Assembly: GCA_965603825.1 (NCBI GenBank)
Contig: CBFDEM010000044.1
Coordinates: forward strand, 434,001 to 498,000
Direction: 5' to 3'
Source: Blepharisma stoltei ATCC 30299
Lineage: Eukaryota; Protista; Ciliophora
Length of the DNA stretch: 64,000 nt
Shown here in pieces: positions 1-64,000 of this stretch. The first letter of the stretch is position 1; every line of letters begins with the position of its first letter. Both the position numbers and the translations under genes were made by a program. The notes beneath the pieces were generated by a model that was not told the origin of the DNA, did not search any database, and worked only from the letters and a program-made list of their open reading frames with translations.

Positions 1-1523
1 TTGGCTATTTTATCTATTTATGGGTAGAAGCAGCCAATAAGATACATAAACTTTACTGTGAATCATATGGGCCAGCCTCTCCTGATTATTGTGAAACCAG
101 CAATTATAATTTTTATATCGCCTTAGCTGCATTATCAGGATTTTTTGGGTTACTGTACTTATATCAAATATATTTAAAATACCGAAAATTCAATGTAGGA
201 ATAAATATGATTGTTTTAACCTGCAAACCTTTGCATAACATTCGAGAACTTTTCTTTTTCCCTGCTATGCAAATTATAGTAGGGCTTGGAATCATGATGC
301 TACTTGCTCTAGTTATATGCTGGACTTTCAGCACTGGGACTATTGTGTATTATAAAAATAAAAATGTCCCAAATGGTGAAGCAAATAAAATCGAATTCAG
401 GCAAGGTGAAGTAGCAATTTTTGCATACAATGCACTTATATCTGCTTGGTGGCTCAGCTTTATGGTTGATGTCGGGTTTTTCGTTCTTGCTGGAGGAGTT
501 TCTACTTGGTATTATTCAAGGCAAAAGGATGCGCTTTATGTAAGATATATGTAGATGCCATTGTGAAAATCTTTTAAAACTTGTTTAAGATACCATCTAG
601 GATCAATTGCTTTTGGCTCTCTTGCAAGACCTTTTTCAGTTATCCCTTGCTGGCTGATACGCCCCTTTGACAAAATGAAGCTTAAAGCAAAAGACCCAAT
701 GCCGAAAAGTACGAAATTTATTACTGACTGTTGCTTCTGTATTAAATATTACCACAAATATTTAAGATTCTTAACAAAGTACTCTTACATTTATGTAATA
801 TTCATATAGCTCTCAATTTTTGCAGACCCTTATTTCCGCTCTTCAAAGCGTTCCTACTATTTAATGAGACGCAATTACTTCAGAATTGGGAAACCTGCTG
901 CAATTGGCAGTTTTATAATTTCTATAGTCCAATATGTGATCACCCTTTCTGGACTGTGCCTTACTATGTCTCTAATTCTCCTCCCAGACAAAACTGCATC
1001 AGGCCAGCTTTCCATAGAAATTGTCTCAACTGCCGGCCCTGCTCTTTTCACTTTCCTTATCTCCTGGTTTATCGGTAAATCATTTGCAGGAGCCCTCGAT
1101 ATAAGCTTAAACACAGTTTTGCTTTCTGCTGCCAGCGACGAAGAAATGTTTACCCGTGAGCAAAGATTTGCTGAGAAAGATCTGATTGATTTTATGGATG
1201 GGATTGGAGAAGAGCAAAATGAGTTTCATAGGGAAGAAAAAATGGGCGTGAGAATGGAGGGTAGGAAGCTTGCATGGTATGAGGAAGATGAAAATATTTT
1301 GAATGAAGACCAAGTGTATAAAAAGGGAGATCTGCCTTCAAGAGATCATGATGTAAGCGGATTAAGAACTACTATGAACAGCCCTGCTAGTATTTTATAT
1401 GTCCAAACTGCTTCGTCAACTGTGAGAAATCCGGTATTCATGGATGAAATTGTAGAGGAGTCAGTTGAGGAAGATCCAAATCATCAATATGTGATAGGCA
1501 GACAAGCTAAATATGTAGGGTAA
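1..1523 (+). CDS. Choline transporter-like (CTL/SLC44) protein, 5' partial
   Basis: Removing 15-nt introns 540-554 and 795-809 and reading TGA (564-566) as Trp gives the CTL motif 'STWYY...MPLWKSFKTCLRYHLGSIAFGS'. Many TM helices. Confidence 0.9.
540..554 (+). other. 15-nt spliceosomal intron (representative of 27 found)
   Basis: gtaagatatAtgtag; removal restores the CTL motif. Confidence 0.93.
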
Positions 1524-1655
1524 TAATTAACTATATCAAATTTTCTTTGTGAAAATTATTTTTAAATCAAAAAATAGTGGTTAATTAGACCAAAATGATC
1601 CAAAGTAAATTGCTAAATTTACATTTAAGAAATAATGAGACTAATCTTTCATAAT

Positions 1656-2045
1656 TTATAAACCCATTCCTCTTGGAATGCTCAGCTTTCTAGTCAGCAT
1701 CAAAGGATTCCCTGCCTCCATTGGGCTTTTACAATTGCTGCAAAAATACGTAACACCGTGGAATTGCTTATCAAAAATTGGAATTAAGCAGCACCCGAAC
1801 CAGCACCCTAATAAGCACATTGACCCACACATATTCCACGTCATAGAGGTAGGATCATATTCTTTAATGGGTGCACTGATTTTCATACAATATGGGCATT
1901 TCCCGAGTTTTGTCCCTTTGCCATGCTTAGTCCCAGCCATAGGTGTTAGATTCATCGTTGTGCTCAATTCATACCCATAATCTTCGTACTCTTCTTGGCT
2001 TTGCTCATCTTCGTCCAGTAAATATCTATTTGCATCTTCCATCAT
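1656..2045 (-). CDS. LITAF-domain zinc protein
   Basis: CPYC...hydrophobic 'LLGCWFGCCLIP'...CSNC knuckle pattern. Confidence 0.85.
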   Translation of the reverse strand: MMEDANRYLLDEDEQSQEEYEDYGYELSTTMNLTPMAGTKHGKGTKLGKCPYCMKISAPIKEYDPTSMTWNMCGSMCLLGCWFGCCLIPIFDKQFHGVTYFCSNCKSPMEAGNPLMLTRKLSIPRGMGL

Positions 2046-2069
2046 ATGATTTTAGTTGAATAAAATTAA

Positions 2070-2537
2070 ATGGAAAAGACTCAAAATTCTGCTTCAGGCT
2101 TTGAGTGTCATATATGTATGGAGACTGCGAAAGAAGCCGTAGTAACACAATGCGGGCATTTATATTGCTGGGCCTGTATTAGTCAGTGACTTAACCAAAA
2201 TAGACAAGAAAGGACATGCCCAGTCTGCAAATCGGGTATTGATCCAGACAAGATGGTCCCTATTTATGGATCAACTAACAAAGAGAGGAGCAACTCTGAA
2301 AGGCCAAAAGCTCAATGGGAAAAGCCAAAGCCAAACCCTGAGTATAGTAGGTTTAGAGGCTTTCAAGAAGGCATGGATAGATCTGGAATAAATTTTTCTG
2401 CTGGATTCGGACTATTCCCAGGCATGTTTGGATTCACAATCGGGACTAATTTTAACCAAAACGACCCAAGAGCCGACACATTGAGCAAAATCATGATGAT
2501 TATAGGATTATTGATAATTTTGGCTATTGTTTTCTAA
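2070..2537 (+). CDS. RNF5/RNF185-like tail-anchored C3HC4 RING E3 ligase
   Basis: ATG 2070; '[30 protein letters not shown](TGA 2187-2189)L...CPVCK'; 'FSAGFGLFP'; C-terminal TM. Confidence 0.9.
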
Positions 2538-2567
2538 TTATAAGATATTTAAGATAACCTGATACCA

Positions 2568-3632
2568 CTAATGAAGATTGTTAGAACAAGTAAACGTCTC
2601 TTTGGCCTGCTGGTTCTCAATTTGTATAGTTGTGTGGGATATGTTGTACTTATCTTGACATATAGCTGTAGCTTTGGCTAAAGCAACTGCAGGGTCGTCT
2701 GAGCCAAGATGGCATGATAAGGAAGGTTTCCCAATACTAAGACTCCATACGTGCAGATCATGTATATCATAAACTTCATCAATCTATATAAATTTTACCT
2801 CCAAGATATCATTAACCAAAGAATCAAGGTCAACGTTTATGGGAGCTCCTTCCATAAGCACTTTTATGCATTCTTTCATGATAGGTAAAGTTGTCCCAGC
2901 AACGATCACTGAAAAAATAAATGTGCAGATTGGGTCAGCTATGCTCCATTCAGGGTTAATTACAATGCAAATGGCTGCTATTGTAACCCCAACACTTTGC
3001 AGCAAATCCCCTAAAACATGTAAAGAGGCTGCTCTGATATTTACGTCTTCTTCAAGCTTGTGGCCAGTTTTTTCTTTTCTGGCTTTAGAAGGGCTGTCTT
3101 TGCGCTTTTCTTTATGGTCATGAGAGTGCTCGTGGCCATGAGAATGCCCCACTCCATGCAAATGAGAAGAATGTAACATCCAGCCCATAACAATGTTGCA
3201 CACAAGACCGATTCCTGCCGTCACCAGCATTATTAATCCATCAACTTCTTTTGGGTTCTGCACTCTAATAACTGCTTCGTAAAAGAGCCAAATTGTGAGG
3301 CCCCAAATTAAAGCGACGCTCATTATGGCTCCGATTATTTCAGCTCGGTGGTAGCCGTAAGTCAATTGGCTTGATGCTGGGCGAGATGATATATAAAGTG
3401 AAGCAATTGCAATTGCAAATCCAGAGAGATCTGAAAACATATGAGCGGCATCTGTCATGATGGCAATTGAGTTTGCGAGAAACCCGCCAACTATTTCTAC
3501 AACCATAAAAATTGCACAAATAACGGAAACGAAATACAGCTTCGAGAGAGACTGTGATTTTTTGGGATCTAGTTTAGGCTTTGAAGGAGGAGATATGCTT
3601 ACAAGTGGTATTGAGAGGTTATTATCTGTCAT
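2568..3632 (-). CDS. CDF/SLC30 zinc transporter
   Basis: 'DAAHMFSD', His-rich loop, 'HVLGDLLQSVGV'. After intron 2784-2798 it continues 'IHDLHVWSL...HTTIQIE' to TAG at 2568-2570. Confidence 0.95.
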
Positions 3633-3838
3633 TTTTTAATTATATTTCGTATGGAGGTTATTTCAAAACAAATGATGTGAAAATATTTTATGTGTAAATG
3701 TTTCCGGTCAGCTGATTTTGGTTGAATTTATGGAAAACTGACATAGACTTATACTGAATTGGATATAAATGGCAATAAATCGCTCGATATTTAGATTAAT
3801 ACACATGCTAAAGAAACAATAAATTAATAATTCTGCGT

Positions 3839-4258
3839 TTAATAATTCCCGGTGAGACGTTTGTTGTGCTGTGAAGAAACTGCGTGGCTTTTTAATTGTG
3901 ATGATAATATAGTTGAGTTGCATGAAAGACATTTCAGGCTTCTTTTTGATTGATCATGTTTATAATTCTTTTCTATTCTAAATCTGCTTCCATCATATAA
4001 TACAAAAATTTCACCATTCTTCAAGCCCGTGGGAATTTCGAAATCTGTGTCATCTTCGGAATATTCAAAATTACTATAGTTTGATGATTGTTCTTGAGAA
4101 AACTGACTGCTGGTAATTGAATTTTCCTGACTCGGGTCGTCTAATGTAATAATATATGAAGCTTTTAATCCTTTTAAATATTCTGAAAGCATTTTTATTC
4201 GATTTTCTTCAATATCTTCGCCGTCAGGTTCCCTTTCACTGCACATACAAGTTCCCAT
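3839..4258 (-). CDS. Small protein with N-terminal acylation-like motif and C-terminal C2H2-like zinc finger
   Basis: MGTCMC N-terminus; 'CLSC...H.....H' at C-terminus. Confidence 0.6.
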   Translation of the reverse strand: MGTCMCSEREPDGEDIEENRIKMLSEYLKGLKASYIITLDDPSQENSITSSQFSQEQSSNYSNFEYSEDDTDFEIPTGLKNGEIFVLYDGSRFRIEKNYKHDQSKRSLKCLSCNSTILSSQLKSHAVSSQHNKRLTGNY

Positions 4259-4697
4259 AATATTATTATAACAACTAGCTTAGGCAAAGAGCTGGTTGAT
4301 GATCTAAACATTTTGAAAATTTTTGAAATGGTTTGTGTTAGGTAAAAATATTTTAAAATTTAAAAAGAAGGATTTAATTTTTAAAGAAATGGATAAGATT
4401 AATATTTATGCAAAACTAAAGGGCATGATAAACTATTTCCTTAATTAAAGCAGCTTAAATATTCTAAACTACCATTAATAGATTCTCTGTGAATAAATAA
4501 ATAAGAATATTCTTCTCTGCTTTATAAAATTATTATTGCATTTAAATTTCATACCAATTTTAATTCCTATGAAATTTTAGAAATTTAAAATTAAAAATAA
4601 TAAATAGCTTTAAATATTAAAACAATTTTGCCATATTTTACTTCATTTATCTTCCTATTGCACCTTACTAAATATTTATATCAAAAACTTTTATAAG

Positions 4698-6300
4698 ATG
4701 TAAACCTCATTTCAGGGAAGAGAACTCAAAACGCTCGAAAGGAATCCAATCTCCAATGAAAACCAAAACAATCCAAGGATATGAGCTGCTTGAAACTCTA
4801 GGAAAAGGTACTTTTGGAAAAGTAAAACTTGGGCTGCATCTTCTTACAGGAGAAAAAGTTGCTATAAAAGTCCTCGATAAGAACTGCATTTCTGATGTTT
4901 CAGACGTCGAGCGGATTTCTCGAGAAATCCACATCTTAAAATTGATAAGGCATGAAAATTTAGTCCAATTATACGAGGTATTTAAAAATTAGGTTATAGA
5001 GACCAGCGAGAAAATCTATTTGGTCATGGAATATGTTAGCGGAGGAGAATTGTTCACCCACATTGTCAATAGCAAACGATTAAAAGAAAAAGAAGCCTGC
5101 AAATTTTACCAACAGATAATTTCAGGAATTGAGTACATTCACAAGCTAAACATTGTGCACAGGGACTTAAAACCTGAAAATCTATTGCTTGACCACGATA
5201 AAACTTTAAAATTTGTAGACTTCGGGCTAAGTAATACTTATCTTGAAGGAGAGATGCTAAAAACTGCATGCGGAAGTCCTTGTTATGCAGCCCCGGAAAT
5301 GATAGCTGGAAAAAGCTATATTGCCTCGAGAGTTGATATATGGAGTTCAGGAGTTATTTTATTTACCATGCTATGCGGGCATTTACCATTTGAAGATTCA
5401 AACACTCATCAATTATATAAAAAAATACTAGCGGGCGAGTATCATGTGCCGAAATATGTGACTCCAGAAGCTAAGGATTTTTTAAAATGCATCTTGAATA
5501 CTAATCCAGAGGAGCGATATAGAATAGATCAAATTAGGCAGCATCCTTGGTTTAATTTGATTAAACCATCACCTGATTCTTTTGGATTTATAATAGGATA
5601 CGATGATCTTCCTATCAATCAAAAAATTTTAAAACAATTATCAGGCTATGATTTAGATCCTTATGAAATTCAAAATCAACTTATATCAAATAAACAGAGC
5701 AATGAAGCAACTGCGTAAAAGTTACTTAGATACTATTTATTATTAAAAAAATCGCAAAAAAAAGGTGAATACAACGATACCGAAGAAGAGCCATACGATA
5801 ATGGGTCTACAGCAAGCCCCTCCTTTCATAATAAGCATCGAAAAGTCGTGGATTTAAGTCAAACTTATTCTTTCAGCCCGCATCCTCCTTTACCGAAAAC
5901 TGGCTATGATATAACAATTAGTCCAAGACATAAAAGAATTGTCGAGACAATCTCATTCAAAATTAGTGTTAAAAAGAGAGCTCTTATATCTGATTTGAAA
6001 AATTCTCAGAGCAGACATCAAAGGGTTAGTTCATTACTTCCAAGTGTAAATCCGCGATCTCCTCGCAGCATTTCAAGACTTTCAGAGTCTCCTCAAGCTA
6101 AGCACACGAAAACGAGTGTAAATGCTACAACAAGATTGCCAGGCCATGATAGGTTTTCAATAGCTGCTACGAGAGTGTTGAATTCTCCTAAATTCACTGA
6201 AGAAAACGATGAGACGATATCAGCAGTTGAAAGCACATTTAAAATCAGACCAAGAGTCGGCACCGCTATGTTAGTCAAAGCGTTGACTAAAAAAATGTAA
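4698..6300 (+). CDS. AMPK/SNF1/MARK-family Ser/Thr kinase with UBA-like region
   Basis: [19 protein letters not shown], 'LKTACGSPCYAAPE'. Introns 4978-4992 and 5715-5729. Start is either the split ATG at 4698 (intron 4700-4715) or 4756. Confidence 0.93.
4700..4715 (+). other. 16-nt intron splitting the start codon (AT|G)
   Basis: gtaaacctcAtttcag; splicing gives ATG in frame with the kinase. Confidence 0.65.
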
Positions 6301-6373
6301 TTAATTTTGAGTTTATTAAAATTATTTATACAGCAATGCTAAAAAAATGATGCAGAAAAAGGTTTAATTCTAA

Positions 6374-7195
6374 TTACTTGAAAGGCAAAATAAATGGAGT
6401 TCCAAATGCTGCACTTTTCACATAATAAATAAAGAAGTTTGCTGTAAAAAAGCAAGAAATAATTTGCGACCCTAATACAAAATATCCGGCTAACCCAGGA
6501 AACAAATTAATTTTCACTGATTTGAAAACTTTATTTAACTCTCTGTAAGTTTTAAACCAAAATATTGAGCTCATTATCTGTGAAGCAGCCCTTGCAGCTA
6601 CAAAATGTACAGAAAAGTTTTCAACAGCTTCTGTGCTTTTTAATTTTTCAATTAAAGGAATTAATGCGACAGCCTCCATGTACATTGATAAAGTCCACAA
6701 TCAGTCAGTCAAAAAATTTCTGTTTAGAGTTGCATGAACAAAAAGCGATAAAATTATGCATGGAATTGAGTAAAGTATCATGATCGGTGATTCTTTTACT
6801 TCAAAAAGTTTTGAGGTTATATATAAGCTTTGGCCAAAAGACGCAATTTCGACAATTTGATAAAACCAATCTCCAGATGTATCATAAGGTAAGTAGTTTT
6901 CAAATGGGATAATTGAGTTGAGGCGGCTGAAATATATAATGCTATAGTATAAAAAGGAATAGAATGATAAACCATCTGTGTTATGAGTCACTTGAATACA
7001 GATTCCTATAAAAGATATCATTTGGAGTGTTGAGCATAGGGTCAAAAAGAAAGAAAAGTCACCATTTGATGTGTATAAATAAATCAGGATGAGGATTAGA
7101 ATAACAAGAAGCCAATATTTTATTTCTCGTCTTCTGGTTAAGTTTCTAAATTTTCTTGGATTCTTCAAAATTCTTTGGAAATTTTCCCACCACAT
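6374..7195 (-). CDS. ER lumen protein-retaining receptor (ERD2/KDELR-related)
   Basis: Two ORFs joined by TGA=Trp at 6701-6703; 'YLPYDTSGDWFYQ', 'WTLSMYMEAVALIP'. Confidence 0.85.
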
Positions 7196-7337
7196 TTATA
7201 CTTAAAATTTATGATATCTAGATGAATCTTATTGAAATTTTTCATCAAAACTGATATTTTGTTTGCATTATTTATTGTTTTATTCTAAAGATGACAATCT
7301 TAAATTCAATTATGTGTGCAAATTATTTAATTTAATC

Positions 7338-8540
7338 CTAAATAGAAGTGGTAACTGTTGAGTTATAGACGTGCCTAAGAGTAGCGGTGGCAAGTTTTTC
7401 CAATACTGTTTCTTTATTTCCAAGCATTGTATCATAAATTTCTGAGCTAACTTCCATAAACTTTTCAGTGCTTTGGCTATGATTCCTCATTTCCAAAATC
7501 TTTAATGCAAGCTCAAGGTCTGCTATTTTTTTTTCTTCGTCCGCAAGAAGATTATTTGCTTTTTCTTCTGTAGAAAGCCTTTTCTCTTCTACTTCCACAA
7601 TTTTCTTGCATAAGCTTGTTCTAAGAGATTGGTATCCCTCTGATTCCAAGTCAAAGTCATTATATCACTTCTGAACAGAGTTTTCTATATCTCTCGCATA
7701 GTTTTGGCCAATATTCTTTTTAATGCCCGCAATGTATTCAGACAGCTCATCAAACCCTCCACAAGTTTCACTTTTCGATTCTTTTATAATCCTGGACGAA
7801 GCTGTCGCTTCGAAGCATGAAGATCTTGAAGTATTGACGTCTTGAAAATAATTCTTTTCTTTTGAAAAGTTTTTCTCTTCTAATGCTTGTTTTAATTTTT
7901 TATTTTCATCTTGAGCTTCTTTTAACCTTTTCCCCATCTGCTGTACTTCTGATTCTATAGCCATCACAAATTTTTGTGTTTTTTTCTCATACATTTCTTG
8001 TATGGCTTTAGTTTGAGGATCAGAAACAATTTTTTCTTTTTCCTTGCTTATAGCAGTTTTGAATGAATTCAGTGCTCTTGATTCATTTTCCTTTTTGTTC
8101 GCCAGTTGCTTTTCTGTAGCTTTTTTAGCTTTTAAATATTCATTGGCGAGAAATTCAAGTCCTTTTGGATTTGCGGAATTTATGCTAGGTTTTGAAGGAG
8201 CCTGCGTTGGAACTGCTATTTCTTTAGGCTTTGGAAGGGCAAAGAGTCTTGGGGAAATTGTGTGTGGGAGTTTTGGAGATTTAATAGGAGAAAAAGGAGA
8301 AGGAGATGCTTCTGGACTTCTTTGGCTCATTGGAGGAGTTTCTTCAAAAGTTGAAGAAATGCTAATTGACTCCTTTGGAGTTTTATCAGGAACTATAGAG
8401 ATTGATTGAGGGGGATTTACTGCAGGTGGAGAATTTTCGATTTTTTTTGGAGGGGGAATGAAGTCAGAGGATTTTGTATCTTGGGCAAGTTTTTTGGCTC
8501 TTTCAAGGAAATCGCTGACCCGAGAAGATGTTTGGGACAT
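7338..8540 (-). CDS. Hypothetical Pro/Ser-rich plus coiled-coil protein
   Basis: Same-frame ORFs joined by TGA at 7665-7667. Confidence 0.7.
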
Positions 8541-8923
8541 TTATAATTTAAATATTATTTAAGTAAAATAAGTTTAACATTATAAGTTTGATTTCAAATC
8601 TATTTTTATAGTCCCAGGAACTTAATAGCAAACGCTATAAAAAATCATCAAATTATGCATAAGCAATTATTAATAATATTTAAATTGCGCAATTAATCAT
8701 AAAATCCTTCCTTCAATACTTGCTTATTTTCTAGTAAATTTGTTAGAAACCAATATTAGAAAATTTAAGTTAATAATTATTTTGATATTGAATTAAAATT
8801 TTCATGAATATAAGCGTTATACAAAAATAAAGTTTATATATATTAAAAAACTATTAATATTTTAAGCAAAAATACTTAATTATCTAGTAAAATCTGATAG
8901 TTATATATTATCTCCAATATACA

Positions 8924-9631
8924 TTACACTTTAAATGGCTTTTTCTCTGCAAGTATCAGATAATCCATCGCTTTTTTTATTGATACATTTGACTTAGAAG
9001 CAGGCGGAATAATTTCGCTCATAAACATTTGCCTATGTAAAAAACATCGATTCTTTACAATACTTTGTCTTTTTCGTAGAGGTGTATAATTATTTTCATT
9101 ATTTTTCGTTTGAAAGCCTATATTAGGCAATTTTACATTAGGAACAGTTGCATTCATAGATTTATTCTCGATTTTAGATGAAGGTCTAAATATTTGGTTT
9201 GCGCTTTTAGCTATTGAAGCTGCATTCTGGAATTTTTGGTCTTTAAAGTTGGGAGCATTTGATCAAGAATTATTAAATTTCTTTGTGTTCGAAAATTCTG
9301 GACTTGAAATTGCTCTAATATGTTTTTTTTTAGCCTCCGAATTATTAAAAGGGGTTTCTATTTGAATGCTGATTCTCTTTTTTGGAGTACATGGCCTTAT
9401 CTTAAAATTATCTTGCAAAAGATAGGATTGGTAGTCTATAGTATAGTCTTGGCAGTCCTCAATAAATTTACGAGGAGATCCCACACAGCTACTCACAGGA
9501 CTAAATACAGGATTAGGTGCTCCTGACTTGGAGATTCATATTCGAGAGATTGGAGTTCTGACATCCTCTAGATTAACTTCGTTGGAATTTAAACAGCTTT
9601 CATATTCAAAACCTTTGAGATCAATTATCAT
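8924..9631 (-). CDS. Hypothetical basic protein
   Basis: Open frame from ATG at 9631 when internal TGAs are read as Trp. Confidence 0.6.
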
Positions 9632-9951
9632 CAAAATTAAGTTATAACTTTATGGTTTTTATTCGATACTTATTTTTATCAAAAAAATTATTTTATAGTT
9701 GAAATGTCTTGAGAATAAGCCATCATGCTTAAATTAATCAGTTCTTATATTAAAACATAATAAAATGCTGATGATTATTAATAAAAGAATTCACATTGAA
9801 AAATAAACAATAAAAATAATTTATTAATTTATTCGTAGTTCAACTATTAAATTAACTATAATTATGATAAGCACAATCAGTAATCATTATAAAGCATAAA
9901 TCTTTAGTATTCCAAGTATTAAATTTAAAAAATTCTTACTAAATTTTAATT

Positions 9952-11094
9952 ATGTCCCACGTTATCAAGGTTCCTCTTATATAGATCATTGATAGCCGTA
10001 TAGCAAGATTTTCAACAGGCTCAAAAGATACACCAATCCACTCCAGAAAAAGTTTCTCTGATTATAGACATGTAAAGCTTAATCCTATTGGTAAATCGCT
10101 TCAAGGCGTTAACAATATAAATTCTCTCTCTATTCAGCCAGATTATAAAGAGCAGCCAAAACTGGACGATATAGAACTAAGGGAGGCTCAAAGTGTGTGC
10201 CAATCCATACACCCAAGTCCCTCGATTTCTGATGCATTCGATAAATCTCCAAAAATTAAAAAAAGAACGATAAAGAGAATCCAAATCAAAGAATCCACAC
10301 AACCAGCCGATAAAACAATTGAAAATCCGCCTGAAAAACCAGTCGAGCCTGCACCTGTAAAATACCCCGACTTTTGGAGAGAACTTCGAGCGAAAATGAT
10401 AAAAAATCTTCAAATTCCAATTATTAAAACCCCTGCATACACTTTTATCTTATGAAAACATACTTTAAAAAGAGGAATTAGTCAGCTTTGTGTGACAAGA
10501 AAAATCAAAATCATTGCAACTTCAACAATTCAAAAGAATTGGCGAAGATTTTTGAAGCAAAAAGAATATAACCTCCTCAAGCTTTCCACATCAGTAATAA
10601 AAGACTATTGGCTGCATGTGAGGCCTGAAAGAAAAAATTTCAAAAAGGCCCAGTTTTTATCAAGATTTTTATATAGATATGCAAAGATCTCATATAGGAA
10701 AAAAACTAGGTCAGCTACCATCATTCAAAAATGATATAAGAGATTTATAACAATGAAAAAATATCAGCCAGCTATTCAAGAAAAATTGAGAGCAAAGAAG
10801 CATAGAGATATGATGAGGAAGCAGCAAACTTTAGTCCAAGAAAGAAATAGAAAGAAACAAGCTGCAAGAAGAATAGAACAGTAAAATATATTTAGGGGGT
10901 GGCTTGATTATATGAATAAGAAAAGGATGAGAGATATAAGGAAGTATCTTTGGAGCCTTCCTTACGAATGCAGATTGCTATACCTCAAATTCAAGCAAGT
11001 AAAGCAAGACGCAGATATGCTTAAAGCGGACGTTGAGCAAATGATTGCAAATAAGCAAGGAAGTATTGCATCAAATGTCCCGGCCACGGAATAA
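9952..11094 (+). CDS. IQ-motif (calmodulin-binding) protein
   Basis: IQ-like motifs IQKNWRRF, IQKW(TGA)YKRF, IEQGW; introns 9970-9984 and 10881-10895. Confidence 0.75.
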
Positions 11095-11382
11095 GTTAGT
11101 AATATTGTTTCTATGTTTTATTATATATCTCGTCAATAATGGGCTATTACAGATATTAAGAAGAACACAAAACAATCTTGATTATTTCTGCACAAATAGT
11201 CTCTAACTTAATACAAAAAGCATCAGCTTTAAATTATAAAATAATAAGCCTGAGGTTCTCAAGCTCAAATTGGCAATATTGATCAGAATAATCGAGTAAG
11301 CTGCAATTGATTATCAACAAGTAAAGCTAAAATTCGTTAATTAGGCTTCCTTTCTTAAACAATAATTATTGATCTTTACTAA

Positions 11383-11760
11383 CTATCCGTTTAATGCGTC
11401 TTCTTCACTTTTTGAGCGCATAACTGTAGGTCTTACCATTGCTCTCCCAATTGATCCGATCCACGCTTCTTTGTCACTTGGATCTAAGGCACTGAAATAA
11501 AACACTCTATCCCTAGTATCAATTCTGAAAGAAAAGTCTTTCTTGGTTTCCTCTTCTGCTGACTTCACTGTTGAACAATCCTGCAGTCTTATGCGCTCTG
11601 TTGGATTGTCTCTATATCCCTGCTGCTGCTTGAAAGAAAAAAGGTATTTGGGTGTAAGAACAAGCCATCTTCTTCTCCATTCTTTAATAAATCTGCTCCT
11701 CTTCTCAATCCAGCCTTCTTTGAGAATTGTTTCGAAATTTTCCGTATCACTTCTTTCCAT
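11383..11760 (-). CDS. Stand-alone PH-domain protein
   Basis: 'KEGWIEKRSRFIKEWRRRWLVL...KEAWIGSI'. Confidence 0.92.
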   Translation of the reverse strand: MERSDTENFETILKEGWIEKRSRFIKEWRRRWLVLTPKYLFSFKQQQGYRDNPTERIRLQDCSTVKSAEEETKKDFSFRIDTRDRVFYFSALDPSDKEAWIGSIGRAMVRPTVMRSKSEEDALNG

Positions 11761-11802
11761 ATTATATCTCTAAGATTAATTGCATAAAAGTATAAATTAA
11801 AA

Positions 11803-14800
11803 CTATTTCTTTTGGAACTGTAATTTTCCATGCGCTCGAAGCGATCTCATAATCTTATTTCTATGATCAATTGGAATTAATCGTCCCAAACTCCATATAT
11901 TTGTAATCTGTTGCTGAACCTTATTCAGTTCCCTTACATAAACGAAAAAATATAGAATAAAAACAATGAAACAGTACGATGAACTAATTCATATAACAAG
12001 ATAAGCATCTTTCTTGATCATATCTTTTATATCAGACTCATAAAGATCAATAAGAGTTGTTCCTATTTCCACCAATTCTTCTTTAGTCTCACTTATAGAG
12101 TCCAATGAAGTATTTTTCCCTTCAACAATTTGTCAATATACATCTCGGATGCCTAAATAATATTCGTTTAAGGAAGCATAATATCCTTTTGATAAGGTGA
12201 TGCATTGCTCTGACAAACATGCGTCATCTCATATATAATTATTGTGCTTTGAGCTTCTCTTGAGTGAAGAAAGATGGCGAAAAAGTAAATTGTACTCTGA
12301 AAAAACCATCAGCTCTGAATTAAAGATAAAGGCATAATCTGGGCTTATCTCATATTGACTATAAGGGACAATCCATTTGTAGCCATAACTTAAATTCGCA
12401 TATTTTACTTCTTGAAGCCAATAAAAAGCAGCATTTGCTGCTGAGGTTCTCATCCCTGCCCAGTTGTTTATTTTTGGCTTAATTTCTAATGTATTTCCGA
12501 AGGTCTCGTACCCGATAAAATAAAAAAATAAGAAAAATGCTGCGGAAAATAAATAATAGACTGTAAGTCTTACCAATATTCCTTTTCACTTATTTGTTGC
12601 CTTAATATTACTTCTCTCTTCCAACGATTTAAATTTATTTTTATCATTTTTTTTATCAGACTCAATCCCATGGGTTTGCTCCAGCCTTTCTTCGCATCTG
12701 GATTTGAGTTCAAGGACTAAATCAATTGGCAATAAATAAAACAAACTCCAAACTGTCTGGTTAGATTTTTCGACCTGTCTTAAAGTCGGGATAATAACTA
12801 AAAAGAAGCAAATAAACATAAGCGCAACTGCACATGATGCAAGAATGAGAATCACTTCTAAAAACTTTTGCATGTTTTCTTCTGCGTCATCTATGAAGTA
12901 TTCGATAGATATATTAAGCCCTTGCATTGTTTCTCCATAGCTGTTTCGGTATATATAAAAGAAATTAGGGTTTTGGGCATCAATTTCGTTTAAAGGAGTA
13001 TTATATAGCATAAGTGCTTGAGAGACAAGGTCGCGCATTGCGTCCATAAGGTTTACATCTGTGCTGTTAATGACCCCACTTTTTAATTCCCATGATTTTA
13101 TTTGAGAATCCTGATACATGTCTTTAGCTTTTCCATCTTTCCAGCCTTTTAGATTGCTTTTTATATTGTCTATAATTTCATTATAGCGATTTATGCCTGT
13201 CAGAAGTCTCTCTCTGCTTGCAGATTCCATTGATGGTGGCAATTCTCCAAGGTTAATAAGATGTAGGGTTCTTGCATCCAATGAAAAATAGGTATTTAAT
13301 GTCCGACGTTCAGCAAGATCATTAATAATTACACTTTCCAGGTATTTGGTCGAGATAAACTCCAGGTATATCATCATAGATAAGGCAGCTAAGTTAACTA
13401 TAAGACACTACGTAAAAAATACAGTTGCAAAAAAGGCCACTTTAAATCTGAACATTGAACTTGTCACACCGGTTAAGAGAACTTGTGCTTCTTGGCTTGA
13501 AGTAAAGCTTGCATTGGAACTCACAGCTGAGCTAGCTATGCTGGTTCCTGATCTCTTTTTGGTAATATCTTCTTCTATTACAGAAAACGAAACCACTGAA
13601 GCAGCATCCCCAGGTTTTTCAGAGTTATTAAACAAAAACCCTCCTAAGTCTTTTAAATCAAAAATTTGTCCTTCCTGAGGAATGGGGGCATTTTTGGTTT
13701 CTTCTTTTTCACTAGATTTGTCTTCTTCATCATCGTCTTCTTCAACCTTTTCTTCTGAAAGTTTTACAGGCTGCTTCGAAGTGGTTGCATCTTTTACTTT
13801 CCCTCCTGCCACGTTTTTTCCAGCCTTGAAGTCAGTTTCCCCAATTTCAAAAATCTGTGGGCTGATATCAAAAGTCACATTACAATTTTTATCACTTTTT
13901 TGACGTGGTTCTTTCAAAATCCCCCTTTTTTCCTTTTTTTTTACTTCTTGCGTTTGCTCAATTACTCCTAAATCTCGCAAATCTTCGAAACTTGTGGTCT
14001 CTTTATTGATTTTTCATGATTTTACTTCATCCTCATCTGAAGTTACGTGCAGCATTTTAAACGTAACTTTACCTATTTTTAGATCAGTGAATCTCATTGT
14101 AAGAGAATTGACTATTCCTGGGATCATGTATTCAAAAATTGTGCCAGGTGGATATTTTTCCCGGAGAGAGTCAAAATTATTTATGACTTTGTTAGCATCT
14201 AGTTTGTTTAAAAGAATAACCTCTTCTGAATAGCCTAACAGCCGAGCCATTCCTCTTGTATTTACAGTTATCATATTAGAATCATCATATAATAAGCATT
14301 CTCTTGCCTGAGAGTTTTTCTTTATTGCTGAAAGAAAAAATGGGTAAGAATCAAGTGCTACAGCTCTTCCTTTATAATAGCACTCAATAAGATATCCATG
14401 GGCATCAAGCATTATAATATTGAACGGGGCACACACTTCAGTGGTGGTTGTGGTTTTAAGATATTCTTCCATTGCGCGATTATGAGAATTCACTTGGTTT
14501 CCAGGAGGTGGGATATAGTTAGCAATATTTTGTCCAATTGTATATCGGGTGGGAACGCCTAGCAAATTTCCTGCCTGCGTGTTCATATTGGTTATATTCC
14601 CCATATCGTCAGGACTACCAGAAACAATGATAATTCCATTATTTTCGTCAAAATAATTAAATCTCTCTCCAATCATTGCATTTTTTTGTTCCTGCTGCAG
14701 TTTTTCATGCTCCGCTCTACTCACGAGTTCATTCCCTTTGACAGTATTATTATAAACTTCAAGTAAAAATGTTCCATATATTCTCAAAGCTTGCTGGTTC

Positions 14801-16398
14801 GTTGGATATTGCTTTATCAAATTTTTCGAAAACTTTTTGGCTTTTTGAATTGTTTTAAACAATTTATACCCAATTTTTTCAATTTGATGGATTTGCGGGG
14901 CTTCTGCACTCATCTCGTTCCAAAAATCCAATTGATCTTGGCAAGCTTCTTTATCAAACATAAGAGCGTCTTCATAAAGTTTTCGAAAATTTATATAGTC
15001 GATTTCTTCTAGTATTTTTCTTCTGAAATCATTAATTGTGTTTGAATATTTGTATTTTAAATAAGCGCCTTCTAATGAAAACTGGGTGTCTATTGTTTTT
15101 GTCAGCTTTATTTTGGCAAGTCCATCTTTTTTTAGGACTATATATACATATAAAAACTCCCATATAGCGCAGAAAAAATGATTTTCAAACCGATTTGCAA
15201 TTTCTCTATGCAAGCTATGAATGTGAGCCCTGATTTTTTTGCCAGCAGATTTGCCTTCAACTGTTTTTTTATTCAATGCTAAAAGTTTCAAAATTTCAAA
15301 TCTTACAATTATTTCACAGACATAAGGGTTTGAATAGTAAATTATTTTATCATAATTCTTCATTAGCCAATTAATCCTAAAGTGCAATATTTCTCATAGG
15401 GCCAGCTCCAAGCATGGGTAAACTAAGATGATAAAATAAAATACAAGGGTGGCATTATCAAACCAAAGCCCAATAAGTTGGGCTATGGAACTTCATGTGA
15501 GGAGCAAATAACAGCTTGAAGAAGTAAAGTTTACAAAGATTGTGTAAAATGGCAAAAAGTACAGGTAGGCACTGGAAAGGATGACGCCAATTGCTAAGCT
15601 TATAAGCAGATGAGCTGCATAGTAATCTTTATGAAGGTACCAGTGACTGTAGCATAAAAGTGCTAATAGCAAGATTTTGCATTCTTCAACTCTACTATGT
15701 GCTCGTGCATATATCATTGATTTGTGACGTGTTATATATTGTTCGTAATTAAAGCCAGCATCCATAAGAACAAGTAATACAAGTACTGGCTCTGCAAGGG
15801 CACTTAAGAAGCCTGTATAGTTTGCTGTGATGTTGCTCGAACTTAGGCCTCCATATTCAAAAACTGAGGTTTTGTCCTTGTATGAGTATTTTTGAACTGA
15901 TATAAAAATATTCATAAACGGAAGAAATAAAACCAATCGAAAAATTTTTAAAACTGAGCCCAGAATATATCTGTAATTGCTTTCTTTAATTTTATATTGA
16001 AAATAAATCTTGAAATATAAGAATAGAAATATCAGAAAAGCAAAGCCAACAACACCAAGTGCGACATATCAAAATGGGACTCCAAACCCTAGATTGGCCA
16101 CTAAATAATCAAATCTGCTATAACCTACAAAAGCTGAAATTAAATGAAATGAGTCTCAAGAATCCAGATTTGGAGGAAAAGTTAAACTCAAAACTTGCAG
16201 TGATATCGTCACTGAATAAAGCATATGAACATAAAGCTTTGTTGTTTGTGTTTCAAACCTATTTATAGTATTGTAGTCTTTAAAAAGTGCATAAAATACA
16301 GCAAATAATGTTTCCATCAGTTTATTGCCGAATCTGCTTATCTTTTTAAAAGCAGATTCTTCGGATTCTTGAATATTTCCTTCATCGTTGTCTTCCAT
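11803..16398 (-). CDS. Large multi-pass membrane protein with PAS domain (TmcB/TmcC-like), ~1500 aa
   Basis: Six same-frame ORFs joined by TGA=Trp and intron 13408-13422. N-terminal TM block, 'LRIYGTFLLEVYNN' helical repeat, PAS-like 'GIIIVSG...NITNMN...IGQNIANYIPP', C-terminal TMs; TAG at 11803-11805. Confidence 0.8.
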
Positions 16399-16824
16399 AA
16401 TAATTAAACTAATATTTTATTTTTTATTCACATGTTTATATAATCCTCTTCGAAAGTTGACATAATGCAAGCTATTAGTTTTAGAATTCCATGCTTTTGG
16501 ATGGAAAATTTTAAGATCAGTTATTGTAAATATTGTTTTGGCAATTAAAATTATAAATGAATCGGCCACATCAGAAGAAAATTGATTTAAGATTTGAAAT
16601 TGAAAATTATGTGCAATGTTTAAATAAATCTAATAGCAATCATAAAAATATACTATCCTGAATTCATCTGCCGATAAAATAATCTAAAATCTATATTTAT
16701 CAATTTTAGCAATTGAGATTGCTTCTGATCTGATTACTAAATCACAGCAAAATCGAATAGCCTTGTCACAGTGCTAATTATAAAAGTTGTTCAATTCTAA
16801 GAAATATGTTAGAAAAATATTTAA

Positions 16825-18621
16825 ATGGAAAGCAGTTTAAAAGTTGCAACAACGTACGCATGGGGAAAAAATAAAGACGGAGAATTATCTCAAGGATCTT
16901 CAAAAGACGTGCTATTACCTACACCCTGCAAAGGAATTAAAAACAAGAATCTAATCATGGTCATATCAGGAGGTCAACATTCTGCAGCCATTGACAGCAC
17001 AGGCAAACTTTATACATGCGGCTCTTATCTTCACGGAAAACTGGGCATTGAAGATTTAACAACAGTGTCAGTCCTTTCGTTTACTCCTGTGACAGCATTA
17101 AAAGATAAAGTTGTAAGACAAGTCGCCTGTGGGGATTATCATACCTTATGTCTCCTTGAAGATGGCTCAGTTTATACATGGGGAGGAACATTGCATAAAA
17201 AATTAGGCCAGCGAGGTGCTGGGAAAAATATCAACCATCCTGGGCTTGTGTCAGCATTCAACGATAAAGATGTAATTTATGTTGATTGTGGAGATTTTCA
17301 CTCAATGGCACTTACAGCTGATGGAAAGGTTTATTCATGGGGAGGTGGGGGAAGCTTTTTTAACAGAGGGCAGTGTGGACATGGAAATACTAACGATGTG
17401 GACAACCCACAAATTATAGCTGGACTTCAAAATAAATTTATAACAATGATCTCATGTGGAGGATATCATACCTTGGCGGTCACTGATAATAACGAAGTTT
17501 ACGCATGGGGAAGTGGGCTATATGGAGAATGTGGCTTCGGAGAGTTCCTAAACGCCACAAGTCCAAAACAAGTATTAATGCCATGGATCAAAAGAAATGG
17601 AGATAATCAGTATGGAGAAATTGTCCAGATTTCTGGTGGTGGTCATCATTCATTAGTCCTTACATCAGCTGGATATGTATTTTCATTTGGGTTTGCATCT
17701 CATGGACAGCTGGGACTAAGAAATACAGTCAATCAAGCAGAACCGAGACTGGTAAGTGATTTAAGAACAAAACCTGTCAAAATGATTGCTGCAGGCTGGA
17801 ACCATTCATTAGTTCTAACTCAGAGAGGAGATGTATTCGCATGTGGATATGGATTCTTTGGGCAGCTTGGGCTTGGCGATGATGAAAGTAAAACCATATT
17901 TACTCATGTTTCTACTCTTGGATCTAAAAAAGTTGAAAGAATTTATGCAGGTGGAAACCATTCCTGGGCACTTTTAGATCCAGCTGAGCCTATTAGAGCT
18001 GACTATGAACCTCCGTCTCCGCTTCCAGCTGAAATGAGTCTCCTTGACATCTCAAGAGTCCCCTCGCCTCCTCCTAGCATTCAGCAAAGGTCAGGAACTC
18101 CAGACTCCTTAAACAGAAGTATGCGCCTTGAAGGCTCATTCCAAAAGCCTGAAACCTTGCTGCAAATTGCATACTCAGACATCCAGTACTCTCACCGATT
18201 TATCAGATTCATGCTAAAAGAAACTTCTCTTGAGGTCGGAAAAGCGAAAGCAGAAGAATTTGTCCATGAAATGTACATGAGTGAGCTAGGAGTCCTATAT
18301 CATCGAATTCAAGAAGATGATGACATCGTAGAAGTCACCAATTCAGAGCCTATTGTAGCTTCAGCAGGTGGAGAACTCAGCTTTACTTGCTTGCTCGTAT
18401 GTGATCCTACGAAAAATGACCCTCCCGTCACAATTGAATCTTATATAGGTGAGCCCTCGCAATTGACTGTATTTTTAAAAGCTCAGCAAATGACTTCAAA
18501 CCCAACCCAAGCTGCTCTTTCAGAATGGGTAAGATTTTTCTTGCTGAAAGTGGGGAGTTTTTGTTCGAAGCCTCCGAAGTTCTTTGAGTTGAGGCCAATT
18601 TCTTATTATATGAATTTATAA
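16825..18621 (+). CDS. RCC1-repeat protein
   Basis: Repeated 'CGDYHT', 'VYSWG', 'GQLGLG' blades. Confidence 0.93.
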   Translation: MESSLKVATTYAWGKNKDGELSQGSSKDVLLPTPCKGIKNKNLIMVISGGQHSAAIDSTGKLYTCGSYLHGKLGIEDLTTVSVLSFTPVTALKDKVVRQVACGDYHTLCLLEDGSVYTWGGTLHKKLGQRGAGKNINHPGLVSAFNDKDVIYVDCGDFHSMALTADGKVYSWGGGGSFFNRGQCGHGNTNDVDNPQIIAGLQNKFITMISCGGYHTLAVTDNNEVYAWGSGLYGECGFGEFLNATSPKQVLMPWIKRNGDNQYGEIVQISGGGHHSLVLTSAGYVFSFGFASHGQLGLRNTVNQAEPRLVSDLRTKPVKMIAAGWNHSLVLTQRGDVFACGYGFFGQLGLGDDESKTIFTHVSTLGSKKVERIYAGGNHSWALLDPAEPIRADYEPPSPLPAEMSLLDISRVPSPPPSIQQRSGTPDSLNRSMRLEGSFQKPETLLQIAYSDIQYSHRFIRFMLKETSLEVGKAKAEEFVHEMYMSELGVLYHRIQEDDDIVEVTNSEPIVASAGGELSFTCLLVCDPTKNDPPVTIESYIGEPSQLTVFLKAQQMTSNPTQAALSEWVRFFLLKVGSFCSKPPKFFELRPISYYMNL

Positions 18622-18642
18622 AATCGTTAATTCAAATTTCGA

Positions 18643-18852
18643 TTATTTAATCTTTGAGTAAAGCTTTTTGAAGTTTTCTTCGCATGCATAATAGGAGTAT
18701 CCTCCGCCAATTCCTGCTCCGTAAAATATGACAGGAGCTTTTCTCTTAAAAAAAAGAAGACTGAGAAGAATTCCAGCTCCTAAGCCTACTCCAGTGTTGA
18801 TACCAAAGTTCGTTAAGCAGTCGTCCCAAGTTTTTTGATTATCTGAAGCCAT
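18643..18852 (-). CDS. MIC10: MICOS subunit Mic10
   Basis: 'WDDCL', GxGxGxG TM1, 'FFKRK' loop, GxGxG TM2, terminal Cys. Confidence 0.88.
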   Translation of the reverse strand: MASDNQKTWDDCLTNFGINTGVGLGAGILLSLLFFKRKAPVIFYGAGIGGGYSYYACEENFKKLYSKIK

Positions 18853-19017
18853 TAATTATATTTCACCTCTTATCCATTAATTAAGACTCTGAATTTAACT
18901 AAGTCGCATTCATCAGTGTTTCTTAGTTTAATTTCTCTTTTTGCCATTTATTTTTGGATACAACCTTTATATTTGTGTGTATTAATCAAAAAATTAAAAT
19001 TATGAAAATATTTATGG

Positions 19018-20565
19018 TTAACTTAGTTTTTGATGTTGATAATATAGATAGTGCAGTACTGAAGTTTGTTTTTCGTCATTCGGATATGGCTCGATAGAGA
19101 ATAAGTTTAAGCAGTCAGAGTAATTTATTAGTCCTAAAGCATGTGGATCGACAGTATCAAGAAGTCTATCACATTGATCTAATAAATCAAACGAAGCTAC
19201 CAAAGCTCTAAATTCATCTTCATTTAGAAGCCCGTTTTCATCTAGATCAACTTTCGAAAATTTTTCATTGAAAGGTGCCAAAAGTGCTTCATGTGCGCTC
19301 AAATCATAGAACAAAATGCAGTTCAAAACTTCGGTATAAGTAGCTTCTGGCTTATTTTGAGGAGTTTTTGACCTTCTTCCTGTGATAGTCGAGTTAACAG
19401 ATTTTTGTTTAATTATCTCGTTTATATGATGAGTCACATAATCTGCTTCTTCTTGTGAAAAAATTGAAAGAACGATATTTTTCCATTCGTCTTCATCAAG
19501 TGTTGAAGACATTTTTTCCTTCATTGTTTCAAGCAACTGTGGCTCTCGAATATAAGGATATTTAGCTTGAAGACTTGATTTCAATAGCTGCTTTATAGAG
19601 TCTTTCAGCTGAACGAAAACATCTCTAAACTCTTCATCAACTTGATGCTTAATTATTTTCGAAAATAAAGCAATTTCTGCGTCTGAGTCCTGGTATCTTT
19701 GTATCCCTCTTGTAATTGACCCAAATCATTCGTTTATCAGGCTTTTGAGTCCATATTTCTGATTTAGATATGTGTATAAATATTGCTCCATAGTTTCTCT
19801 CGCTTGTCTTGTTTCCCTGCATTTCTCATCAAATCTAATTTTGCAAGCATAAATGTCCTCAATTACTTCTTTTAGCTGTTTCAAAGTCAAATCTTTTGTA
19901 ATTGGCATCCTACTTTTCATGACGACCTTTTTGCTTGGGTTTCTAGGTATAATATCTTTTCTATCTGGAGAAGCTGAGCTTGGGTTGACTGAATTCTCAG
20001 CAGCTTGTTTTGAAAGAGAAATAATTTTATCAAGATAAACTTTATTTTCATCTTGAAGATGCTCAAGCTGGTTAGCAAGCTCATCCCTTGCTTTTTCCAG
20101 TTCTTGAGATAAAAAATCTCGTTCCTGAGTTAGCTCTTGTGCCCTAAACTCTAAGGCTTCTGCAGCTGCGAGCACATCTTCTGTTTCTTTTTTCCTGCTG
20201 ACAAGGGATTGCTTTAGCTCATCTATTTCATCTTCAAGCTTAATATTTCGAGTTTGAGAATTGGCGAAGTTTGTAATAAAATGGTAGACGATGGTTTTAA
20301 CCAAGTAAAAAATATCTGGATAAGTGGATTCTATATAAGGTGAAAGAACGTCCCAACAGTACTCCCACAGTTGCATTTTTGCATTAATTACGTTCTCTGT
20401 TGTAGGGTTAGCTGTCAATTGGCCAACTGTTAGTGAAACTTTCTCTTGAAATGCTTGCATAAGTGTGGAATCCTTAGAAGGCTCTTCTTTTGCGTGTAAA
20501 AATCTGATTTTATCAAACGTTTCAGCAACCTGCTTTATCTCTTCTTCAGATATCATAAGCTCCAT
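19018..20565 (-). CDS. Coiled-coil/EF-hand protein (TSNAXIP1-like ciliate family)
   Basis: ORFs joined by TGA 19726-19728; 'ETMEQYLYTYLNQKYGLK'; EF-hand 'DLDENGLLNEDEF'. Confidence 0.7.
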
Positions 20566-20633
20566 TTTAAAACTATATTTGCCAACTCAATGCATCGTTA
20601 TTAATTCCAGTATTTGCATTAATTTACCTATTA

Positions 20634-21893
20634 ATGGCGCACTCCGCAAGAACTTTTTCTGATTATAAGTCAATTGCTTTGCGCGAGCCTAGGAATGCTA
20701 GGCTAGAAAAAGATCTTGAAATTGCATTTTATAATCTTGCAAAAGAAAGGAAAATAGGTATTGATATTGATCAGGAAATCCATGAAACTGAGGAAGAAAT
20801 AAAAGAGTTGGAATTGAAAACTAAGCGTTGACTTGAAATAAAGCAAGTTTTAAATGATGTCAATGTTTCTGAAAGAAAGTTAGAAATTGCACAAGCACAG
20901 TTAAACGAAATCTGTAAAGAAAATTGAATATTCAGAGACCAAATTGATTATGTTAGAAGAGAATTGCTATTGAAAAAAGAAATAATAGATAACCTAGAAG
21001 ATGATATAGAAACATGCAATCATAAAATAAAAAATAAATGCAAGGAAACAAAGAATATTGAGTCAGAGACAAATCATATTGAAATTAATCTATTAAGAAG
21101 CAAAAGTGCTAATTCTAGGCAAAGATTCCATCTTAAAATAGAAGAATTAACGAGTGTCTTGCATCAAGAAAAAATTAAGCAGGTCCAAACTGCAAGAATG
21201 CTGAAGGAGAATATAAATTTGCAATTTTATCGACCATTGAATGTATTAGGAAGTACTAAAATTCTGACTCTTTTAACTCAAAAGTGCTTAGAAAGAATAA
21301 AAGATAAAGAAAATGAGATAAAAAGTTTTGAAAATCACATTAATGAATTGGAAAATATGTTTGAAGAGCTTCGGCACAGCTCAAACCTATCCTCTATTGA
21401 AGAGATTGCTATAGAATATGTCTCTTCTGAAGAAAATAATGCAGCAATTGTCAAATATTTAAGCGAAGTGAACATTGAAATAGACCAATTAAAAAACTCT
21501 CTTTTAAGTGTACAAGAATTGATTAACGAATGCAAAAAAAACCACAAGTCAAGTGAGGCTTCAGCTGCAAATTTATTTGAAGACCTAACAGCAAAAATTG
21601 ATGCTGCGAATCTAAAAAATGTTGAATTAAATCAAAAAAGCATAAAAATTCAAGAGCAGATTTCGCTGCTGATTTCTTTTTTTCAGGTGACAATAATTTA
21701 GAAAACCTATGATCTTTGTAAAATGCATCCTCTCAATATCCCATCAGGAAGAAAGGCAGAAATTGAATATATTGCAGATGGGGGGAATTTAAGCAAAGAT
21801 CAAATTTTTTCCAACATCGGATTTATAGAAGAGTATGCAACTTATATGAACAAAATAAGAAGTCTTCTATTAAGTGAGAATCTGTCTTTATAA
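20634..21893 (+). CDS. Outer dynein arm docking complex-like coiled-coil protein (CCDC63/114-like)
   Basis: 'SIEEIAIEYVSSEENNAAIVKYLSEVNIEIDQL'; TGA=Trp; intron 21687-21701; TAA at 21891-21893. Confidence 0.6.
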
Positions 21894-22525
21894 AATATAT
21901 CTCCATATAAATTAGCTAATTTATTTTAGTTTTTAACTTTTGTTTGCACTCTTATTAAGAATATCCAAGAACTTAAAGGTTGTTGTTTTCATAAGTGGAG
22001 CCAATTCTTGTGAATGAAAAATTTCCTATAAATAAACCAATAATGATGCATTTTGCAAGTGTGTTAATTTAGAATAATGTAATAAAACTGATTTCTTTAA
22101 AACGAAATATAGAAAGGATTTATTTTCAAATTAATAAAAAACTGCTATGCTATTAGCAAAGAGTAAATAGCATCTAAATGTTAAGAAGATAGATAGTGAT
22201 ACTGTTATCTATTAATTAAATTTTAAATTCTAGAAAAATAGGTCTTCTTTGATAAATGCAGGCTCTAGCATTTTTGTTGAAAAATAAACTCTTTGTGAAA
22301 ATAATAATTTATTAATTTATGAATGAATAAGTTTTGCTAAGTAAAGCTCTAGTCTTTTATTTCATAACTCTAATATGTGCATGATTCATCTAAATCACGA
22401 TGAAAGGCAATAGATTTCAACAACTTGGTTTTAAATTATTTCTGGATATATTGTCAAAATGATGGGATATACCATACTGAGGATAAAAAAGTAAAGTCAG
22501 CTAATCATTAGAACTTTAGATAAAT

Positions 22526-24752
22526 ATGAACAAACTTGAGTCTAGTTTGGTTTCTTGGGTAATCTTTACTGTAGATAAACAGCAATGACTTATCATATCA
22601 CTGCCATTCAATTGAGGATTTATCTGATGGTATTCTCTTATACGAACTCATGGGCCAAATGTAACTGTTATTCAGCTCTTCGGATCATTTTCAATCCCAA
22701 ATATCAGAAGATTCCTACTCTACTGCTTCAAAAGCACATAATTTAAATAAGCTAATCAGTGGGTTGGAAACTTTTTACTATGAAGAACTGGGGAAAAACT
22801 TCAGTAGTTTGTTGAACAATATTGACACATCAGAAATTGCTCAAAACAATGATCGATCTCAGCTTATATCTTTGCTAGAAATGGTAATGGGAGCCGTCAT
22901 CAAATGCAAAGATAAAGAAACTTATATTGCAAGGATTGTCTCGCAAAACGAAGCGGTTCAATCTGAATTAATGACTTTTATCGAAAAAGTTTTAAGCAAG
23001 CTTGACAAATTTGCTCATAACGAAGATAAGGATTTAAGAACTGAGCTTACAGTACTCAGGCAGGAAAAGAGGGCTCTAACATTGAAGCTTGAGGATAGCG
23101 CAAAAGAGGTAGAAGATCTTAAATATAAGAATGAAGACCTGAGATTAGTTAAAGACAGGCTTATATTCAAGATCAATGAATTAGAAGTCGAACTTGATAA
23201 AAAACAGTCAAAGAAAGAAAATCCTGATACTTCTTTATTGAAAATGCAATTAAATCAGAAAGAAACTACTATTCGCGAACTAAGAAACCAGATAAATGAT
23301 ATTACCAAGAAGCATCAGGATGAAATAGTAAAACTAAAGGATGAGCTTGATATGGCACAGGAAAGAGACATCCAGTTGAACAAAGCTGAAGCAACTCTAG
23401 AATTATACAAAAAGAAGCTGGAGGAGCTTAGCCAATTTAAAACTAAAGCTAAAGATCTAGAAGAAGAAAGAGATCTTCTGAAAGACAAAATAGCCAAGTA
23501 TGAAGAAAATGTTCATGATGTTTGTGGTTTACAGCAAACTTTGAGCTATTATAAAGAGCAATTTTCTGCAGAAAAAGATAAAAATGCTGCGCTTTTGATA
23601 TTGGCTGACGAGAAGGAAAATGCATTAAAAAACTTTCAAAAATTGCTAAGTGAGTCTGAAGCAAAAAGAAATTTCTTGGACGCGAAAAATAAAGAATTAA
23701 ACGATGAAATAGAGCAATTGAAATTTAAGGCAGAAGCGAGCATAGATGATTTACATGTTGCAAGCAAGGGCTTGCAATCAGAATTAGAAGAACGAATTAA
23801 CTCCTTAGTAGAAGAAAACTCAAAGCTTAAACTACAAGTAGGCAATCAAAGGGTATTGCAAGAAATGAATGAGCAAATGGATCAAGCATTTTTATTTAAA
23901 AAAAAAGCAGAAGAAAATTTGCAAATTGAAAGAAAACTTACAAGAAAAACCACACAACAAATGGAAATCATGAGCAATCAAATTGAGAGCCTAAAAGAAG
24001 AAATCACAAAGCTTGAAGAAGACAGCCAGGCTGCAGAAATAACAATAAAAAATTTGAAAAGCAATATTGAAAATTTAGAAAAAGAAAAGAACGAACTATT
24101 ATATACAAAGTCTGAACTTGAAAAGCTAAAAGTAGAAAAAGAATCGCATTCCTCGGAAATGAAATGCTTATTTAGAGAAAAAGAAGAAATAATTCATAAA
24201 CTCATGCAATGCAAGGAAGAGGTCCATGCATTGGAAAATCAGCTTAGACACAGCGAAATGACACTAAAATCAGCACAAATTGACTTGGAGCAGGCTCAAA
24301 ATAGAGTCAGCATAGCTCAAGAAAGAGAAAAATTCGCACTAAGCCAATTAGAGTTTATCAAAAAGAATGAAAATTCAGAAGGAGCGCGGAAAGCAGAAGT
24401 ATTAGAAATGGAAAAAGAAATTATGAATGCTAATAAGAAAATTGCTGAGTTTTTGCTTGAAATAAAAGAAAAGGATAACTTAATATGAAGTCTACAAACT
24501 GAAAAATCAATACTTGAAGAAGAGCTCAGGAATTCATTCAGTCAAGTAGAAGAAATTTGCAGCCAAAGACTAAAAGACAAAACTTTAGCATTGCAAGAAA
24601 TGGTAAATCAAAAAGACTTAGAGATTAGGCTGTTAGTCAAGGACAAAAAAGAATCAGAAGCAGCCTATGACACAGAATTGAAACTGATGAGTACAATAAT
24701 GTTTGAAATTGGAAATGAAATTTTCAAAGGTAGAGCTAATAATAATAAATAG
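22526..24752 (+). CDS. HOOK-family protein (N-terminal HOOK domain plus long coiled coil)
   Basis: ATG 22526; introns 22559-22574 (16 nt) and 22661-22675; 'LVSWI...LSDGILLYELMGQI', 'MGAVIKCKDKETYIARI'; TGA 24486-24488 = Trp. Confidence 0.85.
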
Positions 24753-24790
24753 ATTGTAAGAATCTCTGAAAATGTTTTTACTATAGAGAA

Positions 24791-25105
24791 TTATCCTCCA
24801 TGAAGGGTGCTGATAAAGCTTATAGCGTCTCTATCCTGAACGACATAGTCATCCTTGCCACAAAGTTCCCAGTCCATATCATTTACAAGAACAATAATCC
24901 CTGGACGCCTGCATAATTTTTACAAAGAGTCTCCGGACATAAACAATTCTGGCCTTGTTTGAAGATATCTGTCCTTAAGGTGAAAAACTAGCTGTTTCAA
25001 AGTCAGCTGAGACTCAAGAGGCACAGTCAAGTTTCTTTGTTTATTGAATAAGTCTTCAAGACCGCCACTGCATTAAAATCACCTAAAAGCAATGTGAACA
25101 CTCAT
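24791..25105 (-). CDS. URM1: Ubiquitin-related modifier 1 (absent from ORF track)
   Basis: After removing introns 25068-25082 and 24909-24923: [15 protein letters not shown]...RPELFM...[16 protein letters not shown]...FISTLHGG*. Confidence 0.96.
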
Positions 25106-25130
25106 TAATTATATTTAAGTAAAATCTAAA

Positions 25131-25871
25131 ATGGACGAATATCGATTTCCTTCAAGACATTCAGACCAAATTTCTACAGTCCAAAACCGATTAAAAGAGA
25201 AATACTCTGAAGAAATGAGTAAAACTTACCATGTCCTTATGAGCTACAACCCAAAACTGGCCAACGAAATTTTCCATCATAAATCCAGCATAGATATTTA
25301 CACAAAAAGTGCAATAAAAATCCAGAGCTTATATAGAGGATATAAAGCAAGACTATTGTACAGAGATTTACTGTATGACAACTATATGGAAGAAGTCGAA
25401 GAAACAAGGTCAAAGGAACTGCAAAGAATGGAAGAGTCTATGCTCATGATTGAAACAGCTGTTTTACAAGAAAAATTAAATGAAAAAAAGTTTTTAGTCA
25501 AGCAAAGAAGTCTAGAACAAAATTGGGCTGCAACATTAATACAAAGATGCTACAGAAAGCATAAAGGATGATCTGTGCCAAAAGAAGTGCTATGTGTTAT
25601 TGAACAAAAATCGAATGAGCTTATAATCCCAGTAGATAACCAAGGAAACAATATTATTTTGAGAATATTAACCAAAAAAGATTTGAAAAGTTTTCCTCTT
25701 GTCACTCTTTTAAGCACGCTTGATGATTTGAAAATAAAATCTGACAGTAATTTTTAATTAGAATGCGTCGAGTTGCTTACAAATACCCTCACACTAAGAG
25801 AGGAGCTCAGAGAAAGCATAGCAAAAAGCAATAAAAAGATCGAGCAAATGTTAAAACGATTGAGACATTAA
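25131..25871 (+). CDS. IQ-motif protein with C-terminal coiled coil (possibly SCHIP1-like)
   Basis: IQSLYRGYKAR, IQRCYRKH; TGA 25569-25571; intron 25747-25761; TAA at 25869-25871. Confidence 0.75.
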
Positions 25872-27111
25872 TTAAGAAAGGCTTGTAAAAAACTCCACAA
25901 TATCTCTATCTCTAAACATTGATGAAATTTCAATCACATCTTCTCTTTCCTTGAAAGCATTGCCCATCACAAGAGCTGCCTTTTTTGTGTAATTCAGTTT
26001 ATTTTGCCTTATTATCCTTTCTAAATTTTTCAATCCCAAAAATGCGTCTTCGTAAGTCATCTCTTCATACTCCTCCTGATTTCTCCACATATATCTCCCT
26101 ATCGTTATTGGTGCAAAATCCCTGCTAATATTTCTCAGCAGATCATGAACTCTATCTGCAAATTGTCCAAACTGCATTAATACTTACATCATTAAGTCTT
26201 TTGCCTGCTTCTTCACAGTTCTCATTATAAAATCTGTTAAGTTCTGCCGGGACAAAGTTAAAAGGAACTTGCATATACCCAGGAACATTTTTCGCAGAGT
26301 ACCTGGTTGATATTAATAAAGGATACTCATTTTTTTGCATTAAAATATGTGTTTGCTTTAAGTCATTAAAGCTGTTCGTGTCTGTATTTTCACCTTTTAA
26401 GGTCCAAAATGCAGCTCGGACTTGCTCAGTTGACAAATCTTCGTCTATAAATAAATTATCAAGGGATAATCCAATCCTTTCAAAATTCCTATCATATGTA
26501 TGGCTTGTAGCAGCTTCAACAGCCTGCCTAATTAATATGTTGCTTCTTCTTGATTCAAAGCCTAGAGCTGTTGGATGATATTTATTGAGCTCTCTTTCAA
26601 TAGAAAAAGATGCTTCTCTGCATTAATTTTACTCTAAAACTCGATGTCGCCTTTCTTTTATTTCCAATTCTCTGTAAATGGTCCGAATTTGCTGATGCAT
26701 ATCATATGCAATTTCGTTCTGAATAAAAATTACTCTAGCTCGTGGCCTTCTTAAGGTTTTGGGGTTAATTTCGTCAACATATTTTACTTCTTTAGGTCTC
26801 TCAATAGCCTGCAAAATATTATTAGCTGTGCTTTCCAAATGCAATTCTCTCACATTTACACCTTTAGTTTGGTTGAAAGGAAGCAAAGTTACTCTAACTT
26901 GATGATATTTATCACCTTCTATGGAAGGGACATAAAAAATAAGATTGCTTAGAGAGGCATTTTGGCCTTGTGTGATGGAATCCAAATAGCTGTTAAGTAC
27001 CGTGCATGCATTTGTGTTGGTTGATTTTATGTTTTCTGGAGCTTTTGTGAGGACATCAGGGTGAGCTAACTTATAAAACGGAGTTAAAAGAGATCTCACC
27101 TTGCTTGCCAT
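25872..27111 (-). CDS. TCAIM/DUF4460-like mitochondrial protein with J-like HPD motif
   Basis: 'LLTPFYKLAHPD...NTNACTVLNSYLD'; introns 26618-26632 and 26172-26187, possibly also 26719-26733. Confidence 0.7.
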
Positions 27112-27528
27112 TTTGTTTATTATATTTTATTTTTTGTGAGTTGCAATTTAATTTATCGTTCTTATGATCAAGCTTCACAATTTTTAGAGTCATATATATA
27201 ATATTACAAAAATAAAAATCAAAAATAAAATAATTTTTATTTAATTAGTTTGAATAAAACAAGTTCCTATTTACCACTTTATATTCAAGAAAGAAATGCT
27301 AAAATATAAATATAATACAAATTATATTCAATATTGATTCTAAATTTAGCTTACTATCTTAAATACTAAATAATTTGAATAATCTATAATTTTCCATACC
27401 CAAAAAGATGCTTTTTATACTCCAAAAAGGACCAAGGTCATACACCTAGAATTATCGGAATTTGGGCATTGGTCTTTTTAGCAAATAAATTTTCCAAACG
27501 TCACCTCAGTATAGTTTTGCACCTAAAA

Positions 27529-27536
27529 TTCTAGAA
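27529..27536. promoter_or_regulatory. Possible heat-shock element core (TTCnnGAA)
   Basis: TTCTAGAA ending 27 bp upstream of the HSP110 ATG; short motif that could be chance. Confidence 0.3.
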
Positions 27537-27563
27537 TGTGCTAAATGCATATGACAATAATAA

Positions 27564-29894
27564 ATGTCAGGAGCGGGAGCCATAGGAATCGATCTTGGTA
27601 GTCACAGCTGTGTGATTGCTGCAGTCAAAGGTGGTGGTGTAGAAATCCTAACAAACGATCTCTCCAACCGTCAAACACCTTCAGTCGTTGGATTTGGTGA
27701 TAAACAAAGATTTATTGGCGAAAGCGGATTCAGCAAGCTCAGCACAAATTTCAGAAACACAGTCCTGTTCCCAACTCGCTTTTTAGGCCTAAGTTCCAAC
27801 TATCAATACCTCCACGACGAGTCAAAGTGGCTTACAAACAAACTAGTGACTTTGGAAGATGGCCGAATCGCCCATGAAGTTCGATACCTAGGTGAAAACA
27901 TGGCTTTCACAAGTGAAAGAATTGTAGCGATGTTTCTAACTCAAATAAAAATCATATGTCAGAAAACCGGTCTCAATCCACAAGATGTTGTGATTTCAGT
28001 CCCCTGCTATTTTACAGAAACAGAAAGAAGAGCTCTTCTTGATGCAATTGCCATTTCTGACTTGACATGTGCAAGGATCATGAATGATTCGACCGCCTCA
28101 GCTTTAAGCTATGGGCTGTTCAGGAGTTCTGAGTTCACTGAAACACCTAGAGTGGTGGCACTGACTGATTTAGGCCACTCAAAGTTCACTGTTTCTATTG
28201 TCCAGTTTACTAAGGACAAATTGCAAGTCCTAACTCATGTAACTGATAGAAATCTTGGAGGAAGAGACCTTGATTGGAAAATCATGGAATTTTTCGCATC
28301 TTCTTTCGAAAAGAAACATGGAATCAACCTTTTACACAATCACCGTGCAAGATCAAAAATGTCCATTGCAGTCGAAAAACTGAGAAAAATGCTTTCTGCA
28401 AACACCGAAGCAGTGCTAAACTTAGAATATATTGTGGAAGATTTAGATTTGCATGGAGTTATGACTCGTGATGAGTTTGAAACATTGGCCGCAGGACATT
28501 TAGAGAGGATTGATGAATTGTGCAAAACTGCACTGAGAAAAGCAGGAGTAGAAAGTGTTCACTCTGTAGAAATTCTGGGAGGTGGCACAAGAATTCCTTG
28601 TGTCCAAAGAGTAATAGCTAAAGCTTTCAATGTTGAAAATGTGAGTAAAACATTGAACCCAGAAGAAGCCATTGCTCGAGGATGTGCTGTTCAGTCAGCT
28701 ATGTTAAGTCCACTCTTCAAGGTTAAAGAATTCTCAGTCCAAGATATCGTCACAATACCAATCAGCATCAAAGTTTCTTCCCTTGATATGGAAGTCGAAG
28801 TCGAGCCTGAAGTCATTTTCCCTGAAAAGAATGTTTTCCCTACCACAAAAATAATGAAACTCAGGAAAAACCAGCCTTTCAAGATGAACTTGTTTTATCC
28901 AGAGCCTTTAATTGAAGGGCTAGACCATACAGTTGCTGATTACGGAGTAATTTGTCCAGCAGAAGGCGTTGAGAATGAAGTCAAAGTTTATGTCAAAATG
29001 AATGGGCATGGAGTCGTCAACTTAGAAAAAGCTGAATTAATTGAAGAAATCATTGAGACTGAAGAAATCAAGCCTGAGGAAGCTAAGGCTGAGGAGCAAA
29101 AAGCAGGAGAAGAAAAGAAAGAGCCTTCAGTTAAGAGAAAATATAAGAGAACCAACCTCGAAATTTCTAAAGTATCGAAAGGACTCAAAGAAGAGGAGCT
29201 AAAAATGTTTATCAATGAAGAAAGAAGAATGACAAATGAAGACAGAATTGCTAAAGAAACTTCTGATAAGAGAAATGAAGTAGAAGCTTATGTTTATGAA
29301 GCTAGATCAAAGCTTAACTCCTCTCTTCAAGGCTTTGTTAGTCCTAGCAAGTTGCAAGAAATCTTAGCATTTCTTTCAGATACTGAAAACTGGGTATACG
29401 GAGATGGTGCTGACACACTTAAAAGTGTATATACTGAAAGGCTCGACAAAATGAGAGAACAAGTAGAGCCAGTCATCAGAAGATCCAACATCTTCAACTC
29501 TTACCCTCAGCTCATAAATGAGCTCCAAGACGCTTTGATATGGAGCAGACAGCAAGCTCTCTCTCCTCAAGAGCAGTTTTCTCATATCACTGAAGAAGAA
29601 AGAAATAGAATCATCGAAAAAGCCGCTGAATTTGAAAGCTGGCTTCAAGCAGCCAAAATCCAAATAGACTCAATGGTGAGACATGAAGACCCAACCATTT
29701 CTACAGAAGATTTTGTGAAGAAAACTATTCAAATCAGAGAAGTCACTAACCAGACTATGAGCAAGCCTAAGCCAGCCCCTCCAGCTCCTCCTAAAGAAGA
29801 GAAAAAAGAAGAAGCCAAGCAGCCAGAACAAACCCCTCCAGAGGCCCCTAAGAACGAAGAAGCCAAGAAGCCAGAAGACATGGAATTAGATTAA
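27564..29894 (+). CDS. HSP110/SSE-type Hsp70 family chaperone
   Basis: 'GIDLG', 'SNRQTPSVVGF', 'GGRDLD', acidic loop, 'KRNEVEAYVY', C-terminal 'MELD'. Confidence 0.95.
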   Translation: MSGAGAIGIDLGSHSCVIAAVKGGGVEILTNDLSNRQTPSVVGFGDKQRFIGESGFSKLSTNFRNTVLFPTRFLGLSSNYQYLHDESKWLTNKLVTLEDGRIAHEVRYLGENMAFTSERIVAMFLTQIKIICQKTGLNPQDVVISVPCYFTETERRALLDAIAISDLTCARIMNDSTASALSYGLFRSSEFTETPRVVALTDLGHSKFTVSIVQFTKDKLQVLTHVTDRNLGGRDLDWKIMEFFASSFEKKHGINLLHNHRARSKMSIAVEKLRKMLSANTEAVLNLEYIVEDLDLHGVMTRDEFETLAAGHLERIDELCKTALRKAGVESVHSVEILGGGTRIPCVQRVIAKAFNVENVSKTLNPEEAIARGCAVQSAMLSPLFKVKEFSVQDIVTIPISIKVSSLDMEVEVEPEVIFPEKNVFPTTKIMKLRKNQPFKMNLFYPEPLIEGLDHTVADYGVICPAEGVENEVKVYVKMNGHGVVNLEKAELIEEIIETEEIKPEEAKAEEQKAGEEKKEPSVKRKYKRTNLEISKVSKGLKEEELKMFINEERRMTNEDRIAKETSDKRNEVEAYVYEARSKLNSSLQGFVSPSKLQEILAFLSDTENWVYGDGADTLKSVYTERLDKMREQVEPVIRRSNIFNSYPQLINELQDALIWSRQQALSPQEQFSHITEEERNRIIEKAAEFESWLQAAKIQIDSMVRHEDPTISTEDFVKKTIQIREVTNQTMSKPKPAPPAPPKEEKKEEAKQPEQTPPEAPKNEEAKKPEDMELD

Positions 29895-29955
29895 ATATAG
29901 TAATATCTTCTTCATAGTTACATGAAGCACATTTTAAATAGCATTACTTGCTTCT

Positions 29956-32085
29956 TTATGACGAAAACATTTTCTTCTTCACGGCCACAGGCTGCTTCAA
30001 ACTTGGCTTTGGCAGCTTGGAAGTGCTCGATACTTCTGGCCTTGCTATTTTTCCTAAGCTTGGCCTGCTTTTAAGAGTCCCGCTTTTGCTTTGCTGCATA
30101 TCAGCCCTTGCTTTTGCAGCCAGCTCGTCAACCATTCTTTTTTTCTTTTCATCTTGTTCTCTTGACTCTTGTCCTCCTTGCTCTTCCTCAAACTTTAATT
30201 TCTTCTGCTCATTTTTCTGGGCCTCTTCGCTTTGCAGCTTATTGTTGTATTCGTCACTTTTTAAAATATTTCTTGAAGCTTGGGCGGACTCTCTGACTGT
30301 TTGCATGGGATCTTCGACGAGATTTGCTAATACGTTGTTAAGCTGAGTGATTCATTGGTTTTGAAGAGATTCACGTATTTGTGGGACCATTGTGGCGAAT
30401 TTAATGCGGACTGAGCTGACGTTATCGCTGCCAAGACGGATAGTATCTTCGGCGAAAACTAAAGAAAAAAACTGCTTTGATTGGAGAGGTAAAATATAAT
30501 CAATGAAATACAAAAATATAAGCCTATTATTGCAGCAGTTTGACCTGGCAAACTTGTCTTTTAGGATGTTACAAATATCCAGCTTTCTGGTCATGTAGTA
30601 GTTATGATACAAAATGCTTGCTAGTAGCTCAGCAGAAGAAATTTTCAATGGCCAAGTGCCTGATTGCATTTTGTAAATTAAAAGAGGAATAAATATGTCA
30701 ACGACGTCTTTCATTGGAAACTGTCTAAAAGTCTCTTTAATTTGTGATAAATAAGTTAGCTGAGTTCTCCAATTTGCAGAGTTTACGACTGCAGCAAATT
30801 TAGTTAATAGCTCTGAGGGCTGAAAATAGCATTGCCAATGGTGCATGCTTTTAAGCATAGAAAGCTGGGTTTGCGGATTTTCATATAACTGAGTAGCCGC
30901 TTTTCTTAAAATTTTACAGCTTGGGTCTTGTCTGACGATTTCATGCAGCCCAGCTGCAATAAGAACTCTGACTTCAGCTTCTTCGTCACTTGCCAGCTTG
31001 GTAACAATTGCTTTAAGATTTTTGCAAGTACCTAACGCTCAAAAAACTGCAGGAATGTTAAAAGCTAGGTTCTTCCTTACTGTTATATCTGAGTTTGCTA
31101 GCCTTGCAATAGTTTCTGTGCAGGAAGTTCTGTCTTCTTTGGTTAGTATAGATTTTATTGAAAGAAAAAGCTGACCGATATATTGAGATAGCTTAACTTG
31201 AATGCTAATGGGAATTTCTACAAAAAGCTCATTCTTTATAATAGGCATTGCCTGGACTTCTAAAAAACCATATGATAGATAAGGCAGCAACTGTATAAAG
31301 AGCCCAACTGCTTCAGCCTTCACATCAATCATAGCATCATGAACAAGCTTGACAGCTTCGAAAAAAATGAGTTCTTCAATTACAGAAGTTCCTACAACTT
31401 TTGCAATTGACTGCCAAGACCTACACATTTCTTGTCTTACATCACCATTGGTGTCTTGCGACAATGCTTTTGCCCTCTGCAAAATTTGTCCTTTGAATTC
31501 TTTTCCCAGAACTTCTGCTAGGCTGTTTAATAATTGGCAGGAAACTTGGCGTGAAATAGGTTTTTGAGTATAATCTGATAGCAGAATAATCATTGGTATA
31601 GCTTTAGATTTTATTAAATCTACTGATATCTGCGATATTAGTGAATTAAATACAGGCATCCACACTTCTAAAACTGTTCTTGAATAAAAACTTAGAAAAG
31701 TCAAGGTAAGTTCCAATGTGTCTTGGAAAAAGGACTTTGGAATATATCGCTTTTTTACAGCCGATAAAAATCCGATACCTGATGCGATCTGCATTTGCTC
31801 ATCCCAGCTCATTATGTGAGACTACATAAAAATTACAAATATTCTGCTTAGAATTCTTGATCCACCTTCTTTTATGACAATATCAAGACTATTTAATGCT
31901 CAGATTTTTTGAGGTGGAAGCCCTGACTCGAGTAATTGGACCCCTTTGTCAGCTTCTGAAAGTCCTTCTTGTGTTGACCATTGGGCAAGCTCTGCTTCTG
32001 TCTAAATATGAATTACTTTTAAGATCCCAGAGCTGCATTCAGCTTCAGGAACTGACTCGTTCATCCAGTCTAGTGAAAGATCCAT
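29956..32085 (-). CDS. HEAT-repeat PP4 regulatory subunit 4-like protein
   Basis: Introns 32002-32016 and 31822-31836; N-terminus 'LKTEAELAQWSTQEGLSEADKGVQLLESG' resembles PPP4R4; 'VRKNLAFNIPAV', 'WRTQL', 'DNVSSVRIKFA'. Confidence 0.75.
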
Positions 32086-32434
32086 TCCCTAAAAATTAAA
32101 ATGCATCTTTTACTAAAGAATTTTTGAAATAGGAACTCAGTGGTTTTATATAAAGAATTTAAGGAAGAAACTAGAGGGAAATGATATTTTATGAAATTTA
32201 GATTAAAGAATATGAAAATTGATATTTTGATGTTTATAAAGAAACTTAAAGTCAAGCTAATAAAGCCATTGATAATACACATATATTTGAGTAAAAATTC
32301 AAAATGGAAGTAAAAGCCAGCATTATAAGCAAACTGAGGAGAGTCAAGATGCTTTATTTAATATATCGTGCTGTTTAAATAATTAATTATCCAAATAATT
32401 TGATAAAATAAAATTATTTCTATTCTAATTTATT

Positions 32435-32857
32435 TTAGATATCCTCAATATTCGCTCTTTGTTGATTCGGAAGCTGGCTATCAGTTTGGCGATCTGGATT
32501 ACTTTCTTCTAATTCAGTGAAATTATTTTTAAGAAATTCAAGTGGTATCGGTTCTGAGCAGATATAGCAATGAACCGATTCTAATTCAGATATGCTTTTT
32601 CCAAACGATTCAAGATAAAATTTTAGGCATTTTGAGCACAGCTCATGGCCGCAAGGGATATTGATGTCAGCTTCTTTTTTGCACATATGGCACTTTCCAT
32701 TATTCATGACTCTATCTCCAATATAATCGAAAGCTCTGGCTGTGTTGTTAAACCCAGTTCTAGCAGCATCAGAGATAGAATCTGCACTTCTCCTTGCAAA
32801 ATTATTGATTGATCTTATAGACCTGTTCCACCAGCTGGTTTTTTCTTCTTCTGCCAT
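32435..32857 (-). CDS. C3HC4-type RING protein
   Basis: CHMC...PCGHELCSKC...CYIC. Confidence 0.8.
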   Translation of the reverse strand: MAEEEKTSWWNRSIRSINNFARRSADSISDAARTGFNNTARAFDYIGDRVMNNGKCHMCKKEADINIPCGHELCSKCLKFYLESFGKSISELESVHCYICSEPIPLEFLKNNFTELEESNPDRQTDSQLPNQQRANIEDI

Positions 32858-32879
32858 GATTTCTATATTTATAAATCTA

Positions 32880-33422
32880 TTAAATGTCTTTTTTCTTACT
32901 TAATTTATTTAACCTATTTTCCCACTCAATTAGTTGCTGATTAACGCCATTGATGACTTGGTCATATTCTTCAAGAAAATATATCAACTGCTTTTCCTTA
33001 TGGCCAAAGAGAAGGGTGAGCTCGCATTCTTTTTTTTCTAATGCGATCAGAATTTTTCTTTTTTCTGGGAGATTATGCAGAGGATCAAAGTCGAGGTATC
33101 TTTTTAGTGCTTCAATTTTTTCCATTTGCCTCGCCAACTCCCTTATCTCATTTTCGTATTTCAAAACAAATTCAGATCTCACAAACGCATTAACAAGGAG
33201 CCCTTTAACGTCTGATGCATCAAGCAGAGGGGTGAGATTTTGGACTTTTTGGACAAGGCTGGAGTCTATTCCACCGATTAATAAATTGTCGAATTCTCTT
33301 TGAAGTTTGAGGTAGGTAGAAGATACACTTTCATGCTGAGAAAGAAGACTTTTATAGTTTCCCAAGTGGTCAGATAGTGATTTGGCTCGAATTTCCAAAC
33401 TCTCAATAAGGTTAGATTCCAT
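32880..33422 (-). CDS. DCTN3: Dynactin subunit 3 (p24/p22)-like
   Basis: 'IEALKRYLD...LP...FLEEYDQVINGVNQQLIEWENRL' pattern; 180 aa helical. Confidence 0.65.
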   Translation of the reverse strand: MESNLIESLEIRAKSLSDHLGNYKSLLSQHESVSSTYLKLQREFDNLLIGGIDSSLVQKVQNLTPLLDASDVKGLLVNAFVRSEFVLKYENEIRELARQMEKIEALKRYLDFDPLHNLPEKRKILIALEKKECELTLLFGHKEKQLIYFLEEYDQVINGVNQQLIEWENRLNKLSKKKDI

Positions 33423-33538
33423 GGGCTTATATAAATATAATAAAAATTAACTATGCATTCAATAAAATTTAATAAGTTATCCACTATATATATAAAACTT
33501 TTACCTACTAATTGTATCTTATTTATTTCATTGAAAAA

Positions 33539-34453
33539 CTATAGGAAATATTCAGGTGCTGGCTTTCTTGCTGGTACTTGTCTTTCGTCTTCAGGTGCTG
33601 CTTCAAAAGTTATGAAATTTTGGTTAAGATCTGAGTCAAGCTGCATAATGGCTGCTATATTCCCACATCGATAGCAATAATTAGGAGCTGACCACACAGT
33701 TATAAGTTTATTTTCAAACATGCATTTATAGCCTTCCATAACTAGCTGGTGAGCTCTTGCTATCATTTTTATATTGTTAAGTTTGCAAAACTCTCTGACT
33801 ATGTTACCTCCAAAAACATAGCCCGCCCCTCTCGGTGACAATTCCCATCCATTAATTTCTTCAGGATCAGACCATAACAAATCGCACATTGCTCCATCAT
33901 GAGGAACTTCTTGTTTTCTATCAATTGCTCTTATCTCATCCAAAGAGCTTACAGAAGGTGACAAACCGCCATGAACACAGAAAACCTTCCCATCTATAAG
34001 TGCTCCTAAAGGTAGATAATCGAAAATTTCTGTACAATAACGCCAAACATTAGCACTTCCATACTTTCTGATGCATTCATCATAAAATCCATAAACCTGA
34101 GTAATCTGTCGCGACTCATGATTTCCTCTGATTAGCATCATCCTATCAGGATATTTCACCTTAAAGGCTAACAAAAGTAGCCAAGTTTCGACACTGAAAT
34201 ATCCACGATCCACAAAATCCCCTAAAAATATATAATTTGTTTCTGGAGGTTCTCCTCCAACTTTAAATAATTTCATGAGATCATAAAATTGTCCATGAAT
34301 ATCTCCACAGATCGTTATGGGAGAGTTTACTTTATGAACATTGCTTTCTTCGATGAGTAAATCTCTTGCTTTTGCGCATAGATCTTTAACTTCAGCTTCT
34401 TTGATGTATTCACATTGTTTGAGAAGTTCAATTTGACTGTCTAAGTCTGACAT
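33539..34453 (-). CDS. PPP4C: Ser/Thr protein phosphatase 4 catalytic subunit
   Basis: GDIHG, GDFVDRG, RGNHE; '[27 protein letters not shown]'; '[13 protein letters not shown]'; C-terminal YFL. Confidence 0.9.
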
Positions 34454-35396
34454 TAATTAAATAAGCCAATATTAAGAATCGAGGTATTTAATTAGATACT
34501 AGAAAGCTATTTAGAGGAAGTATTATATGATAGAGTTATTAGAAAAATTCTGAGAAAGTGAAAAATTTTTATTTTTAGAAATGCAGTTCTAAATATAAGT
34601 CTAATTAGCTAAAAATTCACTAATTTATATATCTATATAAGTGAGAAACTTTTATATCCTTTAAATTAACCTTAGCATCTTAAAATGACATATAGTTCCT
34701 GATCCAGTTAGCATGGCTAACTTGTAAATGCTCAAAGAAAAACATATTAAACTATTGTCTCTGAAAAACACTAATTAAAATATATATCATTTTATTGGAG
34801 AGAGTTAAATATTAGGATTTTTTTTTTATAAAGATTAAATTATTGAACTTTTAAACTCTAAAACCGCAGTATATATTCCATCTTGACATATTTTATTATA
34901 ATGAGTCTTCTACTTCGAATAATTATTTTTTTTATTAATACTTAAGCTGATTAACCCAATGAATTGGATTCCCCATAAACTTAAGCAGATAAAGCCGAAC
35001 TTCTAATCAGATATACAAGAGAAAAGTTTATTAGCCTGAGACAGAAAAATTAACCTATGCATTAAATAGAGCTCAAGTATTTTCAATTTATAAAATTGAT
35101 AAACAGGTCAGAAAGTCTAATTCAATCCTTTATAAGCATTTTATAAAGAAGATAAGTTGCATTTTATTATTCACTAGTGTAAGTCATCTAAAAAAAAGCT
35201 AAATCAATCAGAACATTTTGGTTTAAAAAATTTTAATAAAAATGACAAAATAATTTCCAAAAGGTCATTCGAAACTTGCTTCAACCATTTCTAATTTCAA
35301 CCATTATTACCTGTATGGTAATAAATTTTGAATATTTATTCTCTTAAATGTTGTGGTGTTTTTTAGAATAAGCCACATCTGTGAGATAAATTCGTA

Positions 35397-37037
35397 ATGT
35401 TAATAAAACAAATAATGAAATCGTGGCTCGCTATACTTTTATTTGTTGCGACAACTCCGCTCTTTCAAATTGTTGCTTCTCAACAGGTTAATACACAAGG
35501 CATCGGGTATCTTGAACAAGAATTATCTCCAAAGGAGAAGCCAACGGAAATTCCTGATTTTCAAACTGCTGTGCCTCAAGATAAAAAATTGATGGTTCAA
35601 AGTCTTTTCTGTGAGTATATACACTTTTCACCTGAAAGTGTGCTGATTGAAGAGTCTTCAAAGGATTGGAAAGTTAAAGAGCTGTTTGTCCATAATATAT
35701 ATTCCTTTGTAATTCTGATTGTCATTGCTGTCTTATCTGGATTTTTCTTAGGAAATTCTTACAAGTCATGCAGAGTTGAGCTTGAACCTTCAGCGATAAC
35801 TTTATCACCTCGAAGAAGATGCATATCTGAAAAAGAAAAGCAAACTTTATTCGAGTTCATGAAGGAAAATAAAAGTTCCCCAAAGCTGACAAAAGAAAAG
35901 ACCTGCCAACTTACAATAAGAATTAACTGTGATGCTTCGATTGAACCTCTCACAAACTTCACTTTGCATTTACCTTCAAATAGTAAAAGAGCCAAAAAGC
36001 AGGAGTCTTCAGCTGATCATCTTCTGAAAGACAGTGTAAATAAATATGAAAAACTCCTTCAAAATGGACATGGTGCCCGAAACTTTGAGGTCGTTTCAAT
36101 GCTTGGAAGAGGTGGCTTTGGAAGTGTATATAAAGCCCGCCACCTTCTTGATGAACAATTCTATGCAATTAAAGTTATAAAGATCCAAGTTGGAGTAAAT
36201 CAAAATTTATACGAGCATAAAGCCTTTAGAGAGGTTTTATCAATGATGCAGCTTAATTCAAAGCATGTGCTAAGGTATTACAATTGTTGGCTGGAAAGTG
36301 AAGGAGAACATAATATAAGATCATATGAGCCAACAATGGAAGATGAAGAAAGTGAATTTTCAGAATCAAGCAGCTCTTCAAGCTTAGCATCATTATCCGA
36401 GCCTTACTTCAACCTAAATTTGAACATTCAAATGGAATACAGCAAAGGATGCACTCTTAAAAATTGGCTAGAAAGACCAGAAAGAACAATTGAGAGAAAA
36501 TCAAATTGCCTTATTTTTAGGCAGCTCTTAAAAGGAGTCTTGCATATTCATCAAAACAACTTCATTCATAGAGACTTGAAGCCTGCCAATATCTTCATTG
36601 ATAAAGATTTTTGTGTAAAAATTGGCGATTTCGGCCTTGCTGTCATCAATAATTATTTGGAAGCTGAACCATTAACTCCTCTTGATACAACCCACTCAAC
36701 AAATGTAGGAAGTCCACTGTACTTAGCCCCAGAACAAGAGAATGCCTTAAACTATGATGAAAAAGTCGACGTCTACCCACTTGGCATGATATTGCTTGAA
36801 CTGTGTGTAAAAATAGAAACAGATCATGAACGATATTTACTATTGAAAAATCTTCGACATAAGCATATGCTCCCTGATGAAGTCAAAGAAAAATTCGGAG
36901 TTGAGAGTCAAATAATCCTTTGGATGACTTCAAAAAATCCGAATGACCGTCCATCAGTCAGCGATATCATGAAAAGCGAACTCATGCAAACATGGGAAAG
37001 CGAATTTCAGCTTTCACCTCTTAGTCATAATATATAA
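35397..37037 (+). CDS. eIF2-alpha kinase (PERK-like topology: signal peptide plus TM)
   Basis: 'LGRGGFGSVYKARHLLD..YAIK', 'RYYNCWLE', acidic/Ser insert, 'IQMEY', HRDLKPAN, 'KIGDFGL'. Confidence 0.88.
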   Translation: MLIKQIMKSWLAILLFVATTPLFQIVASQQVNTQGIGYLEQELSPKEKPTEIPDFQTAVPQDKKLMVQSLFCEYIHFSPESVLIEESSKDWKVKELFVHNIYSFVILIVIAVLSGFFLGNSYKSCRVELEPSAITLSPRRRCISEKEKQTLFEFMKENKSSPKLTKEKTCQLTIRINCDASIEPLTNFTLHLPSNSKRAKKQESSADHLLKDSVNKYEKLLQNGHGARNFEVVSMLGRGGFGSVYKARHLLDEQFYAIKVIKIQVGVNQNLYEHKAFREVLSMMQLNSKHVLRYYNCWLESEGEHNIRSYEPTMEDEESEFSESSSSSSLASLSEPYFNLNLNIQMEYSKGCTLKNWLERPERTIERKSNCLIFRQLLKGVLHIHQNNFIHRDLKPANIFIDKDFCVKIGDFGLAVINNYLEAEPLTPLDTTHSTNVGSPLYLAPEQENALNYDEKVDVYPLGMILLELCVKIETDHERYLLLKNLRHKHMLPDEVKEKFGVESQIILWMTSKNPNDRPSVSDIMKSELMQTWESEFQLSPLSHNI

Positions 37038-37220
37038 TTAAAACAATAAAATTATTTAAGCTGAGCCTTTAATTAAAGTTTCTTTTATTTATATCAGGTT
37101 TTATCTTCCAAATAAGAATTTAATCAGATTTTAATTTAAATTTGTTCATTTTTCCTTTGCAATTTCTCGATAAAATTTATCGTAAATAATCATTCATTTA
37201 TAAGAATTTAGTGGACTCCA

Positions 37221-37505
37221 ATGCCAAAGAAGAGAGGATTTTGCTTTTATTACTGCCTGCTTATATCCATTTTTGCTTCGCTTTTCTTGGTAAGCACTAA
37301 GTAGACTTATATTGCTTTATTGTGTGTTGCAGATTCCTTACAACTTGACGTAGAGGATAAGACTGAGCATTCTTCGACAGTTTTTATTGCAGCTGGGTTT
37401 TATGAATTTATAGCTGTATTAATGCTCATTCAAGGCTTTTTATGCACCAAGCGTCAAGGTCCAGTTCAAAATGAAGGCTATCAAAAGTTGGAAAATAAAG
37501 AATAA
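37221..37505 (+). CDS. RNASEK / V-ATPase Vo subunit f-like 2-TM protein
   Basis: Intron 37290-37304; 'CLLISIFASLFL...VFIAAGFY' matches the RNASEK pattern. Confidence 0.65.
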
Positions 37506-37869
37506 TAGATAGATATTAGGACTTTATATGCTTAATAATTCATTCTATCTGAAACTCAAAAATTGCACATATCTGTGCTGAAATTCAAGCAAATTAATTC
37601 AAAAAATTAGTTAATCATGAATGTAATAGTTTGGAATTATTCTAAAACCAATATGGAATTATCAGTAAATCTAAACAACCCAGAAATAAGCTTTTTATAA
37701 TAAATAAGAAAAGGTATCTGTCAAACTAATATAAAAATTATCTAATAAGTACTACTATTTTGATTATTAATAATAAGTATTTTAAATACCTTAAATTAAA
37801 CATAAGATTTTTATACTTCTATTTATATATAAATTAGCTGGCATCTAAAGCCCTCTGATAAACTATAAA

Positions 37870-40746
37870 ATGGATGACGAGATTATAACTTCAAGCTTTT
37901 TCGAATGAATCGAAGCTAATGAAGACACATATGACTATCCGATACTCTTCAACTCTGCAGAGCATCTTGTGCTTACTTTTACTCTTGACAACAATCTAAT
38001 TAAGTTTGATTTCCAAGAAGTCTCCGCTACTTCAAGTTCCTCGAGTGCTCCAATCAAATCATGGATAGAATGGGTAAACTCCTATTTAAATGATCGTGCA
38101 GGCGAAATTTTGACTGGGGAAATTAACCTAGGCCAAATCCTTGACAAAGTAATTAAAAAATACTCAGAATTCAAAGAGTTTGACTCAGACCAGGAAGGAT
38201 TTTCTGATGAAGGAGAAGAGGAAGAAGACATGGACATTGACTATAGACAAGAAATTATTAGAGCTAATCAGGTCGAAGAAATAAAAAATGCACAAAGATA
38301 TGGAAAAGGAGACCATTCCATGGAAGGAATTGCAGAGTACGCAGAAAAGCATTTTATTTTCCAAGAAGCCCAGAGAGCTGTGGAGTTGCTGGAAAGCACC
38401 TTCCAAAGATGCCCGCAGCTGAGGCACTCATGCAAAATTTATAACTACCCAGCGTTATGCAATATCAGAATTGAACTGGATCTGGCGTTTTTGGATATTT
38501 CAGACAGTGTGATGAATATGTTGGGGCTAAATTATGATAATCCATTGACGATCAGCATGACTATCAGCGAAATAAAGTTAGTTCAAAGCTTAGAAGAGAC
38601 CCAATGAACCACCTCTTTGTTGGGATCGTTAGGCTTTGAAGTCCTACAAGGAGGCTCGATGGACTCTTATGGCTGTAGAGAATATATATTAGGAAGAGTT
38701 AGAAAATTCCGAGATGATACTTACAATTGCATAAAAGCTCATGACTACCTGCCTTCAGTTCTTGCACTGTCTAGAGAAAACAGTGTTGAGCCTGATTCAA
38801 AAGGAATTGAGCATGCCGACATTCTAGAAATGATTGAGATGGGTTTTTCTGAGCAGCAGTCAGTTGCTGCTTTAAGGATTGCCAGAAAAAATAAAGATGT
38901 AGCTATAGATATGCTGACTGGAGGCATGAACCTAGGCTATGGAGTTGATTTCCAAGATGTCATCATCCCATGCGACAATTTCTTTTATAACTTGCTTTTT
39001 TATATAAGAGACCGCCTACAAAAATGCACCAATTACTGCTTTATTTGCTATAAAAAGCATGAATTTGAGTCAATGAGACTAAGGCCTTGTGCACAAGAAA
39101 TATGCGAATTTAGGTTCGAAGAGATTTCAGGACTTTCACTATATGCAGAATTAAGGTCAAATATGGACTTAGCGATGCTAGATTTGTCATTAGCAGCTGA
39201 AGCTCTTACGTCTCCTAGAGCGCTCACTATTTTTGAGCCTTTTCCAAGTTTCATGCTTAAATCTAACCAAATCAGAGGAAAAGCAGGATTTCTCAGCAAA
39301 GGAAGTGTAACTTACTCATCTGATATGGACTCTAATAAAGACATAAACCTTCTTCAACAAATTTTTAGAGCCATGCCACATCCGTCAGCTTTATTAGAAC
39401 AATCTCATGATGAAAATACTCTACGCGAAGCATTAACAACGATGTTAGGAGAAAATGGAACACTTGGATATAAAATTATGAGGTATATTGTAGCTACAAA
39501 CCGGCTGATGCTTGTAAACTTAACTGGGAATAATCGAATAAAGCAGCTAGATAGAGTTCAGCAATATTTCGTCACAAATCACCCAGCTGAAGTTGAGAGA
39601 GCATTTCAAGCCAAGAAAAAGCAAAACGGCTCATTTTTTGCTTTTCACGGGAGCGCTATAGAGAACTGGTACTCAATATTGAGAAACGGCATCAGAAATC
39701 TAAGTAACACGCACATGATGACTTGTGGAGCTGCTTATGGGGCAGGTGTTTATTGTGCTGAAAACATAGCCACGTCACTAGGGTACACAAGAATGTCTGC
39801 TGGGAATTGCATTTGACCTCATGGGAATCTTCATTGTTCTTCAAAAGGATGCATGGCCATACTGGAAGCTATTAACAAATCAGCAAATAAAAGCAGTGGA
39901 AGTGGCATTTATGTAGTGCAGGACGACACTGATGTTATCATTAGATATCTCTTGATTTTTAGTCAAAGTGACATTGGCGGAGTCAGCGTAAATGTGTCTG
40001 ATCTTGGACTAGACAAGCATTATAAAAATTTTTCGGAGTCATTGAAAATAAGAGCACAAGAAATCAAGCAGCAAAGAATCAAGTCAGCAGTTGAAAGATC
40101 ACTTAAAAAAGAACAAGAAGAGCAAAGAGCAAGAAAGCACTACGAAGAGTATAAAGTCATTAAAAAAGAAGCAGAAGAACAAGACCATCATCTTGATTCA
40201 AAACTTTCAAGCCTAGAAAAAGCTTATGCTGGCCAAGGCTCCACAACTTCAAATAAAAGGATCCTTCAAGAGTATAAGTACCTGCAAAAGTCAAAAGAAT
40301 GTAAAGGCTTAACTGTGGAGTTTGAAGGTGGCTCAAATATATATATTTGACTTGTCCATTTAGATATGAACAAATTTGAGATTCCAAATGAGCTTAGTCA
40401 GGATTTCGAAGCCTACGCAAAGCGTTACTCAAGAGAGAAAGAAATGCTTTTTGAAGTAAGATTTGACTCGAATTTCCCATTTAATCCTCCGTTTGTAAGA
40501 GTAATCAGACCTCGTTTTGCATTTAGAACAGGGCATATTACAGTAGGAGGGTCAATATGTATGCAGTCTTTGACTTCATCAGGGTGGATTCCTGTGAGGA
40601 CAGTTGAAAGCATTTTTATAGAAATTCTATTCAATATGGCTGAAGGTGGAGCAAAGCTTGACGCTACACAAGCTCACATCGATTATACACTTTCTGAAGC
40701 TCAAGATGCATTTAATCGTGTTGCAAGGGACCATAAATGGATTTAA
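37870..40746 (+). CDS. UBA + PARP6/8/16-like ADP-ribosyltransferase + UBE2Q-like E2 fusion protein (958 aa)
   Basis: One frame with TGA=Trp at 37906, 38605, 39814, 40348. UBA 'MIEMGFSEQQSVAALR'; ART 'FAFHGS..NWYSILRNG..GAAYGAGVY'; UBC 'FPFNPPFVRVIRP..GHITVGGSICM'. Confidence 0.9.
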
Positions 40747-40894
40747 GTAATATTCAAAATATTATTATAATTTCTGATTCCTTAATTTTATTGTTAGCTT
40801 ATTGATTATATATAATAAACATATCAGAATCAGCTCGCTTAGATATGCATTAATTATCAGGAATAATATCTTATGATTTTATATTGCATAATAA

Positions 40895-42913
40895 ATGTCT
40901 AATATCAGGGGCAACATGCTTTTCGAGCCAAAAGGTCGGATAACTAGACTTTTAGAAGGCAAAGATTTGCCTGCTTCATTGGTGAACACATCAGAGATGC
41001 CAGCCAAAAACCCAATATCAAGACTCGCATCTTCTCTTTGGAACTATCTTTTTCCAAAGGCACAAATCAATATGCTGGTGCGGCCATTGCTCTTTTCTGA
41101 AGATCTCCCTAAAATCAAGCCGCTTTCAAGTGTGATGGAAAATGCTCCTACACCTAGATATACATCTATTCCTGAAAGTCATCCAAAGACTCCTCCACTA
41201 TCATGTTTGAATCGGATGAAAAATTTAGAGAGTGAGGCTAGCACTGTGGAACGACGCAAAAGAAAATGTCCAGAATCTCGGTTTTCTGATGGGGTAAAAA
41301 AGGTGAAAGTTGACTGTGCGGAGACAGGGGTCCAAACTGAGCTAAGAAGACCAATTGAGTCACTAGCGTATAAAGCTCAGAAGAATGCTCCAGCTGTAAA
41401 ATCTATGAAGCCGACGTGGGGAAGGCTCTCTATATCTTCTGCTGAACTCCCATCAAGCAAGTGGAATGGCCTGAGAACTGTAAAAAAGGAAGAATCTGGA
41501 AAAGAGCTATTTGAGAAGAACTTTGAAAAGATATTCAATAAGAATGATTTTAGGACTTTAAGTGAAGTAGTAAAGAAGACTGATTCATTAGAAACTTCGA
41601 TGGATACAAAAGGAACAGATTCAGAGGAAGAAAAAAAGAATTCGAGGCCGATATTTAGAAAAGATATTGAATCGCTTAGTGTTTCCAGCCATTCTTCAGA
41701 TATCAAGCAAGGCGAAAAGCCTTCTCTTTCACTTATGTCTGAATATTCCATTTCAATTAGTGGTTCAAAACCTAAACATAAAGAATCAGTCTCAAAGAAA
41801 AAAACAATTGAAATTGCGAAGGTTTCTGGCACAGAAATTAAAGCAAACACTAAATCTATAAAGGAAACGGAACCTAATAAGCAATCCAGAGTTGGCTTTG
41901 AAAAACTATCCTCAAGCACAAGTGAAATTAAAGAAACTGACCAAGAAAAAAATATTTTTATTTTCCCAGAGCCTACAAAAAAAGAAAAAGCCCAATTCCC
42001 AATTTTTGGTAATAATTCCAATTCTCAAGAGGGCTTTGGGAATTTGGTTAAAAAGGAAGAGAACAAAACTCAGCCGTTTAATCTCTTCAGTAATGTCCAA
42101 AATGCTCAAGTGGATTTAAATACAAATACTATTAAGAAGGAAGAATCAAGTGCTATTCAAAACGAAAACAAAGAAAAAGAAATTGAAAAAATTTCGAAAG
42201 CAGAGTCAAGTATTTTCAATAAAACTTTGCCAGCAACTTTGACTAATCAAAACCCATTTGTGCAATTAGAGAAAAAAGATAATGATAATCAGACTGTAAA
42301 TTCCAACACAAAAGATTCATCATCTCTATTTCAATCTCAAAACCCTTTCACACCTCAAAATACCAAAGTGGATACAAAATCACTATTCCCAACTCCTTTT
42401 TCCACCCCATCAATATCTTCAACCTCAGAACCAACCAAAGTTCAAGACACTGAAAAATCCCAGCAGGTCGTAAATCCCTTCTTAAACCTGAACTCAGTCA
42501 ACTCCGTTAAGCTTCCATACGTTTTCGGAGCCAAACAGCCAACTCCACCACCTATGACTTTCTCCCCCACATCAAATCCATTTGCTCCATTCCAATCACC
42601 TCAACCTGAGATGACCCAAGACATCGATATGAAAGACGGAACTCCTCAATCAAGTCCCAAACTTGCCCCTCAATCTCAGCCTATTTTCACTCAAAACAGC
42701 TTTTCGCTCTTTCAATGTGCAACTCCAGTCCCCTTAAGCGTGCCTTCAACTCCTTCTCTATTATTTTCTCCACAAAGTTCAGCCTTCATGCAAGGAAACA
42801 CAAGTTTCTCATCGCCGGTGCCAATGTTTGCTCAAAGCCAGCCAGCCACCCCTTCTCCCAGCACCCCAGGATCGTTTACATTAGGAGTGGTATCCAAGAA
42901 AGGAAAAAGATAA
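40895..42913 (+). CDS. Low-complexity Ser/Lys/Pro-rich protein with NPF/Phe motifs (nuclear basket nucleoporin-like)
   Basis: Bipartite NLS-like RRKRK...KKVK; several NPF and FG/FS motifs; basic tail 'FTLGVVSKKGKR'. Confidence 0.55.
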   Translation: MSNIRGNMLFEPKGRITRLLEGKDLPASLVNTSEMPAKNPISRLASSLWNYLFPKAQINMLVRPLLFSEDLPKIKPLSSVMENAPTPRYTSIPESHPKTPPLSCLNRMKNLESEASTVERRKRKCPESRFSDGVKKVKVDCAETGVQTELRRPIESLAYKAQKNAPAVKSMKPTWGRLSISSAELPSSKWNGLRTVKKEESGKELFEKNFEKIFNKNDFRTLSEVVKKTDSLETSMDTKGTDSEEEKKNSRPIFRKDIESLSVSSHSSDIKQGEKPSLSLMSEYSISISGSKPKHKESVSKKKTIEIAKVSGTEIKANTKSIKETEPNKQSRVGFEKLSSSTSEIKETDQEKNIFIFPEPTKKEKAQFPIFGNNSNSQEGFGNLVKKEENKTQPFNLFSNVQNAQVDLNTNTIKKEESSAIQNENKEKEIEKISKAESSIFNKTLPATLTNQNPFVQLEKKDNDNQTVNSNTKDSSSLFQSQNPFTPQNTKVDTKSLFPTPFSTPSISSTSEPTKVQDTEKSQQVVNPFLNLNSVNSVKLPYVFGAKQPTPPPMTFSPTSNPFAPFQSPQPEMTQDIDMKDGTPQSSPKLAPQSQPIFTQNSFSLFQCATPVPLSVPSTPSLLFSPQSSAFMQGNTSFSSPVPMFAQSQPATPSPSTPGSFTLGVVSKKGKR

Positions 42914-42955
42914 AATTGTTGTTATATAATATTTTAAGCATTCTTTTATATAAAT

Positions 42956-44083
42956 ATGAGTTTTCCACTATCAATAAGAACACTAACGTGAACACGAGAC
43001 TCCCATGGTCTATTTGACTATGAAACCAAATCAGTCATTGCTAAAAATTTCAAAACTGTGAAGACAGGACGAGTCGTTATAGCAGGCGACAACTGCGATT
43101 TTAACTGTGAGAGCTCTTTACCGAGAGAGGGTGCACTTGTACAGGTCAATGAAGTTAATGGAGAATACATCGTCAGAGCAGAAAAGCAAGAACGATTTTG
43201 GTTTGTGGTAAAAGAGTATTCCAGCGATGATGGGAATAAAGGATACAAGCTGAATGAAGAAGATATTGTGAAAATCGGCCGGATCAAATTAAAAGTGAAA
43301 GAAATAAATACAAAAGGGTATGAACCTATTCAAGAAACCAAAGAAGAGGAAAGATTGATGAATGGGGCAGCTTGCAGGTTTTGCTTAGGAGACACAGAAA
43401 AAGATAGCAACCCTTTAATAACCCCATGCAAATGTGCAGGGAGTATGAAATATATCCACTATAAATGCTTACAAGTATGGCTTATGGAAAAAGTGAAGAC
43501 CAAACAGACTGGAAATTCAGTGTCCTACAGTTGAAGCCAGCTGCAATGTGAAATCTGCAAAGAAGCATACCCTACTTCAATTAGAATTGAAGGGAAAACC
43601 TGACAATTAATCGACGTCAACAAGCCACCACTTCCTTACATAATTCTTCAAGACTTAAGGTCCGAAAGAACTGAGCAAAGCCTCCACGTTTTGTCATCAG
43701 TTGACAACTCAGCTATAAAAATCGGCAGAGGTCATGAAAACGAAATCCGAATATCTGATATTTCAGTCAGTCGTTTACATTCCACAATAAAAGTCACAAA
43801 AAGTGGCTTCTATTTAGAAGACAACAACTCGAAATTTGGCACATTGGTACTGGCTAGGAAGCCAGTGCTGCTGAAGAGAAACTCTTCACTTGTAATTCAA
43901 TGCAAGAGGACTGTTATATATTTCAGCCTAAAAGAGCCTCGAAATTTAATTAGTATTTGCCTTGTTTGCTGTGGAAGCAACTCACAAGTTGCTCCGGAAC
44001 CTGGGCAGGTTGATGAAAGAGCAAGTGAGATGGATGGAGAAGAGGAAGAAGAAAGTGAACAAGAGGAAGATCGTTCAGCATAA
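42956..44083 (+). CDS. FHA + RING-CH (RINGv) + FHA protein
   Basis: 'TW(TGA)TRDSHGLFDYE', 'CRFCL...PCKCAGSMKYIHYKCLQVW', 'IGRGHENEIRISDISVSRLH...SKFGT'. Confidence 0.92.
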
Positions 44084-44239
44084 TTATTAATTTGCAAGCT
44101 TATTCTTTTAATGTAATTTTGTTGATTTGTAAGTTTTTTTAATTCTTTTAAATATCAAAATTTAATGCTGAGGAAGAGCAGTTGGAAGATATTTTATTTT
44201 AAATTATTTAGGCTATATATCTCAAAATTGAACGCAGGC

Positions 44240-44788
44240 TTAAGCCTTCTTTTGCACTAGTTTTTCTTGCAAACTTTCATATGGACTAATAATAAAGTTA
44301 TCTTTTATAACAATTTTCCTGCCTTTAGGCTTTTTAGGTAAAATTTCTTTTCCAGGAGTTTTTGCCCTTCGAGTTTTGAAAATGTTCACTCTCGAAGACT
44401 CAGCTCCTGATTTGTTTGTATCTTTTTCTGTATCTAACTTTCTAATCGGTCCTTTCGCTACTGAAGTCTGTTCTTTTTCCATTCCAATCGGTTTCCAATC
44501 CATTGCATCAGTTAATTTACAGGTCGTATTAAAAAGATCTTCCATGTCCAAACTCTGGGAAATGTTCAAAAATTCATTTGGTTTTACAACAGATCTTATT
44601 TTAAAACTTTTTCGAGACGGCTGAGGAGAGTTTTCTTGTTTTATTTCATATGCGGATTTATTTCTACGAGGATCTTGCATTTGGGGTGACTCTTCAAGAT
44701 GTTCTAATGTGCTTGCCTGTGTTTCTGATGTTCTCTCAAAGGGTATTTTAGTTTTCTCGTGATTTGAAGGGGTGTGATAATGTCGCAT
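44240..44788 (-). CDS. Hypothetical disordered basic protein
   Basis: 182-aa ORF with typical AT-rich flanks; no recognisable motif. Confidence 0.6.
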   Translation of the reverse strand: MRHYHTPSNHEKTKIPFERTSETQASTLEHLEESPQMQDPRRNKSAYEIKQENSPQPSRKSFKIRSVVKPNEFLNISQSLDMEDLFNTTCKLTDAMDWKPIGMEKEQTSVAKGPIRKLDTEKDTNKSGAESSRVNIFKTRRAKTPGKEILPKKPKGRKIVIKDNFIISPYESLQEKLVQKKA

Positions 44789-45407
44789 TGTTAAACTTGT
44801 AATTTATAAAGGACTTAAGCAATTAAAGCAAAATAAAGTAAGCAAGAATGAAGAAAATCCATTTAATTTAGGAAAATATTAGCATAGTTTAGATTTCCTC
44901 CATTTTTCATCTGTAAAACGATGGAAATTTATGTGAAGTTTTAAAGGAATCTTTTAGGAAGTCTTGAATATTTGTTTAGTTTTTTAATTTAAAATTTCAT
45001 ATGTCATCTTAAATAGCATAGCTTCAAAATTTAATATTTAATGCTCAAGTGGAAATTCTCATTTTTTTTTGGATAGCATAATATATTAGTATGAATTGAA
45101 CTTTTCTAAGCACAACGATTCCCTTATAGAATATTTTTTCTAGCTCTAATGCGTTAGTTTTTTCAGATCAGAATCTTTATAGTATAATTAATACTTTAAT
45201 TTAAATGCAGGATTTTTGTTTAGGAATCTTTGGTAATAAGACTATGCTTCCTTGTATGAAGCGCTTTATTAATTTATCGCTACTTTAACTTAAGTTCCAA
45301 AGTTTTGATTTTTTAACGACTGTTCAGTGCAAATGCCAGCTATTTTTGGATTTATTTTAGAATCAAACATCTACATTAACAACATTTAATACTTAAAAGC
45401 GCTTAGC

Positions 45408-46004
45408 ATGGTGACAAGGGTGCTTTTCCTAGTTATTTGCAAAATATTTCTAGTAAGTTCTTGCTTGTGCCCAAGCATTTACTTGGGAAATGGGCATTGT
45501 GATTCAGCGTGCGATAATGCCGCTTGTAACTATGATCAAGGCGACTGCGATAAAGGAGGTTCAAGCAGTTCAGATTCAAAGAGCATAATTGCAACCATCG
45601 TGGGAGTTGTGGTTGGGATTTTTGTTGTTTTTTGGGTGTAATAAATATTTAGAGTTATAGGCTGCACAATTTATTGTAAATACCGTCAAAAGAAGAAAAT
45701 CCAAATGGAGAGCTATCAAAATGACGCTGAAGCGAGTTCAGTAAGAGCCTCAGATGTAGAATCGTCTAAGTTACTGACAAAAGACGTAATCCAAAGAATA
45801 TGTCCTTTAGAAAATTACTATATTGGAATTCCGATCGATGGAGAACCCGTGTGCAACCTTTGCATGACTGACTTCAAAATCGGCGACTGGATCAGACGAA
45901 CTCATTGCATGCATTCATTTCATGCGAAATGCCTCGATGAATGATTATTATATAAGAATTTGAATCCCAAATGCCCTACTTGTGATATGCTGTTTTTGAG
46001 ATAG
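45408..46004 (+). CDS. Signal peptide + LNR (Notch/Lin-12) repeat + TM + RING-H2 E3 ligase
   Basis: 'CPSIYLGNGHCDSACDNAACNYDQGDC'; intron 45638-45652; 'CNLCMTDF...CMHSFHAKCLDEW(TGA)...CPTC'. Confidence 0.88.
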
Positions 46005-46043
46005 TATATGAAGATTATATGTTTGAAAGATTATATTAAATTA

Positions 46044-48116
46044 TTACAAGTTTGTATTTGCGCGACCTGATTTTTTTCTAAAAAACATTTGAGACAAAGC
46101 TAAATTTTCGTCTGCTTTTATAGCTGAATCTAGTGAAGAGTCTCTCATTTCTCCTTTTGTATCCTCAAATGATTTTTCAAATCTATTTCTGCGGTTTGGA
46201 TTCTTAGTTGGAGGACGGCTTTGGAAATTCATTACTGTTTCATAAGCTTTATCAGTGTAATAATTTACGACTTGGCTTGGTGTAGACGATTCTAAATGTT
46301 GATTACGTGCCCTCACAACAGTTCGGGTAGATTTAAACCCTCATTCATGCTTTTCTTTTTCTTTTGGAGGTGGAGCGACGACTACTGCTTGTATTTGCTT
46401 ATGCCCTTTTTCAAGCTGCATAATTTTCTTTGCCAATTCATCATTTATTTTTCGCAAATTCATTATTTCGTCTTCATCAGAAGTCTTTTCTTCCTTAATA
46501 GCATTTTCAAAATTTTCAGCTTTTTCTCGCAAATTTTGATTTCTCTCATGTAACTATTTAAATCAAACCTGTAAAATTTCGGATTCTTGGGCTTTTCTTT
46601 TATTTTTCAGCTCTATTAAATCTTCTTTAAGCTTTCTATTAGAATTCATAATAAGCTTGAATAGTTTTACGCTATCATCTAGTTTTTCAGCTAAAACTTC
46701 TGTGCTGTATCCGAATCCTGAATTGTCTGATTCATAGTTTTTCGCAGGAGCTGTAGGTGGCGGCCTTGATGACGTTGGCTCCCTTCTAGACTGGGCTGAC
46801 TCTATGTTGTTACGAAGTGCTTGAATTCTTTGAATATGAGAAGATTTAAAGGGCATATTTTCAATTTCCCTCAATTTTACTGCTTGCTCTTTTTTCTCCA
46901 AAATTGAGATTTCAGAAAGCAAATCGATTTGTTGATAGACTTCAGATAATTCTTGTTTTAAATTTTTAATTTCGTCCTATATAGGAATCACCCTGAGCTT
47001 TTTTGTCATTTTGCTTTTAGGGTCAATGTTCTTAACAGGGATATTAGAAATGCTTAATGCTTTGCTTGCATAAGAAAGAGTGCTTAGATTTTCATCAAGA
47101 TAAGCATCAGAAGGAGCTAGGCATGCAATCATCAACGTAAAACCATTTCCGCCTATGCTTTGTTTTAATATACTTGTTAATTTTGAATCTCTATAAGGAA
47201 CATGCACTGTTTCTCCTTCTCTTTGTGAAGAAAGAGCTGTGATTACTTGCCGAAGTGTAAATAATGACTTATTGATTTCAATGCTTTCTTTTAGAATAAT
47301 GCCTTCATTTCCAGTAATTGACGGTCTCTCACTCCCTGCCAAGTCTACCAATTGAAGTTTGCTTGATAAAATCCCTCCAGATTCAGAATCAAGTGCTTCA
47401 ATCGTCAGAGTAAATAATGTATGAGACCTTGATGAAATAGAATTTAAGTTATGTGAAGCCATAATTTTGTTTTTAAGCCCAGAATGATAATGCATCATGA
47501 CTTCTTCAGGACTATAACAAGCATGCATAAAAAGATTGTCAATGTAAAATTCTTCCAATTTATTTCACCTCAGCTTCAGTCCTGGATTTCCTGGTTTAAG
47601 CTGAGCAGGGTTCAATAAATCATAAATCCTTTCCTTATAGACTTGTATATAAGTGCAATATACAGTGTACTCAGTGTTTGAAGAATTATTTTTGATTTCT
47701 TCAAATAGGCGCTTGATCACTCTTGGAACTACTCCGACGTTTTCGTTGTTTACTTTTATTATTGGTTTTAAGTTCTTGTCATATTCGTAGCCTTCCATTG
47801 TGTAGGTTTTTCCTGAACCAGTTTGTCCATAAGCAAATATTGTTACATTAAAGCCAGAAAGCAGTTTGGAAATTAAGATGCTTAAATTGCAGCTTTCAAA
47901 AAAGTCCTGCTGGGAGGTTGTTTGGTCTAAAACTTGATCGAATTTAAAAATTTTTGTCTGGGTGCTTTCAGGCATTGAGATTCTGAATTAAGGTTACATG
48001 ATTCTTTGCTGAAGCTGATCGCATGAAATTCTGGAGACTTGGTGGCCTTGGGAGACCTCTTCTTGAAGAAGTGGCCTTATCCTTACAGCTACTCCGATGT
48101 TATTTCTACTTTCCAT
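46044..48116 (-). CDS. Kinesin motor protein
   Basis: GQTGSGKT, SSRSH, DLAGSE, HVPYRDSKLT; introns 47983-47997, 46977-46991, 46554-46568. Confidence 0.93.
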
Positions 48117-48393
48117 AAATTAAATAAAGGTTTAAAACGAAATTTTATTGTTAATTTAAAACAATATATAAAATTACTTAAACTCTTATTTTAAAGCTGT
48201 CACTAGTCATGCTACTTCAAATAGAATTTAATTTAGGCCCTCTTATCTTATTGATTCTCTAAATTTTAAAATTCTCTCCTTGATTGACAGAATTATTTAG
48301 ACACAAACCTTAACTAAAATGCAATTAATATTAGACCATGAACTTATATATCTGGTTTAATTTTCAAATATATTACTTCCATTATATTTTCAT

Positions 48394-49668
48394 ATGAGTG
48401 AACAAACAGAAAATTCACGGTTAGAAGACTTATCCCAGCATCAAGCATCTTCAACTGAGATCACTCTAAACGAAGAAGAAGTTCCTCAGATCCTTAATTC
48501 TTTACAAGGAGAAGCGATCTCAAAAATACTCGAAGAAGACTATATTGGTGCAATTTCTATACTAAAAAGATGTGAAGAAATTCTAGAATCCGTGATAACT
48601 CATGGAGGAAAAACTGATCCTGACCAAGTCCTTGCAACTTTGCATAACTTGGCTCTTTGTTTTCAAAGATTAGGAGACTTAGAAAAATGTGCTGCTTATC
48701 TTGATGGCTGCTTATTTAATTTAAATTCTTTTCAAGTCATGACAAGTGAGAAATCTCAAATTTTGAATGAAATTCGAAGAAATACTTATAAATCGAAAAT
48801 TCATATACAGTCTTGTGCTGTTTTATCACAGATGAAGAAGCATAAAGCTGCATTAACTCATGCACAAAACTCATTTAAGGCTGTAGCGAATTGTGTGAAA
48901 ATGACAATAACTGCTTCTGGCTTGCTGCTTAAATCGTTAAAAAATAAGCCTCCAGACCTTGGCAAACAAATACATAAAATAATAAACTCTGCAGTTCCGA
49001 CAATAAAAGTTCTTGAAAATTTCATAAAGACTGGAAAACTAAGCCATCCACCTAAAATTCGATCAGTTTTAGGAGTAAAATCCCACCCAGACTGGCTTGA
49101 TTCTTTTACAATTGCAGATGTCATGCTTATGCAGCCTATAAGTTCAGAAGAACTTAAGAAATCAATCGGAATGCAAGCTGAATTCACAAAAGATTTTATT
49201 CTCTATAAAGTTTGCTTGCTTGCTATAAGCAATTTTTGTGTTGCTACAGAAATTCAATTTATCCATTCAAACCAAATTTTCAGAGAAAAAAATGATAAAG
49301 AAGCAGAACTTTACCATGAAAAATCAATTGAGCTCCTCCGAGTTTTTTTCCCTCCTGAAAGTCCTCTTCTAAAGCACATCCAAGAAAGCTACATTAAAAG
49401 GTTTATGGACTCTACAATTGAAGAACAAACTATGCCTCTGATCTCTGCTAAAACTAAACCAAATAAAAAAGCTCGAACTATTTCTAAAACTCCTACCCCA
49501 AGAATTGACAAACTAAAAAATGAAATAAGGCCAGGGACAATTGGAGGCTTTAAAACGTCTCATATGAGAACTGCAACTCCTACCCAGGAATTCAGAGTTA
49601 GCTCTGACAAAAGACGACACCGAAGTGAAGACTCGTCACGACTCCTTGCATTCCATCATTTAGAGTAA
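48394..49668 (+). CDS. TPR-like helical-repeat protein
   Basis: 'TLHNLALCFQRLGDLEKCAAYL'. Confidence 0.7.
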   Translation: MSEQTENSRLEDLSQHQASSTEITLNEEEVPQILNSLQGEAISKILEEDYIGAISILKRCEEILESVITHGGKTDPDQVLATLHNLALCFQRLGDLEKCAAYLDGCLFNLNSFQVMTSEKSQILNEIRRNTYKSKIHIQSCAVLSQMKKHKAALTHAQNSFKAVANCVKMTITASGLLLKSLKNKPPDLGKQIHKIINSAVPTIKVLENFIKTGKLSHPPKIRSVLGVKSHPDWLDSFTIADVMLMQPISSEELKKSIGMQAEFTKDFILYKVCLLAISNFCVATEIQFIHSNQIFREKNDKEAELYHEKSIELLRVFFPPESPLLKHIQESYIKRFMDSTIEEQTMPLISAKTKPNKKARTISKTPTPRIDKLKNEIRPGTIGGFKTSHMRTATPTQEFRVSSDKRRHRSEDSSRLLAFHHLE

Positions 49669-49699
49669 TTTAATGTATATGACTAATTTGTAGTAAGAT

Positions 49700-50137
49700 T
49701 TACTTAAGATCAACTGCAGTCGAACCTTTAGAAGCACCGATACCTGGTCTTCCGTGCTTAACTGGCTTGTATGTAAGCGAAAATTCTGCTAGGTAATGTC
49801 CAATCATGTCTGGCTTGATTTCAACTGGAACAAAGGATTTACCATTATAAATTCCAACAACTGAGCCTACTAATTCTGGCAAAATGATTGCGTCTCTTAA
49901 GTGTGTCTTGACTGGCTTTGGCTTTTCTCCGACTTGGGTATCTTTCTTGGCAGCCACACATTTTTTGTAAAAGCGGATATATTTGTGAGGAACTTCTCTG
50001 TTTAGAAGTCTTCTTCTTTGTCTGCAGCCAAGGAGCTTGAGAAAATCTTCTTTTTCCATCTTCACCAAGTCATCGAGGTCAACTCCACGGAAGGTATACT
50101 TACGGAATGCTCTTTTCTTTGGCTGAGATTCTGCCAT
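49700..50137 (-). CDS. RPS15: 40S ribosomal protein S15 (uS19)
   Basis: '[11 protein letters not shown]', 'VKTHLR', '[25 protein letters not shown]'. Confidence 0.97.
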
Positions 50138-50365
50138 TTATAGTGTTATAGAGAGAGCATATAGGTTAGCTTCCTTTATGCGCCGAAATTTTACTTTGAA
50201 TTAATAATAGATAGATAAACACATATGATTGATAAAACAATCAGAAACTACTATAGATCTGCTTTTTCTAATGCTGTGAATACAATATTTCAAGGCTATT
50301 TATCAAATAGAGTTAATGCTTTGGGAATTGATAAATATTTAGCGTAAAAATTAAATAATAATTTT

Positions 50366-50680
50366 ATGTTAGGATTAAAAAATACACAAATTGCCTTCTC
50401 GGCTCCAATCAATGGGGTTTTGATTTCTTTAGCAAACGAGCCATCTCTGGGATTATATTATGTTCAGCAGCACATAAAAGCAACAACTCCACTAAATGCT
50501 GAAACTCAAGAAACAGTTGAAAACGCGCACGATACAATGAAAAATGCTTTGCCTGATCTTGAAAATACAATTGAAGAAGTAAAGTTAATATCCGAATTAA
50601 TGGACAAGTGGAGGCCAGGAATGTTTGCATCAATGCAAAAAATCCATGAAACTTTAGATAAAAAACTTAAGACTGTTTAA
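50366..50680 (+). CDS. BORCS8: BORC complex subunit 8-like
   Basis: 'LANEPSLGLYYVQQHI' signature. Confidence 0.8.
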   Translation: MLGLKNTQIAFSAPINGVLISLANEPSLGLYYVQQHIKATTPLNAETQETVENAHDTMKNALPDLENTIEEVKLISELMDKWRPGMFASMQKIHETLDKKLKTV

Positions 50681-50755
50681 ATTCGCCACTGATTAAATTC
50701 TGCTCTTTATTTTTGCTAAGAACTAATGGCATCTGTTTAATTTTTTTTTTTAAAT

Positions 50756-52567
50756 TTATATAACCATAAACTCTCCTGTCTTTAGTGGTTTAGGAATATA
50801 ATCAATTTTTCTATATTTTTCTGTATTTTCTGAACGCTCCCTTTCAATTCTTAGTAATGTCCATAAAGTTCTTCTAAATAGCTCTAATATACACATAAGC
50901 ATTAATATAATTTCTGCGTTAAAATAATCATTTTCAAAAAAAGTAAGAGGAAGAAGCGAAAGAGATCAGGCATATCTGAGAAATCCATTACAAATCATTA
51001 TGAAATAATACAATTTCTTTTCAAAATACAAGTTTTCTCTTAAAAGGCAGCCATTTTTAGAGTTTCTCACTAATCCCCAATCTTGATAGTAGTCCAAAAA
51101 CATTGTAAATTCACTGCATATAATGAAAACTGAAATCCAAATGTAGGCTTGCTGGCTTTTTTGTAGTCCGAGATAAGAGATATATATTATAAATAAGCTT
51201 TGGCCATATCTTACTAAATTAACATACTGTTTTCTGAAGAACGGAGGATCATAATAAATTTTATTACAAACTTGCATTAATCTCCAAATAAAAGGTAAAG
51301 CTGAAATTATAGTTAAGGTCAAGACATCTGTTGAGCATGGAGGCTTTTCTTTCTGATTTCATAAATTTCCTATAATATAGCACATTGTCAAATAAAAATC
51401 TCTTAAAGGTATTGTCATTGATGTTAGCCAACTTGCTAACATATAGTTTCTAAATTTCACAGGCCCAAAAGGTGCAATTACTACTTCTGCTAATGTTTTT
51501 AGCACTCTCATTCTTGCGTTTTTATGCATAATATTAAAGGGGCAAACTAAAAGAAAAACATATATTCCTAAAAATAATATTGCTGAGCTATTGTTAAAGC
51601 GAGGGACTAGTCCAGTGCCAAAACTATGGGCGATTTTAGTTAAAAAAAAAAATGATCATACTGCATTTAGAGTAAGCCCCAGCCTTAAAATTTGCATATA
51701 GGATATTCTATTTGAAGGATCTATTTCAAAAATATACATTCAATTCAAGGAATGAGACTCAAGCATATATATTAGTCATGATGCTCCAATAAACACAAAG
51801 TTTATTGATAAGGTTAGCCTAAAAATGGAGAAACACAGAAAGATGCCCCCAAAAACAGTTTTTTCAGAGAGAGATATCAAAACAAATGCAATTACAAGAG
51901 ATGCAATAGTGACACCAATTGAAAAATATATTCAGCCTATATCAACTAGCCTGTAATACTTAGAAGTTCTGGTAAGTAATTTCATCGCTTCTAGAATATC
52001 TCCACCTAAAAATTCTTGAGCAACCTTCTCATACAATAATTTCCTCATTTCTCCTAATTCTTTTTCATACTTTGAGAATTCTTGTTCTTTCAAAAGCGAA
52101 ATCAAGTCAATCGGATGCTCAACTTTATCTATAAGTCTCAATGCGGAAATATAGTTAACTTCACAGAAAACTTCTAGCCATCATATTCTTTTGTGCAAAT
52201 TTGATAAGGATTCTCTAAAGCACAATGCATTATCTGATACGCAACCATCTAAGTTTAATACATGTTGTATTTCATGATTTTTTAAAACTGAATCGTTTAG
52301 CATTATCCTAATTCCTTTAAAAATAGAGTTTAAATCACTCATAGATGCTGAGCTTTGAGAAATATAGAATCTATTGATCTTATAGAATTGTTTTTTAAAG
52401 CTTTCTTTAATATTAGTTTCTTTTATTGCTATTTCATCTTCGTGTGGCTCAACTGATAGCATCCTTGCCATTTGACAATCATAAATCATCTTTTTAAGAT
52501 AAGAGTAGTCAATGTAATAAGCTGACCATTCAGGTATTTTGTAATACTCTAATTGTTTGGCGAACAT
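50756..52567 (-). CDS. SPX-EXS phosphate exporter (XPR1/PHO1/SYG1 family)
   Basis: Single intronless frame with TGA=Trp; 'FAKQLE...IPEWSAYYIDYSYLKKMI', 'APFGPVKF', 'QDWGL', 'LELFRRTLWTLLRIE'. Confidence 0.9.
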
Positions 52568-52832
52568 TATAATTTATTATTACTGGATCAACAACGGAAA
52601 AATGGTTTAAAATTCACATGGAGTTCTCTTTAAAAATGGTTCATAAGGCTACTAGCAAGTCTTTTAATATTGCGATCACAGGTAAGATCCAAAACTTTAC
52701 AATTATATAAATGAAGACATAAAAATTTCATAAAATAATAAATTAAATTATTTTTTTGTGCAAGCAGCATAGGTTTATATTAATTAGAGAATGCTTTACG
52801 TTAAAAAGCTGTAAAAATAAATCAATTTCAAT

Positions 52833-54521
52833 ATGGATGATGTTGACAATATTTATCTAGATGACTTACACTCATTTGATCCAAATGAATGGCCAAACAT
52901 TCCCAAACCAATTGTTATTGCTTTCAACCTCCTTAAAAAAAGTATGCTAAAACAAGAAGAAGCTATACAAAATCTCAAAAAAAACTCTGAATTTATGAAT
53001 GACAGATTTACAAAGAGCTCTGAAGGGGCGATATCTTTATCAAAAATGCTTGTTGCAAAATCTGAAGAAAATCTAAAGCTAATAATCAGAGAATCAGAAG
53101 AAAATCAAGTATATTCCTTAAACATCTTGCAAAAAAAATTAGACAAAGAAGAAGAATTCCGAGCTCTACTTGGAACTAACATTTCAGCACTTTTATCAGA
53201 GCAAGTAGATTTACTTCAAAAAAAAATTAGTGAACTGCCTACACTCAATAATATTAAAGAAGCTGAAAAAAATATAAGAGAAGAATTAAAGGAAGAGTTT
53301 TTAAATGATGTCAAGCACAGAATAGTTTTGCCTGAAATAAATAATGTGCATTATAAAATCAAAGACAGGTTAACGTAATGGATAATCAGCGAAATTGAAG
53401 GAGAGATTAAAGAAGTGAAAAAAAGAATTCTTGATGAGGGGTTGTACACTTCGAATAATATAAGAAAAAACTATGAAGATATCACAAAAATAATTGAAAG
53501 CATAAGGGAGCAGTCTGGAAAAAATGAAATAAAGGTTGATTTGTGCACAAGCAGAATAAGAGATTTAACAGAAAGCGTTAGAAACTATGAAGCAAATTGA
53601 AATAAAACCATGGTGGAAATGTGAGAATCATTGCAGCAAGATATCAAAATCCTTAAGATAAAAGCTGAAGAAAAAGGCCCTAGAACTCCTGTGGTCAAAA
53701 CTATTAGTCTGTCTCCATCCTCATCTCATTTAAATCCAGCTCCGCAGCCTCCTAAAACTCTTATAACGGCCCCTGATTATGCAAGAAGCTCTGAAGTTCC
53801 AACTGATGAACTGAGACATGAAATAAGAGAAGAAATAAACTCAGTTAAAAATGAACTTCATGCATTATTAAAATACAGTGAAGAAAAGTCAACAAAAGAT
53901 TTAGTAGATTCAGTCCAATCTATAGAAAATAAAATTTCGCTTGCCAAAATGACTCTTGAGAATCAGTTTCAAGAGCTCAGGGATAAGTTTTCTTGGCTGC
54001 CTATGAAATTTGATCAGTTAGAAGGAATGAGTCCGACTGAAGCAAGAATTTTCACTTTGGAAGCAAGATTAAGATCTGAAGAAAACTCACGAATTCAAGG
54101 GCAACACCAAATATTGAAGTTTATGGAAAACAAATCAGTACAAAGCCAGGTAAGAGCGAGCCCTGAAATTGCATCTTGCAGAAAAGAGTGCTTTACTCCA
54201 CAAATTTTGACGAGTAGGCAATCTTCTAGATCAATTAATAAAGTTTTTGAAAGAAAAGTCCCTCCAGGGGGCATGTGCGGCGGAGATATATGGAAACGAC
54301 CAATTGATTCTGACAGGAAAAAAAGTATAGACGGCGAAAGTGTCGTGTTATATGGGTCGAAAATGAGGGCTCACTCACCGATTGATTTGAGCTTAATAGA
54401 AGAGAGTTGCATAGAGCAGCTAAAAAAGGAAAGACTTAATAGAAAAAGGAAGAGCATTCCGAAATCGTTTGATAGTATGGATGGATCAACTCCTAAATAC
54501 TTCAATAAAGAAAAATCATAA
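52833..54521 (+). CDS. Coiled-coil hypothetical protein
   Basis: Intron 53375-53389; TGA=Trp; 'EARIFTLEARLRSEENSRI'. Confidence 0.7.
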
Positions 54522-54659
54522 CGATCGTTTTAAGCATTTTTTATCATACTAAATGAAATTTTTTATATTTTCTGAGCAGTTCTGATATCTATTTTAAGAA
54601 AATAAAATTAAAATTACTTTAATTTCAATATTTTAAGAAATAAAAAAATTTCTTAACGG

Positions 54660-55841
54660 TTAAAGGATCGTTGCGACATCTTCAGGCATTTCCTCAATTT
54701 GAGTTGAATAATGTTGTTCCAAATCTCTTAAAAACTGAGCATCCTGTTCCGTCACAAAATTAATGGCCACTCCTTTGCGGCCAAATCTTCCACTTCTTCC
54801 AATACGATGCAGATAATTTTCGAAGTTATTCGGAAGATCATAATTCATAACCAAAGAAACTTGCTGGATATCAATCCCTCTGGCCAACAAATCAGTTGTT
54901 ATAAGAACTCTGCTTGACCCACTTCTGAACTCCCTCATAATAAGTTCCCTTTGATTTTGCTCCATTTCTCCATGCATAAATGACACAACAAAATCTTTTT
55001 CAGTCATAGACTGAGCCAGCTCTTCCACTTTTCTGCGGGTGTTACAATAAATGATTGCTTGGGTTATGTCTAAGTTTTCATATAAATCAGTCAGAGTAGG
55101 AAACTTCCACTCTTCTTTTTCAATAGGGATATAGTACTGTTTGATACCTTCTAAAGTCAACTCATCTTTTTTTACTAAAATACGGATCGGATTTCTCATG
55201 AAATCTTCGGTTAGCTTAAGTATGTCTGAGGGCATAGTTGCAGAAAGCAAACAGCACTGGATGTTGCCTGGGAGATGTCTGAAAATTTCTTGGATTTGTT
55301 CTTTAAAGCCTAATGAAAGCATCACGTCGGCTTCATCCAGGATGAAAATTCGTAAGTGCTGAGCAGACATGAGGTTTCTGTTGAGTAAGTCAAAAACCCT
55401 GCCAGGTGTCCCGACGACAACTTGCACCCCTCTTTCAAGTGTCCTGATATCTTCTTTAATGAGGGTGCCTCCAATGCACGCATGCACCTTAACGTGCATG
55501 TACTCGCCGATTTGGCTGACGACGCGAAAGATCTGCTGAGCGAGCTCTCTGGTGGGTGCAAGTACCAAAGCTTGGAGTCTATTCACGTCTGTATCGATCA
55601 GTTGGAGCAGACCAACAGTAAATGTGGCTGTTTTACCTGTTCCTGATTGCGCCTGAGCAATAGTATCATGTCCCAGAACAATTGGTTTGATACCCTTTTG
55701 CTGTATGGCTGACGGTTTTTCGAACCCATAAGAGTAAATTCCTCTCAGGAGTTCTTCTTTGAGTTCCATGTCATCAAAACTCTCAACTGATTCATCCCAG
55801 TTGGATTCGATGACATAGTCATTTGATAATGTTTCTGACAT
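54660..55841 (-). CDS. eIF4A: Eukaryotic initiation factor 4A
   Basis: [44 protein letters not shown]. Confidence 0.96.
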
Positions 55842-55968
55842 ATTATCTTTGTAAAATTTGAAATTCAGGCATTAATTTATCATCTTTTTGATAAACAAAT
55901 TATTTTTATTAAGACTGCAAGGTAAATAAAGCAAAACTGATTAATTTAAGATCCTGTGAGATTTATAA

Positions 55969-57117
55969 ATGGAACAGTGGCTTGTATCAGTTCAGTGCCA
56001 ACCAAGTCAAAAGGATAGTATCACTCAAGTAATCGAGCAAGAAGTCATGCAGACGAGCTCGCGGCCACTTGGAAGAGTTCACTTGTTCAATTGTCCAATT
56101 CATTTCAAAGTGGGATCTCTTGACCAACTTGTAGCTTTAGCAGATGATTTGAATAAGCTGGATCATCACCTTGAAGGCGTTGTGAAGAAAGTGGAGCGCC
56201 AGTTTGTGGAAATAGAGCCAAATCCTCATCTTACAATTGACAACCCATTTGTAGGAAACCAGCAGTCTTTTGCACCAATAGATTATGTTGCCAATTTTCA
56301 ATGGAATAATTCCAAGTACCCTCCGACCAAGACTTTGCAAGAACTCTCAGGACTTATAGAAGAAAGGATGAGGGCATTGGATGACGATGTGAAGAATAAG
56401 ACAGTGAGATACCAAGAAGCTAAAAACTCATTGGGAGCAATCACTAAAAAGGAGTCTGGAAACCTCTACTCCAAAGATCTTGCAGAAATCATTACATCTG
56501 CTATAGCTTCGCCTGAAGATTTCATCAACTCAGAACACTTGAAGACTTATTTAATTGTGCTGCCTAAGAAAGATGTTAAAAAGTGGTTGGAAGGCTATGA
56601 ATTTTTGGACTCTGGAGTGGTGCCAAGAAGCACAAAGCAGTTTGACGTTGAGGATAAAGACTTGACCCTGTGGAGAGTTGTAGTTCTTAAGCCATCGGCC
56701 GATTCCTTTGTGTCTGCAGTAAAACAAAACAAATGGGCCGCAAGAGAATTTAGCTTTGATCCTGCTTATACAGAGAACCAAGCAGCTTCTAAAGAAAAAG
56801 TGAATAAGCAGTTCCAAACCCAGCACAATTTACTATGGAGAGCTTGCAAGGTCGTCTTCAGCGAATTATTCATTGCGTTAATTCATCTCAAAGCTATGAG
56901 AATTTTTGCTGAGTCTGTTTTGAGATATTCGCTGCCTCCTCAATTTGTGTCATTCTATATCATTCCAGAAAGAGATAGGGAAAAAAGAGTGCTTGACAGC
57001 ATGGTCAAAAAGTTCATGAGGCCTGGAGAAACTGCAGATATGTACGGCTCAAGAGATGATAGTGATGAAAACGAAGATTTCTTCCCATTTGTCTTTGTCA
57101 GGCTCCCATCGTTTTAA
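55969..57117 (+). CDS. ATP6V1C: V-ATPase V1 subunit C
   Basis: 'FKVGSLDQLVALADDLNKLD', 'FQWNNSKYP', 'HLKAMRIFAESVLRYSLPP'. Confidence 0.95.
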   Translation: MEQWLVSVQCQPSQKDSITQVIEQEVMQTSSRPLGRVHLFNCPIHFKVGSLDQLVALADDLNKLDHHLEGVVKKVERQFVEIEPNPHLTIDNPFVGNQQSFAPIDYVANFQWNNSKYPPTKTLQELSGLIEERMRALDDDVKNKTVRYQEAKNSLGAITKKESGNLYSKDLAEIITSAIASPEDFINSEHLKTYLIVLPKKDVKKWLEGYEFLDSGVVPRSTKQFDVEDKDLTLWRVVVLKPSADSFVSAVKQNKWAAREFSFDPAYTENQAASKEKVNKQFQTQHNLLWRACKVVFSELFIALIHLKAMRIFAESVLRYSLPPQFVSFYIIPERDREKRVLDSMVKKFMRPGETADMYGSRDDSDENEDFFPFVFVRLPSF

Positions 57118-57307
57118 ATTTATTATTTGGAAGTTATGCCTAACTAATTCAAGAATTTCTTATATGACTAAAGTTTTTTAATTTCATACATTTATTTACT
57201 TATTTAATATAAGAAAGTTATCTTTCAAAATTTCATTTCATCTTTATCGATAAAATAAATTTCATTGTGAATTAATTCACATTTTTTAAATTTAAAAATC
57301 ATCGTTA

Positions 57308-59632
57308 ATGTCAAGGAGTGAAAATATCAACGTCTCGCTTAGATTTCGCCCGCTCAGTTCTCGCGAAATCGATGATTTCGAGACAAATATTTGGAATATT
57401 TCAAAATCAGCAGTATCACTCAAGCAAGAATATTTGCATGTCCTTGCAGAAGCCAAAAGAATTGCAAGAATTCCTAAATCCTATGCTTACAGTAAATTTC
57501 ATTTAGATTATTGTTTTTCTCCAAGAGATTCAAATCAAGCAGTTTACGAGACTGTTGGCAAAAGAGTAGTTTTAGCTTCTTTAGAAGGCTATAATGGAAC
57601 AATTTTTGCATATGGGCAAACTGGTAGTGGAAAAACCTACACCATGATGGGTAGTGAAGGCTCTGAAATGGATTCAGCAGATGAAAGAAGAAAAATGAAC
57701 TCTACCCCAGTCCCTAAAACAGACAGAAGGTCAGTTTCGCCTTTTAGAGTGAACCAGTCATTTCAAAGGATTGCTCCTATATATAAAAAGCCAACTACAG
57801 AAAAGGAAAAAGGCATAATAATTTATGCTTTAGAAGAGCTATTCTTAGGGATTAATAAAAATCCAGAGAAAACATATTTTTTGTCATGCAGCTATTTAGA
57901 GATCTATAATGAACAAGTTTATGATTTATTGACTGAGAGTTCACATTTCCAAGAAGAGCCTTTGACAATTAATGAAGACTCTGAAAAAGGGTTTTATGTG
58001 AAAGGTCTTAGTGAGCACGCAGTGAGAACAATAGAAGAAGTCAAAAGGTTCATTGAGAGAGGAGAGACAAATAGGAGATATGCAGCTACAGCTATGAATC
58101 ATCACAGCTCAAGGTCACACACTATTTTCAAGCTTAGCGTAGCTAGTGTTGCTTCAGATAGCGGAGAAAATGAAGTTGAAGAAAACAGCATCACGACTGA
58201 AAGTGTGCTAAATTTCGTAGATTTAGCTGGATCTGAAAGAGTTAACAGTGTACAAGCAGAGAATTCTTATAGCGCAGTCAGAAAAAATAGCAATGACTCT
58301 TTAGCCCTTGAAGGAAAGCACATTAATACAAGCTTGTTCTATTTATGTCAAGTTATTAACAGACTCAGTGAAAAAACAACCATTAAATCTGATAACCATA
58401 TACCTTATAGGAACTCAAACCTAACCAAAATCCTTAGATCTTCACTCGGAGGCAATGCAATTACCTGCATTATATGCACTGCAACTCCTACATTAAACCA
58501 ATTTGAAATGACTTTAAGCACCTTGAGATTCGGAGGGACTGCAAAAACTATCACAAATAACATTGAAGCCAATATTAAGAGTAACAAAAGTGCTGAGCTT
58601 ATTGAAGCTTATCAAAGAGATATAGAGCAGCTTAAAAAAGAGCTGGAAATAGCACAGCAAGGAGGACAAACTAGGTTTGAAGAAGCTATCCAAGTAAAAA
58701 CACAACTTGAAGAAAGAATTTCTAGACTAACCCAAATGCTCATAAACCAATCTCGCCAGCATGCTCCTCACAATGTTAAAAAAGAAAAAAAATCTCATGA
58801 GACTTGACTCATAAATGCTGGGGATTTATCGGCTGATAGGAGACTTGAAATTCAAAAGTTTTCGCCAAAAGATACTGATAAAGAAAATACTTTTGAGGAC
58901 CGAGGTAGGATGGCGTTCAATAGAATGAAATTGATGCATTTAGAAGCTGCTGAAAAAGATAAAGAAATTGCTGAATTAGTCGAAATGAAAGATGATTTAG
59001 TGGAATCAAAAGCAAATGTAAGAAATATTTAGCTCAAAAATGATTTAAAAAAAGCACTAACACTGTGTAAAGATTTATCAGACAAGAAACAAAGTTATAA
59101 AGCAAAATGCAAAAAATTCAAAGAAAAACAAAAAATGTTGACACAAAAGCTAAGCTTGCTTGAGGTTCAGCAAGGGCTTGACAAGCTATCTTCAGAGCAG
59201 CTCCAAAAATTGGAGAGTTTTTATTTTTGCGCCTTGGATTCAGTCAAAAATGCAAAATTTAGAAGAAAATATGAAAGCCAATTGAGTATGATGAATCAGC
59301 ATGACTCAGGAATGGAATATAGCCCTCATAGTGACCACAGCAAATTTTTAGACGAACTTGGGCTCAACGAAGAAGCCTCAGTTTCAAAAACTGAGTCTGA
59401 CCCGTCTTTTGAGTTTAAAGGGTCTTTCTACAGGAGTAGAACGGGAAATGACAGCAGCTTTGCTTCAACTGCCCAAGACATGAGCACTATGCTGTTACTA
59501 AATTTATTAGACAATGAGTATGAAGACAGCAGATCTCCAGTCAAACAAAGAAACATCTACGGGACCCACAACTTAAAAAGCCCTCTGAAAATTATATCTG
59601 AAAGCCAAGAAAGTCTTGTGAAAAATAAATAA
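57308..59632 (+). CDS. Kinesin motor protein (kinesin-7/CENP-E-like)
   Basis: GQTGSGKT, SSRSH, DLAGSE, HIPYRNSNLT; introns 57492-57506 (stop-less) and 59018-59032; TGA 58805-58807. Confidence 0.9.
57492..57506 (+). other. 15-nt stop-less intron inside kinesin motor domain
   Basis: gtaaatttcAtttag; removal converts 'YAYSKFHLDYCF' to 'YAYNYCF'. Confidence 0.75.
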
Positions 59633-59680
59633 TCATTTGAATTTAATCGCATTTTTTAGTCAATTATTTATTGTCATTTT

Positions 59681-61183
59681 TTAAATTCTATTACTAGGCT
59701 GATTAGTCGTGTTAACAGTAGCCAGCATCAACTGAGTAAACTCATCTAGATCGATTTCTCCGTCACCGTTCTTGTCTGCGTCCATTATCATTCTCATAAA
59801 AACTGTCTCGTTTTCCTCTGTCCCTCCAAGTGCTTGTTTAAGCTCATCCAAAGAGATTTTCCCATTCCCATCTTTGTCAAAAATCTTAAATGCGGTTTGC
59901 AAACGCTCCCTGCTCAAAGCAGTGCTTCAATTAGTAGCTGCAGTTAAAAATTCAGTATAATCTACATAGCCATTCCCATCTGCGTCACATTGGTTCATAA
60001 GTTCATCTACGTCGACCCCAGAAAACATAGGGAACTTTGAAAACCCTTTTACAAGCTCTTCTCTGCTGAGTTTTCCATCACCATTTTCATCAATTTCTTG
60101 GAAAATGTCCCTTAAGTTAGCTAGTTCGTCACCAGAAACAATTTGGCTTACAATGAACGTCATGGTCGCTCTTTGAAGCCGGTTTTGGATGTTAAAGTTT
60201 GATAAATGCTGCAATGACTCCTTTGCTATTGGTTGGTCTGGAACACGATTGTGAGCTCTGCTTTGTATCCAGGAATGGTTAAAAACTTCACCTACGTCGA
60301 TTCTTTTTTCAGGGTTTTTGTTAAGCATCAATTTTATTAAATCTTTGGCCTCTTTTGAAATGAAGTTCCAGCGAGATGAGCTGAATGATAAAGGCCGCTT
60401 AAGAATATTCGCATAAATGGCGTCATCATCTGGACCGTTAAAAGGAGGAGTCCCTGAAAGCATTATATAAAGAATAACACCTAAGCTCCAAACGTCGCAT
60501 TTTTGGTCATAGCTGCCGTTGATGACTTCAGGAGCCACATAGTACGACGTTCCTATAAATTTTTTCATTTTCTTTCCTTTATTGAATTCTTGAGACGTCC
60601 CAAAATCAATTAGTTTTAATCTCGCAGTTGGCGTCTTATTTTCCAACAGCAAGTTTTCTGGCTTTAAATCGCGATGAACAATGCCAGCCTCATGGCAATA
60701 TTTAATGGCAGAGGTGATGTCAAACATATACTTCGCTGCTTGGTTCTCAGAAAAATAGTCCAGCTCTTTGATTCTGTCAAACAATTCTCCTCCTGTACAT
60801 AGCTCAGTGACCATTGAAAGATATTTTTCGTCTTGGTAGACTTCGAATATTTTGATAATATTAGGATGGTCAAGCTTTTTTAATATATTCACTTCCTCCA
60901 TCAATTGAGCAATCTTGGATTTATCAATTGAAGAAAGAGGAATAAATTTAATAGCCCGCTCTAGTTTGGTCTCTTTGTGCCTGCCAAGTTTGACTTGACC
61001 AAAGCCTCCATCTCCGATGGCTCTTACAATCTCGTATTTATCAGCCACACTTCCCTTGATTAATTGAACCAGATTGCTTGTGCTGACTGAAAATTTTCTG
61101 TCTTTAAGATTTTTGCCGCTTTTTGGCTCATTATTGCTACCTTTATGTTTAGGGGATTTTGAAGTTGCGCAGCAAGCACCCAT
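59681..61183 (-). CDS. Calcium-dependent protein kinase (CDPK)
   Basis: MGACC acylation motif, kinase domain, four EF hands; TGA=Trp at 59927-59929 joins the two ORFs. Confidence 0.95.
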
Positions 61184-61693
61184 TTATATGCAGTTATATG
61201 ATTATATTTAGCCACTCATGATAAAATAAAATAAGCCAACTGATCTTATCTTGCCAAAAAATATAAATCTTAAGTTTTCATTGGCTTGATAAGTTGATTT
61301 TTAAGGGTATTTTACCCGTTTACTGAAGATTAAGCATTACTACTAGTTGGAGATCAAAAAAGGCATTCAATAATTATGCCTCAAGAATATGTAAAATTAA
61401 TATCCTTACTCTCTCTGGTTGAAAAGAAAAATACTCCTTTTACGATTATGGCTTTCTTGAGCCAAAGCTGAAGAAAAAATTAGAGCCAGAGAGAAAAAAC
61501 TACCAAGGTTATTGATAATAATAAAAATGAATTAAATTGAAATTATCTGTGACATAAGCTGCCCTTATTTCTTGAAAATATTAGCAGAGAAAAACACAGT
61601 CTTTGCAAATTTATGATTTAAAAGCAAACTTACAAACACTGTAGGTATGATTTTAATAAATTGCATCAATTAATTTTAATATAAATTTTATTA

Positions 61694-62416
61694 ATGGAAG
61701 AAGAAGATTCGACTGGGAAAAAGCAGGATTTTCTTGCCCTCACCAAAGACTTATTATCAAGAATTGAATCATTGTCAAATAAATCAGAAAATCTTTCCTC
61801 AGATCGAATTTCTTATATGGATTTGAAGAGTAATCTTCTGCTAGATTACTGCATCAATTACGCACACAATCTTTATCTTAACACAAAAGAGCAATCTAGT
61901 CCAGAAAAAGTGAAGCATTTGGTCAAGCTTAAATGTTTGATGGAAAGAATTAAGCCGCTTGATATAAAAGTCCAATACCAGCTTGACAAAATTTCACAAG
62001 GAAATTTAGACTCAGAATTAAAGTTTAAACCAAACCCGAAAGAAATGGACTCACAGCTGCATATAACAGAAAAAAGCGACGTATATAAAGCACCGAAGTT
62101 CCAAGCTGCAATTTATGAAGAAAAAGGAGGAAAAGAAGAAAGGGACGAAAAAAGATTGAAAGAAAAACTCAAGCGCTCTTATTTGATACAAAGCTTGAAA
62201 GAAGAAATTGGAGATGAGCCTGTAGAAATAAAGACTGGAAGAAGCAAAAGACTGAGAGAAATAGAAGAAGCACAGCAGGAGTATGAAGAAGAAAACTTCA
62301 CAAGAGTGCAGATAACCAAGAAGGAGAGAATTTTGAGAAAGAAATTGCAAAAGAAGGATGAGGAAGAAGAAGAAAATATTTCTGGGTTTATGAGACTGCT
62401 CAACAAAAAGCATTAA
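61694..62416 (+). CDS. NGDN: Neuroguidin/Lcp5 (Sas10/Utp3/C1D family)
   Basis: 'ISYMDLKSNLLLDY', 'MERIKPLDIKVQYQLDK', 'VYKAPK', 'YEEENFTR'. Confidence 0.85.
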   Translation: MEEEDSTGKKQDFLALTKDLLSRIESLSNKSENLSSDRISYMDLKSNLLLDYCINYAHNLYLNTKEQSSPEKVKHLVKLKCLMERIKPLDIKVQYQLDKISQGNLDSELKFKPNPKEMDSQLHITEKSDVYKAPKFQAAIYEEKGGKEERDEKRLKEKLKRSYLIQSLKEEIGDEPVEIKTGRSKRLREIEEAQQEYEEENFTRVQITKKERILRKKLQKKDEEEEENISGFMRLLNKKH

Positions 62417-62572
62417 AATTTTGATAAATACCCTTTATCATTAATAGTGAGTATTTATTAAAAAATAGCCATAGTATATTAGGCTGAATTAGTCATTTAA
62501 TATCGATTTTTTTCATATTATCTAAAAAAATTGATTGAATATTTTTGAATGAAGTAACTTAAATTACAAATA

Positions 62573-63340
62573 ATGGAAGGCACTTCGCCACTCATATATA
62601 CAACTAACACATCAACTGAGTTTTCAGATCCTTTGTCTCCTTTTAACTATATCCAGCCTGACTCTAGTCCTGAGCCAAAAGTAAATATTTCAATCGAAAG
62701 GCAAAATTCCAAAAATCGGCCAGCAAGCAAAACTCCAGTCGTTAGAGTTCATCTATCTCTCGCACTCAAAGAAAATTTAACAAATCAGACTAAAGCAATA
62801 GAGAAAAACCCCGAAGAAAAAGAAAAAACTGAGAATCTTCAAGATAATTCTGGAGCATCAATACCGACCCAGCATTCAGAAGAAAAGTCATCAAAGACTG
62901 AAGATTTAAATTCTGAACTGAAGAAGGATAAAGCTAGAAGTTTTATAAAAACTGGCAACGGGAAGCCTCATCAAAGATGTGGAAGCCAAGATTCTTCAAA
63001 GCAAGAAAGTAACTCAAATTATATCGTTCCTTCTGCAAAGAAAGTGAAAAAGTTTAATATCATTAGCAGGGTTAAAGCTGGAAAAAATCTAGAAACTTCG
63101 ACAAGTTCATCGTGAAAAACTTCAAATTTTAATCTTGGTGCAAGGAAGACCCAACTTCTAGAATATTCAAGTCATGATACTGATTATTTCTCTAAAGGAA
63201 ATGTTTCTATGCCGAGCAAAAGTTTATTTAAAAATTCAGAGTATAAAAGTCTCTCACCGTATAGCGTTTCTTTAACATTCAAATATCAGATTCCAAAAAA
63301 TTCCAATAAGGCTGACGAAGAAGCCCAGGAAATACAATAG
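62573..63340 (+). CDS. Hypothetical disordered protein
   Basis: Frame continues through TGA 63113-63115 to TAG 63338-63340. Confidence 0.6.
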
Positions 63341-63561
63341 TGTATAAATAATAATCTAATTTCTTATTTAACCATTATAAAAAGAAGCATTGAGCTAATT
63401 CTCTGTTATCCCATTAATAGGTATTTTATGTCTTTTGGCATCCTTTATCGCTTGCATGGTATCGAATTCTAAAAGTAATCTAACCTAATAAATTTAATTT
63501 AAAGATATTAATAAGCATAATTTCAACGTTAATATTATAGTTAACTGAAATAAATTTAAAA

Positions 63562-63888
63562 ATGAGATACGCATTTGTTCTAGCACTATTGATTATTTCA
63601 CTTATTCGTGGAGAGAGTGAACTGGATACATTTCTGTCAGATAATATAGAAGAAGAAAATAGTATAGATGCTATTATTAGCCAGCTTGAAATAGTAAATA
63701 ACTATTCCTCTGGAGATTCAATATTTTTAACTGTTTTGGGATCAGATGAAGATGAAGAAATCAAAACAGGAGATGAGCTAGGAATAAGAGCAGGTGGCGA
63801 ACCACCTCTAAAAACAGGTGAAAAGGCTGGCAATACAATTGTCGCGTCCACCAAAATGAGATTTAAAATTCCAGATATGAACGCCTAA
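63562..63888 (+). CDS. Small secreted acidic protein
   Basis: Signal peptide MRYAFVLALLIISLIRG; acidic body; no Cys. Confidence 0.65.
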   Translation: MRYAFVLALLIISLIRGESELDTFLSDNIEEENSIDAIISQLEIVNNYSSGDSIFLTVLGSDEDEEIKTGDELGIRAGGEPPLKTGEKAGNTIVASTKMRFKIPDMNA

Positions 63889-64000
63889 TAAGTTAAATTT
63901 TTTATTTTATTTTACTTAAAATGCAAACTTATACCGATAATGCAAAAAATGTAGCTTTGAGGCAGCAACCACAGCTACATGAGGACCATACACGCTTTCT

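Follow-up and report, generated by a model that had tools for sequence, protein, structure and literature searches.

The TGA-interrupted reading frame and its transcript

The window studied here is a stretch of 64,000 nucleotides from Blepharisma stoltei ATCC 30299. The macronuclear genome of this strain has been described as 41 Mbp in 64 telomere-to-telomere contigs, with UGA reassigned to Trp and with introns of 15/16 bp (PMC9942806). The assembly contains 41,464,486 bases in 64 contigs, while the window has a G+C content of ~34% and introns of 15 nt. In this window we observed a frame which, when UGA is read as Trp, encodes a single protein of 958 residues (Table 1). The order given for it in a preliminary description of this DNA (UBA, Cys cluster, ART, linker, UBC) could be traced along the chain with Pfam matches and located motifs. 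The neighbouring frames have ordinary eukaryotic products, namely a kinase, an Hsp70, an RCC1-repeat protein, a DEAD-box helicase and the V-ATPase subunit C, and numerous other long frames of the window have in-frame TGA codons but neither TAA nor TAG.

Table 1. Position of the features of the PARP-Ubc gene (coordinates of the window) and of its paralogues (coordinates of the contigs named)
Feature	Position	Strand	Residues and basis
Transcript extent	37844..40770	+	combined span of two RNA-derived contigs; intronless, UTRs short
Coding sequence	37870..40746	+	958 codons plus TAA; read UGA=Trp
RWD-like domain 1	37870..38178	+	residues 1-103; homologue model
Acidic linker	38179..38328	+	residues 104-153; 17 D+E against 5 K+R; pLDDT 50-60 in the homologue model
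PARP6/8-type RWD-like domain 2	38329..38745	+	residues 154-292; shape match
UBA domain	38821..38916	+	residues 318-349; PF00627, E 2e-6, 28.0 bits against a cut-off of 22.4
C4 zinc-finger motif CX2CX13CX4C	39037..39105	+	C390, C393, C407, C412
Helical extension (HE)	39139..39495	+	residues ~424-542; PARP16-like model; weak ARTD15_N Pfam match
ART (PARP catalytic) domain	39508..39975	+	residues ~547-702; Pfam, PARP16 alignment, model
ART triad	39646-39648; 39751-39753; 39907-39909	+	H593; Y628; I680
Charged linker	40012..40254	+	residues 715-795; 41% D/E/K/R
UBE2Q-like UBC domain	40255..40743	+	residues 796-958; UQ_con 36.8 bits against a cut-off of 27
UBC key residues	40534-40536; 40558-40560; 40732-40734; 40738-40740	+	H889; C897; H955; W957
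Second full-length paralogue	C54:786431-789313	-	960 residues, two TGA codons
ART-less gene, RWD-like domain 1 + acidic stretch + UBC	C23:524266-525258		PARP core wholly missing
ART-less gene, UBC alone	C25:52930-53517		

The in-frame stops of this frame are TGA alone, at 37906, 38605, 39814 and 40348, and the terminator is a TAA at 40744. The preliminary description had assembled the protein from four open reading frame pieces. The length of 958 residues was correct, but the pieces are five, the first having only 12 codons. We examined the TGA positions in an alignment of 38 rows, made up of the read-through translation, 36 homologues no shorter than 800 residues and the full-length paralogue from the same genome, and these positions were found to be Trp in 29/38, 31/38, 37/38 and 38/38 rows. 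Human PARP16 likewise has a Trp opposite the TGA at 39814 (codon 649), and the TGA at codon 827 is the conserved Trp of the N-terminal sheet of the UBC domain.

Transcription was followed by mapping contigs from three runs of the same organism onto positions 37100-41400. The X1 contig (2900 nt) covered 37873-40770 and the X2 contig (2884 nt) covered 37844-40727, both with 0 mismatches and 0 gaps. As these runs carry only the label 'RNA?', their RNA nature was read from splicing and poly(A): the contig of the upstream neighbour is missing 15 nt at 37289, where a tiny intron has been spliced out, and has a poly(A) loose end at 37526, and the contigs are therefore taken to be RNA-derived. No contig covers 37532-37819, and the downstream gene has a contig of its own that begins at 40907. 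Since single contigs, gapless and free of mismatches, span the gene, the ART and UBC halves are co-transcribed, the gene is intronless, and the RNA retains the TGAs unedited. These data agree with the single polypeptide and with the RNA continuity across the TGA sites that had been anticipated: the frame is open apart from TGA, single contigs cover the whole of it, and separate ART and UBC transcripts were not seen.

Four breaks appear in the frame when the standard code is applied, as would be expected if the TGAs were true stops and the region consisted of several short proteins or a pseudogene. All four sites, however, are conserved Trp, many long frames of the window are interrupted by TGA only, and the whole frame lies under one transcript. 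On these three grounds we ruled out a standard-code reading as separate genes or as a pseudogene, and the probability that we leave to true stops is close to nil.

The gene could also be followed in other material. A 2891-nt contig of a second organism covered 37878-40761 with 246 differences and no gap. P0001, a transcript-derived ORF from the sister species, was collinear with the window protein and identical at 654/695 residues; it begins at the first Met past codon 246 and has W at codons 649 and 827. This pattern would be expected of a standard-code ORF caller if TGA and TGG interchange at Trp between the species. The gene showed no introns, the RNA contigs being collinear with the DNA and the orthologue collinear and gapless. 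A protein identity of 94%, against a nucleotide difference of ~8.5% to the sister species, points to purifying selection on the sequence.

The N-terminal half contains two RWD-like domains, a UBA domain and a C4 zinc-finger motif

A Pfam scan of 32 N-terminal regions (~300 residues) recognised no family, and a comparison between the profiles of the N-terminal region and the UBC domain gave a probability of 0.2%, that is, no detectable sequence relation. The fold was therefore read from the AF2 model of the homologue P0043 (44% identical here; pLDDT 83.9), in which an acidic stretch of low confidence lies between two folded modules. The first of these (pLDDT ~90) gave VIA-align Z scores of 5-7 against the RWD domains of GCN2, RWDD1, RNF25, listerin and Knl1, and against E2s; these middling values support an RWD-like domain 1 as a fold class only. 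By shape, residues 133-283 of the model resembled animal PARP6/PARP6a/PARP8 clusters in the ESM Atlas. Against the PARP6/PARP6a cluster, 127 residues of the predicted RWD-like domain 2 aligned with an rmsd of 3.7 and a TM of 0.50 (by target). An RWD Pfam annotation is carried by 33% of this matched cluster. A Foldseek search of the N-terminal model against the PDB returned nothing at E <= 0.001; the weak rows included RWD-containing kinetochore proteins and some E2s. The earlier reading of one N-terminal domain followed by an acidic linker thus needs a partial change: the acidic stretch is present, but it is flanked by two RWD-like domains rather than preceded by one domain.

The UBA domain was found where it had been placed (~38810-38930), with a PF00627 match above the cut-off, and its MGF/Y motif was retained in 32/38 homologues. 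The Cys cluster noted before was also present, and all four cysteines were invariant (38/38 homologues). A motif of the form CX2CX9-19CX4C was defined for PARP6/8 homologues by Perina et al. (PMC4245714), and a C4* ZnF was described by Suskiewicz et al. (PMC10450202). The cluster fits both this motif and the C4* finger, and is a putative zinc-binding site.

The ART domain is of the PARP6/8 type

Pfam was run on the separate TGA-bounded pieces and the scores were compared with the curated cut-offs. The PARP catalytic domain (PF00644) scored 44.8 bits against 26.7, on a piece that has only the N-terminal half of the domain. For the fold from the zinc finger to the ART we used the AF2 model of the 94%-identical orthologue (pLDDT 82.7, pTM 0.80). 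It matched human PARP16 with an E of 3.6e-14 over ~286 columns and a TM of 0.78-0.80 (by target). PARP16 chains occupied ranks 1-10 (E 3.6e-14 to 3.8e-12, TM 0.76-0.80), and the next family, PARP3, followed at 1.7e-9. The match spans HE and ART and lies well above PARP3, PARP12 and PARP1. In the comparison of the sequence with solved structures, too, PARP16 was nearest to the ART half. The preliminary description had put the ART fold at ~39625-39960; the ART was confirmed, but the folded domain extends beyond these limits and is preceded by the HE.

Both H593 and Y628 were present in 38/38 homologues and aligned with the His and Tyr of PARP16, while Ile was found at position 680 in 34/38. The motifs G-x-G-[VI]-Y and H-G-S are both intact, and the proposed H-Y-I triad could be read directly as HGS with H593, GVY with Y628 and GIYVV with I680. 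The triad of PARP6/8 is assigned as H-Y-I. As a mono-transferase signature, H-Y-I characterizes clade 6 (PMC2964712). An affinity to PARP6/8 had been suggested earlier from the triad and the Cys cluster, and the C4 motif, the RWD-like N-terminus, the PARP16-like HE and ART, and the H-Y-I triad all argue for it. From its RWD, C4 finger, HE and ART, the protein can therefore be described as a full PARP6/8 homologue into which a UBA has been inserted and to which a UBE2Q-like E2 has been appended.

By analogy with the family, the ART would bind NAD+ through H593 and Y628, and since Ile replaces the catalytic Glu, it would be expected to transfer single ADP-ribose units. With the catalytic Glu missing (I680), the ART might instead be without transferase activity and act as a module that binds NAD+ or ADP-ribose and directs a functional E2; activity data for clade 6A were not found (PMC13720257). 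We regard this as quite improbable, since H593 and Y628 are invariant, both motifs are intact, the fold matches PARP16 with a bound NAD analogue, and mono-ART activity is known for H-Y-I PARPs, PARP10 among them (PMC2964712).

The UBC domain has an active-site signature of its own

We observed that the best solved relatives of the UBC domain were UBE2Q2 (4.2e-17) and UBE2Q1 (1.8e-16), with UBE2D thirteen orders of magnitude behind (~3e-4; 2.8e-4). The catalytic Cys that had been pointed out earlier is present as C897 within GGSICM, and it was kept in 35/38 homologues. The HPN motif is absent from the domain, and the segment upstream of the Cys reads RPRFAFRTGH. At the Cys-8 position, His889 takes the place of the Tyr343 of UBE2Q1. 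The chain ends with H955-K-W957, of which H955 aligns with His409 of UBE2Q1. When compared with the Tyr343-His409-Trp414 triad of UBE2Q1, therefore, the Tyr is replaced by His889, and the Trp lies two residues past the His and not five.

The four residues H889, C897, H955 and W957 were conserved together in 35/38 homologues, from ciliates to ferns. In the three others (P0067, P0069 and P0070) the Cys, His889, His955 and Trp957 have been lost together, and this joint loss suggests that the four may work as one unit. In the PARP-Ubc proteins of fungi (Madurella, Podospora, Penicillium) we find G-H-V-T-x-G-G-x-M-C-M with a C-terminal H-G-W. Thus the PARP-linked UBC, as judged from these alignments, is marked by its own conserved active-site signature, a His at Cys-8 and a C-terminal H-x-W. 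This His-Cys-His-Trp site is conserved from fungi to ciliates and is distinct from metazoan UBE2Q.

UBE2Q1/2 are active without HPN, and they ubiquitylate Ser, Thr, glycerol, glucose and maltoheptaose; the Tyr343-His409-Trp414 triad is needed for hydroxyl-directed discharge by UBE2Q1 (PMC10971424). By analogy with its family, the UBC domain would be charged by E1 on Cys897. Like human UBE2Q1/2, it would probably need no classical RING E3 for the discharge of ubiquitin, in line with the E3-independence that the preliminary description had considered possible, and would prefer hydroxyl acceptors. However, UBE2Q-like hydroxyl chemistry is not assured, because of the His in place of Tyr343 and the H-x-W rather than H-x4-W spacing.

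The UBC domain might also be a non-catalytic E2-like scaffold, comparable to the RWD domains of human PARP6/8, with the protein acting as a mono-ART only. Human PARP6/8 indeed bear only non-catalytic E2-like folds (PMC10450202), three homologues persist after the loss of the Cys and its partner residues, and HPN is missing. Yet 35/38 homologues, with a range from ciliates to ferns, have Cys897, H889, H955 and W957, as do fungi; UBE2Q1/2 are active although they too lack HPN (PMC10971424), and the ART-less paralogues (see below) retain both the UBC and its Cys. We consider the scaffold improbable. The homologue alignments and the RNA contigs show that both predicted catalytic centres are intact and conserved and that they are co-transcribed in one chain.

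The protein is a ciliate member of the PARP-Ubc family

More than 25 protein clusters of 917-1018 aa were found with PARP and UBC domains, most of them also with a UBA, at 42-58% identity; named members of these clusters include the ciliates Protocruzia and Euplotes crassus, and a fern. Among UBC-region matches in the range of 382-1216 aa, all 39/39 carry a PARP domain, the fungal ones included. The architecture, with its UBA, is thus already widespread and is not new. PARP6/8-UBCc fusions have been reported from Ascomycota, Basidiomycota, a moss and Chlamydomonas (Citarelli 2010, PMC2964712; Perina 2014, PMC4245714), and a UBA on PARP6/8 homologues of Acanthamoeba and Trichomonas (PMC4245714). 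One preprint calls the PARP-UBC fusion fungal-specific (10.64898/2026.07.25.740670), although Perina 2014 already had the moss and the green alga. That such fusions are known but barely characterised, as had been stated before, agrees with the literature (PMC2964712, PMC4245714, PMC13720257), in which we found no description of UBA, ART and UBC together in ciliates and no published enzyme activity for any PARP-Ubc protein. On the evidence of its domains, the protein is a ciliate member of this described, biochemically uncharacterised family. It is very probable, in our view, that it combines a PARP6/8-type (clade 6) mono-ART with a UBE2Q-like E2, two RWD-like domains and a UBA, and that the PARP-Ubc family is pan-eukaryotic.

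With the fungal PARP-Ubc/fPARP2 proteins (clade 6A; PMC2964712, PMC13720257) it has in common the RWD-like N-terminus, C4 finger, HE, Glu-less ART and C-terminal UBE2Q-type UBC in one chain, as well as the UBC motif G-H-[VI]-T-x-G-G-x-x-C-M with a C-terminal H-G/N/K-W. In contrast to the fungal proteins, the ciliate protein has a UBA and is 958 aa long (against ~1150 aa), and the UBC domains are just 36-38% identical. Its HE model is helical except for one low-confidence loop, without the fungal-type beta-barrel insertion, and we therefore take it as a non-fungal relative rather than a strict member of clade 6A. Human PARP6/PARP8 (clade 6D) share the (split) RWD, C4* zinc finger, HE and ART (PMC10450202), but are without UBA and without a catalytic UBC. 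Human UBE2Q1/UBE2Q2, the nearest solved E2s, likewise lack HPN and have an N-terminal RWD and a C-terminal UBC (PMC10971424), but there is no PARP core between the two.

The Blepharisma genome has a second full-length paralogue, with an identity of 61% for residues 263-958 and of 55% for the 262 residues before them. The two ART-less genes retain the same type of UBC, with its Cys. In a maximum-likelihood UBC tree they nest within the ciliate PARP-UBC clade (supports 98/91 and 97/58), the branch of the C25 gene being long, and thus both look like secondary ART-less derivatives. Since they have kept the UBC, the E2 module appears to be valuable on its own. The C23 gene has the same layout as animal UBE2Q1/2 (PMC10971424).

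Possible coupling of ADP-ribosylation and ubiquitin transfer

From the two centres in one chain we infer that ADP-ribosylation may be coupled to ubiquitin transfer, as the preliminary description had proposed. The UBA and RWD modules could keep ubiquitin or an E2 surface close, and we propose that both marks would thereby be written on the same target. Whether this would extend to placing ubiquitin onto ADP-ribose itself is more doubtful, and we regard such a transfer as rather unlikely. Ubiquitin esters on ADP-ribose are known as products of the DELTEX ligases (PMC12000418, PMC12203941). DTX3L-PARP9 and the DELTEX E3s also join a PARP-family module to ubiquitin machinery and make ubiquitin-ADP-ribose esters (PMC12000418, PMC12203941), but they are only functional analogues: the polypeptides are separate, and the chemistry is that of a RING-DTC E3 and not of an E2.

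A tethered, presumably sugar-reactive E2 beside a mono-ART would make a writer of ADP-ribose-ubiquitin in cis plausible. The ART would set mono-ADP-ribose on a target or on the protein itself. Through its His-Cys-His-Trp site the tethered E2 would join ubiquitin by an ester bond to a hydroxyl of the ribose, with the product or the donor ubiquitin bound by the UBA. PARP-Ubc would then be a self-contained, E3-independent writer of a hybrid ADP-ribose-ubiquitin mark, and an ancient, DELTEX-independent route to MARUbylation; we offer this tentatively, as an idea with perhaps a modest chance of being correct. When the complex of the ZnF-HE-ART core of P0001 with its UBC was predicted, the score was 0.00, a value that speaks neither for nor against an intramolecular contact.

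The ART could instead modify ubiquitin itself, presented by the UBA or as the E2~Ub thioester, an alternative that the preliminary description had also raised. UBA, E2 and ART do lie in one chain, and ubiquitin-ADP-ribose chemistry has precedents (PMC12687431, PMC12203941). However, the precedent once ascribed to PARP9 has been reassigned to the DTX3L E3 (PMC12203941), and we give ubiquitin as the substrate very little probability.

The cross-talk of ADP-ribosylation and ubiquitylation is an active field, with the ubiquitin-ADP-ribose esters of DELTEX and the hydroxyl-directed ubiquitylation by UBE2Q1/2, and PARP-Ubc proteins hold both machineries in one chain. The locus does not reveal a new kind of system. 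It adds that a ciliate possesses and transcribes the complete architecture with the UBA, that the PARP-linked UBC carries a conserved signature of its own, and that ART-less paralogues appear to have been derived from PARP-Ubc. As a compact, intron-free gene, it could be used to ask whether one enzyme writes both marks. The genome as a whole contains 11 PARP-domain loci and two Deltex DTC loci, so that PARP-Ubc is not the sole possible link between ADP-ribosylation and ubiquitin in this organism.

Paralogues and related UBC genes

We observed that the domain order of the PARP-Ubc protein (RWD-UBA-ZnF-ART-UBC) is repeated in a full-length paralogue in the same genome (locus L002), which is approximately 61% identical to the window protein. 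Two in-frame TGA codons are present in this paralogue (codons 65 and 695). In a sister species, the transcript ORF corresponding to it (P0005) has an end that coincides exactly with a TGG tryptophan codon of L002.

Two further loci carry the same type of UBC without an ART. In the L005 protein, the RWD-like domain 1 and the acidic stretch are retained together with a UBC that is 66% identical, whereas RWD2, the UBA, the zinc finger and the ART are absent, a layout that resembles UBE2Q. As its UBC is nested within the PARP-UBC clade in the tree, the PARP core appears to have been lost in this lineage. The stand-alone UBC (L006) is of the same subtype as that of the main gene (55% identical), and lies on a long branch adjoining the window's own UBC.

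Related UBC genes, Deltex-type loci and neighbours of the PARP-Ubc gene
Feature	Location	Strand	Details
Full-length paralogue (L002)	G000:C54:786431-789313	-	960 residues
RWD-UBC gene (L005)	G000:C23:524266-525258	+	330 residues
Stand-alone UBC (L006)	G000:C25:52930-53517	+	195 residues, one TGA
Deltex C-terminal (DTC) domain match	G000:C14:16808-17191	-	E 1.8e-48
Deltex C-terminal (DTC) domain match	G000:C56:84464-84847	+	E 8.4e-44
Small upstream gene	window 37225-37526	+	RNA contigs
Downstream frame	window 40895-42913	+	672 residues

Pseudo-E2 homologues and Deltex-type loci

Three metagenomic homologues of ~970 aa (P0067, P0069 and P0070) jointly lack the UBC cysteine, the histidine at Cys-8, and the C-terminal histidine and tryptophan, but retain the ART triad despite this loss. 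Judged from these residues, they are a pseudo-E2 variant within the PARP-Ubc family.

As both DTC matches in the genome are strong, the ciliate also has DELTEX-type candidates for ADP-ribose ubiquitylation.

Neighbouring genes and transcripts

In the RNA contigs of the small upstream gene, 15 nt are missing at 37289, where a tiny intron has been spliced out, and there is a loose poly(A) end at 37526. Together, these features establish from the data themselves that the runs consist of RNA. The downstream frame has a separate RNA contig of its own (cover from 40907), contains zero TGA codons, and gave no match in Pfam.

Stretches of 18-21 nt are common to the acidic and charged linkers of the PARP-Ubc gene (window 38146-38163 and 40159-40179) and an unrelated transcript contig about 1.6 kb long; this is probably low-complexity similarity only.
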